The position numbers and the translations under genes were made by a program. The notes under the pieces were generated by a model. The model ran no database searches, was not told the origin of the DNA, and worked only from the letters and a program-made list of their open reading frames with translations. 38,567 bases of DNA. Origin: a virus. Its lineage: Duplodnaviria > Heunggongvirae > Uroviricota > Caudoviricetes. The stretch is from positions 1 to 38,567 of the IMG/VR virus record IMGVR_UViG_2531839486_000019, one strand, 5' to 3'. This document shows positions 1-38,567 of this stretch, piece after piece. Within the stretch, counting starts at the first letter, position 1. The number at the start of each line of letters is the position of its first letter.

Positions 1-516
1 ATGAAATTTAAAAAATGTCTTCTGCCTGTGGCAATGTTAGCGTCATTCACTCTGGCAGGATGCCAGTCAAATGCTGACGATCATGCTGCCGATGTTTATC
101 AAACCGATCAACTGAATACCAAACAAGAAACTAAAACCGTTAATATTATTTCCATTCTTCCCGCAAAAGTTGCCGTAGACAACTCCCAAAATAAACGGAA
201 CGCACAAGCCTTCGGCGCGCTTATTGGCGCAGTCGCTGGCGGTGTTATCGGCCACAACGTCGGGTCTGGCAGCAATTCCGGAACGACGGCAGGGGCAGTT
301 GGCGGCGGAGCTGTAGGCGCGGCAGCGGGTTCTATGGTGAATGATAAAACCTTAGTGGAAGGTGTTTCTTTAACCTATAAGGAAGGCACCAAAGTGTATA
401 CCTCTACCCAGGTGGGTAAAGAGTGCCAGTTTACGACAGGTTTAGCCGTTGTTATTACCACGACGTATAACGAAACGCGTATTCAGCCAAATACCAAATG
501 TCCTGAAAAGAGCTAA
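1..516 (+). CDS. Gly/Ala-rich (glycine-zipper) lipoprotein, SlyB/YcfJ-like; probably host or prophage-flank gene
   Basis: ATG at 1; signal peptide with lipobox L-A-G-C; GAVAGGVIGH and GGGAVGAAAG glycine-zipper stretches; RBS not visible at window edge. Confidence 0.6.
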   Translation: MKFKKCLLPVAMLASFTLAGCQSNADDHAADVYQTDQLNTKQETKTVNIISILPAKVAVDNSQNKRNAQAFGALIGAVAGGVIGHNVGSGSNSGTTAGAVGGGAVGAAAGSMVNDKTLVEGVSLTYKEGTKVYTSTQVGKECQFTTGLAVVITTTYNETRIQPNTKCPEKS

Positions 517-531
517 TAATCAGGAGGAGTC

Positions 532-1071
532 ATGAAGAAAGTTTTTCTTTGCGCCATCTTAGCCTCCTTAAGCTATCCGGCTATCGCCTCATCATTGCAG
601 GATCAACTCTCTGCTGTCGCAGAAGCGGAACAGCAAGGTAAAAATGAAGAGCAAAGGCAGCATGACGAATGGGTCGCGGAGCGCAACAGGGAAATCCAGC
701 AAGAGAAGCAACGTCGCGCAAATGCCCAGGCCGCCGCTAACAAAAGAGCGGCAACGGCAGCGGCAAATAAGAAAGCTCGTCAGGATAAACTGGACGCCGA
801 AGCCTCTGCGGACAAAAAACGCGATCAAAGTTATGAAGATGAGCTACGCAGCTTAGAGATTCAGAAACAAAAACTGGCGCTGGCAAAAGAAGAAGCCCGC
901 GTTAAGCGAGAAAACGAATTTATCGATCAGGAACTGAAGCACAAAGCTGCGCAAACCGATGTGGTGCAATCTGAAGCTGACGCCAACAGAAATATGACTG
1001 AAGGCGGTCGCGATCTGATGAAAAGCGTGGGCAAAGCAGAAGAGAACAAATCGGACAGCTGGTTTAATTAA
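532..1071 (+). CDS. secreted Ala/Lys/Glu/Gln-rich coiled-coil protein, function unknown
   Basis: RBS caGGAGGagtc 5 nt before ATG; N-terminal signal peptide; low-complexity charged helical composition. Confidence 0.55.
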   Translation: MKKVFLCAILASLSYPAIASSLQDQLSAVAEAEQQGKNEEQRQHDEWVAERNREIQQEKQRRANAQAAANKRAATAAANKKARQDKLDAEASADKKRDQSYEDELRSLEIQKQKLALAKEEARVKRENEFIDQELKHKAAQTDVVQSEADANRNMTEGGRDLMKSVGKAEENKSDSWFN

Positions 1072-1110
1072 TCGATGTTAGTAACTTCAATCCTATAATT
1101 CTTGAAGATA

Positions 1111-1143
1111 AAAAACCCTCTGTAGTAACAGAGGGTTTTGTTC
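1111..1143. terminator. bidirectional rho-independent terminator after the flank genes
   Basis: A-run, stem aaccctctg (1114-1122) / cagagggtt (1129-1137), loop tagtaa, then T-run. Confidence 0.6.
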
Positions 1144-1265
1144 ATTCATAGTGCAGGGTCAAATCATTCCCACTCAATTATTTACGGCTTACATAACCAA
1201 TTGACTGATAACAACTTTCCGCAACCTTATTTTCACCGTACCGTTTTATATACCGTCACCGGAAA

Positions 1266-1754
1266 TCAGTGCCCCATTTTCAGGGAGTCGTACTGCCGCT
1301 CGCATGTCAGTCCTGCAGAACGATATCGCTCAGCCTCTTCTGCTGCTGCGATGTAAGCTCGGTTGCTTTCTTCAAGCATGTCGGCGAGCACACCGATGAC
1401 CTTGCTGGCTGGCGTGCCAGCGGGGAAAGATCCGGTATAGTGTTCGGCGAGTCGCTTGGTTTTGTCAAGTTCGGCGCGCAGGCCGTCAGCAGCGGTATTA
1501 GCATGCTCAGCATCAACACGCGCCACATCGATACGGGATTGTGCTTCACGTTCAATTTGTGTTTTCTCCTGATCACGTTGTGCCCTGGCCTTATCATCAG
1601 CCTGTTTCTGATCTGCCTGTGCCTGCGCATACCCCGCATCGTACTGGCGGCTGCCGTGTACATTCCAGGCAACCACACCTCCGATGACAAGAGCAGCAAG
1701 CATCAACACGATAAGCAACTTTTTCCAGTACGCTTTGACGAGTGCCCAGATCAT
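1266..1754 (-). CDS. Rz-like inner-membrane spanin (i-spanin)
   Basis: ATG at 1752-1754 overlaps endolysin stop (1751-1753); N-terminal TM (LLIVLMLAALVIGGVVAW) then charged coiled coil; the track ORF extends further 5' as an artefact. Confidence 0.65.
   Translation of the reverse strand: MIWALVKAYWKKLLIVLMLAALVIGGVVAWNVHGSRQYDAGYAQAQADQKQADDKARAQRDQEKTQIEREAQSRIDVARVDAEHANTAADGLRAELDKTKRLAEHYTGSFPAGTPASKVIGVLADMLEESNRAYIAAAEEAERYRSAGLTCERQYDSLKMGH
1307..1528 (-). CDS. Rz1-like outer-membrane lipoprotein spanin (o-spanin), nested in the +1 frame of Rz
   Basis: internal ATG at 1526-1528; lipobox LLTAC followed by Pro-rich segment (PNLTKPSDSPNTIPDLSP); nested within the i-spanin gene. Confidence 0.45.
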   Translation of the reverse strand: MWRVLMLSMLIPLLTACAPNLTKPSDSPNTIPDLSPLARQPARSSVCSPTCLKKATELTSQQQKRLSDIVLQD

Positions 1755-2377
1755 AAAAGCACCTTGCTGGCGGTAATGTACCGCGCGCGACGGTCGTCGA
1801 TACCGTTCTGCCCACCATTGATGATCTGCGTGACGCGCACCAGGTCGCCGGTGTACTTCATGCAGCCTTTGGTTGCAAAGAACCACGCCGCGCTACGGGC
1901 CGCGTATTCGTCCTGCGCCAGCAGTTCCGGTTGTTTGACCAGATCCACCTTCAGGCCGTTGCCGCAGTCCCGGTAGTTGTTCAGGCCGGTGATCTGGATA
2001 AGCCCGCGCCCGCGGTAAAACCAGCCGTCGGTCGGCCCGTTATTCCCCATGCGTTTGCTGTACACCAGGTTGGCGATCGCACGCTGGCGTTCCAGTGGCA
2101 GTGACGGCTCACCAGCACGACGGCCCAGCGCGTTGGCCTGTCCCTGAGTGAGACGCCCGGCGCGGACGAATCCTGCCAGCCCGGTAACGCTGTAGTTAAA
2201 GTTCTCCTGAAGCCGGGTAAAGCCGCCTGACTCATGCCCCGCCTGCGCGATAAACATCGCCTGGTGCAGCGGCTGCTCAATACCAAACTCTTTCATAGCC
2301 GCGGTGATATGCAGATACCAGCGCGTGGCCAGTACGTCACTGATACCAGCGGCACGCTGGAATTGTTTAATGTCCAT
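1751..2377 (-). CDS. endolysin, glycoside hydrolase family 19 (chitinase-like lysozyme)
   Basis: FIAQAGHESGGF and GRGLIQITG motifs typical of GH19 phage endolysins; sits between holin-like and spanin genes. Confidence 0.85.
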   Translation of the reverse strand: MDIKQFQRAAGISDVLATRWYLHITAAMKEFGIEQPLHQAMFIAQAGHESGGFTRLQENFNYSVTGLAGFVRAGRLTQGQANALGRRAGEPSLPLERQRAIANLVYSKRMGNNGPTDGWFYRGRGLIQITGLNNYRDCGNGLKVDLVKQPELLAQDEYAARSAAWFFATKGCMKYTGDLVRVTQIINGGQNGIDDRRARYITASKVLL

Positions 2378-2660
2378 GCTGGGACCTCGTTATCTTGAAA
2401 ATTTGTACCACGTTCCCTTTTGTCTTGATGAGCGCAGCCAGGAACACGGCTTTGATGATGACTTCTGACCAGTCGGCGCTGACGTAGTAACCGTAGAAGG
2501 TTCGGATAGGTACGCTGGCGGCCACGACGATAAGCAGGTATGCGAGCCATCCACCCCACCAGCGATGGCGTGACCCGTCACGGCGGAACAGAAGCACTCG
2601 GATTGCAATGCCGCCGCAGATAGCGGCATTAAGGATGAGAAGAAGCTCAGGACTGGTCAT
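2367..2660 (-). CDS. holin-like small membrane protein
   Basis: 97 aa, 2-3 hydrophobic helices; ATG at 2658-2660; stop overlaps endolysin start by 11 nt. Confidence 0.55.
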   Translation of the reverse strand: MTSPELLLILNAAICGGIAIRVLLFRRDGSRHRWWGGWLAYLLIVVAASVPIRTFYGYYVSADWSEVIIKAVFLAALIKTKGNVVQIFKITRSQHGH

Positions 2661-3060
2661 CGTCTTTTCTCCCCGGGATCAGGTCGCGTGGATTTCCAGA
2701 ACGGTGATACAGCCAGGTACCGATACCAACAGCCACGATTGAAGAAACAAACGCCCCTGCTGAGTACGCTACCCCTTTCTCAAACATATCTGTGGTGATA
2801 CCAGGAAAAGCGGATGCAAAGCCGATGAGAAGTGTTGCTGTCGGTTTGTAGAAGAGAACTCCGCATAGGTAGCTGAGGAACGCCAGCAGTAACCGACGTT
2901 TAATCGGATACTCTACTGCTGAGGTAACAAAAATTACCGCACCAGCAAGCGAACCTAACGCCACCTCGGGAGGGACACCGACGACAACTGAAGCCATCGC
3001 ACCCAGACTAAGCCCCTGATTGAGTGACTCCGTTGTCAGCACATGTGCCATAGTGACCAC
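2647..3060 (-). CDS. membrane protein of the lysis cassette (second holin or antiholin candidate)
   Basis: 137 aa with several TM segments; stop overlaps next gene start by 14 nt; alternative start at Met4. Confidence 0.5.
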   Translation of the reverse strand: MVTMAHVLTTESLNQGLSLGAMASVVVGVPPEVALGSLAGAVIFVTSAVEYPIKRRLLLAFLSYLCGVLFYKPTATLLIGFASAFPGITTDMFEKGVAYSAGAFVSSIVAVGIGTWLYHRSGNPRDLIPGRKDDDQS

Positions 3061-3148
3061 CGTTTAATGTGCATAAAGAACCCCCTTAGTTGGTGAGTTC
3101 ATCATACACAATAAACCATATCTGGATTAATAATCACCAGATTTATCC

Positions 3149-3177
3149 TAGTCAAATTACCTTTTGGGTGATATAGT
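3149..3177 (+). promoter_or_regulatory. candidate promoter of the acyltransferase gene with operator-like dyad in the spacer
   Basis: -35-like TAGTCA (3149-3154), 17-bp spacer containing TTACC-TTTTG-GGTGA (3157-3171), -10 TATAGT (3172-3177). Confidence 0.4.
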
Positions 3178-3204
3178 TAATTTCTATACCCCCAAACATT
3201 TACC

Positions 3205-4215
3205 ATGAACATGAAAACATTAAATGGATTAACTATTTTCAGGTTTGTAGCTGCGTTTTATGTATTTATATTTCACTGCAATATCAGATTCCCAGCAGAA
3301 ATTGGTGATTTTCTAAACAGAATTGTTAAGAATGGTGCAATTGGAATGACATTCTTTTTTGTTCTGTCTGGTTTTGTCATGGCATGGTCATCGCAAGGTG
3401 GGGTGAAGTCTGATTATTTTGCGCGTCGCTTAAGGAGAATTTACCCAGCGTATATTTTTATGGGATTGGTGAGTCTCCCATTTATTATTGATTTAAAGCC
3501 ACAGCAAATCGTTCCATCTTTATTAATGTTCATTACTGGAACTCAGGCATGGATACCTTCTTCATTTTCACTATGGAACTTCATTGGTTCGTGGTCGGTA
3601 TCGACTGAGCTATTTTTTTATGCAACGTTCCCTATCTTGTTCCCATTGATTAAGAAAAGACCAGGGGCCTTTCTTCTTTCATCATTGGCTGTAACTTCAC
3701 TGCTGGTTCCGTTCTCTATAATGCTTGGGAGCGGCTCACAGTTCCCTTTGTTCTATGTCAGCCCAATCCACCGGCTACCTGAGTTTATCATTGGCGTATG
3801 CGCTGGGGTTTACTTTACCAATGGGATAAGGTTATCGCGTCGCAATAGTGTTCTCCTTATTGCATTATCATTATTAACATTAACAGTAATATCAACAAGA
3901 ATGAATTCTGGGTTTATGACTATGAATTTATTCACAGTCCCAGCCACTGCCATACTCATTTTTTCTCTTGCATCTTTAAATGTGAGAGATGATGGATTAG
4001 CGGCGCTTCCCATATACTTTGGAAAAATTAGCTACTCTTTCTATTTGATGCAGATACCATTGATAATGTTTATCGAAAAATATCATTACCTGTTTAATGA
4101 TATGAATACGTTATCATGCTGGGTAGGCATGTTTATAGCTAACACAATAATGGCATGCATATCTTATCACTTCGTAGAAGAAGCCTTTATGAAAATGAAA
4201 TACCAATCCGCCTAA
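3205..4215 (+). CDS. acyltransferase family 3 membrane protein (OafA/Oac-like O-antigen acetyltransferase candidate); lysogenic-conversion cargo
   Basis: 336 aa multi-TM protein with N-terminal acyltransferase-3 signature (FRFVAAFYVFIFHC, FFVLSGFV); opposite strand to late genes; AT-rich; next to tailspike. Confidence 0.8.
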   Translation: MNMKTLNGLTIFRFVAAFYVFIFHCNIRFPAEIGDFLNRIVKNGAIGMTFFFVLSGFVMAWSSQGGVKSDYFARRLRRIYPAYIFMGLVSLPFIIDLKPQQIVPSLLMFITGTQAWIPSSFSLWNFIGSWSVSTELFFYATFPILFPLIKKRPGAFLLSSLAVTSLLVPFSIMLGSGSQFPLFYVSPIHRLPEFIIGVCAGVYFTNGIRLSRRNSVLLIALSLLTLTVISTRMNSGFMTMNLFTVPATAILIFSLASLNVRDDGLAALPIYFGKISYSFYLMQIPLIMFIEKYHYLFNDMNTLSCWVGMFIANTIMACISYHFVEEAFMKMKYQSA

Positions 4216-4247
4216 AGTTAACACCCCCTCAATCGAGGGGGGCAAGA

Positions 4248-6536
4248 CTACAGTACAGGGGAAAGTGATACTCTTAACCCGGATGTAGACGATAGGGTTA
4301 AAGAACCAACAGCTTTGATATTGAGAATATCTCCAGTTGTAACAAATTTAACCATGTCTACCGTCTGCCCTGCGGAAGCATTCTCCTCAGAAGCTCCATT
4401 AATGCCAAAAGTTAACGATCCCGAAGATACCCCTCTGGCAAACACAGAAATTCTTACCAGCGCTGGTGCATTGAACTGAATAGTACCTCCGGATAACGCA
4501 GCGTTTGCCGTCCCATTTAACGAAGAGAATGTCACTTCTGCTCCAGATGCGAATGATGTTCCGGTTGTTACGGTTGTCTGACCAAACCCGACCATTCGGT
4601 TTTTAAAACGGTAAGAATCAAGGCTGGTCAAGCTGATATTAGAAAGTCGCGTATTTGCTGATATGTCAAGATATCCTCCAGATTCATTTATCACTCTTGT
4701 GTTAGCCGCATCAGCCAAAATAGTAGATGGCCTCAAGTTTAGCCTTCCTCCTGAAAGAACATGAATGATCCCCTCTGATGTCGAGTCTTGTGTGACATGA
4801 AAAATAGCGCTGAGATTAACATCGATATTTGAATTTGATCCTACGCGTAATATACAAGCAGCTGAACTTTCGCAAGATACATCTCCATAAAACCAACTAT
4901 TGGTTGTCTGAAAACAAGAAGGAGTTGGGGAGGAAGCGGTGTGTTTTTTTATATTTTCAAAAGTCACGCGTTCCAGCTTGCCATTGCCAAAATACTCAAC
5001 CTGCATACCGCGAGTATAACCATTAAATGACAGACGAAACGATACTGAGTTACCACAGTCAAGAGTCGTCGAAAAATGGTCAGCCCAAAGCCCAAAAGAC
5101 AAGACAGGATCGGAGGTTTCAGCAGCCAAGCCTACATGCCTTCCAGCTAATTTACCAAGGAACGCAACGTTAAATCTAATCCCCCCATTAAACCCCCGGC
5201 TGTCGATCTCAATGTCAAAGTCTGCCATATGAGGGGCATAAATCGCCCAGTCAGATTTCATACTTGATTGCAACGTAAAACCTTTGGCTACAATCCCCCT
5301 TGCGAAGGGGGTTGCAGCATTCTGCCGCTTAATGATGACCCCAGCATCCACATCAAAGGGTACAAGGTCACCAACACCAGGATAGGCAAGAGGAGGAATG
5401 CCACTGGTAGTGTTATCAACTTTCACAAATCTGGGTGTAAAAGCTGCATCACTACCTATTGTCATTCCTTCAATGTGATTGTAGTAATCAAGTACGATCG
5501 GTTTTTTATGATAAATAACAGATGTAATGTAAACAATTGAATAACCAAACCTAGATCGGGTAACTGCCTGTGCTATAAAAGCGTCATTTTGCTCTGCAAA
5601 TGATTCATCAATAATTTTTACACCGAATTGCTGAAAATTGTATGTATCCTTCTTCATAAGCCATGCAAATTTTGTTTCGTCGATAACTACTGACCCAGCA
5701 TCCGTATAGTCCTGAAGAGGTGCACCTTCGCTAATAATGTAATCCGCGCCACCTCCGTCGTTTGGCGTATAGTAGCCCAGCGTTCTGCACACCTTCCCGA
5801 CGGCTGGTGCAGTTGAGATCATATCAGCTACGTTCTGAAAGACGTTATCCACTCCACCGATCAGCAAAGACCCATGTGTTGCAGCAAGCTGTATAAGAAC
5901 ATCAGAGGCCGAACCAGAAGGAGGCAGTACGACAAATGGATTACCCGAACTGTCGAAGGCAATCATTTTGTTTGCCCTGGTAGCCGCATCAGGTAGCTGA
6001 GATATAGGATCTGGGACTCGTAACGTGCGACTAAAATTGTTGTTCGCCAGCGTATCAACATAATTCTTGGTGGCCGCATCCTGCGGGTCGCGCGGATCTC
6101 GAAGATTACGGATGTAGTTGTTAAGGGCGTCGTACCAGTTCGCAATGCTGGACGGTTTACGCAGCGCCAGGCGAAACATACTGTAGGCCTGCTGGATCAG
6201 CATCGTCAGCTTATCGAAAGCGTCTTCATGTACCTCAGCGAAGAACTTGCCCTGATTACGCAAATCAGTTTCCTGCGTAACCGGGAGGTCTCGTGATATA
6301 GAAATCTGATAACCGTTAGCCAACGCCTTCGACAGAATTACATTACCGCCGTTGTACCCTCCCGCACCAGTTACTGTGTAATCAGTATCAAGAGCCAGCA
6401 CAGCGATATTTTCATCAAGGTCAACCACCTGAACAACCAGGTCGGATTTTTTGAAAATACGGAAGGTATACGGAAATGATGTCGTAGCGCCGTTACCGGT
6501 GTATTCGTTGTGGTCAACTTCGGTTGAGACCGTCAT
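4248..6536 (-). CDS. tailspike / tail fiber with T7 gp17-like N-terminal anchor domain and large C-terminal receptor-binding (probable depolymerase) domain
   Basis: ATG 6534-6536 with RBS GGAGA 8 nt upstream; N-terminal ~110 aa resemble podovirus tail-fiber N-domain; C-terminal two-thirds AT-rich. Confidence 0.85.
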   Translation of the reverse strand: MTVSTEVDHNEYTGNGATTSFPYTFRIFKKSDLVVQVVDLDENIAVLALDTDYTVTGAGGYNGGNVILSKALANGYQISISRDLPVTQETDLRNQGKFFAEVHEDAFDKLTMLIQQAYSMFRLALRKPSSIANWYDALNNYIRNLRDPRDPQDAATKNYVDTLANNNFSRTLRVPDPISQLPDAATRANKMIAFDSSGNPFVVLPPSGSASDVLIQLAATHGSLLIGGVDNVFQNVADMISTAPAVGKVCRTLGYYTPNDGGGADYIISEGAPLQDYTDAGSVVIDETKFAWLMKKDTYNFQQFGVKIIDESFAEQNDAFIAQAVTRSRFGYSIVYITSVIYHKKPIVLDYYNHIEGMTIGSDAAFTPRFVKVDNTTSGIPPLAYPGVGDLVPFDVDAGVIIKRQNAATPFARGIVAKGFTLQSSMKSDWAIYAPHMADFDIEIDSRGFNGGIRFNVAFLGKLAGRHVGLAAETSDPVLSFGLWADHFSTTLDCGNSVSFRLSFNGYTRGMQVEYFGNGKLERVTFENIKKHTASSPTPSCFQTTNSWFYGDVSCESSAACILRVGSNSNIDVNLSAIFHVTQDSTSEGIIHVLSGGRLNLRPSTILADAANTRVINESGGYLDISANTRLSNISLTSLDSYRFKNRMVGFGQTTVTTGTSFASGAEVTFSSLNGTANAALSGGTIQFNAPALVRISVFARGVSSGSLTFGINGASEENASAGQTVDMVKFVTTGDILNIKAVGSLTLSSTSGLRVSLSPVL

Positions 6537-6614
6537 GTTAAATCTCCAGATAGTCGCAGCACCCGTTGCGCCGCATATCTGGTTATTCTATTACCTGAAA
6601 AACCACATATGGAT

Positions 6615-6656
6615 AGACAACCCATAAATAAGAACAGATATTACCTTTCAGGTGAT
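6615..6656 (+). promoter_or_regulatory. candidate promoter plus operator-like dyad upstream of the 85-aa plus-strand gene
   Basis: -35-like TAGACA (6615-6620), 17-bp spacer, -10-like GATATT (6638-6643) overlapping dyad TTACC-TTTCA-GGTGA (6642-6656). Confidence 0.4.
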
Positions 6657-6731
6657 TCGCAAAACGTGCTGGATAGCAAACAAATTATTTGCTACTGTAT
6701 AAATATACAGTTATTGCATGGAGAAGATAAG

Positions 6732-6989
6732 ATGCAGCAGTATCACTATCCACTGGAAGACGGATTTACCGAAAGGATTCACACGCCGGGAGGCGTCAGA
6801 TCACTAGTGGAGGGATCGCACTTGATGAAATTACTCCGGGATCTCGATAAGGATGGATTTAATGTCGATGGCCCACTTGCCGAACTGACTGCACTGATTA
6901 ACTACGTCACCAGCTCACAGATGTCTATGCAGGATCTGCAAACACATCTCGACTATTGTGCCGAACAATTACGAAAACAAACTACATAA
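6732..6989 (+). CDS. hypothetical 85-aa protein (cargo gene on opposite strand to late genes)
   Basis: internal ATG at 6732 preceded by GGAGAAG; the longer track ORF from 6609 lacks an RBS; TAA at 6987-6989. Confidence 0.5.
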   Translation: MQQYHYPLEDGFTERIHTPGGVRSLVEGSHLMKLLRDLDKDGFNVDGPLAELTALINYVTSSQMSMQDLQTHLDYCAEQLRKQTT

Positions 6990-6990
6990 A

Positions 6991-7012
6991 GAAAAGGCCG
7001 CGAAAGCGGCCT
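6991..7012 (-). terminator. rho-independent terminator acting on the minus strand
   Basis: stem aggccgc / gcggcct with GAAA loop; on the minus strand it is followed by TTTTCTTT. Confidence 0.5.
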
Positions 7013-7020
7013 GTGACATG

Positions 7021-7317
7021 TCACGTTCCTTTTCTGAATGCTAGCCATTCGAAAAATGATGACATTCCACCGCAGACAATAGCAAAGATGATCCCACCAA
7101 AGAAGAGAAGGCCAGCCTGCCACCACTCCCACCGCCATACATCCACAGCGCCAACCATACCAACAATCGCTCCAACAAATGGAATATAGCTCACGATGAA
7201 AGCAATGGGGGCTGCAATTATCCAGTGCAATCCCCACCATGATTCAAGCCCAGCCATAATTGCTGCCAACTGAAAAAGACCAACGACGATATAAACAATG
7301 AATCCTATAGCTTGCAT
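7021..7317 (-). CDS. small membrane protein (3 predicted TM helices), function unknown
   Basis: ATG at 7315-7317 with RBS AGGTGA; the N-terminal extension of the track ORF is unsupported; hydrophobic, Trp-rich. Confidence 0.5.
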   Translation of the reverse strand: MQAIGFIVYIVVGLFQLAAIMAGLESWWGLHWIIAAPIAFIVSYIPFVGAIVGMVGAVDVWRWEWWQAGLLFFGGIIFAIVCGGMSSFFEWLAFRKGT

Positions 7318-7513
7318 GTAGTCACCTAATTTACCCAGTAAAAATAAGAGGCCTCCCCTCAATAAGGCTTGCAACAAGAACGACTCCCTGCACAACAAAG
7401 ATGAACCAGCAAATAGCTTGAGTCTGAGGGTTAAGAAAATATTTGTAGCGGTCAATAAATAACAATCCACCAGAAATTATCACACTCAAAATAATTAAAA
7501 ACACAACACTTCC

Positions 7514-9988
7514 TTATTGCGGAGTGACATCCTGTGGTCGCCACCAGTATGTCTGGTTAAACTCTTTCTTCGAACGTTGCTCCATTTTACGCAAATAACC
7601 TGGTGAAAAATACTCCTGCATCTGGTTAAAGATCATGTGATCGAGAGCCGCCTTTAAGTACCAGAGATTCGCACCTGGCATCAGACCTTTCCCCAGCTTA
7701 ACCAGATCACCACCAGTCTGCTCATTCTTCCCTTCCACAGCATTTAACGGTATGCCCTGAGCAATCTTCACTACGTCATCAACCAGACCAGCTACCGGGC
7801 CAAGCATCGACGCCAGCGCGCCGCTTCCGTACCTAGTGTGATCTGACAATAAAAAGTCACCGTAAAGGCCAAGACCACCACCTTTCAGTAGAGCACCAAG
7901 CCAAAATTTAGCAGCATCTTCTCCTGTCATCTCGCGAGGATTACGACCAGACGCAAGGTCGTTAAGTTGCTGCGACAAAGCGCCAAGAATGGTCGTACTG
8001 GCAATAAACGTCGCAATATATGCCGCACGCCCACCAGCCGACGGCATACCCATAGCGCGTGACCAGTGACGCATAACCACCGAGATAGGGAACGATTTAA
8101 ACAGGAAAACACTTCTCGTTAATTCACCTTTCCATGTTCCACGCTGAATACCAGAACCGGTTATCAGTTGCTCACGTGCACCCGGTGTAATAACAGCCAT
8201 ATCAACTTCTTCAGTTACGGCACCGAGCAGTTTACGCATTGCCTCAAATTTCACGCGTTCAGGCTCACCAAGATGTTTAACTGCTGAATCATGGATACGC
8301 ATAATGCTTTCCGGTGTCAGCATCGTATTATTGCCGTTCCCCCAGTCCTCCTGTTGCGCCAGCTTCCATACGCTCCAGTCTGTGTCAGTAATCCCTTTGC
8401 TTTTCAGGATACGAAAATCAGAATCATCGAGGCTACGAAGGTCTGGTGTCCGTGACACTACTTCTCCCAGGCTTCCCATCATGGTTACGCCATAGGCGCG
8501 CTTGTGCGCATCTGACCATGCTGTAAGCCCACTGGCACGCATTACCGCCGTTGCAGCCCAACGAGACACAGACGGCCCCATATTATCCATCGCCCAGCGG
8601 TTAACGCTGCCAAGTAGAGATTCCATCGCCAGACCAGCGCGGCGCGCCCGCGCAAGTTCTGTACGGTTCGTTGGGTCCATAGCTTCAAGCTGGTTGCGGA
8701 ATAACTGGTTCATTGGAAGGTTGGTAACCTTCGCAGACAGATACATGGTTCCAAGATCAGAGAACGATGACAGCAACGCGGATCCGAGTCTGCTGGCAAC
8801 CAGCCAGTTGCGGATATTGTCAGACCATCGCGCGATGTGCGGATTCGCTACAGGCTGTGTCTTTCCGGAAATAAAGTTGTACAGATTCTCTGTGTTGTTC
8901 GCCAGCCGCTCGACTTTACCGGTTTTACTCGGGTTAGCTGTTGCCGTTTCTGCCTTCACCTGATCAAGAAGAGAGCGGAAAACATGATCGGGGTTTGGGC
9001 CATATGTTTCCACCAGTGCAATATCTTTACTGATACCTTCAAGGTGACCGACCATGATTTCCCATAGAGAGCGATCGCCATAAAGTTGCTGATATTGCAG
9101 ATAGGAATCTGCATCTTTGAAATGTATCTGTCGTGATGCATTACCACGGTTAGCACGTGCGCCGGAAATTCGCATTCCGGTATCAGTAAGCTTATTCAGC
9201 CCACCAGTAGCGATCGTGTTATAAGCCTCTCCAAGAAATGCAGACAACTCGGCATCGTTCATCAGTTGTCCATCGGCTCGGGGATAATATTTGCGATCCA
9301 GCTTACCTATAACATCGCTAACCCATTTATCTTTTGATACCGCCCCAACCTTTTCCATAGAATGATGTTGAGGGATCCCCCAGTTTTCGAGATAGCCAAT
9401 GTCCCCACCAGCATCATTAAACCGGCGGCGCAGCAGCTCTGTAACTTCTCTCCACGCCTTAGCACCTTTTCTTGCTTTAGCATTGCCAGTATTTTGCCCC
9501 CGCATTTCATATACCAGGTCACGTACGCCCGCTTCATCTTCAAACAGACCAAAAAAGCGAGGATCAACTGCTTCGAATGCCTCCTGCAATTGACTCAATG
9601 CATAATCACGGGTGGCTTTTGTTCTGGATTCAACAGAGAGGAAATTCGATTTACCGTCTGCATTAAAAGCAATAGTACGGTTAAGAGCGCCAAGTTTCCC
9701 ATCAGCCCCTTGATAGCTATTGATAAATTTATCCAATCTCTGACGTGCGGCTATAGTGAGGGCCACACGACGTTTCTTTAATGCCGCTTCTCGCTGTAAT
9801 CCTTCAGATGCCAATTGTGCTGCACGATATAGCCGCTCTGATTCGGAAAGTTGTCTCCACGACATCGGGTCATCACGAGCAATGGAGCGCATATTTCGAT
9901 AAATGCGGTCTTCAATGTTCTGTATTTCTCGCGCCGTTAACGTGCGCTGCGCCGCCTGCTGGACCGCTTGTATACATTCCTGTCTCAT
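7514..9988 (-). CDS. internal virion (ejection/core) protein, T7 gp16-like by position and size
   Basis: 824-aa ORF at the end of the structural operon just before the tailspike; synteny with T7-like internal core proteins. Confidence 0.65.
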   Translation of the reverse strand: MRQECIQAVQQAAQRTLTAREIQNIEDRIYRNMRSIARDDPMSWRQLSESERLYRAAQLASEGLQREAALKKRRVALTIAARQRLDKFINSYQGADGKLGALNRTIAFNADGKSNFLSVESRTKATRDYALSQLQEAFEAVDPRFFGLFEDEAGVRDLVYEMRGQNTGNAKARKGAKAWREVTELLRRRFNDAGGDIGYLENWGIPQHHSMEKVGAVSKDKWVSDVIGKLDRKYYPRADGQLMNDAELSAFLGEAYNTIATGGLNKLTDTGMRISGARANRGNASRQIHFKDADSYLQYQQLYGDRSLWEIMVGHLEGISKDIALVETYGPNPDHVFRSLLDQVKAETATANPSKTGKVERLANNTENLYNFISGKTQPVANPHIARWSDNIRNWLVASRLGSALLSSFSDLGTMYLSAKVTNLPMNQLFRNQLEAMDPTNRTELARARRAGLAMESLLGSVNRWAMDNMGPSVSRWAATAVMRASGLTAWSDAHKRAYGVTMMGSLGEVVSRTPDLRSLDDSDFRILKSKGITDTDWSVWKLAQQEDWGNGNNTMLTPESIMRIHDSAVKHLGEPERVKFEAMRKLLGAVTEEVDMAVITPGAREQLITGSGIQRGTWKGELTRSVFLFKSFPISVVMRHWSRAMGMPSAGGRAAYIATFIASTTILGALSQQLNDLASGRNPREMTGEDAAKFWLGALLKGGGLGLYGDFLLSDHTRYGSGALASMLGPVAGLVDDVVKIAQGIPLNAVEGKNEQTGGDLVKLGKGLMPGANLWYLKAALDHMIFNQMQEYFSPGYLRKMEQRSKKEFNQTYWWRPQDVTPQ

Positions 9989-9993
9989 TTAAT

Positions 9994-11796
9994 TTAACCT
10001 CTCAAGAAACACGCCACAGCGACATCAAACAGGCTGGAATCCTGTATTGCCTGCTCACTTTCCCTGTTCGCTTCATCCAGTACTTCACGCGCGCTGCGCG
10101 ATTGTGGATTACCATCATCATCCAGCACGGTGATTATCATGTCAGGTGATTCAAGCAGCGAGTCTTCAGCTATGCGCAGATCAATATCTCCTGCCTGATC
10201 CGCCATCATTTTTTGTTCTGCCTGTTGCAATATTTTATCAGGCTCAAAAGGAGCTACTTCGTCTGGCGTCCTGACCTCTGCTGTTTTATAGAATGAAACA
10301 GCCTGAGCATTAAGTTCACTTTCAGCCTGCTGTCTCCGTGCCAGTTCTGCTCGAGCTTCAAAAAACTGACCGCCAGGCTCATGCGGTGCCAACGCGTTAC
10401 GGGAAAATTCCAGGCGTTCTTGTGCCTGCCGGATTCGTTGGTCAATATCGCGAAGTCTGACCTGTTTATCTGATCGAGCACGAGACAAAGATTTACCGCT
10501 ACCGGTTGGCTCTTCTGCAAGAATTTGTGCGCGCTGTTCAGTGAGATTTTCAATAATTCGTTGGCTATTAGCGATTTCAGACTGGTAAACCTGTCTATCG
10601 CCACGCGGCAAAAGCTGCGCGGCCTGTTCTTCAAGCAACCGATTTTCTATAGCGCGCGCCGTTACTCCATCATCTACAGATGACAGAGCCTCATTAACTG
10701 CCTGAGACAGCAGACTCTTGCGCCCAGGAATTTCACTGAAAGATGCAGACTCAACAATGCTGGCAACGTCTACAGGTCTCCCCTGGCTAACATCAGACAT
10801 AGCTTTTCGCAGAGCCTGAATGTGAGAATTGCGCGAAAGCACGTTGATCGGCACGCCGGGCGCAATATCAATTTCAGCATGATGAGCGGCATTCGCCGCC
10901 AGTGCAGCATCAACATCAACTGGTGAAAAATTTGGTGCGCTTGTAGACTCGCCGCGAGAGTTAATAAATCTGCCGACACCACCAAACGCCACTCCAAGAA
11001 CAGCATCAATAGCAATTGCCTGTCGATCCAACACATCATACTGGTTAGCCATTTCGCTATAGCCACCATCACGAAGCGTTTTTGCAGTAAGCCCACGCTG
11101 TGCCATACCGAACGCAATATTTGTACCTGCGGCATAGGCAATATCTGGCGTTGCACGTACTGCTGTTGCTGCGGCGCGTCGCACTGAACTTTCACCCGTC
11201 CGCGGAAGCTGGGCCGCCACACCTTCCGCCAGCGCACCACCAGCACGTAACCCGAGGCTCATAGGGATCAGTGTTCCGGCACCAGCAGTAATACCCTGCA
11301 CTAATCCTGCTTCCTGCGCCGTCCTAAAATCAACACCCTGTGCTGTCAGCCGTTCAAACTCAGAAAAACCCTGTAGCGAAGTTACCGCCGCTGCACCTCC
11401 GACCGGACCACCGAGCGTTGTACCGACAACAGCCTGCCCGCCCATATCGAACAACCCATAAAGAACCTGCCCGGCGGTTCCAGTTGTCGCCGCATCAGGC
11501 GTCAGCCGCTTAACCTGCTGCTCTGCTAGTTTTCTCTGCTCGGCAATGTATGAAACTGAAGTGTCATTGAGCGAGGTGTTTTCGTTAACAAACTGAGCAA
11601 TCGGGGATACGATTTTATCCATCCCTGCCCATAGCAACTGATCTGGCTTTGCCACCAGCCCGGAGTACAAACCAGACAATGCCGCTCCTACAGCATTGTC
11701 GAAAAAACCAACATCGCTGTTAAAGCCCGCTGGATTTGATGCTGCTTCGTCAAGCTGCTGATTCTGGTTTACTGGATTAAGGCCAAAGTAACTCAT
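9994..11796 (-). CDS. internal virion protein
   Basis: 600-aa ORF; its start overlaps the upstream gene stop (ATGA); Ala/Gly-rich segments. Confidence 0.6.
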   Translation of the reverse strand: MSYFGLNPVNQNQQLDEAASNPAGFNSDVGFFDNAVGAALSGLYSGLVAKPDQLLWAGMDKIVSPIAQFVNENTSLNDTSVSYIAEQRKLAEQQVKRLTPDAATTGTAGQVLYGLFDMGGQAVVGTTLGGPVGGAAAVTSLQGFSEFERLTAQGVDFRTAQEAGLVQGITAGAGTLIPMSLGLRAGGALAEGVAAQLPRTGESSVRRAAATAVRATPDIAYAAGTNIAFGMAQRGLTAKTLRDGGYSEMANQYDVLDRQAIAIDAVLGVAFGGVGRFINSRGESTSAPNFSPVDVDAALAANAAHHAEIDIAPGVPINVLSRNSHIQALRKAMSDVSQGRPVDVASIVESASFSEIPGRKSLLSQAVNEALSSVDDGVTARAIENRLLEEQAAQLLPRGDRQVYQSEIANSQRIIENLTEQRAQILAEEPTGSGKSLSRARSDKQVRLRDIDQRIRQAQERLEFSRNALAPHEPGGQFFEARAELARRQQAESELNAQAVSFYKTAEVRTPDEVAPFEPDKILQQAEQKMMADQAGDIDLRIAEDSLLESPDMIITVLDDDGNPQSRSAREVLDEANRESEQAIQDSSLFDVAVACFLRG

Positions 11797-14306
11797 TGCG
11801 GAATATCTCCGGAGAATCTCTGACGCTTCTGAGTCAGATCAAGAACAACGGGAGAACCATCATCTTTCAGCAGATAACCAGTACCAAGTTTCACCAGGTA
11901 CTGACTATCGCCGTAACTTTGCAAACCATACTGACCAGGCGGTGTTTTTATCCCTGTGCCAACAACTTGTTCATTCCAAACCTGATTAACCTGCTTATCG
12001 AATTGCTCTGCAGACATTCCCCACGGCAAAAGAACATTCCCCATTCCGTTATAGTCATGCACGCCACCTGTAGCTACGTTAACAGCCTGTTTCCAGATAT
12101 CATTGTCAATTTCGCCTGATACCACGCCTTTTTTCGCCATCACACCAGCGTAATAGTCCTTTGCGATCTCGTATGCCATTGATGCCCCCTGAGCATCACC
12201 AGCAAATGCATCCTTCACCATGTCAGAAAACTCAAGGCGAAGATCAGCATCTTTAGGCATCGGAATACCTTTCGCGTCATCAGTACCCTTACGAGCCGCC
12301 GCACCAGCAAGAATTGTCTGCGCTGCGGTTTCAGGAGACACGGAAACATCAGGATTAAACCAGTTTTTTTCTGCCAAAATACCACCAGGCTTATCCATCA
12401 GTATCCCGGCAACGGCAGCAGATGGAGCGTTGGCACTGATCTGCTGTAGTGCTGACATATACACCTGCCCACCACCAGTGCTCTGCCTGATGGTATCGAG
12501 ATATGCTGCCTGTTGGGAAACTGGAGCATCACGAAAGAAAACACCGATCTGATTGGCCTCGTCTTTGGAAAAGAACGTCAGTGGAGTGCCATATGACTTA
12601 GCAAGATCACTGACCTGAGCGGCACGCAAGGCAACGCTCTGTCCAAAGTTATCCTTATTGCTCATGTCGATAGGCTTTGCCTGTCCGGAGGCAAGAGAGA
12701 ACTGCACAGGATCCGACTGCCGCTGCTTTATCACCTGATTTGCAGCCGAAACAACGTTGTCATAAAGAGCTGCGCGTGCCGCATACCCCTCCCCTGTCTC
12801 ACCAGTATCCGGGCGTAATTGCTCAACATATGCTGTAATGCTGCTTGTCGGCATGTTGCGGAAAGAGCCTATATACTGTCCGGCGATTTGCGTATTTCTG
12901 AACTCGGTATATCGCAGGTTTCCTTCTCTTACTCCATAAGCTGCAATAAAATCAGCCTCACCAGGTGGGTTAGGAAATTCAACGCCACGCATATACGCAG
13001 CTGTCGCATCGCGAACCTGGCTGTCAATCATCGTTTTATATTCAGCCTGCTGCTGCCGACGCAGTTGATCCGCCTGTCGCATAAAACTTGCCTGCGCCTC
13101 AGGAGATGCCGCATCGAATGCTGCATTACCGGTATAGCGTTTGGTGTTGGTTGGAATTGTTGATAAACCAAGTGCTGCACTGACACCAGCAGTTAACTGC
13201 TGATCACTGTATGGCTGGCTACCGTTCTCATGATGGATAATGGCTGCACAAAGCGCCTTCAGGGTATCAGGATTAGATGCATCGAGAGGCTCATCAGCAG
13301 AAACGCCAAGTTGTTCGCACACTGCTTTGATATACGACATAGTGTCATTTTTATCAGTAGGCGGTGCCCAGCGATTAATTATCTCGCTGACGGTATCAAT
13401 ACCCTGCATCTGATACGACATCAGGTTTCGCCCTAATGCACGAATCCCGTGTTCAGGTGTTTCGAATTTAGCAAATCGACCATCATCACCGGTCTGGCCT
13501 ACCCACGGATTAGTTTTGCTGTATTCGAGATTTCCTGGGTTATTGTTGCGTATGCCACGGGCACGCTCGGAAGAGTCACTATCTGCTACAGCACGGCGAG
13601 CTCCAGCAGCAGTATCACTTAACTCGCCATTACTTTGGATGAATGCGGTCGCATTGTTTGCCGACCACTGGGACAATGCGGCATCAGCAACCTTCTCTTT
13701 AAACTCGACTTTCTTGGCCTGGATTTGCTCGTCGCTCCAGCCATGCGCAATGCCGTAATCCTCAATTTGCTGGAAAGTTTGCTTATTAGCCAATACGTAT
13801 GCGGCGTTGTCGCCATACAATGCTGCGGCATTTTTACCATTGTTCAGCAGCGTAGCCTGAAACTGGCCTTCTTCGTAGGCGTTTATTTGCCCTATCTCGT
13901 GCCGCCCGGCCTGCGTAGTGAACTGAATGCGCTGCTGCTGCGCCTGCTGCATAAAAGTATTACGAGCCTGTTCATCCGGCAGCGACATAGCCAGTTGTTC
14001 GACCTGAGCATCAAACTGCTGCGTATACTCATGGCCTTTTCCAATAGCATTTTTCCCTTTCAGGTTAAGCAACCCTGTTTCAGGGTTATTCAGCAGATCG
14101 CTGCTTATCTGACTGAGGTTAAGAGATGCCTCCTGAGCCAGAGCGATATTGGCACGCTGTTTTGCCTGACCAAAAACATCAATAGTCTCTGCCCCTGCCC
14201 GAACAAAAGCATCACCAATACCTGGCTGAGAAAACGTCTGCAAGCCTGCTGACTGAACTCCACGGCTCTCAACCTGACGTCCGGATACTGTTGGTACGAC
14301 TGGCAT
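11793..14306 (-). CDS. internal virion protein, gp15-like, with a possible muralytic domain
   Basis: start moved to ATG 14304-14306 (MPVVPT...) with RBS GGAGG 7 nt upstream, overlapping the upstream stop (TAATG); motif GIRNNNPGNL. Confidence 0.65.
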   Translation of the reverse strand: MPVVPTVSGRQVESRGVQSAGLQTFSQPGIGDAFVRAGAETIDVFGQAKQRANIALAQEASLNLSQISSDLLNNPETGLLNLKGKNAIGKGHEYTQQFDAQVEQLAMSLPDEQARNTFMQQAQQQRIQFTTQAGRHEIGQINAYEEGQFQATLLNNGKNAAALYGDNAAYVLANKQTFQQIEDYGIAHGWSDEQIQAKKVEFKEKVADAALSQWSANNATAFIQSNGELSDTAAGARRAVADSDSSERARGIRNNNPGNLEYSKTNPWVGQTGDDGRFAKFETPEHGIRALGRNLMSYQMQGIDTVSEIINRWAPPTDKNDTMSYIKAVCEQLGVSADEPLDASNPDTLKALCAAIIHHENGSQPYSDQQLTAGVSAALGLSTIPTNTKRYTGNAAFDAASPEAQASFMRQADQLRRQQQAEYKTMIDSQVRDATAAYMRGVEFPNPPGEADFIAAYGVREGNLRYTEFRNTQIAGQYIGSFRNMPTSSITAYVEQLRPDTGETGEGYAARAALYDNVVSAANQVIKQRQSDPVQFSLASGQAKPIDMSNKDNFGQSVALRAAQVSDLAKSYGTPLTFFSKDEANQIGVFFRDAPVSQQAAYLDTIRQSTGGGQVYMSALQQISANAPSAAVAGILMDKPGGILAEKNWFNPDVSVSPETAAQTILAGAAARKGTDDAKGIPMPKDADLRLEFSDMVKDAFAGDAQGASMAYEIAKDYYAGVMAKKGVVSGEIDNDIWKQAVNVATGGVHDYNGMGNVLLPWGMSAEQFDKQVNQVWNEQVVGTGIKTPPGQYGLQSYGDSQYLVKLGTGYLLKDDGSPVVLDLTQKRQRFSGDIPQ

Positions 14307-14851
14307 TATAATCCTCCGGGTAATCTGGTTCCTGCTGCTGCCCCGATTGGCGCAGGAGTGCTTTGAGTAAACGGACTCCACGTCCCACCAAACATCTGGT
14401 ACGCACCGTATGCCTTCAGAGGCGCAGTGAGCAATGTTGTTGCTGCTCCCACATTCCCCTGTTTACGGGCTGAACTGGCTTCTGCTTTATAGTTGGCAGC
14501 CTGAACCTGATAACCGTAAGCCTCGCGTTGCGCGTTATTCACCGTCGTCAGCGAATCAAGAGCGCCAAACTGGGCAGTGTCGCCAAATATATCCAGCGCG
14601 TTACCTGTAGATAAATCAGCGCCGGTAGCCCCCATTGTCGCCGCTTGTGTACCAAGCCGCTGTCGGGTCTCTCTGCGCCGTTGCTCAGCTTCAGCGTTAC
14701 CTCTGTTTATTGCATCATTTGCCTGAGCAGTGGCTATATCTGCGTTCGCTTCTGCAACCTTCGAGGCATACTTTCCCTGTTGGTACTGGGTGTATGCCTG
14801 AATGCCACTCATGGCGAGCATTGCGCCACCAGCAATAACCGGATCGCACAT
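14306..14851 (-). CDS. small internal virion protein, gp14-like by synteny
   Basis: 181 aa; start and stop both overlap neighbouring genes (translational coupling). Confidence 0.55.
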   Translation of the reverse strand: MCDPVIAGGAMLAMSGIQAYTQYQQGKYASKVAEANADIATAQANDAINRGNAEAEQRRRETRQRLGTQAATMGATGADLSTGNALDIFGDTAQFGALDSLTTVNNAQREAYGYQVQAANYKAEASSARKQGNVGAATTLLTAPLKAYGAYQMFGGTWSPFTQSTPAPIGAAAGTRLPGGL

Positions 14852-15315
14852 TATTTTCTCTCCATGTGAAATCTGTGGAAATTAAGACCAAGAGCACCAT
14901 AAGGCGCGGCTTCTTCAAGCCTGAATCCAAGCCAGTGCAGCCATGCTTTGGCAACATGGTTTCGCTCGTCGACATAGTTTTCCAGGCGCGGATAAACTGC
15001 CAGCATCTGCTGCAATACAGGGCGGCAGTGGCGAAGAAATGTCTTCTGATATTTTTCGATACGGCTGGTTCCGACCAGCCAGGGCGTACCATTGCCACCG
15101 ATCATTGACGCCGGAGATACGCCAAACATGGTTACCAGTTCTCCGTTCGCGAACCCTGACCAGGCCATAGTCGCAGTGCGAAGACCAACACGCAGCGCAT
15201 CTTCGATAGTCATCAGCGATACCGCATACAGTTCGTCAATATCAGCCTGACGAACATCCGGCAAAATCATCTGAAGATGCTCTTCGGTGGCGGGAATAAT
15301 TCGAACATCGATCAT
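14851..15315 (-). CDS. virion protein, gp13-like by synteny
   Basis: 154 aa; overlapping start/stop with both neighbours. Confidence 0.55.
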   Translation of the reverse strand: MIDVRIIPATEEHLQMILPDVRQADIDELYAVSLMTIEDALRVGLRTATMAWSGFANGELVTMFGVSPASMIGGNGTPWLVGTSRIEKYQKTFLRHCRPVLQQMLAVYPRLENYVDERNHVAKAWLHWLGFRLEEAAPYGALGLNFHRFHMERK

Positions 15316-17786
15316 CAGAATCCCCCAACAGTAAGGCGAGGAATAACGGCAAGAACAGACAGCGGCAACGGGTCAAGCTGACGGATTCTTACACGTCCGT
15401 TTTTGCCCCAATTACTGTCCAGTTTCACTTCTACTTTTCCGGTAGCGTCATCAACAGGATCATCGTAGAACTCGAATTCACGCTGTGGATATTCGTACCA
15501 TTTACCGCCTGGCGTAGTCGCCCAGATGCCGCGGCTGGCATTCACAACCAGAGTAACGGATGGGATCACCTGTTTTTTGTCCAGCAGCGTTTCCTGTCCG
15601 TTAATGTTGATATCCAGTGTTTCGAATTCAGCAGTTATTGGCAGGCCGATGTGCACTACAGCCCCCGGTGATTCCAGCGTAACGGCACCTCCGGAAACTA
15701 CTTTCTGTGGTTCCACGTTCGCATCAGAGAGGATGTTTACGGTCTGTCCTTCAAGATGAGACAGGCCTCCAAATGTCCGGCGCGCCATCTGCCAGTTCGT
15801 GGTGGCCACATTCCTGAGGAATGGCGGGACGTTCCTGTTAGCACGAACCACTACAGCGGTATTGCTGGTTACAGAAATAATGTCGCAACGTAATTCTTTT
15901 GACACCTCATCGCCAGTATCAGGATCAGTTCCGGTATAAGGGAACTGTAGTTGCGCGCCGACATCACTACTGGTGAAGTACGCACCACCAGAAACACTGA
16001 TTGTATATTCCGCGCGGTAATCCCATTCGCCAGAACCACCAGTGATGATCATCGTTCTGTCAGACGTATTTCTTCCATCATAGCTAAGGCCAGAATCAAC
16101 AAAGAAAGCATCTTCATCGCTGGTAAATAAACGGCTGGACAGTCGCTCGATGTATCTCACTGTTTGCCCGTTAACGGTTCGGTTAACGACGAAATACACC
16201 GCATCTTCATTGCCTTCGCTGATACTGCATGTGCTTTCATATTTTCCGGTACTGGATTGTGGTGCCCATGCAAAAACCTGCTGATCACGCAAATAGGTCA
16301 TCACCAGTAATTTACCGTCATCACGGATGCAGAAGGCGCTGGAGTAAGGGACTATTGAGAAGCACCAGTCAACAATGCTGTGCTTCTGAAAAAGATGATT
16401 GGCAAGGATAGTAAGGTCGTTCCCCTGATAGCCGTCAACATCGAATGAGTAGGCCAGATCACGGACAACACTGCCTTTCTCCTGGACGAACAGAGCAATA
16501 TTCGCCACGGCAATTGGTGGGACATTGCTCGAGCCATTTGATCCCTGAGAGCTGAATGCAAATGATGATGGGGTAAGCACTTTGTTCTGGTCGCCAGTGA
16601 TGACGTACTCACCTCCGGAAGTCAGCGCCACCAGCGAACCAACATCAATCAGGTGACGGATCTCATTAACCTGACGCCCGGCATAGGTGTAGATAATTCT
16701 GTCGTCATCCTGCGTAGGATTGCTTTTGCCAAAATCCTTATAATCCCCAGTACGGCTGGCCCAGATAGTCTGAGGGAACGCAGTCGATGCGGCGAAGTAA
16801 AGACGTTGTTGATAATAAACAACAGTGCCAGGATAACCATTAACACTGTTCCAGGCATATTTAGCCCATTTATAGCTGGCATTATCCTCGCCAACGACCT
16901 GCGAAGGGATATAGGAAATCACCTCGGCAGTTGCAGTAGTTCCATTTGCAGCAGAGATACGGGCAATGCCAAAACCACTGTGCAGATACTCCCACTCAAT
17001 GCCGGTATCATCATCACCGGATCCGCCCCAGCCATCCCATGATGTGCCTTCTGTATGCGAAGGGCGCAAAGTGCCTGTTTTGCCTGCTGTAACGGCGCGA
17101 TAGTAGTTACTGTCTGCACGGCGAATATCGCCAATCGACGTACTCTTACTGGTTTCCCATACCGGCACAGAATCCACTGCAGGCTGTTCCAGATAGAACA
17201 ATTTGCCTACCTGCTCCGCGCCAAAAATTGAGGCGCTTGCCGTTAACGTAATTGTCCCGGTGCTGGCGCTGGCATAAACCGTCACTGACTCGTCAATATT
17301 GATATCTTCAAATGGCCCGTTCTTCGTTACCACATCAACCAGTTGCCAGTTGTCATGCGCATAGCGGCGCAACTCTTTCGGCGGGTATGCCGGATGAACC
17401 AGCGTAAGCACGTCTGCGCTTTGCGTGAATTTAATTCGGAACAGATCGGCTTCAGTATATGGCGTGGCAATTTCATAAATAACATTGCTGCTGTTCAGCA
17501 CCAACGCACCATCTTTGATAACGCGCATGTACTGGTGTCCGAACTCCAGAGCATAAGTCTGAACCGTCGAGAACTGGAACGGGATCAGGCGGCATTTCCG
17601 ATTTGGGTATTTGGCGGCACCGACAAAACGCGTACCAGGTCGATTCTCAACGCCGCCATACTGCCGCACGATAAAGTTATCGCACTTGCGCAATGCCACC
17701 TGGTACTTCGCCATGTCGATACGACCGTACAACGACGGTCCAATCTCACCACCGGCAAAGCTGGGCTGGATCCAACTGATAGCCAT
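15315..17786 (-). CDS. tail tubular protein B-like (T7 gp12-like nozzle protein)
   Basis: 823-aa ORF directly after a ~200-aa ORF, matching the T7 gp11/gp12 arrangement; size and position. Confidence 0.65.
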   Translation of the reverse strand: MAISWIQPSFAGGEIGPSLYGRIDMAKYQVALRKCDNFIVRQYGGVENRPGTRFVGAAKYPNRKCRLIPFQFSTVQTYALEFGHQYMRVIKDGALVLNSSNVIYEIATPYTEADLFRIKFTQSADVLTLVHPAYPPKELRRYAHDNWQLVDVVTKNGPFEDINIDESVTVYASASTGTITLTASASIFGAEQVGKLFYLEQPAVDSVPVWETSKSTSIGDIRRADSNYYRAVTAGKTGTLRPSHTEGTSWDGWGGSGDDDTGIEWEYLHSGFGIARISAANGTTATAEVISYIPSQVVGEDNASYKWAKYAWNSVNGYPGTVVYYQQRLYFAASTAFPQTIWASRTGDYKDFGKSNPTQDDDRIIYTYAGRQVNEIRHLIDVGSLVALTSGGEYVITGDQNKVLTPSSFAFSSQGSNGSSNVPPIAVANIALFVQEKGSVVRDLAYSFDVDGYQGNDLTILANHLFQKHSIVDWCFSIVPYSSAFCIRDDGKLLVMTYLRDQQVFAWAPQSSTGKYESTCSISEGNEDAVYFVVNRTVNGQTVRYIERLSSRLFTSDEDAFFVDSGLSYDGRNTSDRTMIITGGSGEWDYRAEYTISVSGGAYFTSSDVGAQLQFPYTGTDPDTGDEVSKELRCDIISVTSNTAVVVRANRNVPPFLRNVATTNWQMARRTFGGLSHLEGQTVNILSDANVEPQKVVSGGAVTLESPGAVVHIGLPITAEFETLDININGQETLLDKKQVIPSVTLVVNASRGIWATTPGGKWYEYPQREFEFYDDPVDDATGKVEVKLDSNWGKNGRVRIRQLDPLPLSVLAVIPRLTVGGF

Positions 17787-18394
17787 CAGGACAACCTCGC
17801 AATGGTAAACTCGTCAACCGGTGGCTGTGGTTCCTGTGATTCATTCTGGCTATGCGAGCCAGCACTAAGAATCACGCGATTGTACATATTGAGGGCAAAC
17901 GTACCGAGGTCTGCATTCCCAGTCAGCGCCATGTTAATAGCTGCCGCAAGACGCCAGGCCAACGCCTCCATAAAAATGGCATCAAACATGTTCACATCTG
18001 AAACGCGAGAGACATACTTGAGCCATGCCTGCGGCTGGTCTGTGTAGATCAACTTTCCTGTTCCGTTGGTGTCTGCACCAACTTCGTACTGAACGCGCAT
18101 TGCTGCTGTTGGATTGCGTACACCAGGAAGCATAATTTCAGTAATGCGCAGACAATCTGACGGGTACTGGTACGCATATTCCCAGTCAGGCGGTGGATTG
18201 CTCGTATCTGCAAGCGCCACGCGTTTGGTAGCAAAGTTCCAGTCAAAATCAGAAAGAACAGCATCACGGCAGGCCTCAAAGTGCAGCGAACATTCACCCG
18301 CTTCCTTGCTGGCTTCCGTCAGGCTGTTAATACTGCGGCTGTTGCCAATATTGGACAGCGCACGATTACAGATCTCTACTACAGAGGCCATCAC
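17786..18394 (-). CDS. tail tubular protein A-like (T7 gp11-like adaptor)
   Basis: 202 aa, immediately upstream of and overlapping the gp12-like gene. Confidence 0.6.
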   Translation of the reverse strand: MMASVVEICNRALSNIGNSRSINSLTEASKEAGECSLHFEACRDAVLSDFDWNFATKRVALADTSNPPPDWEYAYQYPSDCLRITEIMLPGVRNPTAAMRVQYEVGADTNGTGKLIYTDQPQAWLKYVSRVSDVNMFDAIFMEALAWRLAAAINMALTGNADLGTFALNMYNRVILSAGSHSQNESQEPQPPVDEFTIARLS

Positions 18395-18714
18395 TCACCT
18401 CCGTTACCGTACAGAGTTTCAGCCGCTGATTTTTCTACATCCCTGGAAACAGGAGCGATCGCCATATCAGTGATCTGCAGATCGGCGCTGCGATTAACAC
18501 CATCGTCAGTTTCTCTGGCAGACAGGCCTCGAATAACAGCCTTTGCAGTTATCATCACTTCTGTTCCGACGCCCTGAGGTTGCGCCTTCAGCTTATTCAA
18601 TGTGTCGTTATTAAGAGTGATGCACAGCCCCCACGGGTATTCATCGCGAGTTCTGGTTTCTCCGCTATCATCCTGGTAGCTGTCAGTGCCGGTTTTGAGG
18701 TTTACGAGTTCCAT
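18391..18714 (-). CDS. small virion protein (head-tail joining or decoration candidate)
   Basis: ATG at 18712-18714 (MELVNL...) with RBS AGGAG; the track ORF starts two codons earlier at GTG. Confidence 0.5.
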   Translation of the reverse strand: MELVNLKTGTDSYQDDSGETRTRDEYPWGLCITLNNDTLNKLKAQPQGVGTEVMITAKAVIRGLSARETDDGVNRSADLQITDMAIAPVSRDVEKSAAETLYGNGGE

Positions 18715-18764
18715 ATACACTCCTGCAATAAAGGGGCCGAAGCCCCTTGTCGGATTCGCGAGGC

Positions 18765-19100
18765 TTACACGCCCAGTTCTTTACGCTTATCTGCGATCTT
18801 CTCGCGGAGCGTTTCGGCTTTAGCGTTATGGTGTGGCTTCTCGTTAAAGAGCAATTCGTACTCTTCACGGAGCTTATCCAGTTCACCATCATCTGACACA
18901 TCGTTGATGATTTTGGTGCTGGTTGCTGCCATAGACACCTTTCCTGCTACCTTTGCTTTTGCCTGTCTGGCTGCATCGTTAACAGGTTCCAGTGCGCTAC
19001 CAGGCTCACCTTCGTATTCGATTTCTGCCCCCTCCGGCCACAGAGTGTTATGGATATGAGAGAGGCGCAGAACGCGGTATCTTGGTTTCTCACCTGACAT
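18765..19100 (-). CDS. hypothetical virion-module protein
   Basis: ATG at 19098-19100 (MSGEKP...) with RBS GGTGA 6 nt upstream; the track start is GTG. Confidence 0.5.
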   Translation of the reverse strand: MSGEKPRYRVLRLSHIHNTLWPEGAEIEYEGEPGSALEPVNDAARQAKAKVAGKVSMAATSTKIINDVSDDGELDKLREEYELLFNEKPHHNAKAETLREKIADKRKELGV

Positions 19101-19110
19101 CGATATCACC

Positions 19111-19548
19111 TTAACCAGTTACTTTTGAGCGGATCGGATACGGCGTATTGGCATCAACATCAAGACTGATACCCGCAGTGAATTCGCCAGCCGTTAGTGG
19201 GCCAGTTGCGACGGAGTAGTTAACGCGCAGATATCGCTGAACACCGGCAGGCACCTTTGCAGAAACAACTCGTTTACCTGCTGTCAGGGCGGTCTTTGCC
19301 AGTGCGCCACTATCATAAATAGTGGTCCATGAGCTGTTATTCTCACTCGTCTGCAACTGGATGTTTACAGTTGCATCACCGCTTGCCGCGGCGGCTGTGT
19401 TAACCAGCGCCCAAAACTCAAGCGGGTAACCCACGCCGATATCACGACGTTTTCCGTCAATTGGACCGAGATCGATTACGTCAGTAGAAGCCGCGGTATT
19501 CGTAACCGCCTGAGCTTCGGAGAACATCAACAGTTTGTCGGTGATCAT
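19111..19548 (-). CDS. hypothetical structural protein (capsid decoration candidate)
   Basis: ATG 19546-19548 with RBS GGAGA; lies directly after the major capsid gene. Confidence 0.5.
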   Translation of the reverse strand: MITDKLLMFSEAQAVTNTAASTDVIDLGPIDGKRRDIGVGYPLEFWALVNTAAAASGDATVNIQLQTSENNSSWTTIYDSGALAKTALTAGKRVVSAKVPAGVQRYLRVNYSVATGPLTAGEFTAGISLDVDANTPYPIRSKVTG

Positions 19549-19599
19549 CTTCTTTCTCCATTAGTGGGTCTGTTACGACCCACAGGTTAATAACAGGCG

Positions 19600-20592
19600 T
19601 TACACCACGCGGGCTTCTGTTTCCAGAAGCGCATCAGTTTCACGGATTGGTACACCACGGAATGAAGTCCACCACTCGCCTTCTGTCTCTTTTACGCTGA
19701 TCGCCAGAGATGTTTTCTCCAGAGATTGCAGATCAAGAGCCTGGCCTACAGTGCGGTTCATGTAGAACACCGGGCGACCCATGCCACGATTTGGAATGCG
19801 ATGCAGTGCTTTAACCATCAACTTCGCAATATTTGCGGCAGAGGAAGGTTCTGAAAGATTGCTGACATCGATGTTTGCAATGCGAACAACATAACGCCAG
19901 TCACGCAGAGCAAGTCCGTTGTCCCATTTGTAATGGGTACGGTAGCCTTCGTACTTGCCGCCATTCGCATCTTCCAGTGTCACCTGGCCTTTATCTTCCA
20001 TCTGGATGCCAGCCTTCTGCCCTTTCGGGAAGATGCCATGCACGGTGTTTTCGCCCCACACCACTAACCAGATTGAGGTGTTATCTGTACCCGTGCCACC
20101 AGCATCAATGATGTTCTGAGCATTACCCGCAGACAGGCTGGAATAGCGGGAGGACAGTCCCATAAACTGCTGAGGGTTAACGCTGGAATCACCATAAAAC
20201 AGCGTCTGCGCCATCTGCTGATTCATCGCTTCAATAAATGCGCGGTCTTCAGACAGGCGGAATTCGGCGGTATTGCCGTTCAGATCAGCCAGTGACTTAT
20301 CGACTTCAGCATAGGTTTCCAGCATGCCAACGGAATCTGTTACCTGCACTGTGGTTGATTTGCTTGGCTGTACGCCATAGTTCAGCAAACGCCAGGTAGC
20401 TGAAGGTAAACCAGAACGAATGGTGGTTCGGTGTCCGGTAGGAAGGTTCCCTTCGACAAAAGGCATATCCTGAAGGATCGGGTTAGTTTGACCGAGAAGC
20501 TCGATAATCTTATCGACTTTCCCGTTTGGATCGACGCGCTTACCCCAGTCAGCCAGCGTTAGCGCAGTTAAGCCTTTAACAGCCATTGTCAT
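19600..20592 (-). CDS. major capsid protein (T7 gp10-like)
   Basis: 330 aa after the scaffold gene; RBS GAGAGG favours the start at Met3 (20584-20586). Confidence 0.8.
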   Translation of the reverse strand: MTMAVKGLTALTLADWGKRVDPNGKVDKIIELLGQTNPILQDMPFVEGNLPTGHRTTIRSGLPSATWRLLNYGVQPSKSTTVQVTDSVGMLETYAEVDKSLADLNGNTAEFRLSEDRAFIEAMNQQMAQTLFYGDSSVNPQQFMGLSSRYSSLSAGNAQNIIDAGGTGTDNTSIWLVVWGENTVHGIFPKGQKAGIQMEDKGQVTLEDANGGKYEGYRTHYKWDNGLALRDWRYVVRIANIDVSNLSEPSSAANIAKLMVKALHRIPNRGMGRPVFYMNRTVGQALDLQSLEKTSLAISVKETEGEWWTSFRGVPIRETDALLETEARVV

Positions 20593-20600
20593 TTCCTCTC

Positions 20601-21302
20601 TTATTTGCCATAGAGCACTTCGGCCGCACTACGCTGGCCTTCATTACCACCGGTGACCATGCCATCTTCAGACATCGCCTTTCCGATTTTCACGAACGTT
20701 TTGACCAGATCAGGGTGATTACCCAGCCCGGTGGTGTTCAGATATTCTTTGAGTTCAGGTGTCCCGAACTGGTCAAGCGCACGCTGTGCGGCGCTAAGGT
20801 TAGAAATCAACTTGTCGCCACCGATTTCTTTGTCAGCTTTTACATCAGCAGCCCACTGCTCGGTTGTTTTCTGCCAGGCTTCTGCCTGGCGCTGCTGCAC
20901 ACCTGCCAGAATCTTCGGATAAGCATCAACCAGCTTTTGCGCTTGCTCGTTGGTCAGGTTAAGTTCTCGCGCCACCGGCTCGAATTCCTTCAACGCTTCT
21001 GTATCCAGCTCTACGCCTTCGGCAGCCTGAAACTCGTACTTCTCAGGCGCACCCTCTGGTTTATCGCCGTCCTTTTTTTCATCCTGTTTATCGTTTTCAG
21101 GCTTTTTGTCATCAGCAGGTTTATCGCCATCAGCAACAGGTTGTGGCTTATCACCTTCCGGTTGTGATGGATCACCAACTGGAGCAGGGTTATCACCTGC
21201 AGGCGCTGACGGTTCTGACGCAGCCGGAGCTGCTCCACCATCGACTGGTTGCTCATTGCAAAGACGGCGATACAGCAAACGCTCAAATAAATTCATGATC
21301 AC
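20601..21302 (-). CDS. scaffolding protein
   Basis: acidic, Pro/Asp/Lys-rich N-terminal region then helical C-terminus; between portal and capsid genes. Confidence 0.7.
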   Translation of the reverse strand: MIMNLFERLLYRRLCNEQPVDGGAAPAASEPSAPAGDNPAPVGDPSQPEGDKPQPVADGDKPADDKKPENDKQDEKKDGDKPEGAPEKYEFQAAEGVELDTEALKEFEPVARELNLTNEQAQKLVDAYPKILAGVQQRQAEAWQKTTEQWAADVKADKEIGGDKLISNLSAAQRALDQFGTPELKEYLNTTGLGNHPDLVKTFVKIGKAMSEDGMVTGGNEGQRSAAEVLYGK

Positions 21303-21595
21303 TCCTGTTCACTGGCCTCTTTGGCCATCTTCAAATACTGTTCAGGGCAATGCGCCATAACGCGCTGAAACAGTTCCAGCGCCAGATTGCGTTGCCCCTC
21401 ATTAAATGCCATTGCCATAGCGTCCATCGGTGATATAGCGGAAAACACACGGCCTTTCTCCAGCACCGACCAGACAACGCGACGCCCCTGTTCACTGCTC
21501 ATGACAAAGCGAATGTCATCAATTTCACGCTGCGCCATGTCACGTTGCTTACGGGCGTTTTCTTCTTTCAGTTGATCGTCTTCGTAATCTGTCAT
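21299..21595 (-). CDS. hypothetical 98-aa protein between portal and scaffold genes
   Basis: ATG overlaps portal stop and its own stop overlaps the scaffold start. Confidence 0.5.
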   Translation of the reverse strand: MTDYEDDQLKEENARKQRDMAQREIDDIRFVMSSEQGRRVVWSVLEKGRVFSAISPMDAMAMAFNEGQRNLALELFQRVMAHCPEQYLKMAKEASEQE

Positions 21596-23271
21596 TGTGA
21601 TTGCCCACCCTGACCACTAACTGCATTCGCCATAGCTGACAAAACACTCGGATCCGAAGTTTTAGCTTCGCTTAGCGTCTTGGCACCCTGTGCCGCCGCC
21701 ATCCCCATCGCCATCATTTGTTGCTGCTGTTGTTGCTGTGCCCGTTGCTGGCGAGCCTGCTCAACCTGTTCCTGCGGAACAATGACGGTTGGAGACACTC
21801 CGGACATATCAGCGAATGCATCGATCGCCTGATCAACGTTGAGTTTGTCGAGAGCTTCTGGTTTCGCTTGCGCAAGTTGACCAATGAAGTTGACCGTAGA
21901 CGCCAGACTGGACAGGCCGATAGACTTCTGCGCCTGAGCCATGACGGAAATGTATTCGACCTTCAGGGGCATACCTTCCATCGCGTCAGGCGGTGGCGGC
22001 AGCATGTTTTTACGCACCATCATCGAGAAAGCGCGGTCAATGAGAGGATTAAGACATTCGTCGTTCAGACGCTCCAGAACCGGACCCAACATCAGAAGTT
22101 TTTCTTCTTTCATTTCGATCACCGCTTCAACAGGCATCGAGCGGGTATTGATGTTCTGCAACATCATGAACAGATCGACAAAGTAGGCGCTGTTAATGAT
22201 TTGACGAGTGTCCTGAATGTCTGCTACCAGATCTGCTGTACTGGGGTTAACCAGATAAGCAGGCCTGAAACCATCCTGACCAGTAATCTGATCGATATAC
22301 GTGATGTCGCCAGGAAGAAGGGAGGCGCGCTGATTCTTGAGGGAAGTCGGAGCAACCATCGGCGGATTGGTGGCTTTATCAATCAACTGCGACTTGCGCT
22401 TCTGGAGAAGCTGCAATGCCTTAACAGGTCCAAGCGCCAGCATACCCGGGCATGATGATCCATAAACATCTTCGCCGTTAACTTCCCAGCGCGGAGCCAT
22501 AATTGGAAACTCATCGAATCCGGACTCACGCAACAACTTGTCGTTATCGCCACCAACCTCGTAATAAACCGATTTGAATGGCTTGTTCTTGCTATCCAGC
22601 TTCGATGTATCGCGGTCAATGTTCGGGTAAACCGAATGCATCACTTCAATCCACTTCTCGTAGGTGCCGCTTTCCCACATGCTTTTTACGGATTCGCTGA
22701 CGTTATTTAGTCCGAATTCCTGAACAAGCTGACGAACAGTCATAGAGAACTTGCGAAAACAGGTGTCCACACTGCCACGAGGTGAGTTAGCCAGGTAGTA
22801 ACTTCCTATCGGGAATGGCATTGTACGAATGATGTCCTCGTCATCCTCCAGCACCGCCATTGCACCGGTGCTGTATGTGCCGAGGCTTCCGTATAACTGC
22901 GGCAGCGACTGATAGAGATTCGACTTATTGAACATATCGTTCATGCGGTTCTGCACTGCCTCAAGCCACAACTTAACAGGGCCATAATCCATCATTTCAG
23001 GATCTGGCGTAGCCAGGCGAAACCACGGACGCGCGGGGCTTGTGATGCCTGACATCATGCCGCTGGCGAGAGTGCGCGCCGCCATAGTCCCGGTCGAATC
23101 AATAATGCGTGTATTGCGTCGATCGTTACGGTTGACCTCAGAAGTCAGAAAGCGGGAACCACGCGGGTTGATGTAATCACTCAACTCGCGCCAGTGCGGC
23201 TCGAACGACTGACGCTCGCTTTCAAGTTGTGCGAACTGTTTGTTCAATCGCTCTTTAGTTGTTTCCGCCAT
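21592..23271 (-). CDS. portal (head-to-tail connector) protein, podovirus type
   Basis: 559 aa; ATG 23269-23271 with RBS GGAG 8 nt upstream; poly-Gln/Ala C-terminal tail; sits after the terminase genes. Confidence 0.85.
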   Translation of the reverse strand: MAETTKERLNKQFAQLESERQSFEPHWRELSDYINPRGSRFLTSEVNRNDRRNTRIIDSTGTMAARTLASGMMSGITSPARPWFRLATPDPEMMDYGPVKLWLEAVQNRMNDMFNKSNLYQSLPQLYGSLGTYSTGAMAVLEDDEDIIRTMPFPIGSYYLANSPRGSVDTCFRKFSMTVRQLVQEFGLNNVSESVKSMWESGTYEKWIEVMHSVYPNIDRDTSKLDSKNKPFKSVYYEVGGDNDKLLRESGFDEFPIMAPRWEVNGEDVYGSSCPGMLALGPVKALQLLQKRKSQLIDKATNPPMVAPTSLKNQRASLLPGDITYIDQITGQDGFRPAYLVNPSTADLVADIQDTRQIINSAYFVDLFMMLQNINTRSMPVEAVIEMKEEKLLMLGPVLERLNDECLNPLIDRAFSMMVRKNMLPPPPDAMEGMPLKVEYISVMAQAQKSIGLSSLASTVNFIGQLAQAKPEALDKLNVDQAIDAFADMSGVSPTVIVPQEQVEQARQQRAQQQQQQQMMAMGMAAAQGAKTLSEAKTSDPSVLSAMANAVSGQGGQSQ

Positions 23272-23285
23272 TTCAATGACTCCGG

Positions 23286-23492
23286 TTACTGACCAAGCAG
23301 CGTTTTACCGCTGGTATTAGCGGTTGATGTGTCGCCCTGAGAACCGGTAAGCAGCGTAGAACTACGACCAGCAGCAGCGCGACGGCGACGAGTTTCTTCG
23401 TCGCGGGCATCAACAACGGCGGCATCCTGCTCCTGTGGTGCTGCCTGAACTTCTGGTGTTGCAGGCACTGACGGTGAGCTACCCATGCACAT
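23286..23492 (-). CDS. hypothetical small acidic low-complexity protein upstream of portal
   Basis: ATG 23490-23492 with GGAG 8 nt upstream; low-complexity sequence, so weakly supported. Confidence 0.3.
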   Translation of the reverse strand: MCMGSSPSVPATPEVQAAPQEQDAAVVDARDEETRRRRAAAGRSSTLLTGSQGDTSTANTSGKTLLGQ

Positions 23493-23560
23493 ATCAATGA
23501 CTCCGTACGCAATTAAATTATTACCAATTTAACCACATATGATTTATTTATCGTAGATAG

Positions 23561-23597
23561 TTGACATTTAACGCACAAATTATTACCTTTCAGGTAA
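23561..23597 (+). promoter_or_regulatory. candidate plus-strand promoter with operator-like dyad driving the tRNA operon
   Basis: perfect -35 TTGACA (23561-23566); dyad TTACC-TTTCA-GGTAA (23583-23597) over the -10 region; exact -10 hexamer ambiguous. Confidence 0.4.
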
Positions 23598-23919
23598 GCA
23601 AAGGGTTCATTCCGGTTATTAACCTGACTGGCTTGTCGTTAAATTGAACAGGTGGAGTGAGCTTTTATTTTGAGCAGTACGGCGTATGGCACATGCGCCG
23701 ATAGCGGTCTGGATACGTTTAAGGGGCACCCTCCCTTGCTCGGGCAAACGAACCAGGTAGCCGGAATGTGCAAGTCGAGCGGTTTTATTCCGCGCACGGG
23801 GATTCACCATCCCGGCGATTCGGTGTGACACCTCGGAAGAGACGAGGGTACAACGATGAGAGCATTTATGGAGCCGCGACAAAGTGTGGCGCCTTAACAG
23901 GCTAAGTGCTCTCAGCGTT

Positions 23920-23996
23920 GTGGCATTAGCTCAGTTGGACAGAGCAACCGCCTTCTAAGCGGTTGGTCGCAGGTTCGAATCCTGCATGCCACGCCA
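23920..23996 (+). tRNA. tRNA-Arg (anticodon UCU), phage-encoded
   Basis: 77-nt cloverleaf: acceptor GTGGCAT/ATGCCAC, D-stem GCTC/GAGC, anticodon stem ACCGC/GCGGT with loop CTTCTAA, T-arm GCAGG-TTCGAAT-CCTGC, discriminator G, encoded CCA. Confidence 0.85.
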
Positions 23997-24039
23997 GAAT
24001 CACGCCTAAGGACCGTGATGCCAGAAGTTCCAGGTGCTT

Positions 24040-24081
24040 GGCGGTGATGGTTTCCCTTGAAGGACTATCACCGCCCTTTTT
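24040..24081 (+). terminator. rho-independent terminator downstream of the tRNA
   Basis: stem ggcggtgat (24040-24048) / atcaccgcc (24067-24075) followed by CTTTTT. Confidence 0.5.
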
Positions 24082-24159
24082 ACAGCAGGACGCCATTGCG
24101 ATGACTTCATGCTGTAAACCCGTACAGCCACGGAAGGCATAACTCATTGCTTCCAGTTC

Positions 24160-24183
24160 GCCCGGTTCGCCGGGCATTTTTTT
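24160..24183 (+). terminator. second terminator-like hairpin ending 12 nt before the 123-aa gene start (attenuator candidate)
   Basis: stem gcccgg / ccgggc with ttcg loop, then A + TTTTTTT (24177-24183); RBS AAGGTGAGA follows directly. Confidence 0.45.
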
Positions 24184-24194
24184 AAGGTGAGATT

Positions 24195-24566
24195 ATGAAC
24201 GACCAGCAAATCGAAAAAGAAATCGTTGAGAAAGGAAAAACGGCACCGCGCGTTACGCCAGACCATATCGAAGGCATTATTGCTCAGGAGGCATATTTCA
24301 CAGCAGAAGATGGTGCCTTTGGCAAAGCCATAAAAGCGAAACATACTGGCGGAGAGGTAAACTACCAGCCGCACGAATCACTTTCTCTGCTGACGTTCTG
24401 CGTCCTGGTACTGCGCAACGGCTTCACCGTCACCGGAGAGAGTGCCTGTGCAAGTCCGGAAAATTTTGATGCAGAAATTGGTCGGAAGATTGCCCGGCAG
24501 AATGCTGTAAACAAAATCTGGATGCTCGAAGGTTACTTGCTGAAGCAGAAGCTAAGCGAGCAATAA
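24195..24566 (+). CDS. hypothetical 123-aa protein (cargo gene co-oriented with the tRNA)
   Basis: ATG 24195 with RBS AAGGTGAG 5 nt upstream; TAA at 24564-24566; terminator downstream. Confidence 0.6.
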   Translation: MNDQQIEKEIVEKGKTAPRVTPDHIEGIIAQEAYFTAEDGAFGKAIKAKHTGGEVNYQPHESLSLLTFCVLVLRNGFTVTGESACASPENFDAEIGRKIARQNAVNKIWMLEGYLLKQKLSEQ

Positions 24567-24586
24567 CACCGTGACATGTCACAAAC

Positions 24587-24614
24587 AGCCAGCCGATGAG
24601 CTGGCTTTGTTTTA
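24587..24614 (+). terminator. rho-independent terminator of the plus-strand cargo gene
   Basis: stem agccagc / gctggct, loop cgatga, then TTGTTTTA. Confidence 0.6.
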
Positions 24615-24656
24615 TCCTCATCAGAGGATATCAACGACATTATCCCCACCAGCGGA

Positions 24657-26132
24657 TTAAGCATACGGGTCATAATCTGTGATGGCCTTGCCTTGCTGGT
24701 TCTGCTGCCCAGGAATTCGCAGACGCTTCGACACAGGGAAAGCAAACGTCAGCAGTAGCGCATCGCCTTTACCCGGCGAACGCCCAAGTCGCTCTTTGAT
24801 ATCTTCCTTCGGTTCGATAACGATTTTACCGTCCACTCGAACTTTATACTCTGCCGCCGACAGGTCGTCCGCTGTTTCCTGGTCATCCAGCATCCCGCCG
24901 AGCCTCAGCCATGTCTTACATGAGTTGAACATCTCCCCACGCTTGTTAAGCATCTGCGGGTCAGTGGACGCACCGCCGAACGGAACAAGTTGCCATGTAC
25001 GTCCCCAGCCATCACCGATTGACTTCAGACCAGTTCCGTAACCGAAGTCGATGAACACTGCGTCAGCCTGGTACTGGTCTTCAAAGTCAGCGATACGCTT
25101 CGCCATTATCAGATCGTCAGTGGTCTTGTTGCCAGTCCATAGCACCTTACTATGCAACCCCTGCCGCAGGTATATCACCGCGTCATCAACGCCTGAATAT
25201 GCCGGGTCAACACCGATTATCACCGGAGCATGTGCCACCTGCGCAGCGGTTACCACCCGTTTCATTGCCTCATCAGTAAGACCGGTAGGGATAAACTGCA
25301 ATTCAGATGCATCAGGGAATATGCCGCGCACACGGATTTTAACGAAGTCGCTGTCTTCCCCGTAGTCATCAACCCATTTCTGCAACTGCTGTTTGTTAGT
25401 ACCTTCCACCGTCCGGCTGTCTATCTGCGCACACTTCCAGCGGTGCTTGTATTTGCGGAAGCATTCACGGAATCGCCCGGTATTACGCGTCGGGTTTCCG
25501 AACGCCACCCAAATAATCTCAGTGTCTTCGTCCGTAAGCGCACCCTCAGCAACTTCCCACACCAGATCCGCAATGTTCGACGCTTCATCAAACACCACGA
25601 TGATGCGTTTGCGCTCGTTGTGTAGTCCCGCGAACGCCTCAGTGTTGTGCTCAGACCAGGGGATTGCGTCAGCTCGCCACCGCTTGTCGTGCCCAGGATC
25701 ATTGCTGTACATCGCGGTAGCGGTACAGGTAAACCAGTCTTTCGTGATAGCAAGGTTCGACCACTTGATAATTTCCGGCCAGGTCTTCGTTCGTAGCTGG
25801 TTGTCGGTGTTGGCGGTCACCACGACCTTACAATCCTCGCAAGTGGACATGCCCCAGTTGATCAGCATTGAGATGAATGCGGATTTACCAATACCGTGAC
25901 CAGAAGCGCGTGCCAGCATAAGCGGCTGATAACGCGTCTCTGGATTCTGCAGGTGATCACGTATCTCTCGGAACGCATCGGCCTGCCACTGACGTGGGCC
26001 GGTAGCATGTGCCAGTTCAGTCCCCTCTTCCCCCCACGGGAACGCATAGAGGGCATAGCCAAGCGGATCGTGAGTGAACCCTGCAATATCCTCGATTAAC
26101 TGCTCTTCAGGAGATAACGCTGTATCTGTCAC
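24657..26132 (-). CDS. terminase large subunit
   Basis: 491 aa with N-terminal ATPase (Walker A-like GHGIGKS) and C-terminal nuclease-like region; GTG start overlaps small-subunit stop (GTGA). Confidence 0.9.
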   Translation of the reverse strand: MTDTALSPEEQLIEDIAGFTHDPLGYALYAFPWGEEGTELAHATGPRQWQADAFREIRDHLQNPETRYQPLMLARASGHGIGKSAFISMLINWGMSTCEDCKVVVTANTDNQLRTKTWPEIIKWSNLAITKDWFTCTATAMYSNDPGHDKRWRADAIPWSEHNTEAFAGLHNERKRIIVVFDEASNIADLVWEVAEGALTDEDTEIIWVAFGNPTRNTGRFRECFRKYKHRWKCAQIDSRTVEGTNKQQLQKWVDDYGEDSDFVKIRVRGIFPDASELQFIPTGLTDEAMKRVVTAAQVAHAPVIIGVDPAYSGVDDAVIYLRQGLHSKVLWTGNKTTDDLIMAKRIADFEDQYQADAVFIDFGYGTGLKSIGDGWGRTWQLVPFGGASTDPQMLNKRGEMFNSCKTWLRLGGMLDDQETADDLSAAEYKVRVDGKIVIEPKEDIKERLGRSPGKGDALLLTFAFPVSKRLRIPGQQNQQGKAITDYDPYA

Positions 26133-26725
26133 TGATTACCATCCTGACGTTCTTTGAGTCGCTTCCTGGCTGCTGCTATGCGATCAGCAATTGTCACATT
26201 CACATTAACATCCAGACGTTCTTTGAACGCGTTGACATCAACATGCTTACCAATCAGCTCAAGGTTCTTCACCTTGTCCGGCCATTTGATTTTTTTGAGG
26301 ATTGTCTCTATCGAATCCTCGTTCATGTTCATGATGGTCGATGACAGATCAAAGCCGCTAAGCGTAGTGCGCCAGATTTTCGGCCACTCGCGGATTGGTT
26401 TAAGGCTCCCATCGTCGTTGAGGATGTCGATCACGTCCATCTGGTCGATCTCCACCAGGCGCATGAGAACGTAATCAGCACTGACGCGCATTCGTTTGTT
26501 GCGTTCCTCCATCAGCTCGGCAATCCGTTTCTGAATGCGTTCATCTCGCATCATGACACTGGCTTTAACTGCCGCTGTATTTGGGGAGAATCCTGCGTTA
26601 ATCGCTGCCTGAGTCTGGTTTTCAGGCGTTTTGATGTATGACTGGCAATAAGCCTCCTGCATTGCTGTTAGTGGCTTAAATTGCGTTGATTTGCGTTTAT
26701 AGGTTTTAGTTTCAGCAGGCATCAT
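26129..26725 (-). CDS. terminase small subunit
   Basis: start moved to ATG 26723-26725 (MMPAETK...); the upstream 26 track codons translate a tandem DNA repeat and are unlikely coding. Confidence 0.7.
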   Translation of the reverse strand: MMPAETKTYKRKSTQFKPLTAMQEAYCQSYIKTPENQTQAAINAGFSPNTAAVKASVMMRDERIQKRIAELMEERNKRMRVSADYVLMRLVEIDQMDVIDILNDDGSLKPIREWPKIWRTTLSGFDLSSTIMNMNEDSIETILKKIKWPDKVKNLELIGKHVDVNAFKERLDVNVNVTIADRIAAARKRLKERQDGNQ

Positions 26726-26732
26726 AACCACC

Positions 26733-26764
26733 GTGGTAATAGTTACCGTTGTGGTAATAGTACC
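26733..26764. repeat. tandem direct repeat GTGGTAATAG(T)TACC x2 immediately upstream of the terminase small gene
   Basis: copies at 26733-26747 and 26751-26764; each is itself a GGTAA...TTACC dyad. Confidence 0.6.
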
Positions 26765-26768
26765 ATGC

Positions 26769-26794
26769 AAAATAAAGCCGCCATAGTTGGCGGC
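26769..26794 (-). terminator. hairpin plus T-run (minus strand) just upstream of the terminase operon
   Basis: stem gccgcca / tggcggc with tagt loop; on the minus strand it is followed by TTTATTTT. Confidence 0.45.
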
Positions 26795-26843
26795 AGTATT
26801 CAAAACACATCAAATTCATCATGCATAATCTACTCGTGACATG

Positions 26844-27185
26844 TCACACTATTAATTTCGTTTCATGCCAGCCTTTAGTCACCCAGCATTGCGAGTCACC
26901 ATTACACGGGCATGAATTAACTGGAACTCTCTCGCCGCACTTACCGCAACGTTTTCTGCTGATCGATTTTATACGCCCGCGCACGCGTGCATCATCCTGG
27001 CGGATCAGTAACGCTATATACTCACCAAATTCGTAAGGCGCACGCCCGGGGCGACGCGTGGCACAGTTACGCTCCAGCATTTCAATTTCCTGAGCATCAA
27101 GCACAATCTCCAGCTTACGCACACCAGATGCAGCTTGTCTGGCTCTCTGAGCGGCTTTGCGCTCTGCTGCTGATTTAGCCATCAA
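26844..27185 (-). CDS. Cys-rich zinc-finger protein; candidate late-gene regulator (position of lambda Q)
   Basis: 113 aa; basic N-terminus and C-terminal cluster CGKCGERVPVNSCPCNGDSQC; last early gene before the terminases. Confidence 0.5.
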   Translation of the reverse strand: MMAKSAAERKAAQRARQAASGVRKLEIVLDAQEIEMLERNCATRRPGRAPYEFGEYIALLIRQDDARVRGRIKSISRKRCGKCGERVPVNSCPCNGDSQCWVTKGWHETKLIV

Positions 27186-27456
27186 TATTCACCTTTATCG
27201 CGTACACCTTTACCGGTTTATCGCCGAAGTGCAGATGTGTGATTGTCTTGATTTCATACCCGTCATACGGAACATCAATTCTGCGGCTGGAATCGTCGCG
27301 CTTCGGGGATCCCTTTGTGATAATCAGGCGGTCATACTCCCGGAACATAATTCGCTTATTCCAGTAGTCATTACACAGGCGATACTCTTCCGTTTTCTCT
27401 CCGCGAATCATGGCATCGAAGTATTCACCTTTGACAGCAAGTTGCAGGTTAGCCAT
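27175..27456 (-). CDS. hypothetical protein, possible ASCH/PUA-like fold
   Basis: ATG 27454-27456 (MANLQLAVKGEYFDAMIRGEKTEEYR...); overlaps upstream stop. Confidence 0.45.
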   Translation of the reverse strand: MANLQLAVKGEYFDAMIRGEKTEEYRLCNDYWNKRIMFREYDRLIITKGSPKRDDSSRRIDVPYDGYEIKTITHLHFGDKPVKVYAIKVNIDG

Positions 27457-27716
27457 TACCGCACCTCCAGTCTCCATACCGCCTGACCAATCCGGCTGGC
27501 ATAGGTATCTTTGGATACTGCTCCGTCTTTAGCCAGCTCCATAAGAATTTTGCGCAAATCTGCCGAACGCCATTCTTCATCAGGAAATTCCTTCTCCATT
27601 GCCAACCGCAGATTCCAGGTTGCTATCGTGAATGGATATTCCCCGCCGAGAGCTTTCTCTTGCAGGGCAGCACGGGAACGCATCACCTGCAAAACCTTCT
27701 CTTTTACATCCATCAT
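27456..27716 (-). CDS. hypothetical protein
   Basis: 86-aa ORF in the nin-like region; overlapping start/stop with neighbours. Confidence 0.45.
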   Translation of the reverse strand: MMDVKEKVLQVMRSRAALQEKALGGEYPFTIATWNLRLAMEKEFPDEEWRSADLRKILMELAKDGAVSKDTYASRIGQAVWRLEVR

Positions 27717-28114
27717 TTTGCCTCCTGCGGCGGTTCTGGTAGCGGCATCCAGTTAGTTACATTGCGGCTATGTGTTTCGAAAAATTCATCACCATTGCGG
27801 ACAATATCGAAAAACTCACCGTCTCGATGTTGCGCATATAGAACGAATACGCCATCACATAAAATAATTACGTGCTGACCATCATCTGGCATTCTCTCAC
27901 TACAGCTTATCCAACCATCCGGAGTTACCGGAGAGTTGCCCGACAGCTCGTTCAACTTGTAAGTTTGGCTTACAGGTTCGGCTTCCAGCGATGCCAGCGC
28001 AATCCGTGCCAGTTCTTCCGCTTCTTCTGCTGGCAGTACAACGTTGCTACCAGGTCCGTATGTTTCGCGCCACTGCTTGATTGTCAGCAGTCGCTCTTTG
28101 GTAATAGTGGTCAT
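27713..28114 (-). CDS. DUF551-like phage protein
   Basis: C-terminal WISCSERMP...HVIILCDG...TNWMPLPEPP pattern typical of DUF551. Confidence 0.65.
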   Translation of the reverse strand: MTTITKERLLTIKQWRETYGPGSNVVLPAEEAEELARIALASLEAEPVSQTYKLNELSGNSPVTPDGWISCSERMPDDGQHVIILCDGVFVLYAQHRDGEFFDIVRNGDEFFETHSRNVTNWMPLPEPPQEAK

Positions 28115-28116
28115 AG

Positions 28117-28308
28117 CTATTTCACCTTAATCTCAACATTTCGCAGCTTTAGCTCTACTGGCAGGTCTGACTTTCCTGTTAACGCTAATGCGAGATTTTC
28201 TGGAGTAATGAGAGCAGTTATTGTTTTCCCCATCGCCAGACGAATAATCAGTCGTATCTCGCGATCGTCACATGCTCCTGGTCGAACAATTGATATTTGT
28301 CCGTTCAT
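28117..28308 (-). CDS. hypothetical small protein
   Basis: ATG 28306-28308 with RBS AGGAGA 5 nt upstream; the longer track ORF overlaps the Ea22-like gene by 120 nt. Confidence 0.45.
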   Translation of the reverse strand: MNGQISIVRPGACDDREIRLIIRLAMGKTITALITPENLALALTGKSDLPVELKLRNVEIKVK

Positions 28309-28309
28309 C

Positions 28310-29131
28310 TCACTCTCCTTTGATGCGAATGCCAGCGGCGCGGATAGATTTCCATTGTTCCCACATTCGGTTGAAGTCTGTGCCTGATAAGGTTGCGTTA
28401 CGGTATCCGGTTTCGGTGCGCAATCCTTCAAGTGTCGATTTGGAAATACAAATTGAATGCATTACCCATGATTCAAACAAGTCACGCTCCCGAGCTTCGC
28501 AACTTTGTTTACTCATCTCTTCGATGCATTGTTTAGCTTCTAAATCAGCAATTCTGTCAACCACGGCATCAACGGCATCAGAAAAGTCGAACCAGTTACT
28601 CCACTCCGGCCTATCACCGGTTGCTGCAAAGTACATATCAGCTAAAGCAGACTCAGCATGGTCACGCTCGTTAATGAGTTGCTCTTCGCTTTTCTCCAGT
28701 TCAGCAATACGCTTACTTCCATCCGAGATAACACCTTCGTAATACTCGCGCTGCTCGTTGAGTTTTGATTTTGTCTCCTCAAGCTCAACACGCAGCTTCC
28801 CTACCGTTAGCGCAATATCCTCGTTCTCCTGGTCGCGGCGTTTGATGTATTGCTGGTTTCTTTCCCGTTCATCCAGCAGCGCCAGCACGGTAGCCGGATT
28901 GGCTGCGGCGATGAATTCAGCATTGGCCTGCTGTTCCATTTGGAAATCTTCATCGAAACCGCTTTCTGGATGCGCTCCTTCAATTCTGCAAATGGGAATA
29001 TATCCAGCAGCCTCGCGATGAATTAGTGCATCATCACCATCAAATCGGCCCTCTCCATATTCGAGCGACCACACACCACACGTTGCTTTTTCTGCCTTGG
29101 CACGCAGTGCCTGATAGTCAATCTTGCTCAT
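28310..29131 (-). CDS. Ead/Ea22-like protein
   Basis: N-terminus MSKIDYQALRAKAEKATCGVW and coiled-coil middle typical of lambdoid Ea22-like proteins. Confidence 0.7.
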   Translation of the reverse strand: MSKIDYQALRAKAEKATCGVWSLEYGEGRFDGDDALIHREAAGYIPICRIEGAHPESGFDEDFQMEQQANAEFIAAANPATVLALLDERERNQQYIKRRDQENEDIALTVGKLRVELEETKSKLNEQREYYEGVISDGSKRIAELEKSEEQLINERDHAESALADMYFAATGDRPEWSNWFDFSDAVDAVVDRIADLEAKQCIEEMSKQSCEARERDLFESWVMHSICISKSTLEGLRTETGYRNATLSGTDFNRMWEQWKSIRAAGIRIKGE

Positions 29132-29132
29132 G

Positions 29133-29432
29133 TCACATCACCCTGAATCCGTTGCATTTACGTAAAAAATCGCAGATATAGCCCTTCATTTTGTCGTGCC
29201 AATCTCGATCATTCCCATTGCACCAACCATCAGGTGGAGTCCAGTTTTCTATCAGAGCAGCCATTTTCTTTGCTTTCGCCGGAGTAGCTGTTGCGGTATC
29301 GCAGTAATGACGAGTGTCGATCAACGTATCCATACCATCGATATCAAGTACGCAAAACCATGTGTGATTCGGCATTTCAACAGATGGTATTTGTTGCCCA
29401 CGTCGACGTTTATCAATAAGACATACAGTCAC
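29133..29432 (-). CDS. hypothetical protein
   Basis: 99-aa ORF; overlaps upstream stop (ATGA). Confidence 0.45.
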   Translation of the reverse strand: MTVCLIDKRRRGQQIPSVEMPNHTWFCVLDIDGMDTLIDTRHYCDTATATPAKAKKMAALIENWTPPDGWCNGNDRDWHDKMKGYICDFLRKCNGFRVM

Positions 29433-30007
29433 TGGTTGCCTCCTTTGCGAAGCTGTTCAGCAATACTTACGCATATCTCTGCGCCTCTAATCAGCCCCGG
29501 AACGTTCTTGTTTGGCCCAACTTCACCATCAACAAAATCAATCATCGCGTTACGAGCCATATCCACGCCCTGCGCCCGTACTTCAGCCAGGAAAGCGTCG
29601 GTGGCTGGGGTGTCTGATTGCAGAGACTTTGCGCGATAGTCATTCCACCCCCTTGCATACATGGGATTAACTTGCACTCCATCTTTTACGCAATATGCCT
29701 GCCCTCCACGGTTGATAACCTTGATTTCGTCCATAGCGCCAGACTTCAGCCCCGCATTCTCCGCCGCCAGCGCCGAAAACTTCTCGTGTGCCAACTTAAC
29801 AGCCGCATCAGCCTGCTTAATTGACTCAATCGCTTTCTGCTGGTCTTCGGCCAGCTCATTAGCACGCACCAGTTGCACTTCCAGTTGCGTTGCCAAATCG
29901 CTGATCAGATTTGCCACACTGCGCATATCAACGGCACCACATTCTGCTTTCAGTTCCGAAGCCATCTCATGCCCGGCGGAAACTAACCCTTTGATATTAC
30001 TTTCCAT
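29429..30007 (-). CDS. hypothetical protein
   Basis: 192-aa ORF in the nin-like region. Confidence 0.5.
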   Translation of the reverse strand: MESNIKGLVSAGHEMASELKAECGAVDMRSVANLISDLATQLEVQLVRANELAEDQQKAIESIKQADAAVKLAHEKFSALAAENAGLKSGAMDEIKVINRGGQAYCVKDGVQVNPMYARGWNDYRAKSLQSDTPATDAFLAEVRAQGVDMARNAMIDFVDGEVGPNKNVPGLIRGAEICVSIAEQLRKGGNQ

Positions 30008-30068
30008 CTTTACCCTCGCTTATCCACATAACTTATTGATTACATTGATAACTAAAAAGATCGTCGAT

Positions 30069-30416
30069 TCAGAACTCTTCGATGTTCCAGCCGCCACCTG
30101 CTTTCTTTGGTTTAACCGTTACCCCGATGATTCGGAACGGATACTGATCTGCGGCTACTTTGGTTTTCACCCTGGCGTCGTCGGTCCAGAATCCCCCTTT
30201 CACTTCGTGCAGTTCCATCTCTCCGGTGGCGAGCATCACAGCGAAATCGGGCGTATAGAACGTGTTGTCAGCTAACCGCAGCTTGATACCCTCGAATCGA
30301 TACCAGGCGATTTCCCCTGCACGTTTACGCAGCTCAAGGTGCTGGCAATACGCAGATTCTGTTTTGTTCATCTGATCTGTTTTGAGTCGACCAAGAGCCT
30401 GTATCTGTTTTCTCAT
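30069..30416 (-). CDS. putative PD-(D/E)xK-type nuclease (small resolvase-like protein)
   Basis: YTPDF ... ELHEVKG motif spacing consistent with PD-(D/E)xK; ATG 30414-30416 with GAGGT SD lying inside dyad 30420-30434. Confidence 0.5.
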   Translation of the reverse strand: MRKQIQALGRLKTDQMNKTESAYCQHLELRKRAGEIAWYRFEGIKLRLADNTFYTPDFAVMLATGEMELHEVKGGFWTDDARVKTKVAADQYPFRIIGVTVKPKKAGGGWNIEEF

Positions 30417-30419
30417 GAT

Positions 30420-30496
30420 TTACCTCTGAGGTAATTAAAAACCACATAAGACACGAAATCAATAGATTTTAGAATATTTTATTACCTAACAGGTAA
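30420..30496 (+). promoter_or_regulatory. regulatory module between the P-like gene and nin genes: two operator-like dyads flanking AACCACATA
   Basis: TTACC-TCTGA-GGTAA (30420-30434); AACCACATA (30440-30448); TTACC-TAACA-GGTAA (30482-30496). Confidence 0.45.
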
Positions 30497-30533
30497 TTGT
30501 CGAGGCGTAAAAAAATGCGCTATCGCGCTGGTA

Positions 30534-31334
30534 TTACTTGATAAATCCTGCCGCCTTTCCTCGCCTGTATTCCTCCATCAGCCACTGCGCCGGTGTTATT
30601 CCACCAAGGGTGGCGGCGTTAGGCATGCACCCGAAACTTCGCCCTGGTGGATGGTAAACGTCTCTCCCTGTGTCCGGAGGTGTACTCATGGGTTCTGGCT
30701 TTGCCTGTATGCTGATCACCGGATCGGGTATCTGCTGTCCGGAAGCCACCTTTTTCGCCCAATCATCGAGCAGCCTGCGCGCGTGTTTCTCAACCTCAAT
30801 CTCGCTAAGCTGGCGCTGATACATTGCACGGCGGGTATCACATACGACCCAGTACATAACCGGATGTCGCCACGGGAATCTTTCGGGACCACCAGGATAT
30901 AAACTTTTTTCCTTGCTGTACCGGTTAAACTCCGCCATCACATCGTCAATGGTGACGCCAAGAACCATCTTGCTGTCTTTACACCACTTGATGAATTGCC
31001 CAGGCGACGGCCAGAACGGAGATTCACTGGCGCGGGCGTGGCGCATACCAGCAGAAACCTGTTCACGGGTTCGGATCCCCCCTTCGGCAAACGCAGCAAT
31101 CCACTGCTGTTTTGCAGCAACTTCCTGCTCTGGCGTCTTCAGGTTGGTTACCACTGCCGCCGGAAACAGTTGTTTCAGCTGTTTGAAAAGGGCATCAACA
31201 AGCCTCTCTGCTGACATGTTCACCACGTTATCATTGTTGGTGTACTGATGCTCATAACCTGACATGCGAGAAAGGGCTTCTCCGTCACGGTTTTGTATCG
31301 CGGTAAAAACGTTGTTCACAAGAAATCCTCCCAT
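30534..31334 (-). CDS. replication protein P-like (lambda P family helicase loader)
   Basis: QQWIAAFAEGGIRTREQVSAGMRHARASESPFWPSPGQFIKWCKD closely matches remembered lambda P region RQWVLAFRENGITTMEQVNAGMRVARRQNRPFLPSPGQFVAWCRE. Confidence 0.8.
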   Translation of the reverse strand: MGGFLVNNVFTAIQNRDGEALSRMSGYEHQYTNNDNVVNMSAERLVDALFKQLKQLFPAAVVTNLKTPEQEVAAKQQWIAAFAEGGIRTREQVSAGMRHARASESPFWPSPGQFIKWCKDSKMVLGVTIDDVMAEFNRYSKEKSLYPGGPERFPWRHPVMYWVVCDTRRAMYQRQLSEIEVEKHARRLLDDWAKKVASGQQIPDPVISIQAKPEPMSTPPDTGRDVYHPPGRSFGCMPNAATLGGITPAQWLMEEYRRGKAAGFIK

Positions 31335-32131
31335 GCTTCAGGGCTGTTCCAGTGCGGAACGTTGTTATCAGGTAATGTTGATTGCTTCTGTCTGCTAATC
31401 TGCAGCCTCCTTGCCAGCTTCTGCTCCCACTGTGCCTGATGGTATGCCTTACCCTCAGCCATCCAGTAAATTCTGAACTCTGCAAGTTCCTGTGCCGTTG
31501 GCAGACTGTCCAGGTAGATCCCCTGCAATGAGCTTTTCCGAAGAAAGTCATCTGATGGCTGCCATTGTTCATGCATGACAAATTTGCCTAATTGCCCTGG
31601 CCCACCAGGAGGAACAAAGTTATTCATCACGGCGTTGTTTGCGCCGGGGTCATGAGGCACAGAATCCCCGCTTTTTGTCCTGCTCTCCCTCTCTTGGTTA
31701 AATGACTGGTTATATGACTGGTTCTGGATCCCGTTTTTGGGATCATTCAACATCCCGTTTTTGGGATCATTCAACATCCCGTTTTTGGGTATATTCCCGT
31801 TTTCGGGTATATTCCCGTTTTCTGGTTCATTGCCCCCCTCCCGGTTGCCTTTAATGTTCCCGTTTTTGGTTATATTAAGAGAGAAAACCCGCACTCTTTT
31901 TGTCGCTCCCTTTCTATCTCCGGTATCTGAAATAAGCCCCATTTTCATGAGCGATATAAGCCCGGCCTGCACGGTTTTTTTATTCAGGCAAGTGTCTTTA
32001 ACGAGTCGTTCTATGCTGGGGTAGCAGAGGTTATATTCATCGGCTCTGTCAGCCATCGAGAGCAGTATGAGCTTTAATGATGAGCTGCCTGGATCTGTCT
32101 CCCAGGCCCAATCTGTTGCATGTCTGCTCAT
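31316..32131 (-). CDS. replication initiator (lambda O-like) with origin iterons inside the gene
   Basis: N-terminal HTH-like domain, central peptide repeats (NGNIPENGNIPKNGMLNDPKNGMLNDP) encoded by DNA iterons, followed by the P-like gene. Confidence 0.7.
   Translation of the reverse strand: MSRHATDWAWETDPGSSSLKLILLSMADRADEYNLCYPSIERLVKDTCLNKKTVQAGLISLMKMGLISDTGDRKGATKRVRVFSLNITKNGNIKGNREGGNEPENGNIPENGNIPKNGMLNDPKNGMLNDPKNGIQNQSYNQSFNQERESRTKSGDSVPHDPGANNAVMNNFVPPGGPGQLGKFVMHEQWQPSDDFLRKSSLQGIYLDSLPTAQELAEFRIYWMAEGKAYHQAQWEQKLARRLQISRQKQSTLPDNNVPHWNSPEAWEDFL
31703..31890. repeat. putative origin of replication: iteron array plus AT-rich tract
   Basis: ATGACTGGTT x2 (31703-31724); GGATCATTCAACATCCCGTTTTTG x2 (31741-31788) with partial copy at 31727-31740; GGTATATTCCCGTTTTC x2 (31789-31825); CCCGTTTT core six times; AT-rich 31871-31890. 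Confidence 0.65.
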
Positions 32132-32146
32132 GATTAATCTCCGCTA

Positions 32147-32347
32147 TCAGCTTGAATGTTGTGGGGGGGAATTAATCATGATCTGCTTAATCTCTGCCCT
32201 GATGCGACGGTTTGATTCCATGGTGCACTCAACACAGTGTCCGTTGTAAACCCAGCGTTCACTGTCATGTCCGTGCTTACATGGTTTTCCGGTGTAGTAG
32301 CGTTTAAGTCCGCGCTTTGCGGCATCAATACGTGTAATGATTTCCAT
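32147..32347 (-). CDS. small zinc-ribbon protein (position of lambda cII; function unknown)
   Basis: ATG 32345-32347 (MEIITRIDAAKRGLKRYYTGKPCKHGHDSERWVYNGHCVEC); my reading of the displayed bases at 32402-32410 does not reproduce the first three residues of the track ORF, so the longer start is not used. Confidence 0.4.
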   Translation of the reverse strand: MEIITRIDAAKRGLKRYYTGKPCKHGHDSERWVYNGHCVECTMESNRRIRAEIKQIMINSPPQHSS

Positions 32348-32426
32348 GGTAAGCCCTGTTATTAGTATTGGGATTACGGTTATTTTGTGCTGACACAAAA
32401 AAAAGATCAACCAAATTTGGTTTTTT

Positions 32427-32441
32427 ATTACCTTTGAGGTG
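32427..32441. promoter_or_regulatory. operator-like dyad between the Cro-like gene and the next early gene
   Basis: TTACC-TTTGA-GGTGA; preceded by perfect palindrome AACCAAATTTGGTT. Confidence 0.4.
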
Positions 32442-32497
32442 AGAATAGATATGAAAAGACCGCCGGATGACGGTCTACAGAGGGTTGTGGCTGGATA

Positions 32498-32728
32498 TCA
32501 TGAGTAGAAGAAGTATGCCAGTTCTGCTTTTGAGCGCAGCCATTGTCTTGTTTTACAGGCTTTAAAAAGCCCATTCATCAATACCTTACCTGGCATTTTG
32601 CGCTTACCTGTTAAGTGAGTCTGGATATAGTGACTCGTCGTTCCGGCTTCCTGTGCGAAGGCTTCACGCTCATCCGGAGTAAGTGCAAGCCAGTGCTTTT
32701 TGAAATCGAAATGTCCGTTATCGCTCAT
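32498..32728 (-). CDS. Cro-like HTH regulator (YdaS/Cro family)
   Basis: 76 aa, ATG 32726-32728; HTH-like segment DEREAFAQEAGTTSHYIQTHLTGKR; divergent from the CI-like gene. Confidence 0.6.
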   Translation of the reverse strand: MSDNGHFDFKKHWLALTPDEREAFAQEAGTTSHYIQTHLTGKRKMPGKVLMNGLFKACKTRQWLRSKAELAYFFYS

Positions 32729-32773
32729 AGCTATTGCCTGATATTTATTTCAGATAATAAATATTCACCCATA

Positions 32774-32827
32774 AGGTAACAAAAATCAAGGATAGTTACC
32801 TATGGGGTGCATTTACCTGTTGGGTAA
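32774..32827. promoter_or_regulatory. right operator-like region between the divergent Cro-like and CI-like genes
   Basis: inverted repeat AGGTAAC-N14-GTTACCT (32774-32801) and dyad TTACC-TGTTG-GGTAA (32813-32827). Confidence 0.45.
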
Positions 32828-32882
32828 TATTGCTTTAAATTGAATCATCTACTGATTCATATATGAGGCGATTTTCCAGAAA

Positions 32883-33467
32883 ATGAAAAGTATCCAGGAC
32901 GTCCGCAGGCAAAATCTCAACGACTTGATCGACCGTGAATTCAATGGTGTTCAGACGCGGATGGCAGAAAAACTTGGAACTCAGGCAAATCTGGTAAACC
33001 GCTGGGCTCTTGGCAAGAAGGTTATCGGCGACCAGGTTGCGCGAAAAATTGAAGCTGCCGCCAATAAACCCCGTAACTGGCTTGATATCGATCGCTCGCT
33101 TTCTCAGGAAGGTTTTCAGCCTGTCGGCCCAAGCGACATTGGTCAGCTGGCGGCTCACAACCTGGAACGCTGGATGAGCGAAAGCCGCGACCTTTCAACA
33201 CAGGGAAAACTTCACCGCGCATCCGGCGTCGCCCAGGTGACAATCAGCCGCCTGTTAAACAATGAGGTCAGCGTTTCCATTTCCACCCTGGAGAATGTTG
33301 CATCTGCATTCGGGCGTCACGGATATGAACTACTGATTCACCCGCACGACCCTGCAACTATCAACTATGACCGCTCGCGCTACGCATTATTACCTGAAAC
33401 CGAGAAAGCAAAGATCGAAAGTTACATTGAATTTGTCATCAACCAGAACGAAAAAAACAAACAATAA
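32883..33467 (+). CDS. CI-like repressor candidate with HTH domain(s) and no recognisable LexA/S24 cleavage domain
   Basis: XRE-type HTH (GVQTRMAEKLGTQANLVNRWALGKK) and a second HTH-like stretch; no Ala-Gly/Ser-Lys peptidase motifs seen; divergent from Cro-like gene. Confidence 0.55.
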   Translation: MKSIQDVRRQNLNDLIDREFNGVQTRMAEKLGTQANLVNRWALGKKVIGDQVARKIEAAANKPRNWLDIDRSLSQEGFQPVGPSDIGQLAAHNLERWMSESRDLSTQGKLHRASGVAQVTISRLLNNEVSVSISTLENVASAFGRHGYELLIHPHDPATINYDRSRYALLPETEKAKIESYIEFVINQNEKNKQ

Positions 33468-33488
33468 AATCATATTTTTCAGTAAGTA

Positions 33489-33512
33489 AGCCGCCAAATG
33501 GCGGCTTTTTTT
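33489..33512 (+). terminator. rho-independent terminator after the CI-like gene
   Basis: stem agccgcc / ggcggct with aaat loop, then TTTTTT. Confidence 0.65.
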
Positions 33513-33525
33513 ATTGTCTTTTTAA

Positions 33526-33602
33526 TTACCTTACAGGTAATTTTTTTAACTCATATCTATTGACATCAAACCAAATACGCATAATTATTACCTCAACGGT
33601 AA
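33526..33602 (+). promoter_or_regulatory. pL-like early-left promoter with two operator-like dyads
   Basis: dyad TTACC-TTACA-GGTAA (33526-33540); -35 TTGACA (33560-33565); 17-bp spacer; -10 AATTAT (33583-33588) overlapped by dyad TTACC-TCAAC-GGTAA (33588-33602). Confidence 0.5.
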
Positions 33603-33621
33603 CAAGCCGAGGTAACAAGTT

Positions 33622-33774
33622 ATGCAGTGGAAAATCATCAACGGTTGGTACTGCGTTACTGCATGCGGATTCATGAGCTGGAAGTTCCGCACCTTACAGG
33701 AAGGCATTAAGTGGGCTTTCGTCAGCAAAGAAGCTCGCGATGTGGCCAACGATAACGAGATATGGGAGGGCTGA
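33622..33774 (+). CDS. hypothetical 50-aa protein, first gene of the early-left operon (not in ORF track)
   Basis: ATG 33622 with GAGGT 8 nt upstream; TGA 33772-33774; reads MQWKIINGWYCVTACGFMSWKFRTLQEGIKWAFVSKEARDVANDNEIWEG. Confidence 0.3.
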   Translation: MQWKIINGWYCVTACGFMSWKFRTLQEGIKWAFVSKEARDVANDNEIWEG

Positions 33775-33776
33775 TA

Positions 33777-34076
33777 ATGAACGTTAATCAGCAGAAAAAT
33801 CTTCAAAAAATCATGCTGGCATTCGACAAGGACTACCGCCTGTCAGAACAGCTATATGACCGACAAGTTGAACTGATTGAGAGCATCCGACTTCATCAAC
33901 TGTCCTCAACTTTCGACGTTGTAACAGGCAAAGGCGTTCGTCAGGAAGTACTGGAGGCTGCTAAAGACAGCCCTGAGTTCGAAGAACTGATGGATGCCTA
34001 TCGGCGAGAGGCAATGGCAATTATCGCCCGCTGGGATCTGGCGGATCAGATTGATGGACAGAGGGACGCGGCATGA
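33777..34076 (+). CDS. hypothetical protein
   Basis: ATG 33777 with RBS GGGAGGG; the earlier track start lacks an RBS. Confidence 0.5.
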   Translation: MNVNQQKNLQKIMLAFDKDYRLSEQLYDRQVELIESIRLHQLSSTFDVVTGKGVRQEVLEAAKDSPEFEELMDAYRREAMAIIARWDLADQIDGQRDAA

Positions 34077-34894
34077 AACCGGGAATTTATTTCGACATCA
34101 GCAACGAAGACTACCACGCCGGTGACGGAGTGAGTAAGTCGCAACTAGACATGGTTGCCAAGAATCCGGCGCTTCTTAAATGGGTTCAGGCAGCACCAGA
34201 AGACGAAGAGAAAAAGTCTGCACTGGATATGGGAACCGCATTGCACTGTCTGCTTCTGGAGCCTGGAGAGTTCGACAAACGCTTCATTGTTTCACCGAAA
34301 TTCGATCGTCGGACGAAACAAGGTAAAGCTGACGAAGAGGCATTTCTTCGTGATGTGGCGGATATGGGGATTACGGTACTTGATGCCGAGCAGTGGCGGA
34401 AACTGGAGCTGATGCGTGATAGCGCAATGGCTCACCCGGCGGCACGCTGGATGCTGGAAGCACCTGGTTACTGCGAAGCATCAATGTACTGGAACGATGA
34501 AGATACTGGTGAGTTGTGCCGAATTCGTCCAGACAAATGGCTGAACGAGCACAACGTGATCGTCGACGTGAAAAAGGTTGCAGATATGGACCGTTTTGCA
34601 CGCCACATCGAGGAATTCCGCTACCACGTGCAGGACGCAATGTACCGCGAAGGCGCAATGAGGGTTACTGGTCAGCCGCATGGTTTTTTCTTTCTTGCCG
34701 TGAGCGAAAGCATTGATTGTGGTCGATATCCGGTACGCGTGTTCGAGCTGGATGCGACGGATGTCGATGCCGGGCACGCTCTGTTCCGCCGGGATCTGAA
34801 TACCTATCACGAATGCCGCATCAACGATGAGTGGGGCGGAGTGGAAATTATTAAACGCCCTGACTGGGCACGTAAACAGGATATGTACGTATGA
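34073..34894 (+). CDS. putative exonuclease (RecE/YqaJ-like PD-(D/E)xK recombination exonuclease)
   Basis: N-terminal IYFDISNEDYHAGDGVSKSQL pattern typical of phage recombination exonucleases; paired with a downstream RecT-like gene. Confidence 0.65.
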   Translation: MKPGIYFDISNEDYHAGDGVSKSQLDMVAKNPALLKWVQAAPEDEEKKSALDMGTALHCLLLEPGEFDKRFIVSPKFDRRTKQGKADEEAFLRDVADMGITVLDAEQWRKLELMRDSAMAHPAARWMLEAPGYCEASMYWNDEDTGELCRIRPDKWLNEHNVIVDVKKVADMDRFARHIEEFRYHVQDAMYREGAMRVTGQPHGFFFLAVSESIDCGRYPVRVFELDATDVDAGHALFRRDLNTYHECRINDEWGGVEIIKRPDWARKQDMYV

Positions 34895-35772
34895 GCAACG
34901 ACATCGCAATCACATCGCAGCCCGGCGCCACTGTAGGAACCGCCGCTGCAATCTTCAGCCCGGAGGGCATGAATCAACTGGTGCGCTTCGCTGATCTGAT
35001 GGCACAGAGCAAAGCCACCGTTCCGGCACACCTGGCTGGCAAGCCGGCAGACTGCCTGGCCGTGACCATGCAGGCGGCACAGTGGGGAATGAACCCTTTC
35101 GCCGTGGCGCAGAAAACGCATGTGGTAAACGGAACGTTAGGCTACGAAGCACAGTTGGTAAACGCGGTCGTATCCTCTTCCAGCCTGCTAGCGACACGCC
35201 TGAATTATCGCTGGAGCGGTGACTGGTCGAATGTTAACGGCAAAACAGATAAATCACCGAATCTGACGGTAACTGTGTCAGCAGTTCTTAAAGGAGAAGC
35301 AGAACCCCGTGAGCTTACCATCAGTATGGCGCAAGCCGGAGTGCGTAACTCTCCATTGTGGGAACAGGATCCGCGCCAGCAGCTTGCCTATCTTTGCACG
35401 AAACGATGGGCTCGCCTGCACGCTCCTGATGTACTTCTCGGTGTTTACACCCCTGACGAATTACAGGAAACGGCACCGCGCGTTGAGCGAGACATTACTC
35501 CGCAAACAACTACGGCTGCGGGAATGAATAGTCTGATCAACGCTAAAACAGTGAAAAAGCCTGATGAGCAAACGCGTAAAGCGGATAGCCGTGATCCAGA
35601 AGAAATGCTGATGGCCTTTACCAGCGCAGCGATGAATTACAGCACTGTCTCCGAACTGGATAAGGCTTACAAATACATTGCACAAAAACTTTCAGATGAT
35701 GACGAACTGCTGGCAAAAGCCACCGACGTTTACAGCGTTCGTCGGGAAGAATTAAACGAAACATCTATGTAA
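34891..35772 (+). CDS. RecT-like single-strand annealing recombinase
   Basis: 293 aa; core region (AQWGMNPFAVAQKTHVVNGTLGYEAQLVNAVV) resembles the RecT/Red-beta family; overlaps exonuclease stop. Confidence 0.65.
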   Translation: MSNDIAITSQPGATVGTAAAIFSPEGMNQLVRFADLMAQSKATVPAHLAGKPADCLAVTMQAAQWGMNPFAVAQKTHVVNGTLGYEAQLVNAVVSSSSLLATRLNYRWSGDWSNVNGKTDKSPNLTVTVSAVLKGEAEPRELTISMAQAGVRNSPLWEQDPRQQLAYLCTKRWARLHAPDVLLGVYTPDELQETAPRVERDITPQTTTAAGMNSLINAKTVKKPDEQTRKADSRDPEEMLMAFTSAAMNYSTVSELDKAYKYIAQKLSDDDELLAKATDVYSVRREELNETSM

Positions 35773-35821
35773 CCACCACCGCGGCGCCACGCGCGCCGCA
35801 CTGCAACCAAGAGAGGTATTT

Positions 35822-36070
35822 ATGAAAGGTGCATTAGGTAAGAAGGAACTCCTGGCGGTGGTGCCACTGTCATGGAGCACTATCGACCGTATGGAGCGCG
35901 CAGGGGAATTTCCTAAACGCTGGTATATCACCGATAAACGCTGCGCATGGAACCGTGACGAAGTTGAGCGTTGGCTTGATGAACGTCAAGCAGCAAGCCC
36001 GGCAGAGTTCCAGGGTAAAAAACCTCCTGTTCAGCAACGTGTATATCGTCCCGTGAGCAACGCTGCATGA
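35822..36070 (+). CDS. AlpA/excisionase-like winged-helix DNA-binding protein
   Basis: LLAVVPLSWSTIDRMERAGEFPKRWYITDKRCAWNRDEVERWLDE matches the AlpA/Xis-type HTH pattern. Confidence 0.6.
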   Translation: MKGALGKKELLAVVPLSWSTIDRMERAGEFPKRWYITDKRCAWNRDEVERWLDERQAASPAEFQGKKPPVQQRVYRPVSNAA

Positions 36071-36179
36071 GTGCGCTGCTAAGGCACTGGAGCAAATGGT
36101 CAGGATGGTACTTATTCCTGGCCTCTGTTTCAGCATGGCTTTATCTGCTGGCATTAATTTTCAGAGAGGGTTGGATTAA

Positions 36180-36479
36180 GTGAGAAAGTTAAGCCGACTT
36201 GAAAAATATCACATGAATAAGGTTTCAATGCGCAGCCCTTCAAAGGTTGTTGCCGTTACTCCTGCGGCGATAGAGATCGAAAAACGCGCGATTGAAAGAG
36301 AGAAAAAAGGGCAGTTCCGCATTGCCGCCCACCTTTGGCTTCAGTGTATGGATGTTGCTTCTGGTGATGTTGAGCGTGCAAGGATCGCGGTTCGCAGGGA
36401 CCAATGTATCACAAAAGGTAACGGCCTTCGCCGTGGCGACTATAGCGGCATAGGATGTTGTGGGGTGGTTTATGAATAA
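36180..36479 (+). CDS. hypothetical protein (small regulator-like)
   Basis: GTG start at 36180 with RBS GAGAGGG; alternative ATG starts at 36213 and 36228. Confidence 0.4.
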   Translation: MRKLSRLEKYHMNKVSMRSPSKVVAVTPAAIEIEKRAIEREKKGQFRIAAHLWLQCMDVASGDVERARIAVRRDQCITKGNGLRRGDYSGIGCCGVVYE

Positions 36480-37122
36480 GAAATACACACTAATCTATGC
36501 AGATCCACCCTGGGTATACCGGGACAAAGCCGCAGATGGTAATCGCGGTGCAGGTTTTAAATATCCGGTTATGAGTGTGCTGGATATCTGCCGCCTTCCT
36601 GTGTGGGACTTGGCCGATAAAAACTGTCTGTTGGCCATGTGGTGGGTGCCAACACAACCACTCGAAGCACTAAAAGTTGTTGAAGCCTGGGGATTCCGTC
36701 TGATGACCATGAAGGGCTTCACGTGGATAAAATGTGGTAGTCGACAACCAGATAAACTGGTTATGGGTATGGGACACATGACTCGCGCCAATAGTGAAGA
36801 TTGCCTGTTTGCGGTAAAGGGAAAACTACCTACGCGCATTAATGCAGGGATCGTTCAGTCATTTACCGCACCGCGGCTTGAGCATTCAAGAAAACCAGAT
36901 GTCGTTCGTGAAAAACTTGTGCAATTGTTAGGCGATGTTTCTCGCATTGAACTGTTCGCCCGCCAGTCGTCTCATGGCTTCGATGTTTGGGGGAATCAGT
37001 GCGAAGACCCGGCAGTGCAACTACACCCTGGATACGCGTTGGATATTGGCGGATTAACAAATGCATTCAGCAATGCTCCGCTGTCACCAACAGACAACCA
37101 GGGGCGGGAGCGTGCAGCATGA
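36472..37122 (+). CDS. MT-A70 family DNA N6-adenine methyltransferase (orphan)
   Basis: catalytic DPPW motif (LIYADPPWVY) near N-terminus; ATG 36472 with RBS GGGGTGG; no adjacent restriction gene. Confidence 0.8.
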   Translation: MNKKYTLIYADPPWVYRDKAADGNRGAGFKYPVMSVLDICRLPVWDLADKNCLLAMWWVPTQPLEALKVVEAWGFRLMTMKGFTWIKCGSRQPDKLVMGMGHMTRANSEDCLFAVKGKLPTRINAGIVQSFTAPRLEHSRKPDVVREKLVQLLGDVSRIELFARQSSHGFDVWGNQCEDPAVQLHPGYALDIGGLTNAFSNAPLSPTDNQGRERAA

Positions 37123-37313
37123 ACAGGGCATCACCAGCAGATTTAAGGAAATGCCTTGAAACTGCAAACATGCTTGCACACAGCGGGATCAGGTTTGTTC
37201 CAATTCCCGCTGTCACTGATGCTGAATTTGCAACACTGTCAGCAATATTCGCAGATAAAATTGAATCACTGGCAGCAGAAGCCGAGATGGAAGAAAATCA
37301 GCAGAATAATTAA
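37119..37313 (+). CDS. hypothetical 64-aa protein adjacent to the integrase
   Basis: ATG 37119-37121 overlaps methylase stop (ATGA); the longer track ORF 36987 overlaps the methylase. Confidence 0.45.
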   Translation: MNRASPADLRKCLETANMLAHSGIRFVPIPAVTDAEFATLSAIFADKIESLAAEAEMEENQQNN

Positions 37314-37316
37314 ACG

Positions 37317-38567
37317 TTATTCCCCCGCCATCCATTTCTCAAACTTCGACGGGGAGAACGGAATCAGATCCGTATGCTCCCCGTCAATCCAGGAATCAAT
37401 CATATCGGCCCACTGCTGCAACATCCAGGCGCGCTGTCTGGCGTATTCCGCTTTGTTATATACGGCGCGCACACCTTTCTGCTCATGTGCCAGAGCCTTT
37501 TCAATCCAGTCTGAAGGATAACCAGCCTCATGCAATAACGTACTGGCTGTACGGCGCATATCGTGTACGGTGAAGTCCTGAATATGCTCACCATTTTCAT
37601 TTATTATTTTCACCGTTCTGTCGATCAGAGAGTTCAGCGCGGCATTAGATAATGGCTTCCGGAAGTTGTAACGACCAGGAACCAGATATTCACTTCCACC
37701 AGCGCACATCTGCAGCCCGACCAATATATCCTGTGCCTGTTTAGGCAGGTAAATAACGTGCGCCCGGCTTCCCTTCATGCGGTCTGAAGGAATTGTCCAT
37801 GTCCATTTTTTAAAATCTATTTCATCCCACGTTGCGTTGGTGAATTCGCCTTTACGAACCATAGTGATAAGCACCAGCTTTAAAGCCATTTTCATAGTGC
37901 CCATAGCACCAATGGCATCCAGCGTGCGGAAGAACAGGCCAATTTCTTCTGGTGTCAGTGTTCGCTCTCTTGGTTTAAATATGGCGATAGACGAAGGTTT
38001 AATGTCAGCCGCAGGATTAAACAAACCATGACCACGGTCATTGGCGTGACGGTATACGCTGCTGATGATCTCCCTTGCCTGTACTGCTGTTGCCCGACCA
38101 CCGCGTTCGACAATCCGGTCACACAAATCACGAACCATCGATGTGGTAATTTCAGTCATCATTTTGTTGCCAAGAACCGGAAGTATGTCACGGTCGATCA
38201 CCGCCTGCTTCATTGCGCGGGTACTGTCAGCCAGGATGACGTGTTTCATATAACTGTCGGTATGTACCGTAAACGTCTCGGCACCACGAATCTTTTTGAT
38301 ACCGTCACGTTTAGCCGCAGCCGGTGACTGGCCTGCTTTAAGCAGCTTCTTTGCAGCAATCAGTTCTTCTCGCGCTTCTGCCAGGCTGATACCGTCACGC
38401 CCATACTGCCCGATTACCAGTGTTTCGCGGCGACCGTTGATACGGTAGTCATAGCGAAACGAGACCGTACCTGACGTAAGCACAGCTACATACAGCCCGT
38501 CACGATCGGAAACTTTGTACAGTTTGTCCTGTGGCTTGAGGTTCTTTAATTTTGTATCGGTAAGCAC
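37317..38567 (-). CDS. int: tyrosine site-specific integrase (P4-like); 5' end at or just beyond the window edge
   Basis: 416 aa; N-terminus LTDTKLKNLKPQDKLYKVSDRDGLYV typical of integrase arm-binding domain; C-terminal catalytic region with HDMRRT and conserved Tyr; first codon GTG at window edge. Confidence 0.85.
   Translation of the reverse strand: MLTDTKLKNLKPQDKLYKVSDRDGLYVAVLTSGTVSFRYDYRINGRRETLVIGQYGRDGISLAEAREELIAAKKLLKAGQSPAAAKRDGIKKIRGAETFTVHTDSYMKHVILADSTRAMKQAVIDRDILPVLGNKMMTEITTSMVRDLCDRIVERGGRATAVQAREIISSVYRHANDRGHGLFNPAADIKPSSIAIFKPRERTLTPEEIGLFFRTLDAIGAMGTMKMALKLVLITMVRKGEFTNATWDEIDFKKWTWTIPSDRMKGSRAHVIYLPKQAQDILVGLQMCAGGSEYLVPGRYNFRKPLSNAALNSLIDRTVKIINENGEHIQDFTVHDMRRTASTLLHEAGYPSDWIEKALAHEQKGVRAVYNKAEYARQRAWMLQQWADMIDSWIDGEHTDLIPFSPSKFEKWMAGE

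What the first reader, a model, noticed from the sequence alone, without database searches (positions are those of the whole stretch)
30420..30533. Plus-oriented regulatory module inside the minus-strand early operon: possible antisense RNA or internal promoter
Module C lies between the P-like gene stop (30534) and the nuclease-like gene start (30416), in the same plus orientation as modules A and B, but no plus-strand protein gene follows it (only an 8-codon ORF at 30517). A plus transcript from here would be antisense to the 3' end of the P-like gene, similar in concept to lambda OOP RNA. Alternatively the two dyads gate expression of the downstream nin-like genes.
Basis: inference. Interest (0 to 1): 0.45.

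Follow-up and report, generated by a model that had tools for sequence, protein, structure and literature searches.

The report
Repressor-controlled internal promoter cassette, minus strand
The 117-bp gap between the replication gene and the next early gene of this phiV10/epsilon15-like phage holds a terminator followed by two prophage-repressor binding sites around a promoter that points the same way as the surrounding genes; this is an ordinary regulatory cassette, not an antisense-RNA module.

Summary
The two perfect dyads TTACC-N5-GGTAA at 30420-30434 and 30482-30496 are real. They are far above chance and are conserved with exactly 62-bp spacing in every relative examined. They match the operators at the phage's own rep/cro and PL regions, and the phage encodes a homologue of the SPC32H Rep repressor.

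The claimed plus orientation is not supported. The dyads are palindromes and carry no polarity. The non-palindromic parts show that module C, read on the minus strand, is a paralogue of the PL cassette (module B) read on the plus strand. The shared order is: terminator hairpin with T-run, dyad, TATTGA (-35) at the same offset, a -10 abutting the second dyad, Shine-Dalgarno, ATG.

A minus-strand promoter-like site in this register occurs in 78/78 unique cassettes. It has no terminator and no Rfam match.

Best reading: a Rep-repressed, co-directional internal early promoter placed just after the terminator that ends the replication genes. It would drive the DUF1064/nin-like genes.

The epsilon15 and phiV10 GenBank records already annotate the homologous repressor site and terminator. 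Novelty and interest are low. One by-product is unexplained: the operator centres are hypervariable.

The parts
30534..31334 (-). Lambda-P-family replication gene; its stop codon is at 30536-30534. It is the last gene of the upstream early transcription unit.
   Evidence: ORF list; Pfam PF06992, E 2.2e-56.
30509..30528 (-). Intrinsic-terminator-like element on the minus strand: GCGC-GATA-GCGC hairpin, then A, then a T7 run. It begins 5 nt after the P stop codon.
   Evidence: Sequence. Fold -8.4 kcal/mol, 4-bp GC stem. The homologous site is annotated 'putative rho-independent transcriptional terminator' in phiV10. GCGC..AGCGC.TTTTTTTAC is >=90% conserved in 81 unique cassettes, even where the upstream gene differs. 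It is too short for the tool's 5-bp criterion.
30498..30503 (-). -35-like hexamer TCGACA of candidate minus-strand promoter P-a.
   Evidence: 10/12 match, 16-nt spacer. PWM score 11.8 bits, reached by 10% of shuffles. This hexamer lies in a hypervariable patch and is not conserved in relatives.
30481..30497 (.). Upstream operator O_C2: ATTACCTGTTAGGTAAT on the minus strand (core dyad 30482-30496). It fills the spacer of P-a and lies about 60-70 bp upstream of the P-b start.
   Evidence: Half-sites are perfect in 106/106 cassettes sampled without reference to the dyads. The homologous site is annotated 'protein_bind repressor, lysogeny' in epsilon15 at 35906..35922.
30476..30481 (-). -10-like hexamer TAAAAT of P-a. 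It may alternatively be part of an A/T tract acting as an UP or bending element for P-b.
   Evidence: [T/C]AAAAT is conserved in all 12 aligned phages, and AAAAT is >=90% conserved in 81 cassettes. It is absent from the divergent RuvC-linked cassette type.
30457..30464 (-). TATTGATT on the minus strand; TTGATT is the -35 of candidate promoter P-b. It is positionally identical to the TATTGACA -35 of the PL cassette (module B).
   Evidence: Same offset (33 nt from the start of the upstream ATTACC) in modules B and C. TATTGA is at offset 17 in 165/172 cassettes. TTGAAA sits at the same offset in 5 of the 7 exceptions.
30434..30439 (-). -10-like hexamer TTTAAT of P-b, with a 17-nt spacer. It abuts and overlaps the downstream operator by 1 nt, in the same register as AATTAT in module B. 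It is weak because it lacks A at hexamer position 2.
   Evidence: PWM 9.3 bits in the window. This register scores >=9.3 bits in 78/78 unique cassettes: TTGATT-17-TTTAAT, or TTGAWW-18-TAAATT in other genera.
30420..30434 (.). Downstream operator O_C1: TTACCTCAGAGGTAA on the minus strand. It overlaps the P-b -10 and start region and contains the Shine-Dalgarno sequence of the DUF1064 gene.
   Evidence: It lies exactly 62 bp from O_C2 in all 12 phages. It is perfect in 104/106 dyad-blind cassettes, and the other two have one mismatch.
30422..30427 (-). Shine-Dalgarno AGAGGT, 6 nt before the ATG at 30416-30414.
   Evidence: Sequence. The GG of the operator half-site supplies the SD in all relatives, whichever gene follows.
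30069..30416 (-). DUF1064 gene, first gene served by the cassette. Some relatives carry a RuvC-like resolvase gene at the same ATG instead.
   Evidence: Pfam PF06356, E 1e-5. Replacement by a crossover junction endodeoxyribonuclease in epsilon15, Tyrion and PAT1.
30448..30475 (+). Listed for completeness; not supported as functional.
   Evidence: 9/12 match. 8.05 bits, reached by 73% of shuffles. Present only in the E. coli subgroup; mean -5.8 bits elsewhere.
33494..33625 (+). Module B, the PL-type paralogue used as reference. Order: rep terminator, ATTACCTTACAGGTAAT, TATTGACA (-35), AATTAT (-10), ATTACCTCAACGGTAA, SD, ATG at 33623.
   Evidence: Sequence. TTGACA-17-AATTAT scores 12.5 bits. Dyads are 62 bp apart.
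32883..33467 (+). Gene for the cognate repressor, a two-HTH, SPC32H Rep-type protein.
   Evidence: phmmer to PDB 5D50 (SPC32H Repressor), E 4e-42 over residues 1-190. Pfam HTH_3.

Best explanation
Module C is a minus-strand, co-directional 'terminator - operator - promoter - operator' cassette.

Transcription from the cro-side early promoter runs through the DnaT-like and P-like replication genes. It is at least partly stopped at a short intrinsic terminator (30528-30509). Immediately downstream sits a sigma-70-type promoter on the same strand. The conserved candidate is TTGATT-17-TTTAAT (30462-30434), in the same register as the PL promoter. In this particular phage there is also TCGACA-16-TAAAAT (30503-30476). 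This promoter would restart transcription into the DUF1064 gene and the nin-like early genes.

Two operators for the prophage repressor (SPC32H Rep family) bracket the promoter, 62 bp apart centre to centre, about six helical turns. The downstream operator covers the -10, the start site and the ribosome-binding site. The upstream operator fills the spacer of the second promoter, or equivalently the UP region of the first.

In a lysogen, tetrameric Rep would occupy both sites, probably cooperatively, and keep this unit silent independently of PR and PL. When Rep is inactivated, all Rep-operated units would fire together, so genes beyond the terminator are expressed without a lambda-N-type antiterminator.

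Shown: the sequence elements, their conservation, the polarity, the paralogy to the PL cassette, and the presence of the Rep homologue. Inferred: Rep binding, promoter activity, terminator efficiency and cooperativity.
For: Operators.
- 13 dyads in the window against 0.56 expected.
- The same half-sites occur at the rep/cro intergenic region (32765, 32813) and at PL (33526, 33588).
- Rep is homologous to SPC32H Rep, PDB 5D50, E 4e-42.
- All 11 annotated relatives keep two perfect dyads exactly 62 bp apart, although their Rep proteins are only 42-78% identical to this one and the flanking genes differ.
- In a sample chosen without reference to the dyads, half-sites are perfect in 106/106 (upstream) and 104/106 (downstream) cassettes, while the central 5 bp vary freely.
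- A scan requiring a non-C at one half-site position found nothing.
- The epsilon15 record annotates the homologous upstream dyad as a repressor site.

Polarity and paralogy.
- C(-) against B(+) gives 21-29/47 identities, C(+) gives 9-17, and shuffles about 14.5 +/- 2.9.
- TATTGA lies at the same offset in one orientation only in 165/172 cassettes.
- Both cassettes follow a hairpin plus T-run and end in SD and ATG.

Promoter.
- The P-b register scores >=9.3 bits in 78/78 unique cassettes.
- It is the top minus-strand hit in 10 of the 12 aligned phages and the second in the window and Kp4865-1, where P-a scores higher.
- A divergent cassette type with a different terminator and a longer leader keeps TTGAAA at the same offset.
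- The operator-in-spacer architecture of P-a recurs at 3149-3177, upstream of the acyltransferase gene.

Terminator.
- Hairpin plus U7, annotated in phiV10, >=90% conserved.
Against: - No transcript, footprint or reporter data for this site are available to me.
- Promoter-like scores of this size are not significant on their own in this AT-rich spacer: 10% of shuffles reach 11.8 bits and 47% reach 9.3 bits.
- In the E. coli subgroup the conserved P-b -10 (TTTAAT) lacks the near-essential A at position 2. Its start site would leave only an ~11-nt leader.
- The -35 of P-a lies in a hypervariable patch and is good in only 22/78 cassettes. Which promoter fires is therefore unresolved.
- The terminator stem is only 4 bp (z -1.5) and fails the scan's 5-bp criterion, so it may be leaky.
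- All relatives share the same half-sites, so a covariation test against heteroimmune operators could not be done.
- The sequences compared are related phages, not independent samples.
Confidence: 0.7

Rival explanations
1. A plus-strand promoter in module C (AAGACA-16-TAGAAT, start near 30482) makes an RNA antisense to the 3' end of the P-like gene. Like lambda OOP, this RNA would down-regulate the replication gene.
For: A 9/12 hexamer match exists on the plus strand. Its register is kept in most of the 30 unique E. coli-subgroup cassettes, and two carry TATAAT as the -10. The start would lie at the edge of dyad 30482-30496, so Rep could control it.
Against: - The score of 8.05 bits is reached by 73% of shuffles.
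- The register scores a mean of -5.8 bits in the 48 cassettes from other genera, whereas every other element of the cassette is conserved there.
- The cassette polarity is minus.
- No terminator-like site is available to end a short RNA, and the GCGC hairpin is followed by UGGUAUUACUUG on the plus strand.
- There is no Rfam family match.
- The -10 overlaps positions that vary within the subgroup.
Confidence: 0.07
2. The dyads are Rep sites with no local promoter function. One version is a roadblock that backs up the leaky terminator so read-through from upstream cannot reach the nin-like genes in a lysogen, in the manner of a stoperator. The other is a set of auxiliary operators that loop to the rep/cro operators 2.3 kb away and stabilise repression, as lambda OL does for OR.
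For: Rep of this family is a tetramer whose tetramerization domain was likened to that of the DNA-looping repressor Rco of plasmid pLS20 and named TetDloop (PMC9986798, read; PMC9638917). Dyads are dispersed over the genome at unit boundaries: 32428 after the cro-like gene, 26725/26743 before the small terminase gene, and 23583. Promoter scores alone are at chance level.
Against: The inter-dyad segment is itself strongly conserved. It matches the PL promoter in register (CTATTGA, and T.TGG.T.T.AA before the second dyad), which a pure roadblock or looping site would not need. A -35 TTGA is kept at the same offset even in the divergent cassette type. The two roles are not exclusive: looping or roadblock could be an additional function.
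Confidence: 0.15
3. The conserved 117-bp block is mainly a recombination 'linker' between exchangeable gene modules, conserved because it mediates mosaic exchange. On this view any regulatory resemblance is secondary.
For: The same cassette joins at least 28 different upstream and 26 different downstream sequence contexts. These include unrelated replication genes and either DUF1064 or RuvC-like genes that begin at the same ATG.
Against: A linker needs only sequence identity. It does not explain invariant palindromic half-sites next to saturated variation in the 5 central bp. It does not explain the fixed 62-bp phasing or the paralogy to the PL cassette. Mosaic junctions at regulatory cassettes are expected anyway.
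Confidence: 0.05

Closest known systems
Annotated repressor-binding sites of Salmonella phage epsilon15 (GenBank AY150271.2) and the annotated terminator of phiV10 (DQ126339.2)
   Same: The epsilon15 feature 'protein_bind repressor, lysogeny' at 35906..35922 is the positional homologue of dyad 30482-30496. The phiV10 'putative rho-independent transcriptional terminator' at 35038..35057 is the homologue of 30509-30528. Epsilon15 lists 8 dispersed repressor sites, including those before terS, gp3 and the tailspike gene, matching the dispersed dyads here.
   Different: Those records do not annotate the second dyad over the ribosome-binding site. They mark no promoter here and do not note the relation to the PL cassette. 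The annotations are predictions, not experiments.
SPC32H Rep/Ant switch (Kim & Ryu, J Virol 2013; Kim et al., PNAS 2016; PDB 5D50/5D4Z)
   Same: The window's repressor is a homologue (E 4e-42). SPC32H carries the same cassette, with dyads at L004 2642 and 2704, 62 bp apart. Secondary sources report that Rep binds palindromic sites as a tetramer and is disassembled by an antirepressor (PMC9638917).
   Different: I could not read the primary papers. Whether they tested this particular site is unknown to me. Rep here is only 42% identical to SPC32H Rep.
Lambda tR2 / nin region
   Same: A terminator lies directly after replication gene P and before a block of small nin-like genes that includes a recombination nuclease. 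The position in the early right operon is the same.
   Different: Lambda passes tR2 by N-mediated antitermination and has no repressor-controlled promoter there (established knowledge). Here a repressor-operated promoter cassette follows the terminator.
Lambda OOP antisense RNA
   Different: OOP has its own promoter and its own intrinsic terminator (established knowledge). Here the antisense-strand promoter is weak and not conserved, and no terminator exists.
Phage P1 C1 repressor regulon (many dispersed operators, each controlling its own promoter)
   Same: One immunity repressor controls many separate transcription units through operators scattered over the genome (established knowledge). 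Here there are 13 dyads at unit boundaries.
   Different: P1 operators are asymmetric 17-mers bound by a monomer. Here the sites are symmetric dyads for a tetrameric two-HTH repressor, often in pairs 62 bp apart.
Cooperative binding of lambda repressor to operators separated by 5-6 integral helical turns (Hochschild & Ptashne 1986)
   Same: Two operators about six turns apart on the same face of the helix bracket a promoter. The spacing is strictly conserved (62 bp in every cassette examined).
   Different: Cooperativity or looping by Rep at this spacing is inferred, not shown.

Membership tests
epsilon15/SPC32H-type Rep operator | Dyad with the same half-sites as the operators at the phage's own rep/cro and PL regions | tested here: met
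   TTACC-N5-GGTAA at 30420 and 30482 equals the sites at 32813, 33526 and 33588. There are 13 sites against 0.56 expected.
epsilon15/SPC32H-type Rep operator | Cognate Rep-family repressor encoded by the same genome | tested here: met
   32883..33467 matches PDB 5D50 (SPC32H Repressor) at E 4e-42 over residues 1-190.
epsilon15/SPC32H-type Rep operator | Half-sites under purifying selection across relatives | tested here: met
   106/106 and 104/106 perfect in a dyad-blind sample. No hits when one half-site position is forced to differ. The central 5 bp vary.
epsilon15/SPC32H-type Rep operator | Physical binding by Rep (EMSA or footprint) | not testable with these tools
   The only support is a predicted 'protein_bind' annotation in epsilon15. 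The primary SPC32H papers are not held.
Sigma-70 promoter on the minus strand (co-directional internal promoter) | -35 and -10 hexamers with 16-18 nt spacing | tested here: inconclusive
   TCGACA-16-TAAAAT (10/12; 11.8 bits) and TTGATT-17-TTTAAT (9.3 bits) are present. However, 10% and 47% of shuffles reach these scores.
Sigma-70 promoter on the minus strand (co-directional internal promoter) | Hexamers conserved in position across relatives and oriented toward the adjacent gene | tested here: met
   The P-b register scores >=9.3 bits in 78/78 unique cassettes. It is in register with the PL promoter of module B. The ATG follows within 10 nt of the downstream dyad.
Sigma-70 promoter on the minus strand (co-directional internal promoter) | Mapped transcription start | not testable with these tools
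   No transcript data were found in the literature searches.
Intrinsic (rho-independent) terminator | GC-rich hairpin immediately followed by a U-run on the transcribed strand | tested here: inconclusive
   GCGC-GATA-GCGC, A, then U7 on the minus strand. Fold -8.4 kcal/mol, z -1.5. The stem is only 4 bp, so the scan did not call it. It is conserved at >=90% and annotated in phiV10.
Lambda OOP-type cis-antisense RNA | Functional promoter on the strand antisense to the target gene | tested here: not met
   8.05 bits, reached by 73% of shuffles. Not conserved outside the E. coli subgroup, where the mean is -5.8 bits.
Lambda OOP-type cis-antisense RNA | Own intrinsic terminator defining a short RNA | tested here: not met
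   No terminator-like site on either strand in 29900-31000. The plus-strand hairpin lacks a U-run.
Lambda OOP-type cis-antisense RNA | Match to a curated RNA family | tested here: not met
   Only snoR12 at 24.1 bits against a gathering score of 39, E 0.11.
Mycobacteriophage L5-type stoperators | Asymmetric, orientation-dependent sites inside transcribed regions without an associated promoter (established knowledge) | tested here: not met
   The sites here are symmetric dyads in intergenic cassettes with promoter-like elements.

The most novel reading that the evidence does not exclude
The 'terminator - operator - promoter - operator' unit is a portable cassette, present twice in opposite orientation (PL and post-P). 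It serves as the standard junction between exchangeable gene modules in Uetakeviruses. Its non-contacted positions (the operator centres and the outer flank) evolve much faster than neighbouring sites, including synonymous ones. This could reflect diversifying selection on operator strength, for example partial escape from a resident homoimmune repressor. It could instead reflect a site-specific mutational process at repressor-bound or hairpin-forming palindromes.
Probability: 0.2. Interest if true: 0.5.

Novelty: new member of a known kind. Interest (0 to 1): 0.2.

Why it matters
It corrects the orientation and meaning of the element. It suggests that early transcription in phiV10/epsilon15-like phages is organised as several terminator-bounded units, each with its own repressor-operated promoter. 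That differs from one long operon read through by an antiterminator, as in lambda. This is useful for annotating these common E. coli, Salmonella and Klebsiella prophages and for engineering them. It is not surprising to a phage specialist, because the homologous operator and terminator are already annotated in reference genomes. The one open point is the strong excess of variation in the operator centres.

Tried and rejected
- Rfam scan of 29900-31400 at a permissive threshold: only a chance snoRNA hit.
- Terminator scan for an end to a plus-strand RNA: none found.
- Covariation test with heteroimmune relatives: not possible. Every Rep homologue in the phage collection down to 42% identity uses the same TTACC/GGTAA half-sites, and the more distant hits cover only one HTH domain.
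- Primary literature on epsilon15 and SPC32H operators: PMC2698709, PMC4983836 and PMC3807360 are not held. The vB_EcoP_ZX5 paper predicts four promoters but gives no operator detail.
- Deciding between the two minus-strand promoter candidates by PWM score: rejected as a stand-alone argument, because shuffles of the spacer reach similar scores. Only positional conservation discriminates.
- mRNA structure sequestering the SD in the dyad hairpin: the fold of 30470-30400 is not better than shuffles (z -1.2). Not pursued.
- Reading the small plus-strand ORF (8 codons) as a gene: rejected. It merely spans the complement of the terminator.

Full report
**What the window is.** The region is 97-98% identical to Escherichia phages phiv142-3, PAS61 and phiV10 (genus Uetakevirus, epsilon15-like temperate podophages).

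The finding lies between two minus-strand genes. One is a lambda-P-family replication gene (30534..31334; Pfam E 2e-56). The other is a DUF1064 gene (30069..30416).

Upstream on the same strand lie a DnaT-like gene and a small cro-like gene (32498..32728). The divergent gene 32883..33467 encodes a two-HTH repressor homologous to the Rep repressor of Salmonella phage SPC32H (PDB 5D50, E 4e-42).

**Check of the observation.**
- TTACC-N5-GGTAA with at most one mismatch occurs 13 times in the window against 0.56 expected. No shuffle out of 100 reaches 13.
- The other copies sit in the rep/cro intergenic region (32765, 32813) and in front of the leftward operon (33526 and 33588, also 62 bp apart).
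- Further copies lie after the cro-like gene (32428), before the small terminase gene (26725, 26743), and at 23583, 6641 and 3157.
- The gene boundaries, the 8-codon plus ORF and the plus-strand hexamer pair AAGACA-16-TAGAAT are all present.

**Orientation.** The statement that module C has 'the same plus orientation' as module B does not hold. Palindromes carry no polarity, so orientation must come from the rest of the cassette.

Read on the minus strand, module C has this order: GCGC-GATA-GCGC hairpin and T7 run; ATTACCTGTTAGGTAAT; 16 nt; TATTGATT; 17 nt; TTTAAT abutting ATTACCTCAGAGGTAA; ATC; ATG.

Module B read on the plus strand has this order: GCCGCC...GGCGGC hairpin and T7 run; ATTACCTTACAGGTAAT; 16 nt; TATTGACA; 17 nt; AATTAT abutting ATTACCTCAACGGTAA; SD; ATG.

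Three tests support the minus polarity.
- In eight phages where both cassettes have 47-nt inter-dyad segments, C(-) shares 21-29 of 47 positions with B(+). C(+) shares 9-17, and shuffles give about 14.5 +/- 2.9.
- An IMG/VR scan for two perfect dyads 62 bp apart, together with the loci already fetched, gave 172 cassettes. TATTGA lies at inter-dyad offset 17 in one orientation only in 165 of them.
- Five of the seven exceptions are a divergent cassette with a different terminator and a RuvC-like gene downstream. It still has TTGAAA at the same offset.

In every class the polarity points at the gene that starts just after the second dyad. Module C is therefore co-directional with the minus-strand early operon.

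**Are the dyads repressor sites?** All 11 annotated relatives fetched keep two perfect dyads exactly 62 bp apart at this position. They are phiV10, epsilon15, Tyrion, SPC32H, BUCT554, three Klebsiella prophages or phages, BUCT711, PAT1 and TL-2011b. This holds although their Rep proteins are 42-100% identical to this one. It also holds although the upstream gene (lambda-P type or other replication proteins) and the downstream gene (DUF1064 or RuvC-like resolvase) differ.

I then chose cassettes without reference to the dyads, using the frame GCGCATTTTTTTAC-N41-CTATTGA, and obtained 106 unique sequences.
- The upstream half-sites are perfect in 106/106.
- The downstream half-sites are perfect in 104/106; the other two have one mismatch.
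- The same frame with one half-site C forced to be another base finds nothing.
- The five central base pairs vary almost freely.

The epsilon15 GenBank record annotates the homologue of the upstream dyad as 'protein_bind, repressor, lysogeny', along with seven other dispersed sites. The phiV10 record annotates the homologue of the hairpin as a rho-independent terminator. I could not read the primary papers. Secondary sources say SPC32H Rep binds palindromic sites as a tetramer (PMC9638917). Its tetramerization domain has been likened to that of the DNA-looping repressor Rco and named TetDloop (PMC9986798).

**Promoters.** The consensus scan reports one minus-strand candidate, TCGACA-16-TAAAAT (30503-30476; 10/12), with the upstream dyad exactly filling the spacer. 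It also reports the plus-strand candidate AAGACA-16-TAGAAT (9/12).

With a simple PWM these score 11.8 and 8.05 bits. A third site, TTGATT-17-TTTAAT on the minus strand (30462-30434), scores 9.3 bits and is in the register of the PL promoter. None of these scores is significant alone: 10%, 73% and 47% of shuffles of the 117-bp spacer reach them.

Conservation discriminates between them.

| Candidate | Strand | Result across 78 unique post-replication-gene cassettes |
|---|---|---|
| PL-register site (P-b) | minus | >=9.3 bits in 78/78 (TTGATT-17-TTTAAT, or TTGAWW-18-TAAATT) |
| Spacer-operator site (P-a) | minus | >=9 bits in 22/78; its -35 lies in a hypervariable patch |

P-b is also the top minus-strand hit in 10 of the 12 aligned phages. 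It is second in the window and in Kp4865-1, where P-a scores higher.

Two weaknesses of P-b in this phage must be stated. Its -10 lacks the A at position 2. Its start would leave an ~11-nt leader. In this window P-a is the better-looking promoter, and the same operator-in-spacer layout recurs at 3149-3177 before the acyltransferase gene. I therefore commit to 'one or both minus-strand promoters' and not to a single start site.

**Terminator.** On the minus strand, 5 nt after the P stop codon, GCGC-GATA-GCGC is followed by A and U7 (-8.4 kcal/mol; z -1.5). The stem is short and the scan's 5-bp rule misses it. However, the element GCGC..AGCGC.TTTTTTTAC is >=90% conserved in 81 unique cassettes with varying loops and with different upstream genes. 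On the plus strand the same hairpin is followed by UGGUAUUACUUG, so it cannot end a plus transcript.

**Most likely mechanism.** Early rightward (here minus-strand) transcription is stopped or attenuated after the replication genes. A Rep-operated promoter immediately restarts it into DUF1064 and the nin-like genes. In the lysogen, Rep occupies the two operators. One covers the -10, the start site and the SD. The other lies six helical turns upstream. Because Rep is tetrameric and the spacing is invariant, binding is probably cooperative. When the antirepressor disassembles Rep, this unit fires together with PR and PL.

The same 'terminator then dyad' logic is seen after the cro-like gene (32428) and before the small terminase gene (26725/26743). 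This suggests a genome built of terminator-bounded, individually Rep-controlled units, which would not need a lambda-N-type antiterminator. Rep binding, promoter activity, terminator efficiency and cooperativity are inferences.

**Rivals.**
- The OOP-like antisense RNA fails the tests for a conserved antisense promoter, an own terminator and an RNA family. I give it about 0.07.
- A pure roadblock or long-range looping role gets about 0.15. Module C lies about 2.3 kb from the rep/cro operators. This role cannot be excluded and may coexist with the promoter role. It does not explain the conserved, PL-like inter-dyad sequence.
- A recombination-linker role gets about 0.05. The mosaic flanks are real, but they do not explain invariant half-sites beside saturated centres.

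**Comparison with known systems.** The element works like a secondary repressor-controlled early promoter. The genome-wide pattern resembles the dispersed C1 operators of phage P1 in logic, although not in site type. Its position after gene P corresponds to lambda tR2, but lambda solves that terminator by antitermination. The six-turn operator spacing recalls the classical cooperative binding of lambda repressor at integral turns.

As to membership, it meets the testable criteria for a Rep-family operator pair. It meets the comparative criterion, but not the statistical one, for a sigma-70 promoter. It is a marginal intrinsic terminator. It fails the criteria for an OOP-type antisense RNA and for L5-type stoperators.

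**Novelty and score.** The homologous operator and terminator are already annotated in reference genomes. The additions here are the second operator over the ribosome-binding site, the minus polarity, the paralogy to the PL cassette and the conserved promoter register. I rate it a new member of a known kind, interest 0.2.

One by-product deserves a note. Among 30 closely related E. coli-group cassettes, mean per-site entropy differs sharply by position.

| Segment | Mean per-site entropy (bits) |
|---|---|
| Central 5 bp of the upstream operator | 1.17 |
| 9 nt just outside the upstream operator | 0.56 |
| Centre of the downstream operator | 0.61 |
| 214 nt of adjacent P coding sequence | 0.044 |
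| Terminator | 0.00 |

I have no tested explanation for this excess of variation.

Noticed in passing
window 30487-30491, 30498-30506 and 30425-30429; same pattern in module B 33516-33524 and 33531-33535: Hypervariable patches. Among 30 unique, otherwise near-identical E. coli-group cassettes, the central 5 bp of the upstream operator has 20 variants (mean entropy 1.17 bits per site). The 9 nt outside it has 0.56 bits, the adjacent 214 nt of P coding sequence 0.044, and the terminator 0. Rep is 98.5-100% identical to this phage's Rep in the annotated E. coli-group phages; across these, e.g. the window, phiV10 and TL-2011b, the centres nevertheless differ, so the variation does not track repressor changes. 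Possible causes are diversifying selection on operator strength, hairpin-loop mutagenesis, or conversion among operator copies.
   Followed up: partly
window 3149-3177 (dyad 3157-3171), upstream of the acyltransferase gene 3205..4215 (+): A promoter-like TAGTCA-17-TATAGT (10.2 bits) has a one-mismatch Rep-type dyad exactly filling its spacer. It sits in front of an Acyl_transf_3 gene (Pfam E 1e-27), presumably the O-antigen-modifying lysogenic-conversion gene. A repressor site in the promoter of a gene expected to be on in lysogens is odd. Rep might act differently there, or the site may be weak.
   Followed up: no
window 26725-26757 (minus strand), just upstream of the small terminase start: Two adjacent dyads 18 bp apart (ATTACCACAACGGTAAC and TATTACCACGGTGGTTA on the minus strand) lie between a terminator hairpin (GCCGCCAACTATGGCGGC plus a T-rich tail) and the ATG of the small terminase gene. 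The arrangement is conserved in BUCT554, PAT1 and TL-2011b and is annotated as a repressor site in epsilon15 (12..27). This suggests direct Rep control or roadblock at the entry to the late/packaging genes.
   Followed up: partly
window 23513-23618 (dyad 23583-23597): This is another intergenic dyad inside the minus-strand structural operon. The plus strand has TTGACA-17-TACCTT (13.2 bits). The minus strand has a degenerate cassette-like tail, TATGTGGTTAAATTGGTAAT, then SD and ATG. The homologue is annotated as a repressor site, with an overlapping IHF site, in epsilon15 (2931..2947). Orientation and function are unresolved.
   Followed up: partly
window 32411-32497 (dyad 32428-32442): After the cro-like gene there is a terminator hairpin (GACCGTCATCCGGCGGTC plus T4) followed by a single one-mismatch dyad and an A/T-rich stretch, ahead of a small gene and the replication genes. 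It follows the same 'terminator then Rep site' logic as module C, but no convincing promoter match was found (best 6.6 bits).
   Followed up: partly
module C homologues in loci L002, L003, L010 versus L001, L004-L009: The cassette is a mosaic junction. The gene starting at the shared ...GGTAAATCATG is either DUF1064 or a RuvC-like resolvase. The gene ending before the shared terminator is lambda-P-like, DnaT-like or another replication protein. Among 81 unique cassettes there are 28 upstream and 26 downstream sequence contexts.
   Followed up: partly
locus L102, around 347-423: An apparently unrelated viral contig carries at least five TTACC-N5-GGTAA dyads clustered around TTGACA-[dyad]-TATATT, ahead of a strong GGAGG ribosome-binding site and a TTG start. 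The same operator type may therefore be used outside the Uetakevirus group.
   Followed up: no
window 32729-32882 (rep/cro intergenic region): The switch region has three dyad-like sites (32765, about 32797 with two mismatches, and 32813) spaced 32 and 16 bp apart. The epsilon15 record annotates no repressor sites in its equivalent region, although perfect dyads are present there (L002 6118, 6135).
   Followed up: no

What the first reader, a model, noticed from the sequence alone, without database searches (positions are those of the whole stretch)
31703..31890. Replication origin iterons embedded in the O-like initiator gene
Direct repeats (24-bp x2, 17-bp x2, CCCGTTTT core six times) plus an AT-rich tract lie inside the coding sequence of the initiator and are mirrored in the protein as NGNIP/KNGMLNDP repeats. 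This is the lambda arrangement of ori inside gene O. The adjacent gene is a clear lambda P homologue, which implies DnaB recruitment in the lambda manner.
Basis: partly seen in the sequence, partly recalled or inferred. Interest (0 to 1): 0.5.

Follow-up and report, generated by a model that had tools for sequence, protein, structure and literature searches.

The report
Phage replication origin inside initiator gene
The repeats are almost certainly the replication origin of a phiV10-like E. coli phage, sitting inside its own initiator gene as in phage lambda; this is an ordinary, well-known layout, although the initiator is built from different protein domains than lambda O.

Summary
Six copies of CCCGTTTT occur only at 31730-31866 (1.15 expected), as 24-bp and 18-bp tandem units. 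They lie inside a minus-strand gene (31316-32131) and encode ENGNIP/KNGMLNDP repeats.

Each unit is a dyad-symmetric 16-mer (ATCCC-AAAAAC-GGGAT). Its core, CCCGAAAACGGG, matches the annotated gp15-binding iterons of phage phi80.

In 27 diverse relatives the motif is about 550-fold enriched in the same linker. It is read in all three frames, its arms co-vary, and it stays far more conserved than silent sites. Copy number ranges from 4 to 11 among close relatives.

A second repeat class, the 12/13-mer AACCAGTCAT (31695-31727), follows the last iteron across the family. The "AT-rich tract" is weak (61-70% AT).

The adjacent gene is a true lambda P homologue.

The initiator is O-like in layout only. 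It has a winged-helix HTH_36 N-domain, a disordered iteron-encoded linker, and a C-domain homologous to E. coli DnaT with its ssDNA-binding residues kept. This matches the published DopC/DopE architecture.

Verdict: a lambda-style origin, a new member of a known kind, of low to moderate interest. Origin function is inferred, not shown.

The parts
31316..32131 (-). Initiator gene (271 aa). aa 1-88 form a winged-helix HTH_36 domain. aa 90-183 form a disordered linker encoded by the origin repeats. aa 180-265 form a DnaT-type C-terminal ssDNA-binding domain.
   Evidence: ORF. Pfam HTH_36 1.8e-10 and DnaT 1.2e-15. PHROG 1032 'replication initiation protein' 1.4e-107. AF2 model: pLDDT above 94 for aa 1-80 and below 50 for 97-183. 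PDB DnaT chains at 6.5e-21.
31857..31872 (-). Iteron 1 (sense TAACC-AAAAAC-GGGAA), set 45 bp upstream of the main array.
31812..31827 (-). Iteron 2 (sense AACCA-GAAAAC-GGGAA). Its left arm is degenerate in this window; most relatives have AACCC.
31794..31809 (-). Iteron 3 (sense TACCC-GAAAAC-GGGAA). Its core is identical to the phi80 gp15-binding site TTCCCGAAAACGGGAA.
31776..31791 (-). Iteron 4 (sense TACCC-AAAAAC-GGGAT).
31752..31767 (-). Iteron 5 (sense ATCCC-AAAAAC-GGGAT), with perfect 5+5 dyad arms and 24-bp spacing.
31728..31743 (-). Iteron 6 (sense ATCCC-AAAAAC-GGGAT), the last iteron, next to the 12-mer repeats.
31695..31727 (-). Tandem 12-mers (sense AGAACCAGTCAT / ATAACCAGTCAT / TTAACCA), 61% AT. 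This is the second conserved repeat class and a candidate unwinding or helicase-loading element. That role is inferred.
   Evidence: TRF period 12 x2.4. The same element follows the last iteron at fixed offsets (+6, +13, +12) in 19 of 27 diverse relatives and is read in two frames. The 30-nt block is 77-93% identical where silent sites have decayed to about 30%.
31665..31696 (-). Purine-rich tract on the sense strand (AAGAGAGGGAGAGCAGGACAAAAAGCGGGGA), just distal to the 12-mers. It occupies the position of lambda's A-rich tract but is not AT-rich here.
   Evidence: read; composition; A-rich tracts at this position in Vibrio, Pseudoalteromonas and Acinetobacter relatives
30534..31334 (-). Lambda P-type helicase loader gene (266 aa), overlapping the 3' end of the initiator gene by 19 nt.
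   Evidence: Pfam PF06992 2.2e-56. 31% identity to lambda P at 6e-35. 35% identity to phi80 gp14. PDB 8v9t/6bbm lambda P at 8.8e-31.
32754..32782 (-). pR-like promoter candidate (TTGTTA-17-TATTAT) between the divergent repressor and cro-like genes. It would drive transcription through the cro-like gene, the small ORF, the initiator/ori and P.
   Evidence: consensus scan only; gene order

Best explanation
The window is a phiV10-like (Uetakevirus) temperate phage of E. coli, and 31695-31872 is its replication origin, embedded in the initiator gene.

Proposed mechanism:
1. Dimers of the initiator's N-terminal winged-helix domain bind the six dyad-symmetric iterons (NNCCC-RAAAAC-GGGNN, spaced 18-24 bp) and form an O-some-like nucleoprotein complex.
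2. Each bound subunit carries a DnaT-type C-terminal domain on a roughly 90-residue flexible linker, which the iterons themselves encode.
3. These domains, held at high local concentration, capture and coat single-stranded DNA in the adjacent 12-mer / purine-rich region, as the E. coli DnaT C-domain filaments on ssDNA.
4. Together with the initiator's C-terminal tail they receive the complex of host DnaB with the phage lambda-P-type loader.
5. Early transcription from the pR-like promoter runs through the origin, as in lambda.

Shown here: the repeats, their dyad symmetry, their DNA-level conservation and covariation, the domain homologies, and the gene order. Inferred: binding, unwinding site, ssDNA coating, P contact and DnaB loading.
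For: Statistics: all six cores lie in one 140-bp stretch.

Identity with a known origin: the phi80 record annotates gp15-binding sites TTCCCGAAAACGGGAA inside gene 15. The window's 18-bp iterons carry the same CCCGAAAACGGGAA, read in a different frame (FPKTGK versus PENGNI).

Family-wide DNA selection, from 27 diverse loci in Enterobacterales, Vibrio, Pseudoalteromonas, Acinetobacter and others:
- The core CC[AG]AA[AT][ATG][CT]GG (consensus CCRAAAACGG) occurs at 10.9 per kb in the linker, against 0.02 per kb elsewhere in the same loci.
- 23 of 27 loci have 3 or more cores.
- In 13 of 27 the cores fall in 2 or 3 reading frames, giving PKTE, QKRN and KNG peptides from the same DNA.
- Dyad arms co-vary by lineage: ATCCC/GGGAT, TTACC/GGTAA, GTACC/GGTAC, CCCCC/GGGGG.
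- The last iteron plus the first 12-mer is 77-93% identical, while N-domain third-codon positions are 26-32% identical in nine of the ten relatives that could be aligned without gaps, and 50% in the closest one.

Modularity: Edwardsiella phage GF-2 joins this N-domain and these iterons to a lambda-O C-terminus followed by P. Acinetobacter phages join them to other C-domains followed by DnaB-like helicases.

Copy-number polymorphism in close relatives: 4-9 cores and 31 linker architectures in 79 IMG/VR loci. One protein cluster has 7 KNGMLNDP units, about 11 cores by my count of its peptide units.

Protein evidence:
- AF2 gives a confident winged helix at aa 1-88 and a disordered linker at 90-183.
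- The C-domain hits E. coli DnaT structures at 6.5e-21. It keeps the ssDNA-binding residues Y127, W128, K133, K143 and R146, and has F135Y (residues from PMC4132743).
- The DnaT C-domain filaments on ssDNA and marks the helicase-loading site (PMC13377028).
- P homology is covered.

Background on lambda and Stx-phage origins, including 4 versus 6 iterons and O binding ssDNA, comes from PMC7466680.
Against: - No experiment shows replication from this fragment or binding by this protein. I found no paper in the held library describing the origin of phiV10-type phages.
- There is no strongly AT-rich tract next to the array. The lambda-equivalent side is 61% AT, and the least stable DNA in the neighbourhood lies elsewhere, at 30455-30484 and 32738-32770.
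- The initiator is not detectably similar to lambda O or phi80 gp15 by BLASTP.
- Profile evidence for N-domain homology is weak: hhalign probability 4%, and Phage_rep_O hit by 2 of 28 relatives at E 0.14.
- Tandem in-frame repeats in a disordered linker could in principle expand by slippage without any cis function.
Confidence: 0.82

Rival explanations
1. The repeats are genuine initiator-binding sites, but they act mainly in control (autoregulation, titration or handcuffing of the initiator, or exclusion of related phages). Strand opening and helicase loading would then happen at a separate AT-rich site, such as the intergenic DNA just beyond P or upstream of the initiator operon.
For: The most AT-rich DNA nearby is outside the gene: 30455-30484 is 87% AT, and 32340-32450 is 68% AT. 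Lambda-type iteron arrays on plasmids are known to inhibit related phages (abstract of PMC3349717, listed). Stx-phage origins carry extra iterons that are only weakly bound (PMC7466680).
Against: A conserved second repeat class sits at a fixed offset from the last iteron in 19 of 27 relatives. In several it is followed by an A-rich tract, which is the geometry of an iteron-plus-unwinding-element origin. Lambda and phi80 have the same order within the gene. The AT-rich intergenic spots coincide with promoter- and terminator-like signals (and the annotation).
Confidence: 0.1
2. The repeats are only a slippage-prone coding repeat in a disordered protein linker, a peptide-level or neutral feature with no role as DNA.
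For: The units are multiples of 3 (12, 18 and 24 bp). Copy number varies freely among near-identical prophages. The encoded segment is predicted to be disordered.
Against: The same 10-12-nt core occurs in all three reading frames within single genes, and in a different frame in phi80. The units have dyad symmetry with covarying arms, which has no meaning for a peptide. Nucleotide identity of the block greatly exceeds that of the best-conserved coding DNA. The motif is about 550-fold enriched over the flanks.
Confidence: 0.04
3. The repeats encode a structured RNA element or a terminator acting within the early transcript.
For: The consensus scan flags two 'terminator-like' hairpins at 31738-31781 on the plus strand.
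Against: Those hairpins are simply the right arm of one iteron pairing with the left arm of the next. They lie on the strand antisense to the gene. The count of such sites does not exceed shuffles: 4 found against 3.1 expected. No Rfam family matches at E up to 1 in 30000-33500 apart from a chance snoRNA hit elsewhere.
Confidence: 0.02

Closest known systems
Phage lambda ori-lambda with genes O and P
   Same: - The origin lies in the middle of the initiator gene, in the segment between the N-terminal DNA-binding domain and the C-terminal domain.
- It contains several dyad-symmetric iterons with an A-tract centre (lambda ATCCCTCAAAACGAGGGA) spaced about 20-24 bp apart.
- The order is iterons first, then the unwinding region, in the direction of early transcription.
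- The next gene is a P-family helicase loader.
- Iteron number varies among relatives, 4 in lambda and 6 in Stx phages.
   Different: - There are 6 nt between the CC and GG of the arms, against 9 in lambda.
- There is no roughly 80% AT tract.
- The N-domain is Pfam HTH_36, not PF04492.
- The C-domain is DnaT-type, not the lambda-O C-domain.
Phage phi80 origin in gene 15 (gp15/gp14)
   Same: The iteron core is nearly identical (TTCCCGAAAACGGGAA) and sits inside the initiator gene. The downstream P-type loader is 35% identical to the window's P.
   Different: gp15 is a PF04492 protein with a lambda-type C-terminus and shows no BLASTP similarity to the window's initiator. The iterons are spaced 20-21 bp apart and read in another frame.
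DopC/DopE of Cellvibrionales and Oceanospirillales (Brezellec et al. 2017, PMC5509034)
   Same: The two-gene architecture is the same: an HTH_36 N-domain plus a DnaT C-terminal motif, followed by a lambda-P homologue.
   Different: DopCE is a domesticated chromosomal pair in which the authors found no iterons. The window's pair is in a phage and keeps a full iteron array, so it looks like the mobile counterpart of DopCE.
E. coli primosomal protein DnaT (C-terminal domain)
   Same: aa 180-265 align to DnaT 85-170 at E 6.5e-21, with the ssDNA-binding residues conserved.
   Different: DnaT is targeted by PriA/PriB at abandoned forks, and its N-domain is an oligomerisation module. Here the targeting module is a sequence-specific winged helix bound to iterons.
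Iteron plasmids (RK2 TrfA, F RepE, pPS10 RepA, RepA_N of pSK41)
   Same: These use winged-helix initiators that bind direct repeats next to short tandem 13-mer-like repeats in the unwinding element. Foldseek lists the pSK41-type Rep-DNA complex 5kbj among weak winged-helix matches.
   Different: Plasmid origins are intergenic and their initiators have different domain sets. The fold matches are only generic, with E of 0.01 or worse.

Membership tests
Lambdoid origin embedded in the initiator gene (ori-lambda type) | Array of three or more direct repeats (iterons) with internal dyad symmetry, inside the initiator coding sequence. | tested here: met
   Six sites at 31728-31872, two with perfect 5+5 arms, and none elsewhere in the window.
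Lambdoid origin embedded in the initiator gene (ori-lambda type) | The repeats lie in the segment between the N-terminal DNA-binding domain and the C-terminal partner-binding domain. | tested here: met
   AF2 shows a winged helix at aa 1-88 and a disordered stretch at 90-183. The iterons encode aa 87-135.
Lambdoid origin embedded in the initiator gene (ori-lambda type) | An AT-rich unwinding region flanks the iterons on the promoter-distal side. | tested here: inconclusive
   The distal flank is 61% AT and not a stability minimum. It does carry conserved 12/13-mer repeats, and several relatives have an A-rich tract there.
Lambdoid origin embedded in the initiator gene (ori-lambda type) | The initiator binds the iterons, and the fragment replicates when the initiator and loader are supplied. 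| not testable with these tools
   This needs EMSA or footprinting and a plasmid replication assay.
Lambdoid origin embedded in the initiator gene (ori-lambda type) | The origin lies in the early operon downstream of the cro-side promoter, followed by the helicase-loader gene. | tested here: met
   The order is repressor (+), then cro-like, small ORF, initiator and P (all -). There is a promoter-like site at 32782-32754. Promoter activity was not tested.
Lambda O protein family (Pfam PF04492 N-domain plus lambda-O C-domain) | The N-terminal domain matches PF04492 above its threshold. | tested here: not met
   The window protein gives no PF04492 hit, even at E up to 1. It hits HTH_36 at 1.8e-10. 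Only 2 of 28 relatives touch PF04492, at E 0.14. Lambda O and phi80 gp15 hit it at 6e-36 and 6e-25.
Lambda O protein family (Pfam PF04492 N-domain plus lambda-O C-domain) | Lambda-O-type C-terminal domain. | tested here: not met
   The C-domain is DnaT-type. BLASTP against lambda O is not significant. GF-2 shows what a true lambda-O C-terminus on this N-domain looks like.
Lambda O protein family (Pfam PF04492 N-domain plus lambda-O C-domain) | Remote (superfamily-level) homology of the N-domain to that of lambda O. | tested here: inconclusive
   Both N-domains hit PHROG 678 and 345 over overlapping profile columns. hhalign against a single lambda O sequence aligns 42-85 with 74-117, but at 4% probability. 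HHpred in PMC5509034 assigns HTH_36 to lambda O.
Lambda P helicase-loader family (PF06992) | Full-length match to the P profile and to solved lambda P. | tested here: met
   PF06992 at 2.2e-56 over positions 2-162 of 162. 31% identity to lambda P. PDB 8v9t at 8.8e-31.
DnaT C-terminal ssDNA-binding domain (PF17948) | Profile match, plus conservation of residues shown to bind ssDNA. | tested here: met
   PF17948 at 1.2e-15. PDB 9zbt, 6aep and 4ou6 at about 1e-20. Y127, W128, K133, K143 and R146 are identical, and F135 is Y (alignment; residues).
DopC/DopE-type pair | HTH_36 plus DnaT_C protein encoded next to a P homologue. | tested here: met
DopC/DopE-type pair | Domesticated: resident chromosomal context, with no iterons. 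| tested here: not met
   The context is a phage, 98% identical to phiV10-type phages, and the iterons are present.

The most novel reading that the evidence does not exclude
The HTH_36-type initiators and their embedded origins may form one large family with a fixed origin grammar that has not been described. There are about 3,700 clusters at 50% identity across Gammaproteobacteria phages and satellites.

The grammar would be dyad iterons, followed at a fixed offset by tandem 12/13-mers (GAACCAGTCAT). Those 12/13-mers would be a sequence-specific unwinding element, bound as single strands by the initiator. In the phiV10 branch the binding would be by a DnaT-type filament.

That would make this a DnaA-like two-mode initiator. 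It would also make it the mobile ancestor of the cellular DnaT and DopC proteins.
Probability: 0.25. Interest if true: 0.55.

Novelty: new member of a known kind. Interest (0 to 1): 0.3.

Why it matters
It places the origin of a common group of E. coli prophages; related sequence occurs in about 10% of complete E. coli genomes (537 of 5426, of which 387 cover at least 80% of the query). That is useful for annotation, for building phage-derived replicons, and for reading induction sequencing profiles.

More broadly, the initiator's origin-binding module (N-domain plus iterons plus 12/13-mers) travels as one unit. It is recombined with different helicase-recruitment modules: a lambda-O C-domain, a DnaT C-domain, or others paired with DnaB-like helicases. 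The DnaT-type variant is a tractable phage model for how a DnaT C-domain might hand ssDNA to a helicase-loader complex. It is also a model for where DnaT and DopC came from.

None of this would surprise a phage-replication specialist.

Tried and rejected
- BLASTP of the initiator against lambda O and phi80 gp15 found nothing significant.
- hhalign of the N-domain family against a single lambda O sequence gave a sensible register but only 4% probability. I did not build a deep lambda-O alignment.
- PDB sequence search: the N-domain profile found nothing, and lambda O itself has no solved structure.
- Foldseek of the AF2 model against the PDB gave only generic winged-helix matches at E of 0.01 or worse (MarR, Fur, RepA_N), so there is no specific family assignment.
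- Duplex-stability and AT profiles do not single out the origin.
- DnaA boxes: three in the whole window, which is chance level. The nearest is at 30020.
- Rfam: no relevant match.
- The promoter and terminator scan is at chance level. The 'terminators' inside the array are artefacts of the iteron dyads.
- Literature searches for phiV10 or epsilon15 origins, and for the repeat sequences themselves, returned nothing relevant.
A 9-sequence alignment worked.
- The viral-contig scan returned only near-identical loci. These were useful for copy-number statistics but not for diversity.
- The perfect linkage of the initiator C-tail class with the P N-terminus class cannot be separated from simple physical linkage, because the genes overlap. 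I do not count it as evidence of contact.
Full report
**What is in the sequence**

The interval lies in a minus-strand ORF, 31316-32131 (271 aa). It is followed by a second minus-strand ORF, 30534-31334 (266 aa), with a 19-nt overlap.

CCCGTTTT occurs six times in the 38.6-kb window, all between 31730 and 31866. Dinucleotide shuffles give 1.15 on average and never six. A 19-nt degenerate pattern finds the same six sites and nothing else.

TRF and the repeat finder report three tandem units:
- a perfect 24-bp unit x2.6 at 31728-31789;
- an 18-bp unit x2.8 at 31777-31826;

The encoded peptide, ...EPENGNIPENGNIPKNGMLNDPKNGMLNDPKNGIQNQSYNQSFNQ..., mirrors the DNA repeats.

The AT-rich tract is real but modest. 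The 40 bp at 31848-31887, around iteron 1, is 70% AT (98th percentile of the window). The 12-mer region is 61% AT. The least stable DNA nearby is intergenic.

**Anatomy of a unit**

On the sense (minus) strand each unit is a 16-mer with 5-nt inverted arms around an A-tract. Iterons 5 and 6 are ATCCC-AAAAAC-GGGAT with perfect arms, and iteron 3 is TACCC-GAAAAC-GGGAA. Spacings are 45, 18, 18, 24 and 24 bp.

Lambda's iterons (ATCCCTCAAAACGAGGGA) follow the same theme with arms 3 bp further apart. The phi80 record annotates four gp15-binding sites inside gene 15, and their consensus is TTCCCGAAAACGGGAA. That is the window's 18-bp iteron core, but phi80 reads it as FPKTGK where the window reads PENGNI.

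**What the window is**

The two genes are 98% identical to Escherichia phages EC.W1-9, phiv142-3 and phiV10 (genus Uetakevirus). Related sequence occurs in 537 of 5426 complete E. coli genomes. The phiV10 record annotates the genes as "replication initiation protein (DnaT family)" and "replication protein P", and annotates no origin.

**The proteins**

The downstream gene is a clear lambda P homologue:
- PF06992 at 2.2e-56;
- 31% identical to lambda P and 35% to phi80 gp14;
- 8.8e-31 to solved lambda P.

The initiator is not a lambda O family member. Pfam gives HTH_36 (aa 18-67, 1.8e-10) and the DnaT DNA-binding domain (aa 184-252, 1.2e-15). Lambda O and phi80 gp15 instead hit Phage_rep_O. BLASTP against both is not significant.

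An AlphaFold2 model built from 66 family members gives a confident winged helix for aa 1-88 (pLDDT above 94). The linker at aa 90-183 is disordered, and the C-domain is helical. Foldseek finds only generic winged-helix folds.

The C-domain aligns to E. coli DnaT residues 85-170 at 6.5e-21. It keeps the residues whose mutation impairs ssDNA binding: Y127, W128, K133, K143 and R146 are identical, and F135 is Y (PMC4132743). The DnaT C-domain filaments on lagging-strand ssDNA and marks the helicase-loading site (PMC13377028).

Evidence for a remote link between the N-domain and lambda O's is suggestive only:
- both hit PHROG profiles 678 and 345 over overlapping columns;
- hhalign puts the recognition helix and wing in register, but at 4% probability;
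- Brezellec et al. report HTH_36 in lambda O by HHpred (PMC5509034).

That paper also describes DopC (HTH_36 plus DnaT_C) next to DopE (a P homologue) as a domesticated lambdoid pair without iterons. The window encodes the same architecture in a phage, with the iterons intact.

**Are the repeats selected as DNA?**

I collected five annotated phage relatives. These are Edwardsiella GF-2, Vibrio Her, Acinetobacter Ab105-2phi and AP22, and PPompW. I added 22 usable loci from diverse genomes. Every one has the N-domain at the N-terminus, and in 23 of 27 an array of 3 or more iteron cores follows immediately.

- *Enrichment.* The core CC[AG]AA[AT][ATG][CT]GG (consensus CCRAAAACGG) is at 10.9 per kb in the linker, against 0.02 per kb on both strands of the rest of the loci.
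- *Reading frames.* In 13 of 27 loci the cores fall in two or three frames. Upstream copies spaced 17 nt apart yield PKTE, QKRN and KNG from the same DNA.
- *Covariation.* The arms co-vary by lineage: ATCCC/GGGAT, TTACC/GGTAA, GTACC/GGTAC, TACCC/GGGTC and CCCCC/GGGGG.
- *Conservation.* N-domain third-codon positions are 26-32% identical to the window in nine of the ten relatives that aligned without gaps, and 50% in the closest one. The 30-nt block of last iteron plus first 12-mer stays 77-93% identical.

These four results are hard to explain for a peptide repeat and are what one expects for dimer-binding sites.

**A second repeat class**

Directly after the last iteron, 19 of 27 loci carry (G/T)AAYC motifs at offsets +6, +19 and +31. 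These are tandem 12/13-mers of consensus AGAACCAGTCAT.

In Vibrio phage Her the sequence is CAGAACCAGTCATTAGAACCAGTCATAGAACCA. The same 11-mer is read once as NQS and once as EPV, which produces the family's conserved QNQSLEPVIEP peptide. The window has AGAACCAGTCAT / ATAACCAGTCAT / TTAACCA at 31695-31727.

In several relatives (V. salinus, Pseudoalteromonas, Acinetobacter) an A-rich tract follows. In the window a purine-rich but GC-moderate tract follows instead. I take this element as the likeliest unwinding or loading site. That is an inference.

**Modularity and polymorphism**

GF-2 fuses this N-domain and iteron array to a lambda-O C-terminus followed by P. The Acinetobacter phages fuse it to other C-domains followed by DnaB-like helicases. 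Only 10 of 66 family representatives carry the DnaT domain.

A library-wide search with aa 1-93 finds 3,688 cluster representatives at E up to 1e-3. Among the 120 full-length proteins in the top 150, 91 show P(K/E)(N/I/T/F)G motifs in the linker and 72 show two or more.

Among 79 near-identical IMG/VR loci the core count ranges from 4 to 9 (mode 6), with 31 linker architectures. Other relatives range from 263 to 311 aa. One has seven KNGMLNDP units, which I count as about 11 cores from its peptide units.

Two initiator C-tail classes are perfectly linked to two P N-terminus classes in the 59 loci where both genes could be read. The genes overlap, so this may only reflect linkage.

**Mechanism, and what is not shown**

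The most likely mechanism is as follows. N-domain dimers occupy the iterons. The tethered DnaT-type C-domains capture ssDNA in the adjacent 12-mer / purine-rich region. The P-DnaB complex is recruited there, and early transcription passes through the origin. Only the sequence features and homologies are shown; binding, opening and loading are inferred.

No DnaA box, Rfam family or above-chance promoter or terminator signal bears on the region. I found no paper in the held library describing this origin.

**Verdict**

1. The initiator is O-like in layout only. It combines an HTH_36 N-domain with a DnaT-type C-domain, the DopC architecture.
2. The AT-rich tract is weak.
3. A conserved 12/13-mer repeat is part of the origin.

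This is a new member of a known kind and is of low to moderate interest.

Noticed in passing
window 31727, 31741, 31765: Each 24-bp iteron unit carries a GATC (Dam) site, and there is one more at the junction with the 12-mers. That gives three GATC in 40 bp. The count should scale with copy number in relatives that have up to seven 24-bp units. It may matter for SeqA or methylation control of initiation, or it may simply follow from the GGGAT-C arm.
   Followed up: partly
L016-L095 (IMG/VR loci); L006 and L007; window 31316-31400: The initiator C-terminus comes in two forms: ...NVPHWNSPEAWEDFL, and ...LDWHNTDWIDEVWDEINSRTS, which resembles the NTDW tail of lambda O. They are perfectly linked to two different P N-termini (MGGFLVNNVF... 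and MRCGMKSTPELL...), while the C-terminal two-thirds of P stays constant. This is consistent with an initiator-tail to P N-terminus contact, but it cannot be separated from linkage.
   Followed up: partly
window 32147-32410 (minus strand): A small Cys/His-rich ORF (GKPCKHGHDSERWVYNGHCVEC) lies between the cro-like gene and the initiator. It is conserved in phiV10 (p42) and epsilon15 (p40). It matches PHROG 1081, of unknown function, with a faint match to endonuclease VII-like zinc modules.
   Followed up: no
L118 2001-2507 (Halieaceae bacterium GM1-29): A 168-aa HTH_36 protein with no C-domain at all still carries six iteron cores (CCCCC-RAAAAC-GGGNN) spaced 16-23 nt apart, in all three frames. 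It sits next to an integrase fragment and AP2/HNH-like and zinc-finger ORFs, which looks like a small satellite or integrative element with a minimal initiator and origin.
   Followed up: partly
L014 (Salmonella phage SPN1S, same genus Uetakevirus): Its replication protein shares only the DnaT-type C-domain with the window's initiator. It has a different N-terminal half, no iterons of this type, and no annotated P gene downstream. The origin-binding module has therefore been swapped within the genus.
   Followed up: no
L003 (Escherichia phage BP9, PP488543.1 134937-136510); H6 (phage PH444): A 138-kb Vequintavirus record and a 115-kb record each contain a phiV10-type initiator and P segment at about 97% identity near one end. 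This probably reflects prophage contamination or a chimeric assembly in those records.
   Followed up: no
window 30420-30500 and 30020-30028: The most AT-rich 30 bp of the neighbourhood (30455-30484, 87% AT) lies just downstream of P. It has two promoter-like sites on opposite strands. In the phiV10 record a putative rho-independent terminator is annotated just downstream of P. The only consensus DnaA box nearby (TTATCCACA) is at 30020-30028, and the number of such boxes in the window is at chance level.
   Followed up: partly
window 31738-31781 (plus strand): The terminator scan flags two hairpins followed by T-runs inside the iteron array. They are formed by the right arm of one iteron and the left arm of the next, so they are artefacts of the dyad repeats rather than terminators.
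   Followed up: yes

What the first reader, a model, noticed from the sequence alone, without database searches (positions are those of the whole stretch)
32883..33467. CI-like repressor appears to lack a RecA-cleavable S24 peptidase domain
The protein in the cI position has an N-terminal XRE-type HTH and a second HTH-like stretch, but I see no Ala-Gly cleavage site or Ser/Lys catalytic motifs typical of lambda CI or LexA. If so, induction would not work by RecA-stimulated autocleavage and may need an antirepressor, possibly one of the small unknown genes such as 6732-6989 or 24195-24566.
Basis: inference. Interest (0 to 1): 0.55.

Follow-up and report, generated by a model that had tools for sequence, protein, structure and literature searches.

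The report
Known LexA-controlled antirepressor prophage switch
The prophage repressor really does lack a self-cleaving domain, because it belongs to the already characterised Rep/Ant switch of Salmonella phage SPC32H, in which DNA damage lifts LexA repression of a small antirepressor gene that is also present in this window at 6732-6989.

Summary
The window is an E. coli chromosomal segment carrying a phiV10-type Uetakevirus prophage. ORF 32883-33467 (194 aa) is 100% identical to the phiV10 and vB_EcoP_ZX5 repressors. It aligns over its full length (42% identity, E 4e-42) with SPC32H Rep (PDB 5D50/5D4Z). Profile searches find only helix-turn-helix families and no Peptidase_S24. The protein contains no Ala-Gly or Cys-Gly dipeptide.

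It is preceded by the only strong LexA box in the window (TACTGTATAAATATACAGTT, 18/20 of consensus, 6693-6712). That box is conserved in six of eight Uetakevirus sequences compared, and it is mutated in SPC32N.

The second candidate, 24195-24566, is a Phage_gp49_66 family protein with no link to antirepression.

ATTACC-N5-GGTAAT Rep operators flank the early promoters and also occur at other operon starts, as already annotated in the epsilon15 record.

The inferred pathway is SOS, then LexA cleavage, then Ant synthesis, then Ant binding to Rep and release of Rep from DNA. Rep/Ant binding and the absence of Rep cleavage were shown for SPC32H, not here. The module occurs in about 10% of complete E. 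coli genomes, where ant is still annotated 'hypothetical protein'.

The parts
32883..33467 (+). rep: prophage master repressor, 194 aa. Approximate domains by alignment to SPC32H Rep: N-terminal HTH DNA-binding domain (aa 1-70), variable linker (71-88), middle HTH-like dimerisation domain (89-152), C-terminal tetramerisation/Ant-binding tail (153-190).
   Evidence: ORF. Pfam HTH only, no S24. Full-length match to PDB 5D50_A and match of aa 89-190 to 5D4Z_A. 100% identical to phiV10p40 and ZX5 ORF21. Domain names DBD/MDD/CAD from PMC9986798. Per-domain conservation.
6732..6989 (+). ant: 85-aa antirepressor, orthologue of SPC32H Ant. It lies about 26 kb from rep, between the tailspike gene and the virion genes.
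   Evidence: phmmer to 5D50_E 'Anti-repressor protein', E 1.3e-47. 88% identity to SPC32H ant. Same position as the annotated ant of SPC32H. phrog_450.
6693..6712 (.). LexA (SOS) box TACTGTATAAATATACAGTT, ending 20 nt before the ant ATG
   Evidence: Exact CTGT-N8-ACAG. 18/20 of the consensus TACTGTATATATATACAGTA, and the only site of 15/20 or better in the window. Conserved in six of the eight Uetakevirus ant upstream regions; SPC32N carries a C->A change in the ACAG half and Klebsiella BUCT711 has ATGT for CTGT.
6670..6698 (+). Inferred ant promoter: -35 TGGATA (6670-6675), 17-nt spacer, -10 TACTGT (6693-6698) inside the LexA box. RBS GGAG at 6720-6723.
   Evidence: Read from the sequence. 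The CTGGA-A core of the TGCTGGATAG block is invariant in the 8-phage alignment. The simple promoter scanner did not call it, so this is inference.
6641..6655 (.). Rep operator (TTACCTTTCAGGTGA, 1 mismatch) between tailspike and ant, 14 nt upstream of the inferred ant -35
   Evidence: Conserved in all 8 phages. The syntenic site is annotated 'protein_bind: repressor' in the epsilon15 record.
6995..7012 (.). GC-rich hairpin directly after ant; likely bidirectional terminator
   Evidence: scored on the - strand; sequence.
32765..32827 (.). OR-like region with three operators: 32765-32779 (1 mismatch), 32796-32810 (2 mismatches), 32813-32827 (perfect). A PR-like promoter on the - strand (TTGTTA-17-TATTAT, 32782-32754) overlaps the first operator.
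   Evidence: SPC32H has the same three-site layout with 30/17-bp spacing.
32498..32728 (-). Cro-like first gene of the rightward-type early operon
   Evidence: phrog_35 'transcriptional repressor', E 5.6e-13. Divergent from rep.
33488..33507 (+). rep terminator
33526..33602 (+). OL-like region: perfect operators at 33526-33540 and 33588-33602 (62 bp centre to centre) bracket the PL-like promoter TTGACA-17-AATTAT (33560-33588), which reads into the recombination/excision operon
30420..30496 (-). Third early promoter region: perfect operators at 30420-30434 and 30482-30496, again 62 bp apart. The promoter TCGACA-16-TAAAAT (30503-30476, - strand) overlaps the second operator.
   Evidence: Syntenic sites are present in phiV10, SPC32H and epsilon15.
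32428..32442 (.). Operator-like site (1 mismatch) downstream of the cro-like gene
26725..26757 (.). Pair of operator-like sites (26725-26739 with 1 mismatch; 26743-26757 perfect) at the start of the terminase/late operon
   Evidence: The syntenic epsilon15 site at 12-27 is annotated as a repressor site.
23583..23597 (.). Perfect operator next to a TTGACA hexamer, between the portal-side virion genes and the tRNA-Arg/gp49_66 unit
   Evidence: The syntenic epsilon15 site at 2931-2947 is annotated as a repressor site.
3157..3171 (.). Operator-like site (1 mismatch) between the lysis cassette (- strand) and the O-antigen acyltransferase gene (+ strand)
   Evidence: Syntenic sites are present in phiV10 (24692), SPC32H (24782) and epsilon15 (24704).

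Best explanation
ORF 32883-33467 is the master repressor (Rep) of an integrated phiV10-type Uetakevirus prophage, and it belongs to the SPC32H Rep family. Its N-terminal HTH domain binds 15-17-bp palindromic operators (ATTACC-N5-GGTAAT). Its second HTH-like module is a dimerisation domain. Its C-terminal tail tetramerises the protein. The operators flank three early promoters and also lie at the starts of several late or accessory units. Rep has no peptidase domain and is not expected to be cleaved during SOS. The SOS signal is instead read by host LexA at a box overlapping the promoter of ant (6732-6989). When DNA damage causes LexA to cleave itself, the 85-aa Ant protein is made. Ant binds the C-terminal part of Rep, breaks the DNA-binding tetramer into dimers held on an Ant tetramer, and so releases Rep from its operators and starts lytic growth. 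Shown here: the homologies, the absence of S24, the LexA box and its conservation, and the operator motif and its layout. Taken from work on SPC32H: Rep/Ant binding and stoichiometry, and the lack of Rep cleavage. Inferred: the exact ant promoter, and that this Rep, which is only 42% identical to SPC32H Rep, is bound by this Ant.
For: Rep aligns to 5D50_A over residues 1-190 (E 4e-42) and to 5D4Z_A over 89-190, with 42% identity to SPC32H rep. Ant aligns to 5D50_E (E 1.3e-47) at 88% identity. There is no S24 in the whole protein or in the C-terminal half and no AG/CG dipeptide. The LexA box at 6693-6712 matches 18/20 of the consensus and is the only strong box in the window. In the 8-phage alignment the box is intact in six sequences, SPC32N has a C->A change in the ACAG half, and Klebsiella BUCT711 has one change. 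The operator motif occurs 13 times at up to 1 mismatch against 0.56 expected by chance. It is the same motif, at syntenic positions, as the sites annotated 'repressor' in epsilon15 and as the sites in SPC32H. The putative recognition segment N36-W41 (NLVNRW) is invariant across six Reps that are 42-78% identical, and 13 of 38 residues of the C-terminal tail are invariant. The identical repressor protein blocks lytic growth of ZX5 when overexpressed (PMC9782041). phiV10-species prophages are induced 21-47-fold by a DNA-damaging microcin (bioRxiv 10.64898/2026.05.26.727859). Held papers summarise the SPC32H mechanism: PMC7380047, PMC9638917, PMC9986798, bioRxiv 10.1101/2025.11.27.690993. rep and ant co-occur in E. 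coli, in 537 and 529 of 5,426 complete genomes respectively.
Against: No experiment exists on this Rep/Ant pair. Rep is only 42% identical to the SPC32H protein (34% in the middle domain, 47% in the C-terminal tail) while Ant is 88% identical, so binding is an extrapolation. The ant promoter was not detected by the consensus scanner. The primary papers (Kim & Ryu 2013; Kim et al. 2016) are not in the held library, so details of the mechanism come from secondary descriptions and from my own recollection of their abstracts. The only experimental paper on the identical repressor (ZX5) attributes antirepression to a different, Bro-N-type protein.
Confidence: 0.85

Rival explanations
1. Ant is present but does not act on this diverged Rep. 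Induction of this prophage would then depend on another antirepressor, such as a Bro-N-type protein like ZX5 ORF4 or phiV10 p23, supplied in cis or by a co-resident prophage.
For: Overexpression of ZX5 Bro-N ORF4 lowered lysogeny and repressor transcription (PMC9782041). Residues 150-180 of phiV10 p23 are 45% identical to Ant residues 2-32, so Bro-N proteins may carry the same Rep-binding motif. Rep is only 42% identical to SPC32H Rep.
Against: The window has no Bro-N gene: tblastn with p23 finds only the short Ant-like stretch inside ant itself, and the p23 slot holds a membrane-protein gene (7021-7470). ant with its LexA box is retained in about as many E. coli genomes as rep (529 against 537). 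Ant and its LexA box are conserved across hosts and across Rep types.
Confidence: 0.07
2. Rep is removed proteolytically after DNA damage despite lacking S24, either through a non-canonical RecA-stimulated cleavage or through host proteases such as ClpXP or Lon. Ant would then be accessory.
For: No direct evidence. Some repressors need ClpX to complete induction (PMC10584840, listed).
Against: There is no S24 or other peptidase domain and no AG/CG site. A held review groups SPC32H with the Salmonella prophages in which repressor cleavage is not the main outcome of SOS induction and a LexA-controlled antirepressor inhibits the repressor.
Confidence: 0.04
3. The prophage is not SOS-inducible at all, and the LexA box is a chance match or a relic.
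For: The ZX5 lysogen releases 1e7 PFU/mL spontaneously.
Against: The box matches 18/20 of the consensus with an all-A/T spacer, and the next best site in 38.6 kb is 14/20. It is conserved across genera at the same distance from the ant start. phiV10-species prophages respond to a DNA-damaging microcin.
Confidence: 0.03

Closest known systems
Salmonella phage SPC32H Rep/Ant lytic switch (Kim & Ryu 2013 J Virol 87:11775; Kim et al. 2016 PNAS 113:E2480; PDB 5D4Z, 5D50)
   Same: Same phage genus (Uetakevirus) and the same gene order. Rep has the same length and the same three-part architecture. Ant is 88% identical. The LexA box is at the same place upstream of ant. The operator motif ATTACC-N5-GGTAAT is the same, with the same three-site layout between rep and the cro-like gene.
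   Different: Rep is only 42% identical, with the linker unalignable and the middle domain at 34%. The host is E. coli rather than Salmonella. No biochemistry has been done on this pair.
Escherichia phages phiV10 (p40/p24) and vB_EcoP_ZX5 (ORF21)
   Same: Rep is 100% identical and Ant is 97.6-100% identical. The attachment core ATTGAGTGGGAATGATT is the one reported for integration at the 3' end of guaA.
   Different: Those phages also carry a Bro-N 'anti-repressor' next to ant, which is absent here. The tailspike and O-antigen acyltransferase genes differ. The small Ant homologue is annotated 'hypothetical protein' in those records.
LexA-controlled antirepressors of other temperate phages: 186 Tum, Gifsy GfoA/GfhA, Fels-2, N15 AntC
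   Same: The logic is the same: a non-cleavable repressor, a small antirepressor under a LexA box, and an antirepressor gene located away from the immunity region (PMC7380047; PMC3121763, listed).
   Different: No sequence relationship was detected: Ant hits no Pfam family above cut-off, including no DinI-like or Tum-like family. From my recollection of their abstract, Kim & Ryu describe Ant as structurally distinct from the Sipho- and Myoviridae antirepressors.
Lambda CI / LexA / P22 C2 (S24 autocleaving repressors)
   Same: Same position in the genome, an N-terminal HTH, multiple operators, and divergent PR/PRM-type organisation.
   Different: No S24 domain, no Ala-Gly site and no Ser/Lys dyad. 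The SOS signal enters through LexA rather than through RecA acting on the repressor.
Rco(pLS20)/p53-type TetDloop tetramerisation domains
   Same: The C-terminal tail of SPC32H Rep, a short strand followed by a helix, was classed as this fold and is proposed to support DNA looping (PMC9986798). The 62-bp operator pairs seen here would fit bridging by a tetramer.
   Different: This was not tested for this protein. The single-sequence structure model was unusable.

Membership tests
SPC32H-type Rep/Ant switch (Uetakevirus) | Repressor homologous over its full length to SPC32H Rep (DBD + middle dimerisation domain + C-terminal tetramerisation/Ant-binding tail) | tested here: met
   phmmer to 5D50_A, query residues 1-190, E 4e-42, and to 5D4Z_A, residues 89-190. 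BLASTP 42% identity over 196 columns.
SPC32H-type Rep/Ant switch (Uetakevirus) | Repressor has no S24 peptidase domain or cleavage site | tested here: met
   Pfam E<=1 on the whole protein and E<=10 on the C-terminal half give HTH families only. No AG/CG dipeptide.
SPC32H-type Rep/Ant switch (Uetakevirus) | Small (~86 aa) Ant protein homologous to SPC32H Ant, encoded between the virion genes and the tailspike gene | tested here: met
   5D50_E, E 1.3e-47. 88% identity. Synteny with the annotated ant of SPC32H.
SPC32H-type Rep/Ant switch (Uetakevirus) | LexA box overlapping the ant promoter | tested here: met
   The box is at 6693-6712, 18/20 of consensus, and is conserved in the alignment. Its overlap with the -10 element is inferred from the sequence and was not called by the scanner.
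SPC32H-type Rep/Ant switch (Uetakevirus) | ATTACC-N5-GGTAAT operators around the early promoters | tested here: met
   13 sites against 0.56 expected. Same motif and layout in SPC32H and epsilon15.
SPC32H-type Rep/Ant switch (Uetakevirus) | Rep is stable during SOS; Ant binds Rep and releases it from DNA (Rep tetramer to Ant4-Rep4 hetero-octamer) | not testable with these tools
   Known for SPC32H only. This needs biochemistry or a multimer structure prediction.
LexA / lambda CI S24 autocleaving repressors | C-terminal Peptidase_S24 domain with a Ser/Lys dyad | tested here: not met
   No PF00717 hit at E<=10. The C-terminal half aligns to the non-peptidase 5D4Z domain.
LexA / lambda CI S24 autocleaving repressors | Ala-Gly or Cys-Gly scissile bond in the linker | tested here: not met
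   No AG or CG dipeptide anywhere in the 194 aa.
Tum/DinI-like antirepressors (186, Fels-2, Gifsy) | Sequence homology of the antirepressor to Tum/DinI-type proteins | tested here: not met
   Pfam at E<=10 gives only a sub-threshold DUF724 match. The best PHROG is phrog_450, of unknown function. No direct pairwise comparison with Tum was made.
Bro-N / KilA-C / P22 Ant-type antirepressors | Bro-N or ANT domain | tested here: not met
   No such Pfam hit for Ant and no Bro-N gene in the window. Only a 31-residue local similarity exists between the Ant N-terminus and the C-terminal part of phiV10 Bro-N p23, plus a weak phrog_1760 'anti-repressor' match.

The most novel reading that the evidence does not exclude
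Ant is held at 84-88% identity across phages whose Reps have diverged to 42%, and all these Reps keep the same operator motif and an invariant set of C-terminal residues. The most novel reading not excluded is that Ant is a 'universal' antirepressor for the whole genus, so that Uetakevirus prophages of E. coli, Salmonella and Enterobacter can cross-induce one another, as Gifsy prophages do. In that reading, the conserved Rep operator just upstream of the ant promoter adds a Rep-dependent lock on ant on top of LexA. A related possibility is that the N-terminal 30 residues of Ant form a portable Rep-binding motif that is also fused to the Bro-N proteins of phiV10 and ZX5.
Probability: 0.3. Interest if true: 0.35.

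Novelty: already known. Interest (0 to 1): 0.15.

Why it matters
It matters mainly for annotation. About one in ten complete E. coli genomes carries this rep/ant module (537 and 529 of 5,426). In RefSeq, rep is labelled only 'helix-turn-helix domain-containing protein' and ant is labelled 'hypothetical protein'. No NCBIfam model covers Ant. The one experimental paper on the identical E. coli repressor did not connect it to the SPC32H system or to LexA. Recognising the module predicts that these prophages, some of them in O157 and other pathogenic strains, are SOS-inducible through LexA and Ant rather than through repressor cleavage. It does not open a new biological question.

Tried and rejected
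1. Second antirepressor candidate, 24195-24566. It is a PF13876 Phage_gp49_66 protein of unknown function. The CTGT-N8-ACAG 68 nt upstream matches only 12/20 of the LexA consensus with a GC-rich spacer. Rejected.

2. The third exact CTGT-N8-ACAG, at 19570. It matches 9/20 and lies in the short gap between two virion genes. Treated as chance.

3. Bro-N antirepressor, as in phiV10 p23 and ZX5 ORF4. It is absent from the window.

4. Single-sequence AlphaFold2 model of Rep. Mean pLDDT was 44.9, which is unusable, so no fold search was run. An alignment-based model would have needed the large protein-database search, which I judged unnecessary given the E 4e-42 match to a solved structure.

5. Primary papers. 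Kim & Ryu 2013, Kim et al. 2016 and Kropinski et al. 2007 are not held. A search for 'SPC32N' found nothing relevant.

6. Rfam scan of the whole window. It found only the tRNA.

7. The consensus promoter scan did not call the ant promoter. The promoter given in this report is my own reading of conserved blocks.

Full report
**What the window is.** Bases 1-1071 encode the E. coli chromosomal genes yfgH and yfgI, which are present in 5,422 of 5,426 complete E. coli genomes. The 17-bp attachment core ATTGAGTGGGAATGATT, reported as the attP/attB core of phiV10, epsilon15 and vB_EcoP_ZX5 (PMC9782041), lies at 1162-1178. From there to the integrase gene at 37317-38567, the sequence is a prophage of the phiV10/epsilon15 genus Uetakevirus. 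The immunity region is 97.8% identical in DNA to phiV10, and most of the genome aligns to phiV10 at 96-98%.

**Checking the observation.** ORF 32883-33467 (+) encodes 194 aa.
- It is divergent from a 76-aa Cro-like gene (32498-32728; phrog_35), and it ends at a terminator (33488-33507).
- Pfam finds only helix-turn-helix families: HTH_3 at residues 106-147 (E 1.2e-9), HTH_26, LacI-type HTH, and a YdaS-type HTH at 21-61. There is no Peptidase_S24 at E<=1.
- The last 105 residues searched alone at E<=10 also give only HTH families. NCBIfam gives nothing above cut-off.
- There is no Ala-Gly or Cys-Gly dipeptide.

**What the protein is.**
- Against PDB sequences, the protein matches 5D50 chain A ('Repressor') over residues 1-190 (E 4e-42). 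It matches 5D4Z, the C-terminal fragment of the same protein, over residues 89-190.
- These entries are the Rep protein of Salmonella phage SPC32H. The pairwise identity to the annotated rep gene of SPC32H is 42%.
- The protein is 100% identical to phiV10 p40, vB_EcoP_ZX5 ORF21 and 11 other phage records.
- For ZX5, overexpression of this exact protein eliminated free phage and reduced endolysin and holin transcripts by more than 99.9% (PMC9782041). Its role as the lysogeny repressor is therefore experimentally supported.
- According to PMC9986798, SPC32H Rep has three parts: an N-terminal DNA-binding domain, a middle dimerisation domain, and a C-terminal tail ('CAD', a p53-like TetDloop) that tetramerises the protein and binds the antirepressor.
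This follows from homology and was not tested here.

**The antirepressor.**
- It matches 5D50 chain E ('Anti-repressor protein') at E 1.3e-47 and is 88% identical to the annotated ant gene of SPC32H.
- It sits in the same place as in SPC32H, between the tailspike gene (4248-6536, -) and the virion genes.
- Directly upstream is TACTGTATAAATATACAGTT (6693-6712). This is an exact CTGT-N8-ACAG that matches 18/20 of the E. coli LexA consensus and has an all-A/T spacer. The next best site in the whole window scores 14/20.
- I aligned eight Uetakevirus ant upstream regions: the window, phiV10, SPC32H, SPC32N, epsilon15, Tyrion, BUCT554 and Klebsiella BUCT711. The box is intact in six. Klebsiella BUCT711 has one change in the CTGT half-site.
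- SPC32N has a C->A change in the ACAG half. From my recollection of the Kim & Ryu 2013 abstract, this is the single-base LexA-box mutation that makes Ant constitutive and the phage lytic. That paper is not held, so only the base difference is a tool result.
- The CTGGA-A core of the TGCTGGATAG block is invariant. It suggests a promoter with -35 TGGATA (6670-6675), a 17-nt spacer, and -10 TACTGT (6693-6698) inside the box. This is inference: the simple scanner did not call it.

**The second candidate.** ORF 24195-24566 is a Phage_gp49_66 (PF13876) protein (E 8.6e-35). The CTGT-N8-ACAG upstream of it scores 12/20 with a GC-rich spacer. Nothing links it to antirepression.

**Operators.** TTACC-N5-GGTAA occurs 13 times in the window at up to 1 mismatch, against 0.56 expected by chance.
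- Three sites lie between rep and the cro-like gene: 32765-32779, a weaker one at 32796-32810, and 32813-32827. The first overlaps a PR-like promoter on the minus strand. SPC32H has the same three-site layout.
- Two perfect sites 62 bp apart bracket a PL-like promoter downstream of rep (33526-33602).
- Two more perfect sites, also 62 bp apart, bracket a third early promoter at 30420-30496.
- Further sites lie between tailspike and ant (6641-6655), at the terminase end of the late operon (26725-26757), next to the tRNA unit (23583-23597), and between the lysis genes and the O-antigen acyltransferase gene (3157-3171).
- The epsilon15 RefSeq record already annotates the syntenic sites as 'protein_bind: repressor'. 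Their sequences are ATTACC-N5-GGTAAT. That record also carries an HHpred note linking its repressor to 5D50_A.
- Six Reps that are 42-78% identical share an invariant NLVNRW segment in the N-terminal domain. This agrees with the shared operator motif.

**How it most likely works.**
1. In the lysogen, Rep tetramers occupy the operators and host LexA occupies the box at the ant promoter.
2. DNA damage activates RecA, and LexA cleaves itself.
3. Ant is made and binds the C-terminal part of Rep, converting DNA-bound tetramers into dimers held on an Ant tetramer.
4. Rep leaves the operators and lytic growth starts.

The binding steps are documented for SPC32H (PMC9638917; PMC9986798; bioRxiv 10.1101/2025.11.27.690993; review PMC7380047) and are extrapolated to this pair. 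Independent support for SOS inducibility of this phage species comes from a 21-47-fold induction of phiV10-species prophages by a DNA-damaging microcin.

**Caveats.**
- Rep has diverged much more than Ant. Against SPC32H, identity is 54% in the DNA-binding domain, 34% in the middle domain and 47% in the C-terminal tail, while Ant is at 88%. Binding of this Ant to this Rep is likely but unproven.
- The ZX5 paper assigned antirepression to a Bro-N protein, not to the small Ant homologue. That gene is absent from this window.
- Residues 150-180 of the phiV10 Bro-N protein are 45% identical to Ant residues 2-32, and Ant weakly matches the C-terminal end of a PHROG 'anti-repressor' family. The two kinds of antirepressor may therefore share a Rep-binding element.

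**Comparison and novelty.**
- The system meets every sequence-level criterion of the SPC32H Rep/Ant family. It fails both tested defining criteria of the S24 autocleaving repressors (see the membership table).
- It works like the LexA-controlled antirepressor systems of 186, Gifsy, Fels-2 and N15, but Ant has no detectable sequence relationship to them.
- The repressor is identical to proteins in deposited and partly studied phages, the mechanism was solved structurally for a congener, and the operators are annotated in epsilon15. The finding is therefore already known.
- Its practical value is for annotation. rep and ant occur in 537 and 529 of 5,426 complete E. coli genomes, labelled 'helix-turn-helix domain-containing protein' and 'hypothetical protein'. 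No NCBIfam model covers Ant.

**Verdict.** Novelty is 'already known', interest is low (0.15), and confidence in the mechanism is 0.85.

Noticed in passing
window 1-1178: The window starts in host DNA: yfgH (1-516) and yfgI (532-1071), followed by the phage attachment core ATTGAGTGGGAATGATT at 1162-1178. The window is therefore an integrated prophage cut at the integrase start codon (38567), not a free phage genome.
   Followed up: yes
window 33526-33602 and 30420-30496 (also phiV10 31953/32015 and 35070/35132; SPC32H 33604/33666 and 35972/36034): Operator pairs that bracket early promoters are always 62 bp apart centre to centre, which is about six helical turns, in every phage examined. This fits one Rep tetramer bridging two operators, but I did not test it.
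   Followed up: partly
window 6641-6655: A Rep operator is conserved in all eight Uetakevirus sequences, 14 nt upstream of the inferred ant -35 and facing the divergent tailspike gene. It could let Rep control ant, the tailspike gene, or both. The effect is unknown.
   Followed up: partly
L001 (phiV10) 19649-20230 versus window 6732-6830: The C-terminal part of the phiV10 Bro-N 'antirepressor' p23 (residues 150-180) is 45% identical to the N-terminal 31 residues of Ant (pairwise E 1e-6). This suggests a shared, portable Rep-binding element. The Bro-N gene itself is missing from this window.
   Followed up: partly
window 7021-7470 (-): A 149-aa predicted membrane protein (phrog_3075, unknown function, no Pfam hit) occupies the slot where phiV10 has p22 and the Bro-N p23. 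It looks like a swapped accessory (moron) gene.
   Followed up: no
window 23561-24566: A TTGACA hexamer and a perfect Rep operator (23583-23597) precede about 320 nt of non-coding sequence, a tRNA-Arg(TCT) at 23920-23996, and the gp49_66 gene. Rfam finds only the tRNA. The epsilon15 record annotates an RNase III processing site in the equivalent region.
   Followed up: partly
window 3183-6024: The O-antigen acyltransferase gene (3205-4215) and most of the tailspike gene (4248-6536) have no nucleotide match to phiV10. This implies a different O-antigen specificity and modification from the O157 phage.
   Followed up: no
window 34073-35772: The RecE-like exonuclease (34073-34894) and the RecT-like annealing protein (34891-35772) are separate overlapping genes here, as in SPC32H and epsilon15. 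The phiV10 record annotates a single fused RecE-RecT protein (p37).
   Followed up: no
RefSeq E. coli genomes: rep and ant are found in 537 and 529 of 5,426 complete E. coli genomes. ant is uniformly annotated 'hypothetical protein', and no NCBIfam model exists for it.
   Followed up: yes

What the first reader, a model, noticed from the sequence alone, without database searches (positions are those of the whole stretch)
36180..37313. Orphan MT-A70 adenine methyltransferase with two small unknown partner genes next to the integrase
The methylase has the DPPW motif and no cognate restriction gene nearby, which fits an anti-restriction or regulatory role. Its start overlaps the preceding 99-aa gene and its stop overlaps the following 64-aa gene, so the three are translationally coupled and probably function together.
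Basis: partly seen in the sequence, partly recalled or inferred. Interest (0 to 1): 0.4.

Follow-up and report, generated by a model that had tools for sequence, protein, structure and literature searches.

The report
Orphan phage MT-A70 adenine methyltransferase cassette
This is the already annotated adenine methyltransferase gene of a phiV10/epsilon15-type E. coli prophage, sitting between a PerC-family gene and a lambda-Orf63-family gene; the three genes are real and overlap, but relatives show they are interchangeable neighbours in a variable slot, not a fixed three-part machine.

Summary
Three overlapping + strand genes lie next to a convergent integrase: a 99-aa ORF (36180-36479), an MT-A70 methyltransferase with DPPW (best start ATG 36472, 216 aa, to 37122) and a 64-aa ORF (37119-37313).

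The small genes are not unknown. One is PerC family (PF06069). The other is DUF1382, the family of lambda Orf63 (PDB 8DSB).

The window is 98.6% identical to phage phiV10, where all three are annotated. The trio is in about 10% of complete E. coli genomes.

Start/stop overlaps run through the whole early-left operon, so they do not define a three-gene unit. In other Uetakeviruses the PerC-to-integrase slot always holds an adenine methyltransferase, with varying flanking genes. In some prophages a non-homologous Dam-type enzyme replaces MT-A70.

My best reading is a stand-alone orphan DNA m6A methyltransferase, probably acting at GATC, made on induction or infection. It is 82% identical to the Stx-phage enzyme M.EcoGV/M.EcoPA8orf6770P. 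That enzyme is reported both as a GATC methylase and, with its partner PNB-2, as a 16S rRNA methylase. PNB-2 is absent here.

A role for PerC or DUF1382 as an accessory subunit is not excluded. This is an ordinary, known feature with an unsettled substrate.

The parts
33560..33588 (+). Promoter-like site (TTGACA-17-AATTAT), candidate early-left promoter for the operon that contains the three genes. It follows the terminator-like hairpin at 33488-33507 after the repressor-like gene.
   Evidence: It is the only + strand promoter-like match in 32700-38567. This is a consensus match only, so the promoter role is inferred.
35822..36070 (+). AlpA-family excisionase/regulator gene (82 aa)
   Evidence: Pfam PF05930 E 3e-5. 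Annotated in phiV10 and epsilon15.
36067..36183 (+). 38-aa predicted membrane protein gene (phiV10p35 homologue). It has an ATGA overlap with AlpA and a GTGA overlap with the PerC gene.
   Evidence: phrog_17484 E 2.6e-27. 100% identical to phiV10p35.
36180..36479 (+). PerC-family small protein gene (99 aa from GTG 36180; RefSeq phiV10 uses ATG 36213)
   Evidence: PF06069 30.1 bits against a cut-off of 22.6. phrog_868 matched 1-99 of 99. dN/dS 0.08-0.13.
36472..37122 (+). MT-A70 family N6-adenine methyltransferase gene (216 aa). DPPW is encoded at 36502-36513. The C-terminal tail from about residue 188 is variable and low-confidence.
   Evidence: PF05063 E 2.8e-22. PDB relatives are MTA1 and METTL3. 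AF2 pLDDT 78, Foldseek METTL3 TM 0.69. 82% identical over residues 1-187 to the Stx-phage enzyme. dN/dS 0.05-0.09.
37119..37313 (+). DUF1382 / lambda Orf63-family gene (64 aa), with an ATGA overlap with the methyltransferase stop
   Evidence: PF07131 E 1.3e-30. PDB 8DSB E 5.8e-13. 51% identical to the gene after the Stx-phage methyltransferase.
37317..38567 (-). P4-type tyrosine integrase gene (416 aa), convergent with the operon. Its start codon is the last triplet of the window.
   Evidence: Pfam Arm-DNA-bind_3, Phage_int_M and Phage_integrase. phiV10p31.

Best explanation
The window is a phiV10/epsilon15-type (Uetakevirus) prophage. The three genes are the last genes of its early-left operon, which reads from about 33.6 kb towards the integrase.

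The middle gene encodes a minimal, catalytically intact MT-A70 (class beta) SAM-dependent N6-adenine methyltransferase.

Most likely it works on its own as an orphan DNA methyltransferase. It would be made on induction or infection and would methylate replicating phage DNA, and incidentally host DNA. The probable target is GATC or a GATC-containing site. This would protect the DNA from methylation-sensitive restriction, or tune lysis/lysogeny-related DNA transactions.

The PerC-family gene upstream is a backbone regulator of the genus. The DUF1382/Orf63-family gene downstream is a separate small early protein of the kind found in lambdoid exo-xis regions. Both are neighbours through cassette shuffling in a variable slot, not dedicated subunits.

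- Shown: gene identities, motifs, fold, operon layout, slot variability.
- Inferred: DNA as substrate, GATC specificity, time of expression, independence from the neighbours.
For: **The enzyme looks intact**
- Family, motifs and fold.
- DPPW and the C-terminal RIELFAR...GxxxWGN region are conserved in nearly every homologue aligned (DPPW is DPAW in one of nine sequences of A1), over 9 and 36 sequences.
- dN/dS is 0.05-0.09.

**The slot always holds an adenine methyltransferase**
- Every Uetakevirus checked has an adenine methyltransferase between PerC and int.
- In prophages with the same backbone, MT-A70 is replaced by a non-homologous PF05869 Dam-type enzyme (E 3e-58) or by a 664-aa C5+Dam fusion.
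- The same 66-aa downstream gene (95-97% identical) follows either enzyme type.
- I read this as non-orthologous displacement, which points to DNA adenine methylation as the slot's function.

**Relatives sit beside DNA-modification genes**
- C5 DNA methylases lie directly downstream in L088, L110 and L116.
- DndB lies directly upstream in SPN1S.

**Published data**
- Prokaryotic MT-A70 relatives include M.BglII-type R-M enzymes (PMC4738411).
- M.EcoGV, which Gong et al. call 'highly similar' to the enzyme that is 82% identical here, is listed with GATC specificity. It methylated GATC in vivo when over-produced (PMC6602927; PMC10810198).

**The neighbours vary**.

**Operon layout**.
Against: - Gong et al. 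(PMC10810198) found almost no DNA activity in vitro for the purified Stx-phage orthologue alone. With PNB-2 it preferred RNA over DNA more than 13-fold, with 16S rRNA the favoured species.
- The protein has no obvious target-recognition domain. Its structural relatives, METTL3-METTL14 and MTA1c, need partner subunits.
- GATC is not depleted or enriched in the window in an informative way: 157 sites, observed/expected 0.76.
- No experiment exists for the phiV10-type enzyme itself (one search found none).
- Recurrent adjacency of PerC-domain and DUF1382 genes to MT-A70 genes in other phages leaves room for a functional link.
Confidence: 0.55

Rival explanations
1. It is mainly an RNA methyltransferase, as reported for the Stx-phage orthologue. 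After induction it would methylate 16S rRNA, alter translation, and raise the frequency or yield of lytic development.
For: - It is 82% identical over the catalytic core to the phiON-2011/phiPA8 enzyme.
- The identity of that module with the one in the paper is confirmed by an exact 31-nt match to the published terminator.
- Gong et al. report 16S rRNA preference, an active-site-dependent rise in spontaneous induction, and METTL3 as the nearest structure. The nearest solved folds here are also METTL3.
Against: - RNA preference in that study depended on PNB-2. No PNB-2 homologue exists anywhere in the window (tblastn).
- PerC is unrelated to PNB-2 (BLASTP no hit; hhalign probability 1.3%).
- The C-terminal tail that Gong et al. 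suggest may matter for PNB-2 binding is replaced here.
- The published assay measured SAM consumption. The modified base was not mapped.
- Replacement of MT-A70 by Dam-type and C5+Dam DNA methylases in the same slot is hard to reconcile with an rRNA role.
Confidence: 0.2
2. One reading: the PerC-family protein, the DUF1382 dimer, or both are accessory subunits. They would take the place of PNB-2 and give the core-only methyltransferase its substrate choice or regulation.
For: **PerC**
- wHTH+PerC fusion proteins occupy the PNB-2 position directly upstream of HK639-type MT-A70 genes. This occurs in two unrelated prophage lineages: L147 (PF06069 27.3 bits) and L164 (20.2 bits).
- 77 of 80 IMG/VR relatives of L164 keep MT-A70 within 0.8 kb.
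- Natural in-frame PerC-methyltransferase fusions exist (P0029, P0027).

**DUF1382**
- DUF1382 abuts MT-A70 in three layouts, and on either side of it: phiV10 type, Stx phages, and E. kobei/K. oxytoca prophages.
- Orf63 is a dimer with a cleft that binds an amphipathic helix, and it has no known partner (PMC10869804).

**The enzyme**
- MT-A70 enzymes usually work with partners.
Against: - PerC is present in all Uetakeviruses and is usually separated from the methyltransferase by DUF1317 or other genes.
- Dam-type replacements keep PerC.
- DUF1382 is missing beside most relatives. It is 0.4-1.8 kb away in about one third of HK639-type loci.
- DUF1382 occurs without any methyltransferase next to it in lambda (my own knowledge of the lambda map) and in L093 and L095.
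- Tyrion keeps the same methyltransferase tail but has wHTH genes on both sides instead.
- The fusions are rare variants: 3 and 2 sequences.
Confidence: 0.15
3. The gene is a decaying or inactive passenger with no function for the phage.
For: - Homologues were not detectably active in native lysogens in published methylomes (PMC6602927).
- IS629-disrupted copies circulate in Stx phages.
Against: - All catalytic motifs are intact and dN/dS is 0.05-0.09.
- A methyltransferase is retained in the slot in every Uetakevirus examined.
- The trio is at 95% or higher nucleotide identity in 514-539 of 5426 complete E. coli genomes.
Confidence: 0.05

Closest known systems
phiV10 genes PhiV10p34-p33-p32 (NC_007804.2) and the same trio in RefSeq E. 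coli genomes
   Same: 98.6% nucleotide identity over 35800-37400, with the same order and overlaps. They are annotated as transcriptional activator (PerC) / DNA methyltransferase / DUF1382. PGAP gives the same names in more than 500 E. coli genomes.
   Different: Essentially nothing. RefSeq starts the PerC gene at the internal ATG (88 aa). No experimental work on this enzyme was found.
M.EcoPA8orf6770P / M.EcoGV of Stx2a phages (phiPA8, phiON-2011), with partner PNB-2
   Same: MT-A70 core 82% identical over residues 1-187. It sits near int in the early-left region and is followed by a DUF1382-family gene.
   Different: PNB-2 (143 aa, wHTH) is encoded upstream there and is absent here. The C-terminal tails are unrelated from about residue 188. 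The phage lineage is different (Sepvirinae, not Uetakevirus). Reported activities conflict: GATC DNA or 16S rRNA.
Phage-encoded orphan Dam-type methylases (PF05869 family; for example the Dam-type genes in L339, L341 and L346)
   Same: Same genomic slot between PerC and int in related prophages, same small size, same junction style. I infer that they do the same job.
   Different: Unrelated methyltransferase family, so this is an analogue and not a homologue.
Eukaryotic MT-A70 enzymes: METTL3-METTL14 and ciliate MTA1c
   Same: Same fold and the DPPW catalytic motif. Foldseek TM 0.6-0.7 at 17-26% identity; phmmer E 4e-13 to MTA1.
   Different: Those are obligate heteromers with an inactive paralogue and extra nucleic-acid-binding subunits. 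No paralogue is encoded in the window. The phage protein is only the about 180-residue core plus a short tail.
Lambda Orf63 (DUF1382, PDB 8DSB) of the exo-xis region
   Same: The 64-aa gene is a clear family member (E 5.8e-13 over residues 2-62). It is likewise a small early-left gene between the recombination genes and int.
   Different: In lambda it is not next to a methyltransferase (my knowledge of the lambda map). The pro-lytic effect shown for lambda and Phi24B Orf63 has not been tested for this copy.
PerC of EPEC / Pch proteins of EHEC prophages
   Same: Shares the PF06069 domain at residues 35-80.
   Different: Distant member: 30 bits, matching only the first 50 of 90 profile positions. 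Activation of the LEE regulator ler by PerC/Pch is from my own knowledge and was not tested here.

Membership tests
MT-A70 (PF05063) class-beta N6-adenine methyltransferases | Significant match to the family profile over its whole length | tested here: met
   PF05063 79.9 bits against a cut-off of 23.9; profile 1-172 of 172 matched by residues 9-180 of the 220-aa form.
MT-A70 (PF05063) class-beta N6-adenine methyltransferases | Catalytic motif IV, DPPW, near the N-terminus and ahead of the SAM-binding region (the permuted beta order) | tested here: met
   DPPW is at residues 11-14 (36502-36513). The conserved RIELFAR...G(F/W)DxWGN block is at 158-176. D11, P12 and W14 are invariant across 9 sequences (P13 is A in one) and R158-I159-E160-L161-F162 and R164 are invariant (A163 is S in two), and nearly all of these positions are at least 90% conserved across 36 sequences.
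MT-A70 (PF05063) class-beta N6-adenine methyltransferases | MT-A70 / METTL3-like Rossmann fold | tested here: met
   AF2 model pLDDT 78, pTM 0.78. Top Foldseek PDB hits are METTL3 (E 2e-13, TM 0.69) and Tetrahymena MTA1.
MT-A70 (PF05063) class-beta N6-adenine methyltransferases | SAM-dependent N6-adenine methylation activity, and identity of the substrate (DNA or RNA) | not testable with these tools
   Only literature on the 82% orthologue exists, and it conflicts.
M.EcoPA8orf6770P-PNB-2 rRNA methyltransferase holoenzyme (Gong et al. 2023) | Catalytic subunit orthologous to M.EcoPA8orf6770P | tested here: met
   82% identity over residues 1-187, E 2e-122. The reference locus was verified by an exact match to the published terminator.
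M.EcoPA8orf6770P-PNB-2 rRNA methyltransferase holoenzyme (Gong et al. 2023) | PNB-2 specificity subunit encoded next to the methyltransferase | tested here: not met
   No PNB-2 homologue in the window (tblastn at E up to 10). The upstream PerC protein is unrelated to PNB-2.
M.EcoPA8orf6770P-PNB-2 rRNA methyltransferase holoenzyme (Gong et al. 2023) | C-terminal about 27 residues of the Stx-phage enzyme, which the authors suggest may be needed for PNB-2 binding | tested here: not met
   Sequences diverge completely after about residue 187.
Type II restriction-modification system | Cognate restriction endonuclease gene adjacent to the methyltransferase | tested here: not met
   The neighbours are PerC, DUF1382 and the integrase. 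There is no nuclease of R-M type in phiV10's annotation or in the window-specific ORFs. Some relatives do carry a PDDEXK_5-like gene upstream.
PerC family (PF06069) | Match to the family profile above the gathering score | tested here: met
   30.1 bits against 22.6, but only profile positions 5-50 of 90. phrog_868 'transcriptional activator' E 1.9e-61.
PerC family (PF06069) | Transcription-activating function | not testable with these tools
   No data for the Uetakevirus proteins. The weak resemblance to ANR regulators is below the cut-off: 23.6 bits against 32.
DUF1382 / lambda Orf63 family (PF07131) | Full-length match to the family profile and to the solved Orf63 structure's sequence | tested here: met
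   PF07131 105.7 bits, profile 1-60 of 60. 8DSB E 5.8e-13.

The most novel reading that the evidence does not exclude
Phage MT-A70 enzymes may be core-only catalytic subunits that borrow interchangeable small partners: PNB-2, wHTH proteins, PerC-domain proteins, and DUF1382/Orf63 dimers. In this prophage the PerC-family protein, the Orf63-family protein, or both would be that partner and would decide whether DNA or RNA is methylated.

If so, two long-unexplained families would be tied to m6A writing: the PerC/Pch virulence-regulator relatives and the lambda exo-xis protein Orf63.
Probability: 0.12. Interest if true: 0.6.

Novelty: already known. Interest (0 to 1): 0.27.

Why it matters
The cassette sits in roughly one in ten complete E. 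coli genomes and in every epsilon15/phiV10-type phage examined. Its closest studied relative has two conflicting published activities.

Knowing whether these core-only MT-A70 enzymes methylate phage DNA at GATC or ribosomal RNA would settle three questions: how they affect restriction escape, how they affect prophage induction, and how methylome data should be read. A Dam-like phage enzyme is invisible in dam+ hosts.

The slot comparison made here is a cheap argument for a DNA role, and experiments can test it directly. In that slot MT-A70, Dam-type and C5+Dam genes swap in the same context.

For the scan itself, the result is that this finding is a known, annotated feature, and that gene overlap alone is not evidence for a complex.

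Tried and rejected
1. **PNB-2 as the upstream gene.** Rejected. BLASTP found no alignment, hhalign gave probability 1.3%, and there is no PNB-2 anywhere in the window.
2. **DUF1382 as an obligate partner.** Weakened.
   - HK639-type loci have it 0.4-1.8 kb away, never adjacent.
   - It is absent beside Tyrion, epsilon15, Pocitis76 and SPN1S-type enzymes.
   - It is present without MT-A70 in L093 and L095.
3. **PerC as an obligate partner.** Weakened by DUF1317 or other genes lying in between in most Uetakeviruses, and by Dam-type replacements.
4. **GATC counts in the window as a clue to specificity.** Uninformative: observed/expected 0.76.
5. **First IMG/VR scan with the methyltransferase.** It returned only near-identical phiV10-like loci and added no diversity.
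6. **Reading Fang et al. 2012 (PMC3879109) for M.EcoGV data.** The paper is not held, so the GATC claim is cited second-hand from PMC10810198 and PMC6602927.
7. **Literature on the phiV10 or epsilon15 methylase itself.** Nothing relevant was found.
8. **NCBIfam.** It has no model for the methyltransferase or for DUF1382.
9. **Multimer structure prediction of methyltransferase plus neighbours.** Not possible with the tools given.
Full report
**What is there.** The + strand of 36180-37313 carries three overlapping ORFs.
- A 99-aa ORF from GTG 36180 to 36479.
- A methyltransferase ORF ending at 37122.
- A 64-aa ORF at 37119-37313.

A 416-aa tyrosine integrase gene (38567-37317) converges on them from the - strand. 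Pfam places the three proteins in PerC (PF06069, 30.1 bits, cut-off 22.6), MT-A70 (PF05063, E 2.8e-22, full-length) and DUF1382 (PF07131, E 1.3e-30, full-length). DPPW is encoded at 36502-36513. Against relatives, dN/dS is 0.05-0.16 for all three, so they are real genes under selection.

**Corrections to the coordinates.**
- Homologues all start M-x-x-KY-x-LIYADPPW, and RefSeq annotates that start in phiV10. The methyltransferase therefore most likely begins at ATG 36472 (216 aa). It overlaps the upstream gene by 8 nt (ATGAATAA).
- The 99-aa form of the PerC gene is supported by a 99-position PHROG profile matched end to end.

**Where the window comes from.** 35800-37400 is 98.6% identical to Escherichia phage phiV10. 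It is about 77% identical to Salmonella phage epsilon15 over the 75% of it that aligns. Most of the rest of the window also aligns to phiV10. In phiV10 the three genes are annotated as transcriptional activator (PerC), DNA methyltransferase and DUF1382 protein. The trio occurs at 95% or higher nucleotide identity in 514-539 of 5426 complete E. coli genomes, under the same PGAP names. The feature is therefore known and annotated.

**The small genes are not unknown.** The 64-aa protein matches the sequence of PDB 8DSB, lambda Orf63, at E 5.8e-13. Orf63 is a dimeric early protein of the exo-xis region with pro-lytic effects. It has a hydrophobic cleft that binds an amphipathic helix, and it has no known partner (PMC10869804). 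The 99-aa protein is a distant PerC-family member.

**Operon context.**
- Six of the seven junctions in the operon use the ATGA/GTGA-type overlap: orf104/RecE-like, RecE-like/RecT, AlpA/p35, p35/PerC, PerC/methyltransferase and methyltransferase/DUF1382. The seventh, RecT/AlpA, has a 49-nt gap.
- The only + strand promoter-like site in 32700-38567 lies at 33560-33588, just after a strong terminator-like hairpin behind the repressor-like gene.
- No + strand terminator-like site precedes the integrase gene.
- The three genes are therefore the tail of one long early-left operon. This is inferred from consensus scans.
- The overlaps are a property of that operon, not of a three-gene unit.

**No restriction partner.** Neither phiV10's full annotation nor the window-specific ORFs contain a restriction endonuclease. 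'Orphan' is correct for this window.

**The closest studied enzyme.** tblastn shows 82% identity over residues 1-187 to the methyltransferase of Stx2a phages. Gong, Chakraborty and Koudelka (PMC10810198) studied that enzyme as M.EcoPA8orf6770P.
- Alone, it had near-background activity on DNA and RNA in vitro.
- With PNB-2, encoded immediately upstream, it formed a 1:1 complex that preferred 16S rRNA.
- An intact DPPW raised spontaneous prophage induction.
- The authors stress that the modified base was not mapped.
- The near-identical M.EcoGV methylated GATC in vivo when over-produced. PMC6602927 also lists M.EcoGV as a GATC 'Dam homolog'.

I confirmed that phiON-2011 ORF08, ORF07 and ORF06 are that module. 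The terminator quoted in the paper matches L002 2531-2561 exactly.

**Differences from that system.**
- PNB-2 is absent. There is no alignment to the PerC protein, hhalign probability is 1.3%, and there is no tblastn hit anywhere in the window.
- The C-terminal tails diverge completely after residue about 187.
- PNB-2 does accompany much more distant MT-A70 genes (about 43% identical) in HK639 and in a Klebsiella phage, and in most of 80 HK639-like IMG/VR loci. That pairing is old, and the window's lineage lacks it.

**Are the neighbours partners?** I surveyed relatives from phage records, IMG/VR, one genome per species, and exact-protein contexts.

*PerC.*
- It is a backbone gene of Uetakeviruses.
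- The common order is PerC-DUF1317-methyltransferase, seen in PAT1, BUCT554, BUCT711 and ST512phi13.3. Other genes can lie in between: a wHTH gene in Tyrion, DndB in SPN1S, and a 203-aa gene, a PDDEXK_5-like gene, DUF4406, NinX or DUF1382 in prophages.
- phiV10-type phages lack DUF1317, which brings PerC next to the methyltransferase. Epsilon15 keeps a 35-aa remnant.

*The downstream gene.* It also varies.
- DUF1382 here and in Stx phages (51% identical).
- A wHTH paralogue in Tyrion.
- Unrelated 59-66-aa proteins elsewhere.
- Nothing before int in BUCT554.

*DUF1382.*
- It is upstream of the methyltransferase in E. kobei and K. oxytoca prophages.
- It is 0.4-1.8 kb downstream, never adjacent, in about one third of HK639-like loci.
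- It occurs without MT-A70 in L093 and L095.

This pattern fits cassette shuffling in a small accessory region better than a fixed complex.

**Evidence left in favour of a link.**
- Two unrelated prophage lineages carry wHTH+PerC fusion proteins exactly where PNB-2 sits, directly upstream of HK639-type MT-A70 genes. L147 scores PF06069 27.3 bits. L164 scores 20.2 bits, just below the cut-off.
- 77 of 80 IMG/VR relatives of the L164 type keep MT-A70 within 0.8 kb. These are close relatives, so this is not independent evidence.
- Rare natural in-frame PerC-methyltransferase fusions exist.
- DUF1382 stays adjacent while changing sides.
- I therefore keep the partner model as a minority rival at 0.15.

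**What the slot says about function.**
- Every Uetakevirus-type element examined has an adenine methyltransferase between PerC and int.
- In some prophages it is a PF05869 Dam-type enzyme (E 3e-58) or a 664-aa C5+Dam fusion instead of MT-A70.
- In Kosakonia-type prophages the same 66-aa downstream gene (95-97% identical) follows MT-A70 in two loci and the Dam-type gene in a third.
- Relatives of the MT-A70 gene are followed by C5 DNA methylases (L088, L110, L116) or preceded by DndB (SPN1S).
- Firmicutes homologues sit in conjugative-element contexts.
- Prokaryotic MT-A70 relatives include M.BglII-type R-M enzymes (PMC4738411).
- Replacement of one DNA-methylase family by another in a fixed context is the strongest computational argument I found that the job of this slot is DNA adenine methylation.

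**The protein itself.**
- The AF2 model (pLDDT 78, pTM 0.78) is a compact MT-A70 core. Confidence is low at residues 19-29, 100-104 and 202-216.
- The best PDB matches are METTL3 (TM 0.69) and Tetrahymena MTA1.
- There is no separate target-recognition domain. This is the main structural reason to keep a partner, or a homodimer, in mind.

**Verdict.** The element is an already annotated and very common cassette.
- 0.55: a stand-alone orphan DNA m6A methyltransferase, probably Dam-like, made from the early-left operon on induction or infection, with PerC and DUF1382 as independent neighbours.
- 0.20: an rRNA methyltransferase.
- 0.15: a PerC- or DUF1382-assisted enzyme.
- 0.05: an inactive passenger.

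The operon is probably repressed in lysogens, and GATC methylation is masked by host Dam.

Noticed in passing
L339 3604-4155, L341 2945-3496, L346 4319-4873, L340 2945-4939, compared with window 36472-37122: In prophages with the same RecE-RecT-AlpA-PerC...int backbone, the MT-A70 gene is replaced by a PF05869 Dam-type gene or by a 664-aa C5+Dam fusion. The same 66-aa downstream gene follows MT-A70 in L347 and L348 and the Dam-type gene in L346.
   Followed up: partly
L147 2073-2501; L164 2004-2498; IMG/VR loci L256-L338: Proteins with an N-terminal winged-helix domain fused to a PerC-like domain are encoded directly upstream of HK639-type MT-A70 genes. This is the position PNB-2 occupies in HK639 and in Stx phages.
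   Followed up: partly
L344 2945-3451; L110 1992-2519: A PDDEXK_5-like gene of 168-175 aa (about 80% identical between the two; Pfam 24.4-24.5 bits, below the 26.1 cut-off) lies directly upstream of MT-A70 genes of two different subfamilies. This could be an R-M-like pairing in some relatives.
   Followed up: no
window 37100-37122, and the ends of unrelated cassette genes in L339, L343, L096, L087, L088, L349: Unrelated genes of the PerC-to-int slot (MT-A70, Dam-type, 203-aa, 220-aa) end in ...(R/E/K)AA-stop, with the next gene's ATG overlapping (GCAGCATGA). This shared junction may act as a boundary for cassette exchange.
   Followed up: no
window 37311-37319: The DUF1382 stop (37311-37313) and the integrase stop (37317-37319, - strand) are 3 nt apart, with no terminator-like site between them. 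Early-left transcripts would read antisense into int. Epsilon15's record annotates an RNase III site at the equivalent place.
   Followed up: no
window 34073-34894 and 34891-35772: RecE-like (DUF3799) and RecT are two ORFs with an ATGA overlap here. RefSeq phiV10 annotates one 1761-nt fused CDS (PhiV10p37). Window 35169-35346, inside RecT, does not align to phiV10.
   Followed up: no
window 1-1161: This stretch is absent from phiV10 and carries two ORFs: 1-516 (glycine-zipper/TraT-like) and 532-1071 (DUF5384). They may be prophage-end cargo or host flank. The window ends exactly at the integrase start codon.
   Followed up: no
proteins P0029 (297 aa), P0027 (263 aa), P0049 (270 aa): Rare natural in-frame fusions exist: PerC with the methyltransferase (small deletions at or before the 8-nt overlap), and the methyltransferase with its downstream gene in a Salmonella phage record.
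   Followed up: partly
L118 1615-2484 and about 20 similar Firmicutes loci among L109-L175: MT-A70 homologues 45-51% identical to the window's enzyme occur in Clostridia next to a 287-290-aa ORF. The one such ORF scanned (L118) matches TrbL/VirB6 (PF19478), which points to conjugative elements. The family therefore spreads far beyond enterobacterial phages.
   Followed up: no
L084 2284-2511 and 3145-3351 (phage Tyrion): Tyrion's methyltransferase has the same C-terminal tail as the window's enzyme. It is flanked on both sides by small winged-helix genes that look like paralogues (gp30 and gp28), instead of PerC and DUF1382.
   Followed up: partly
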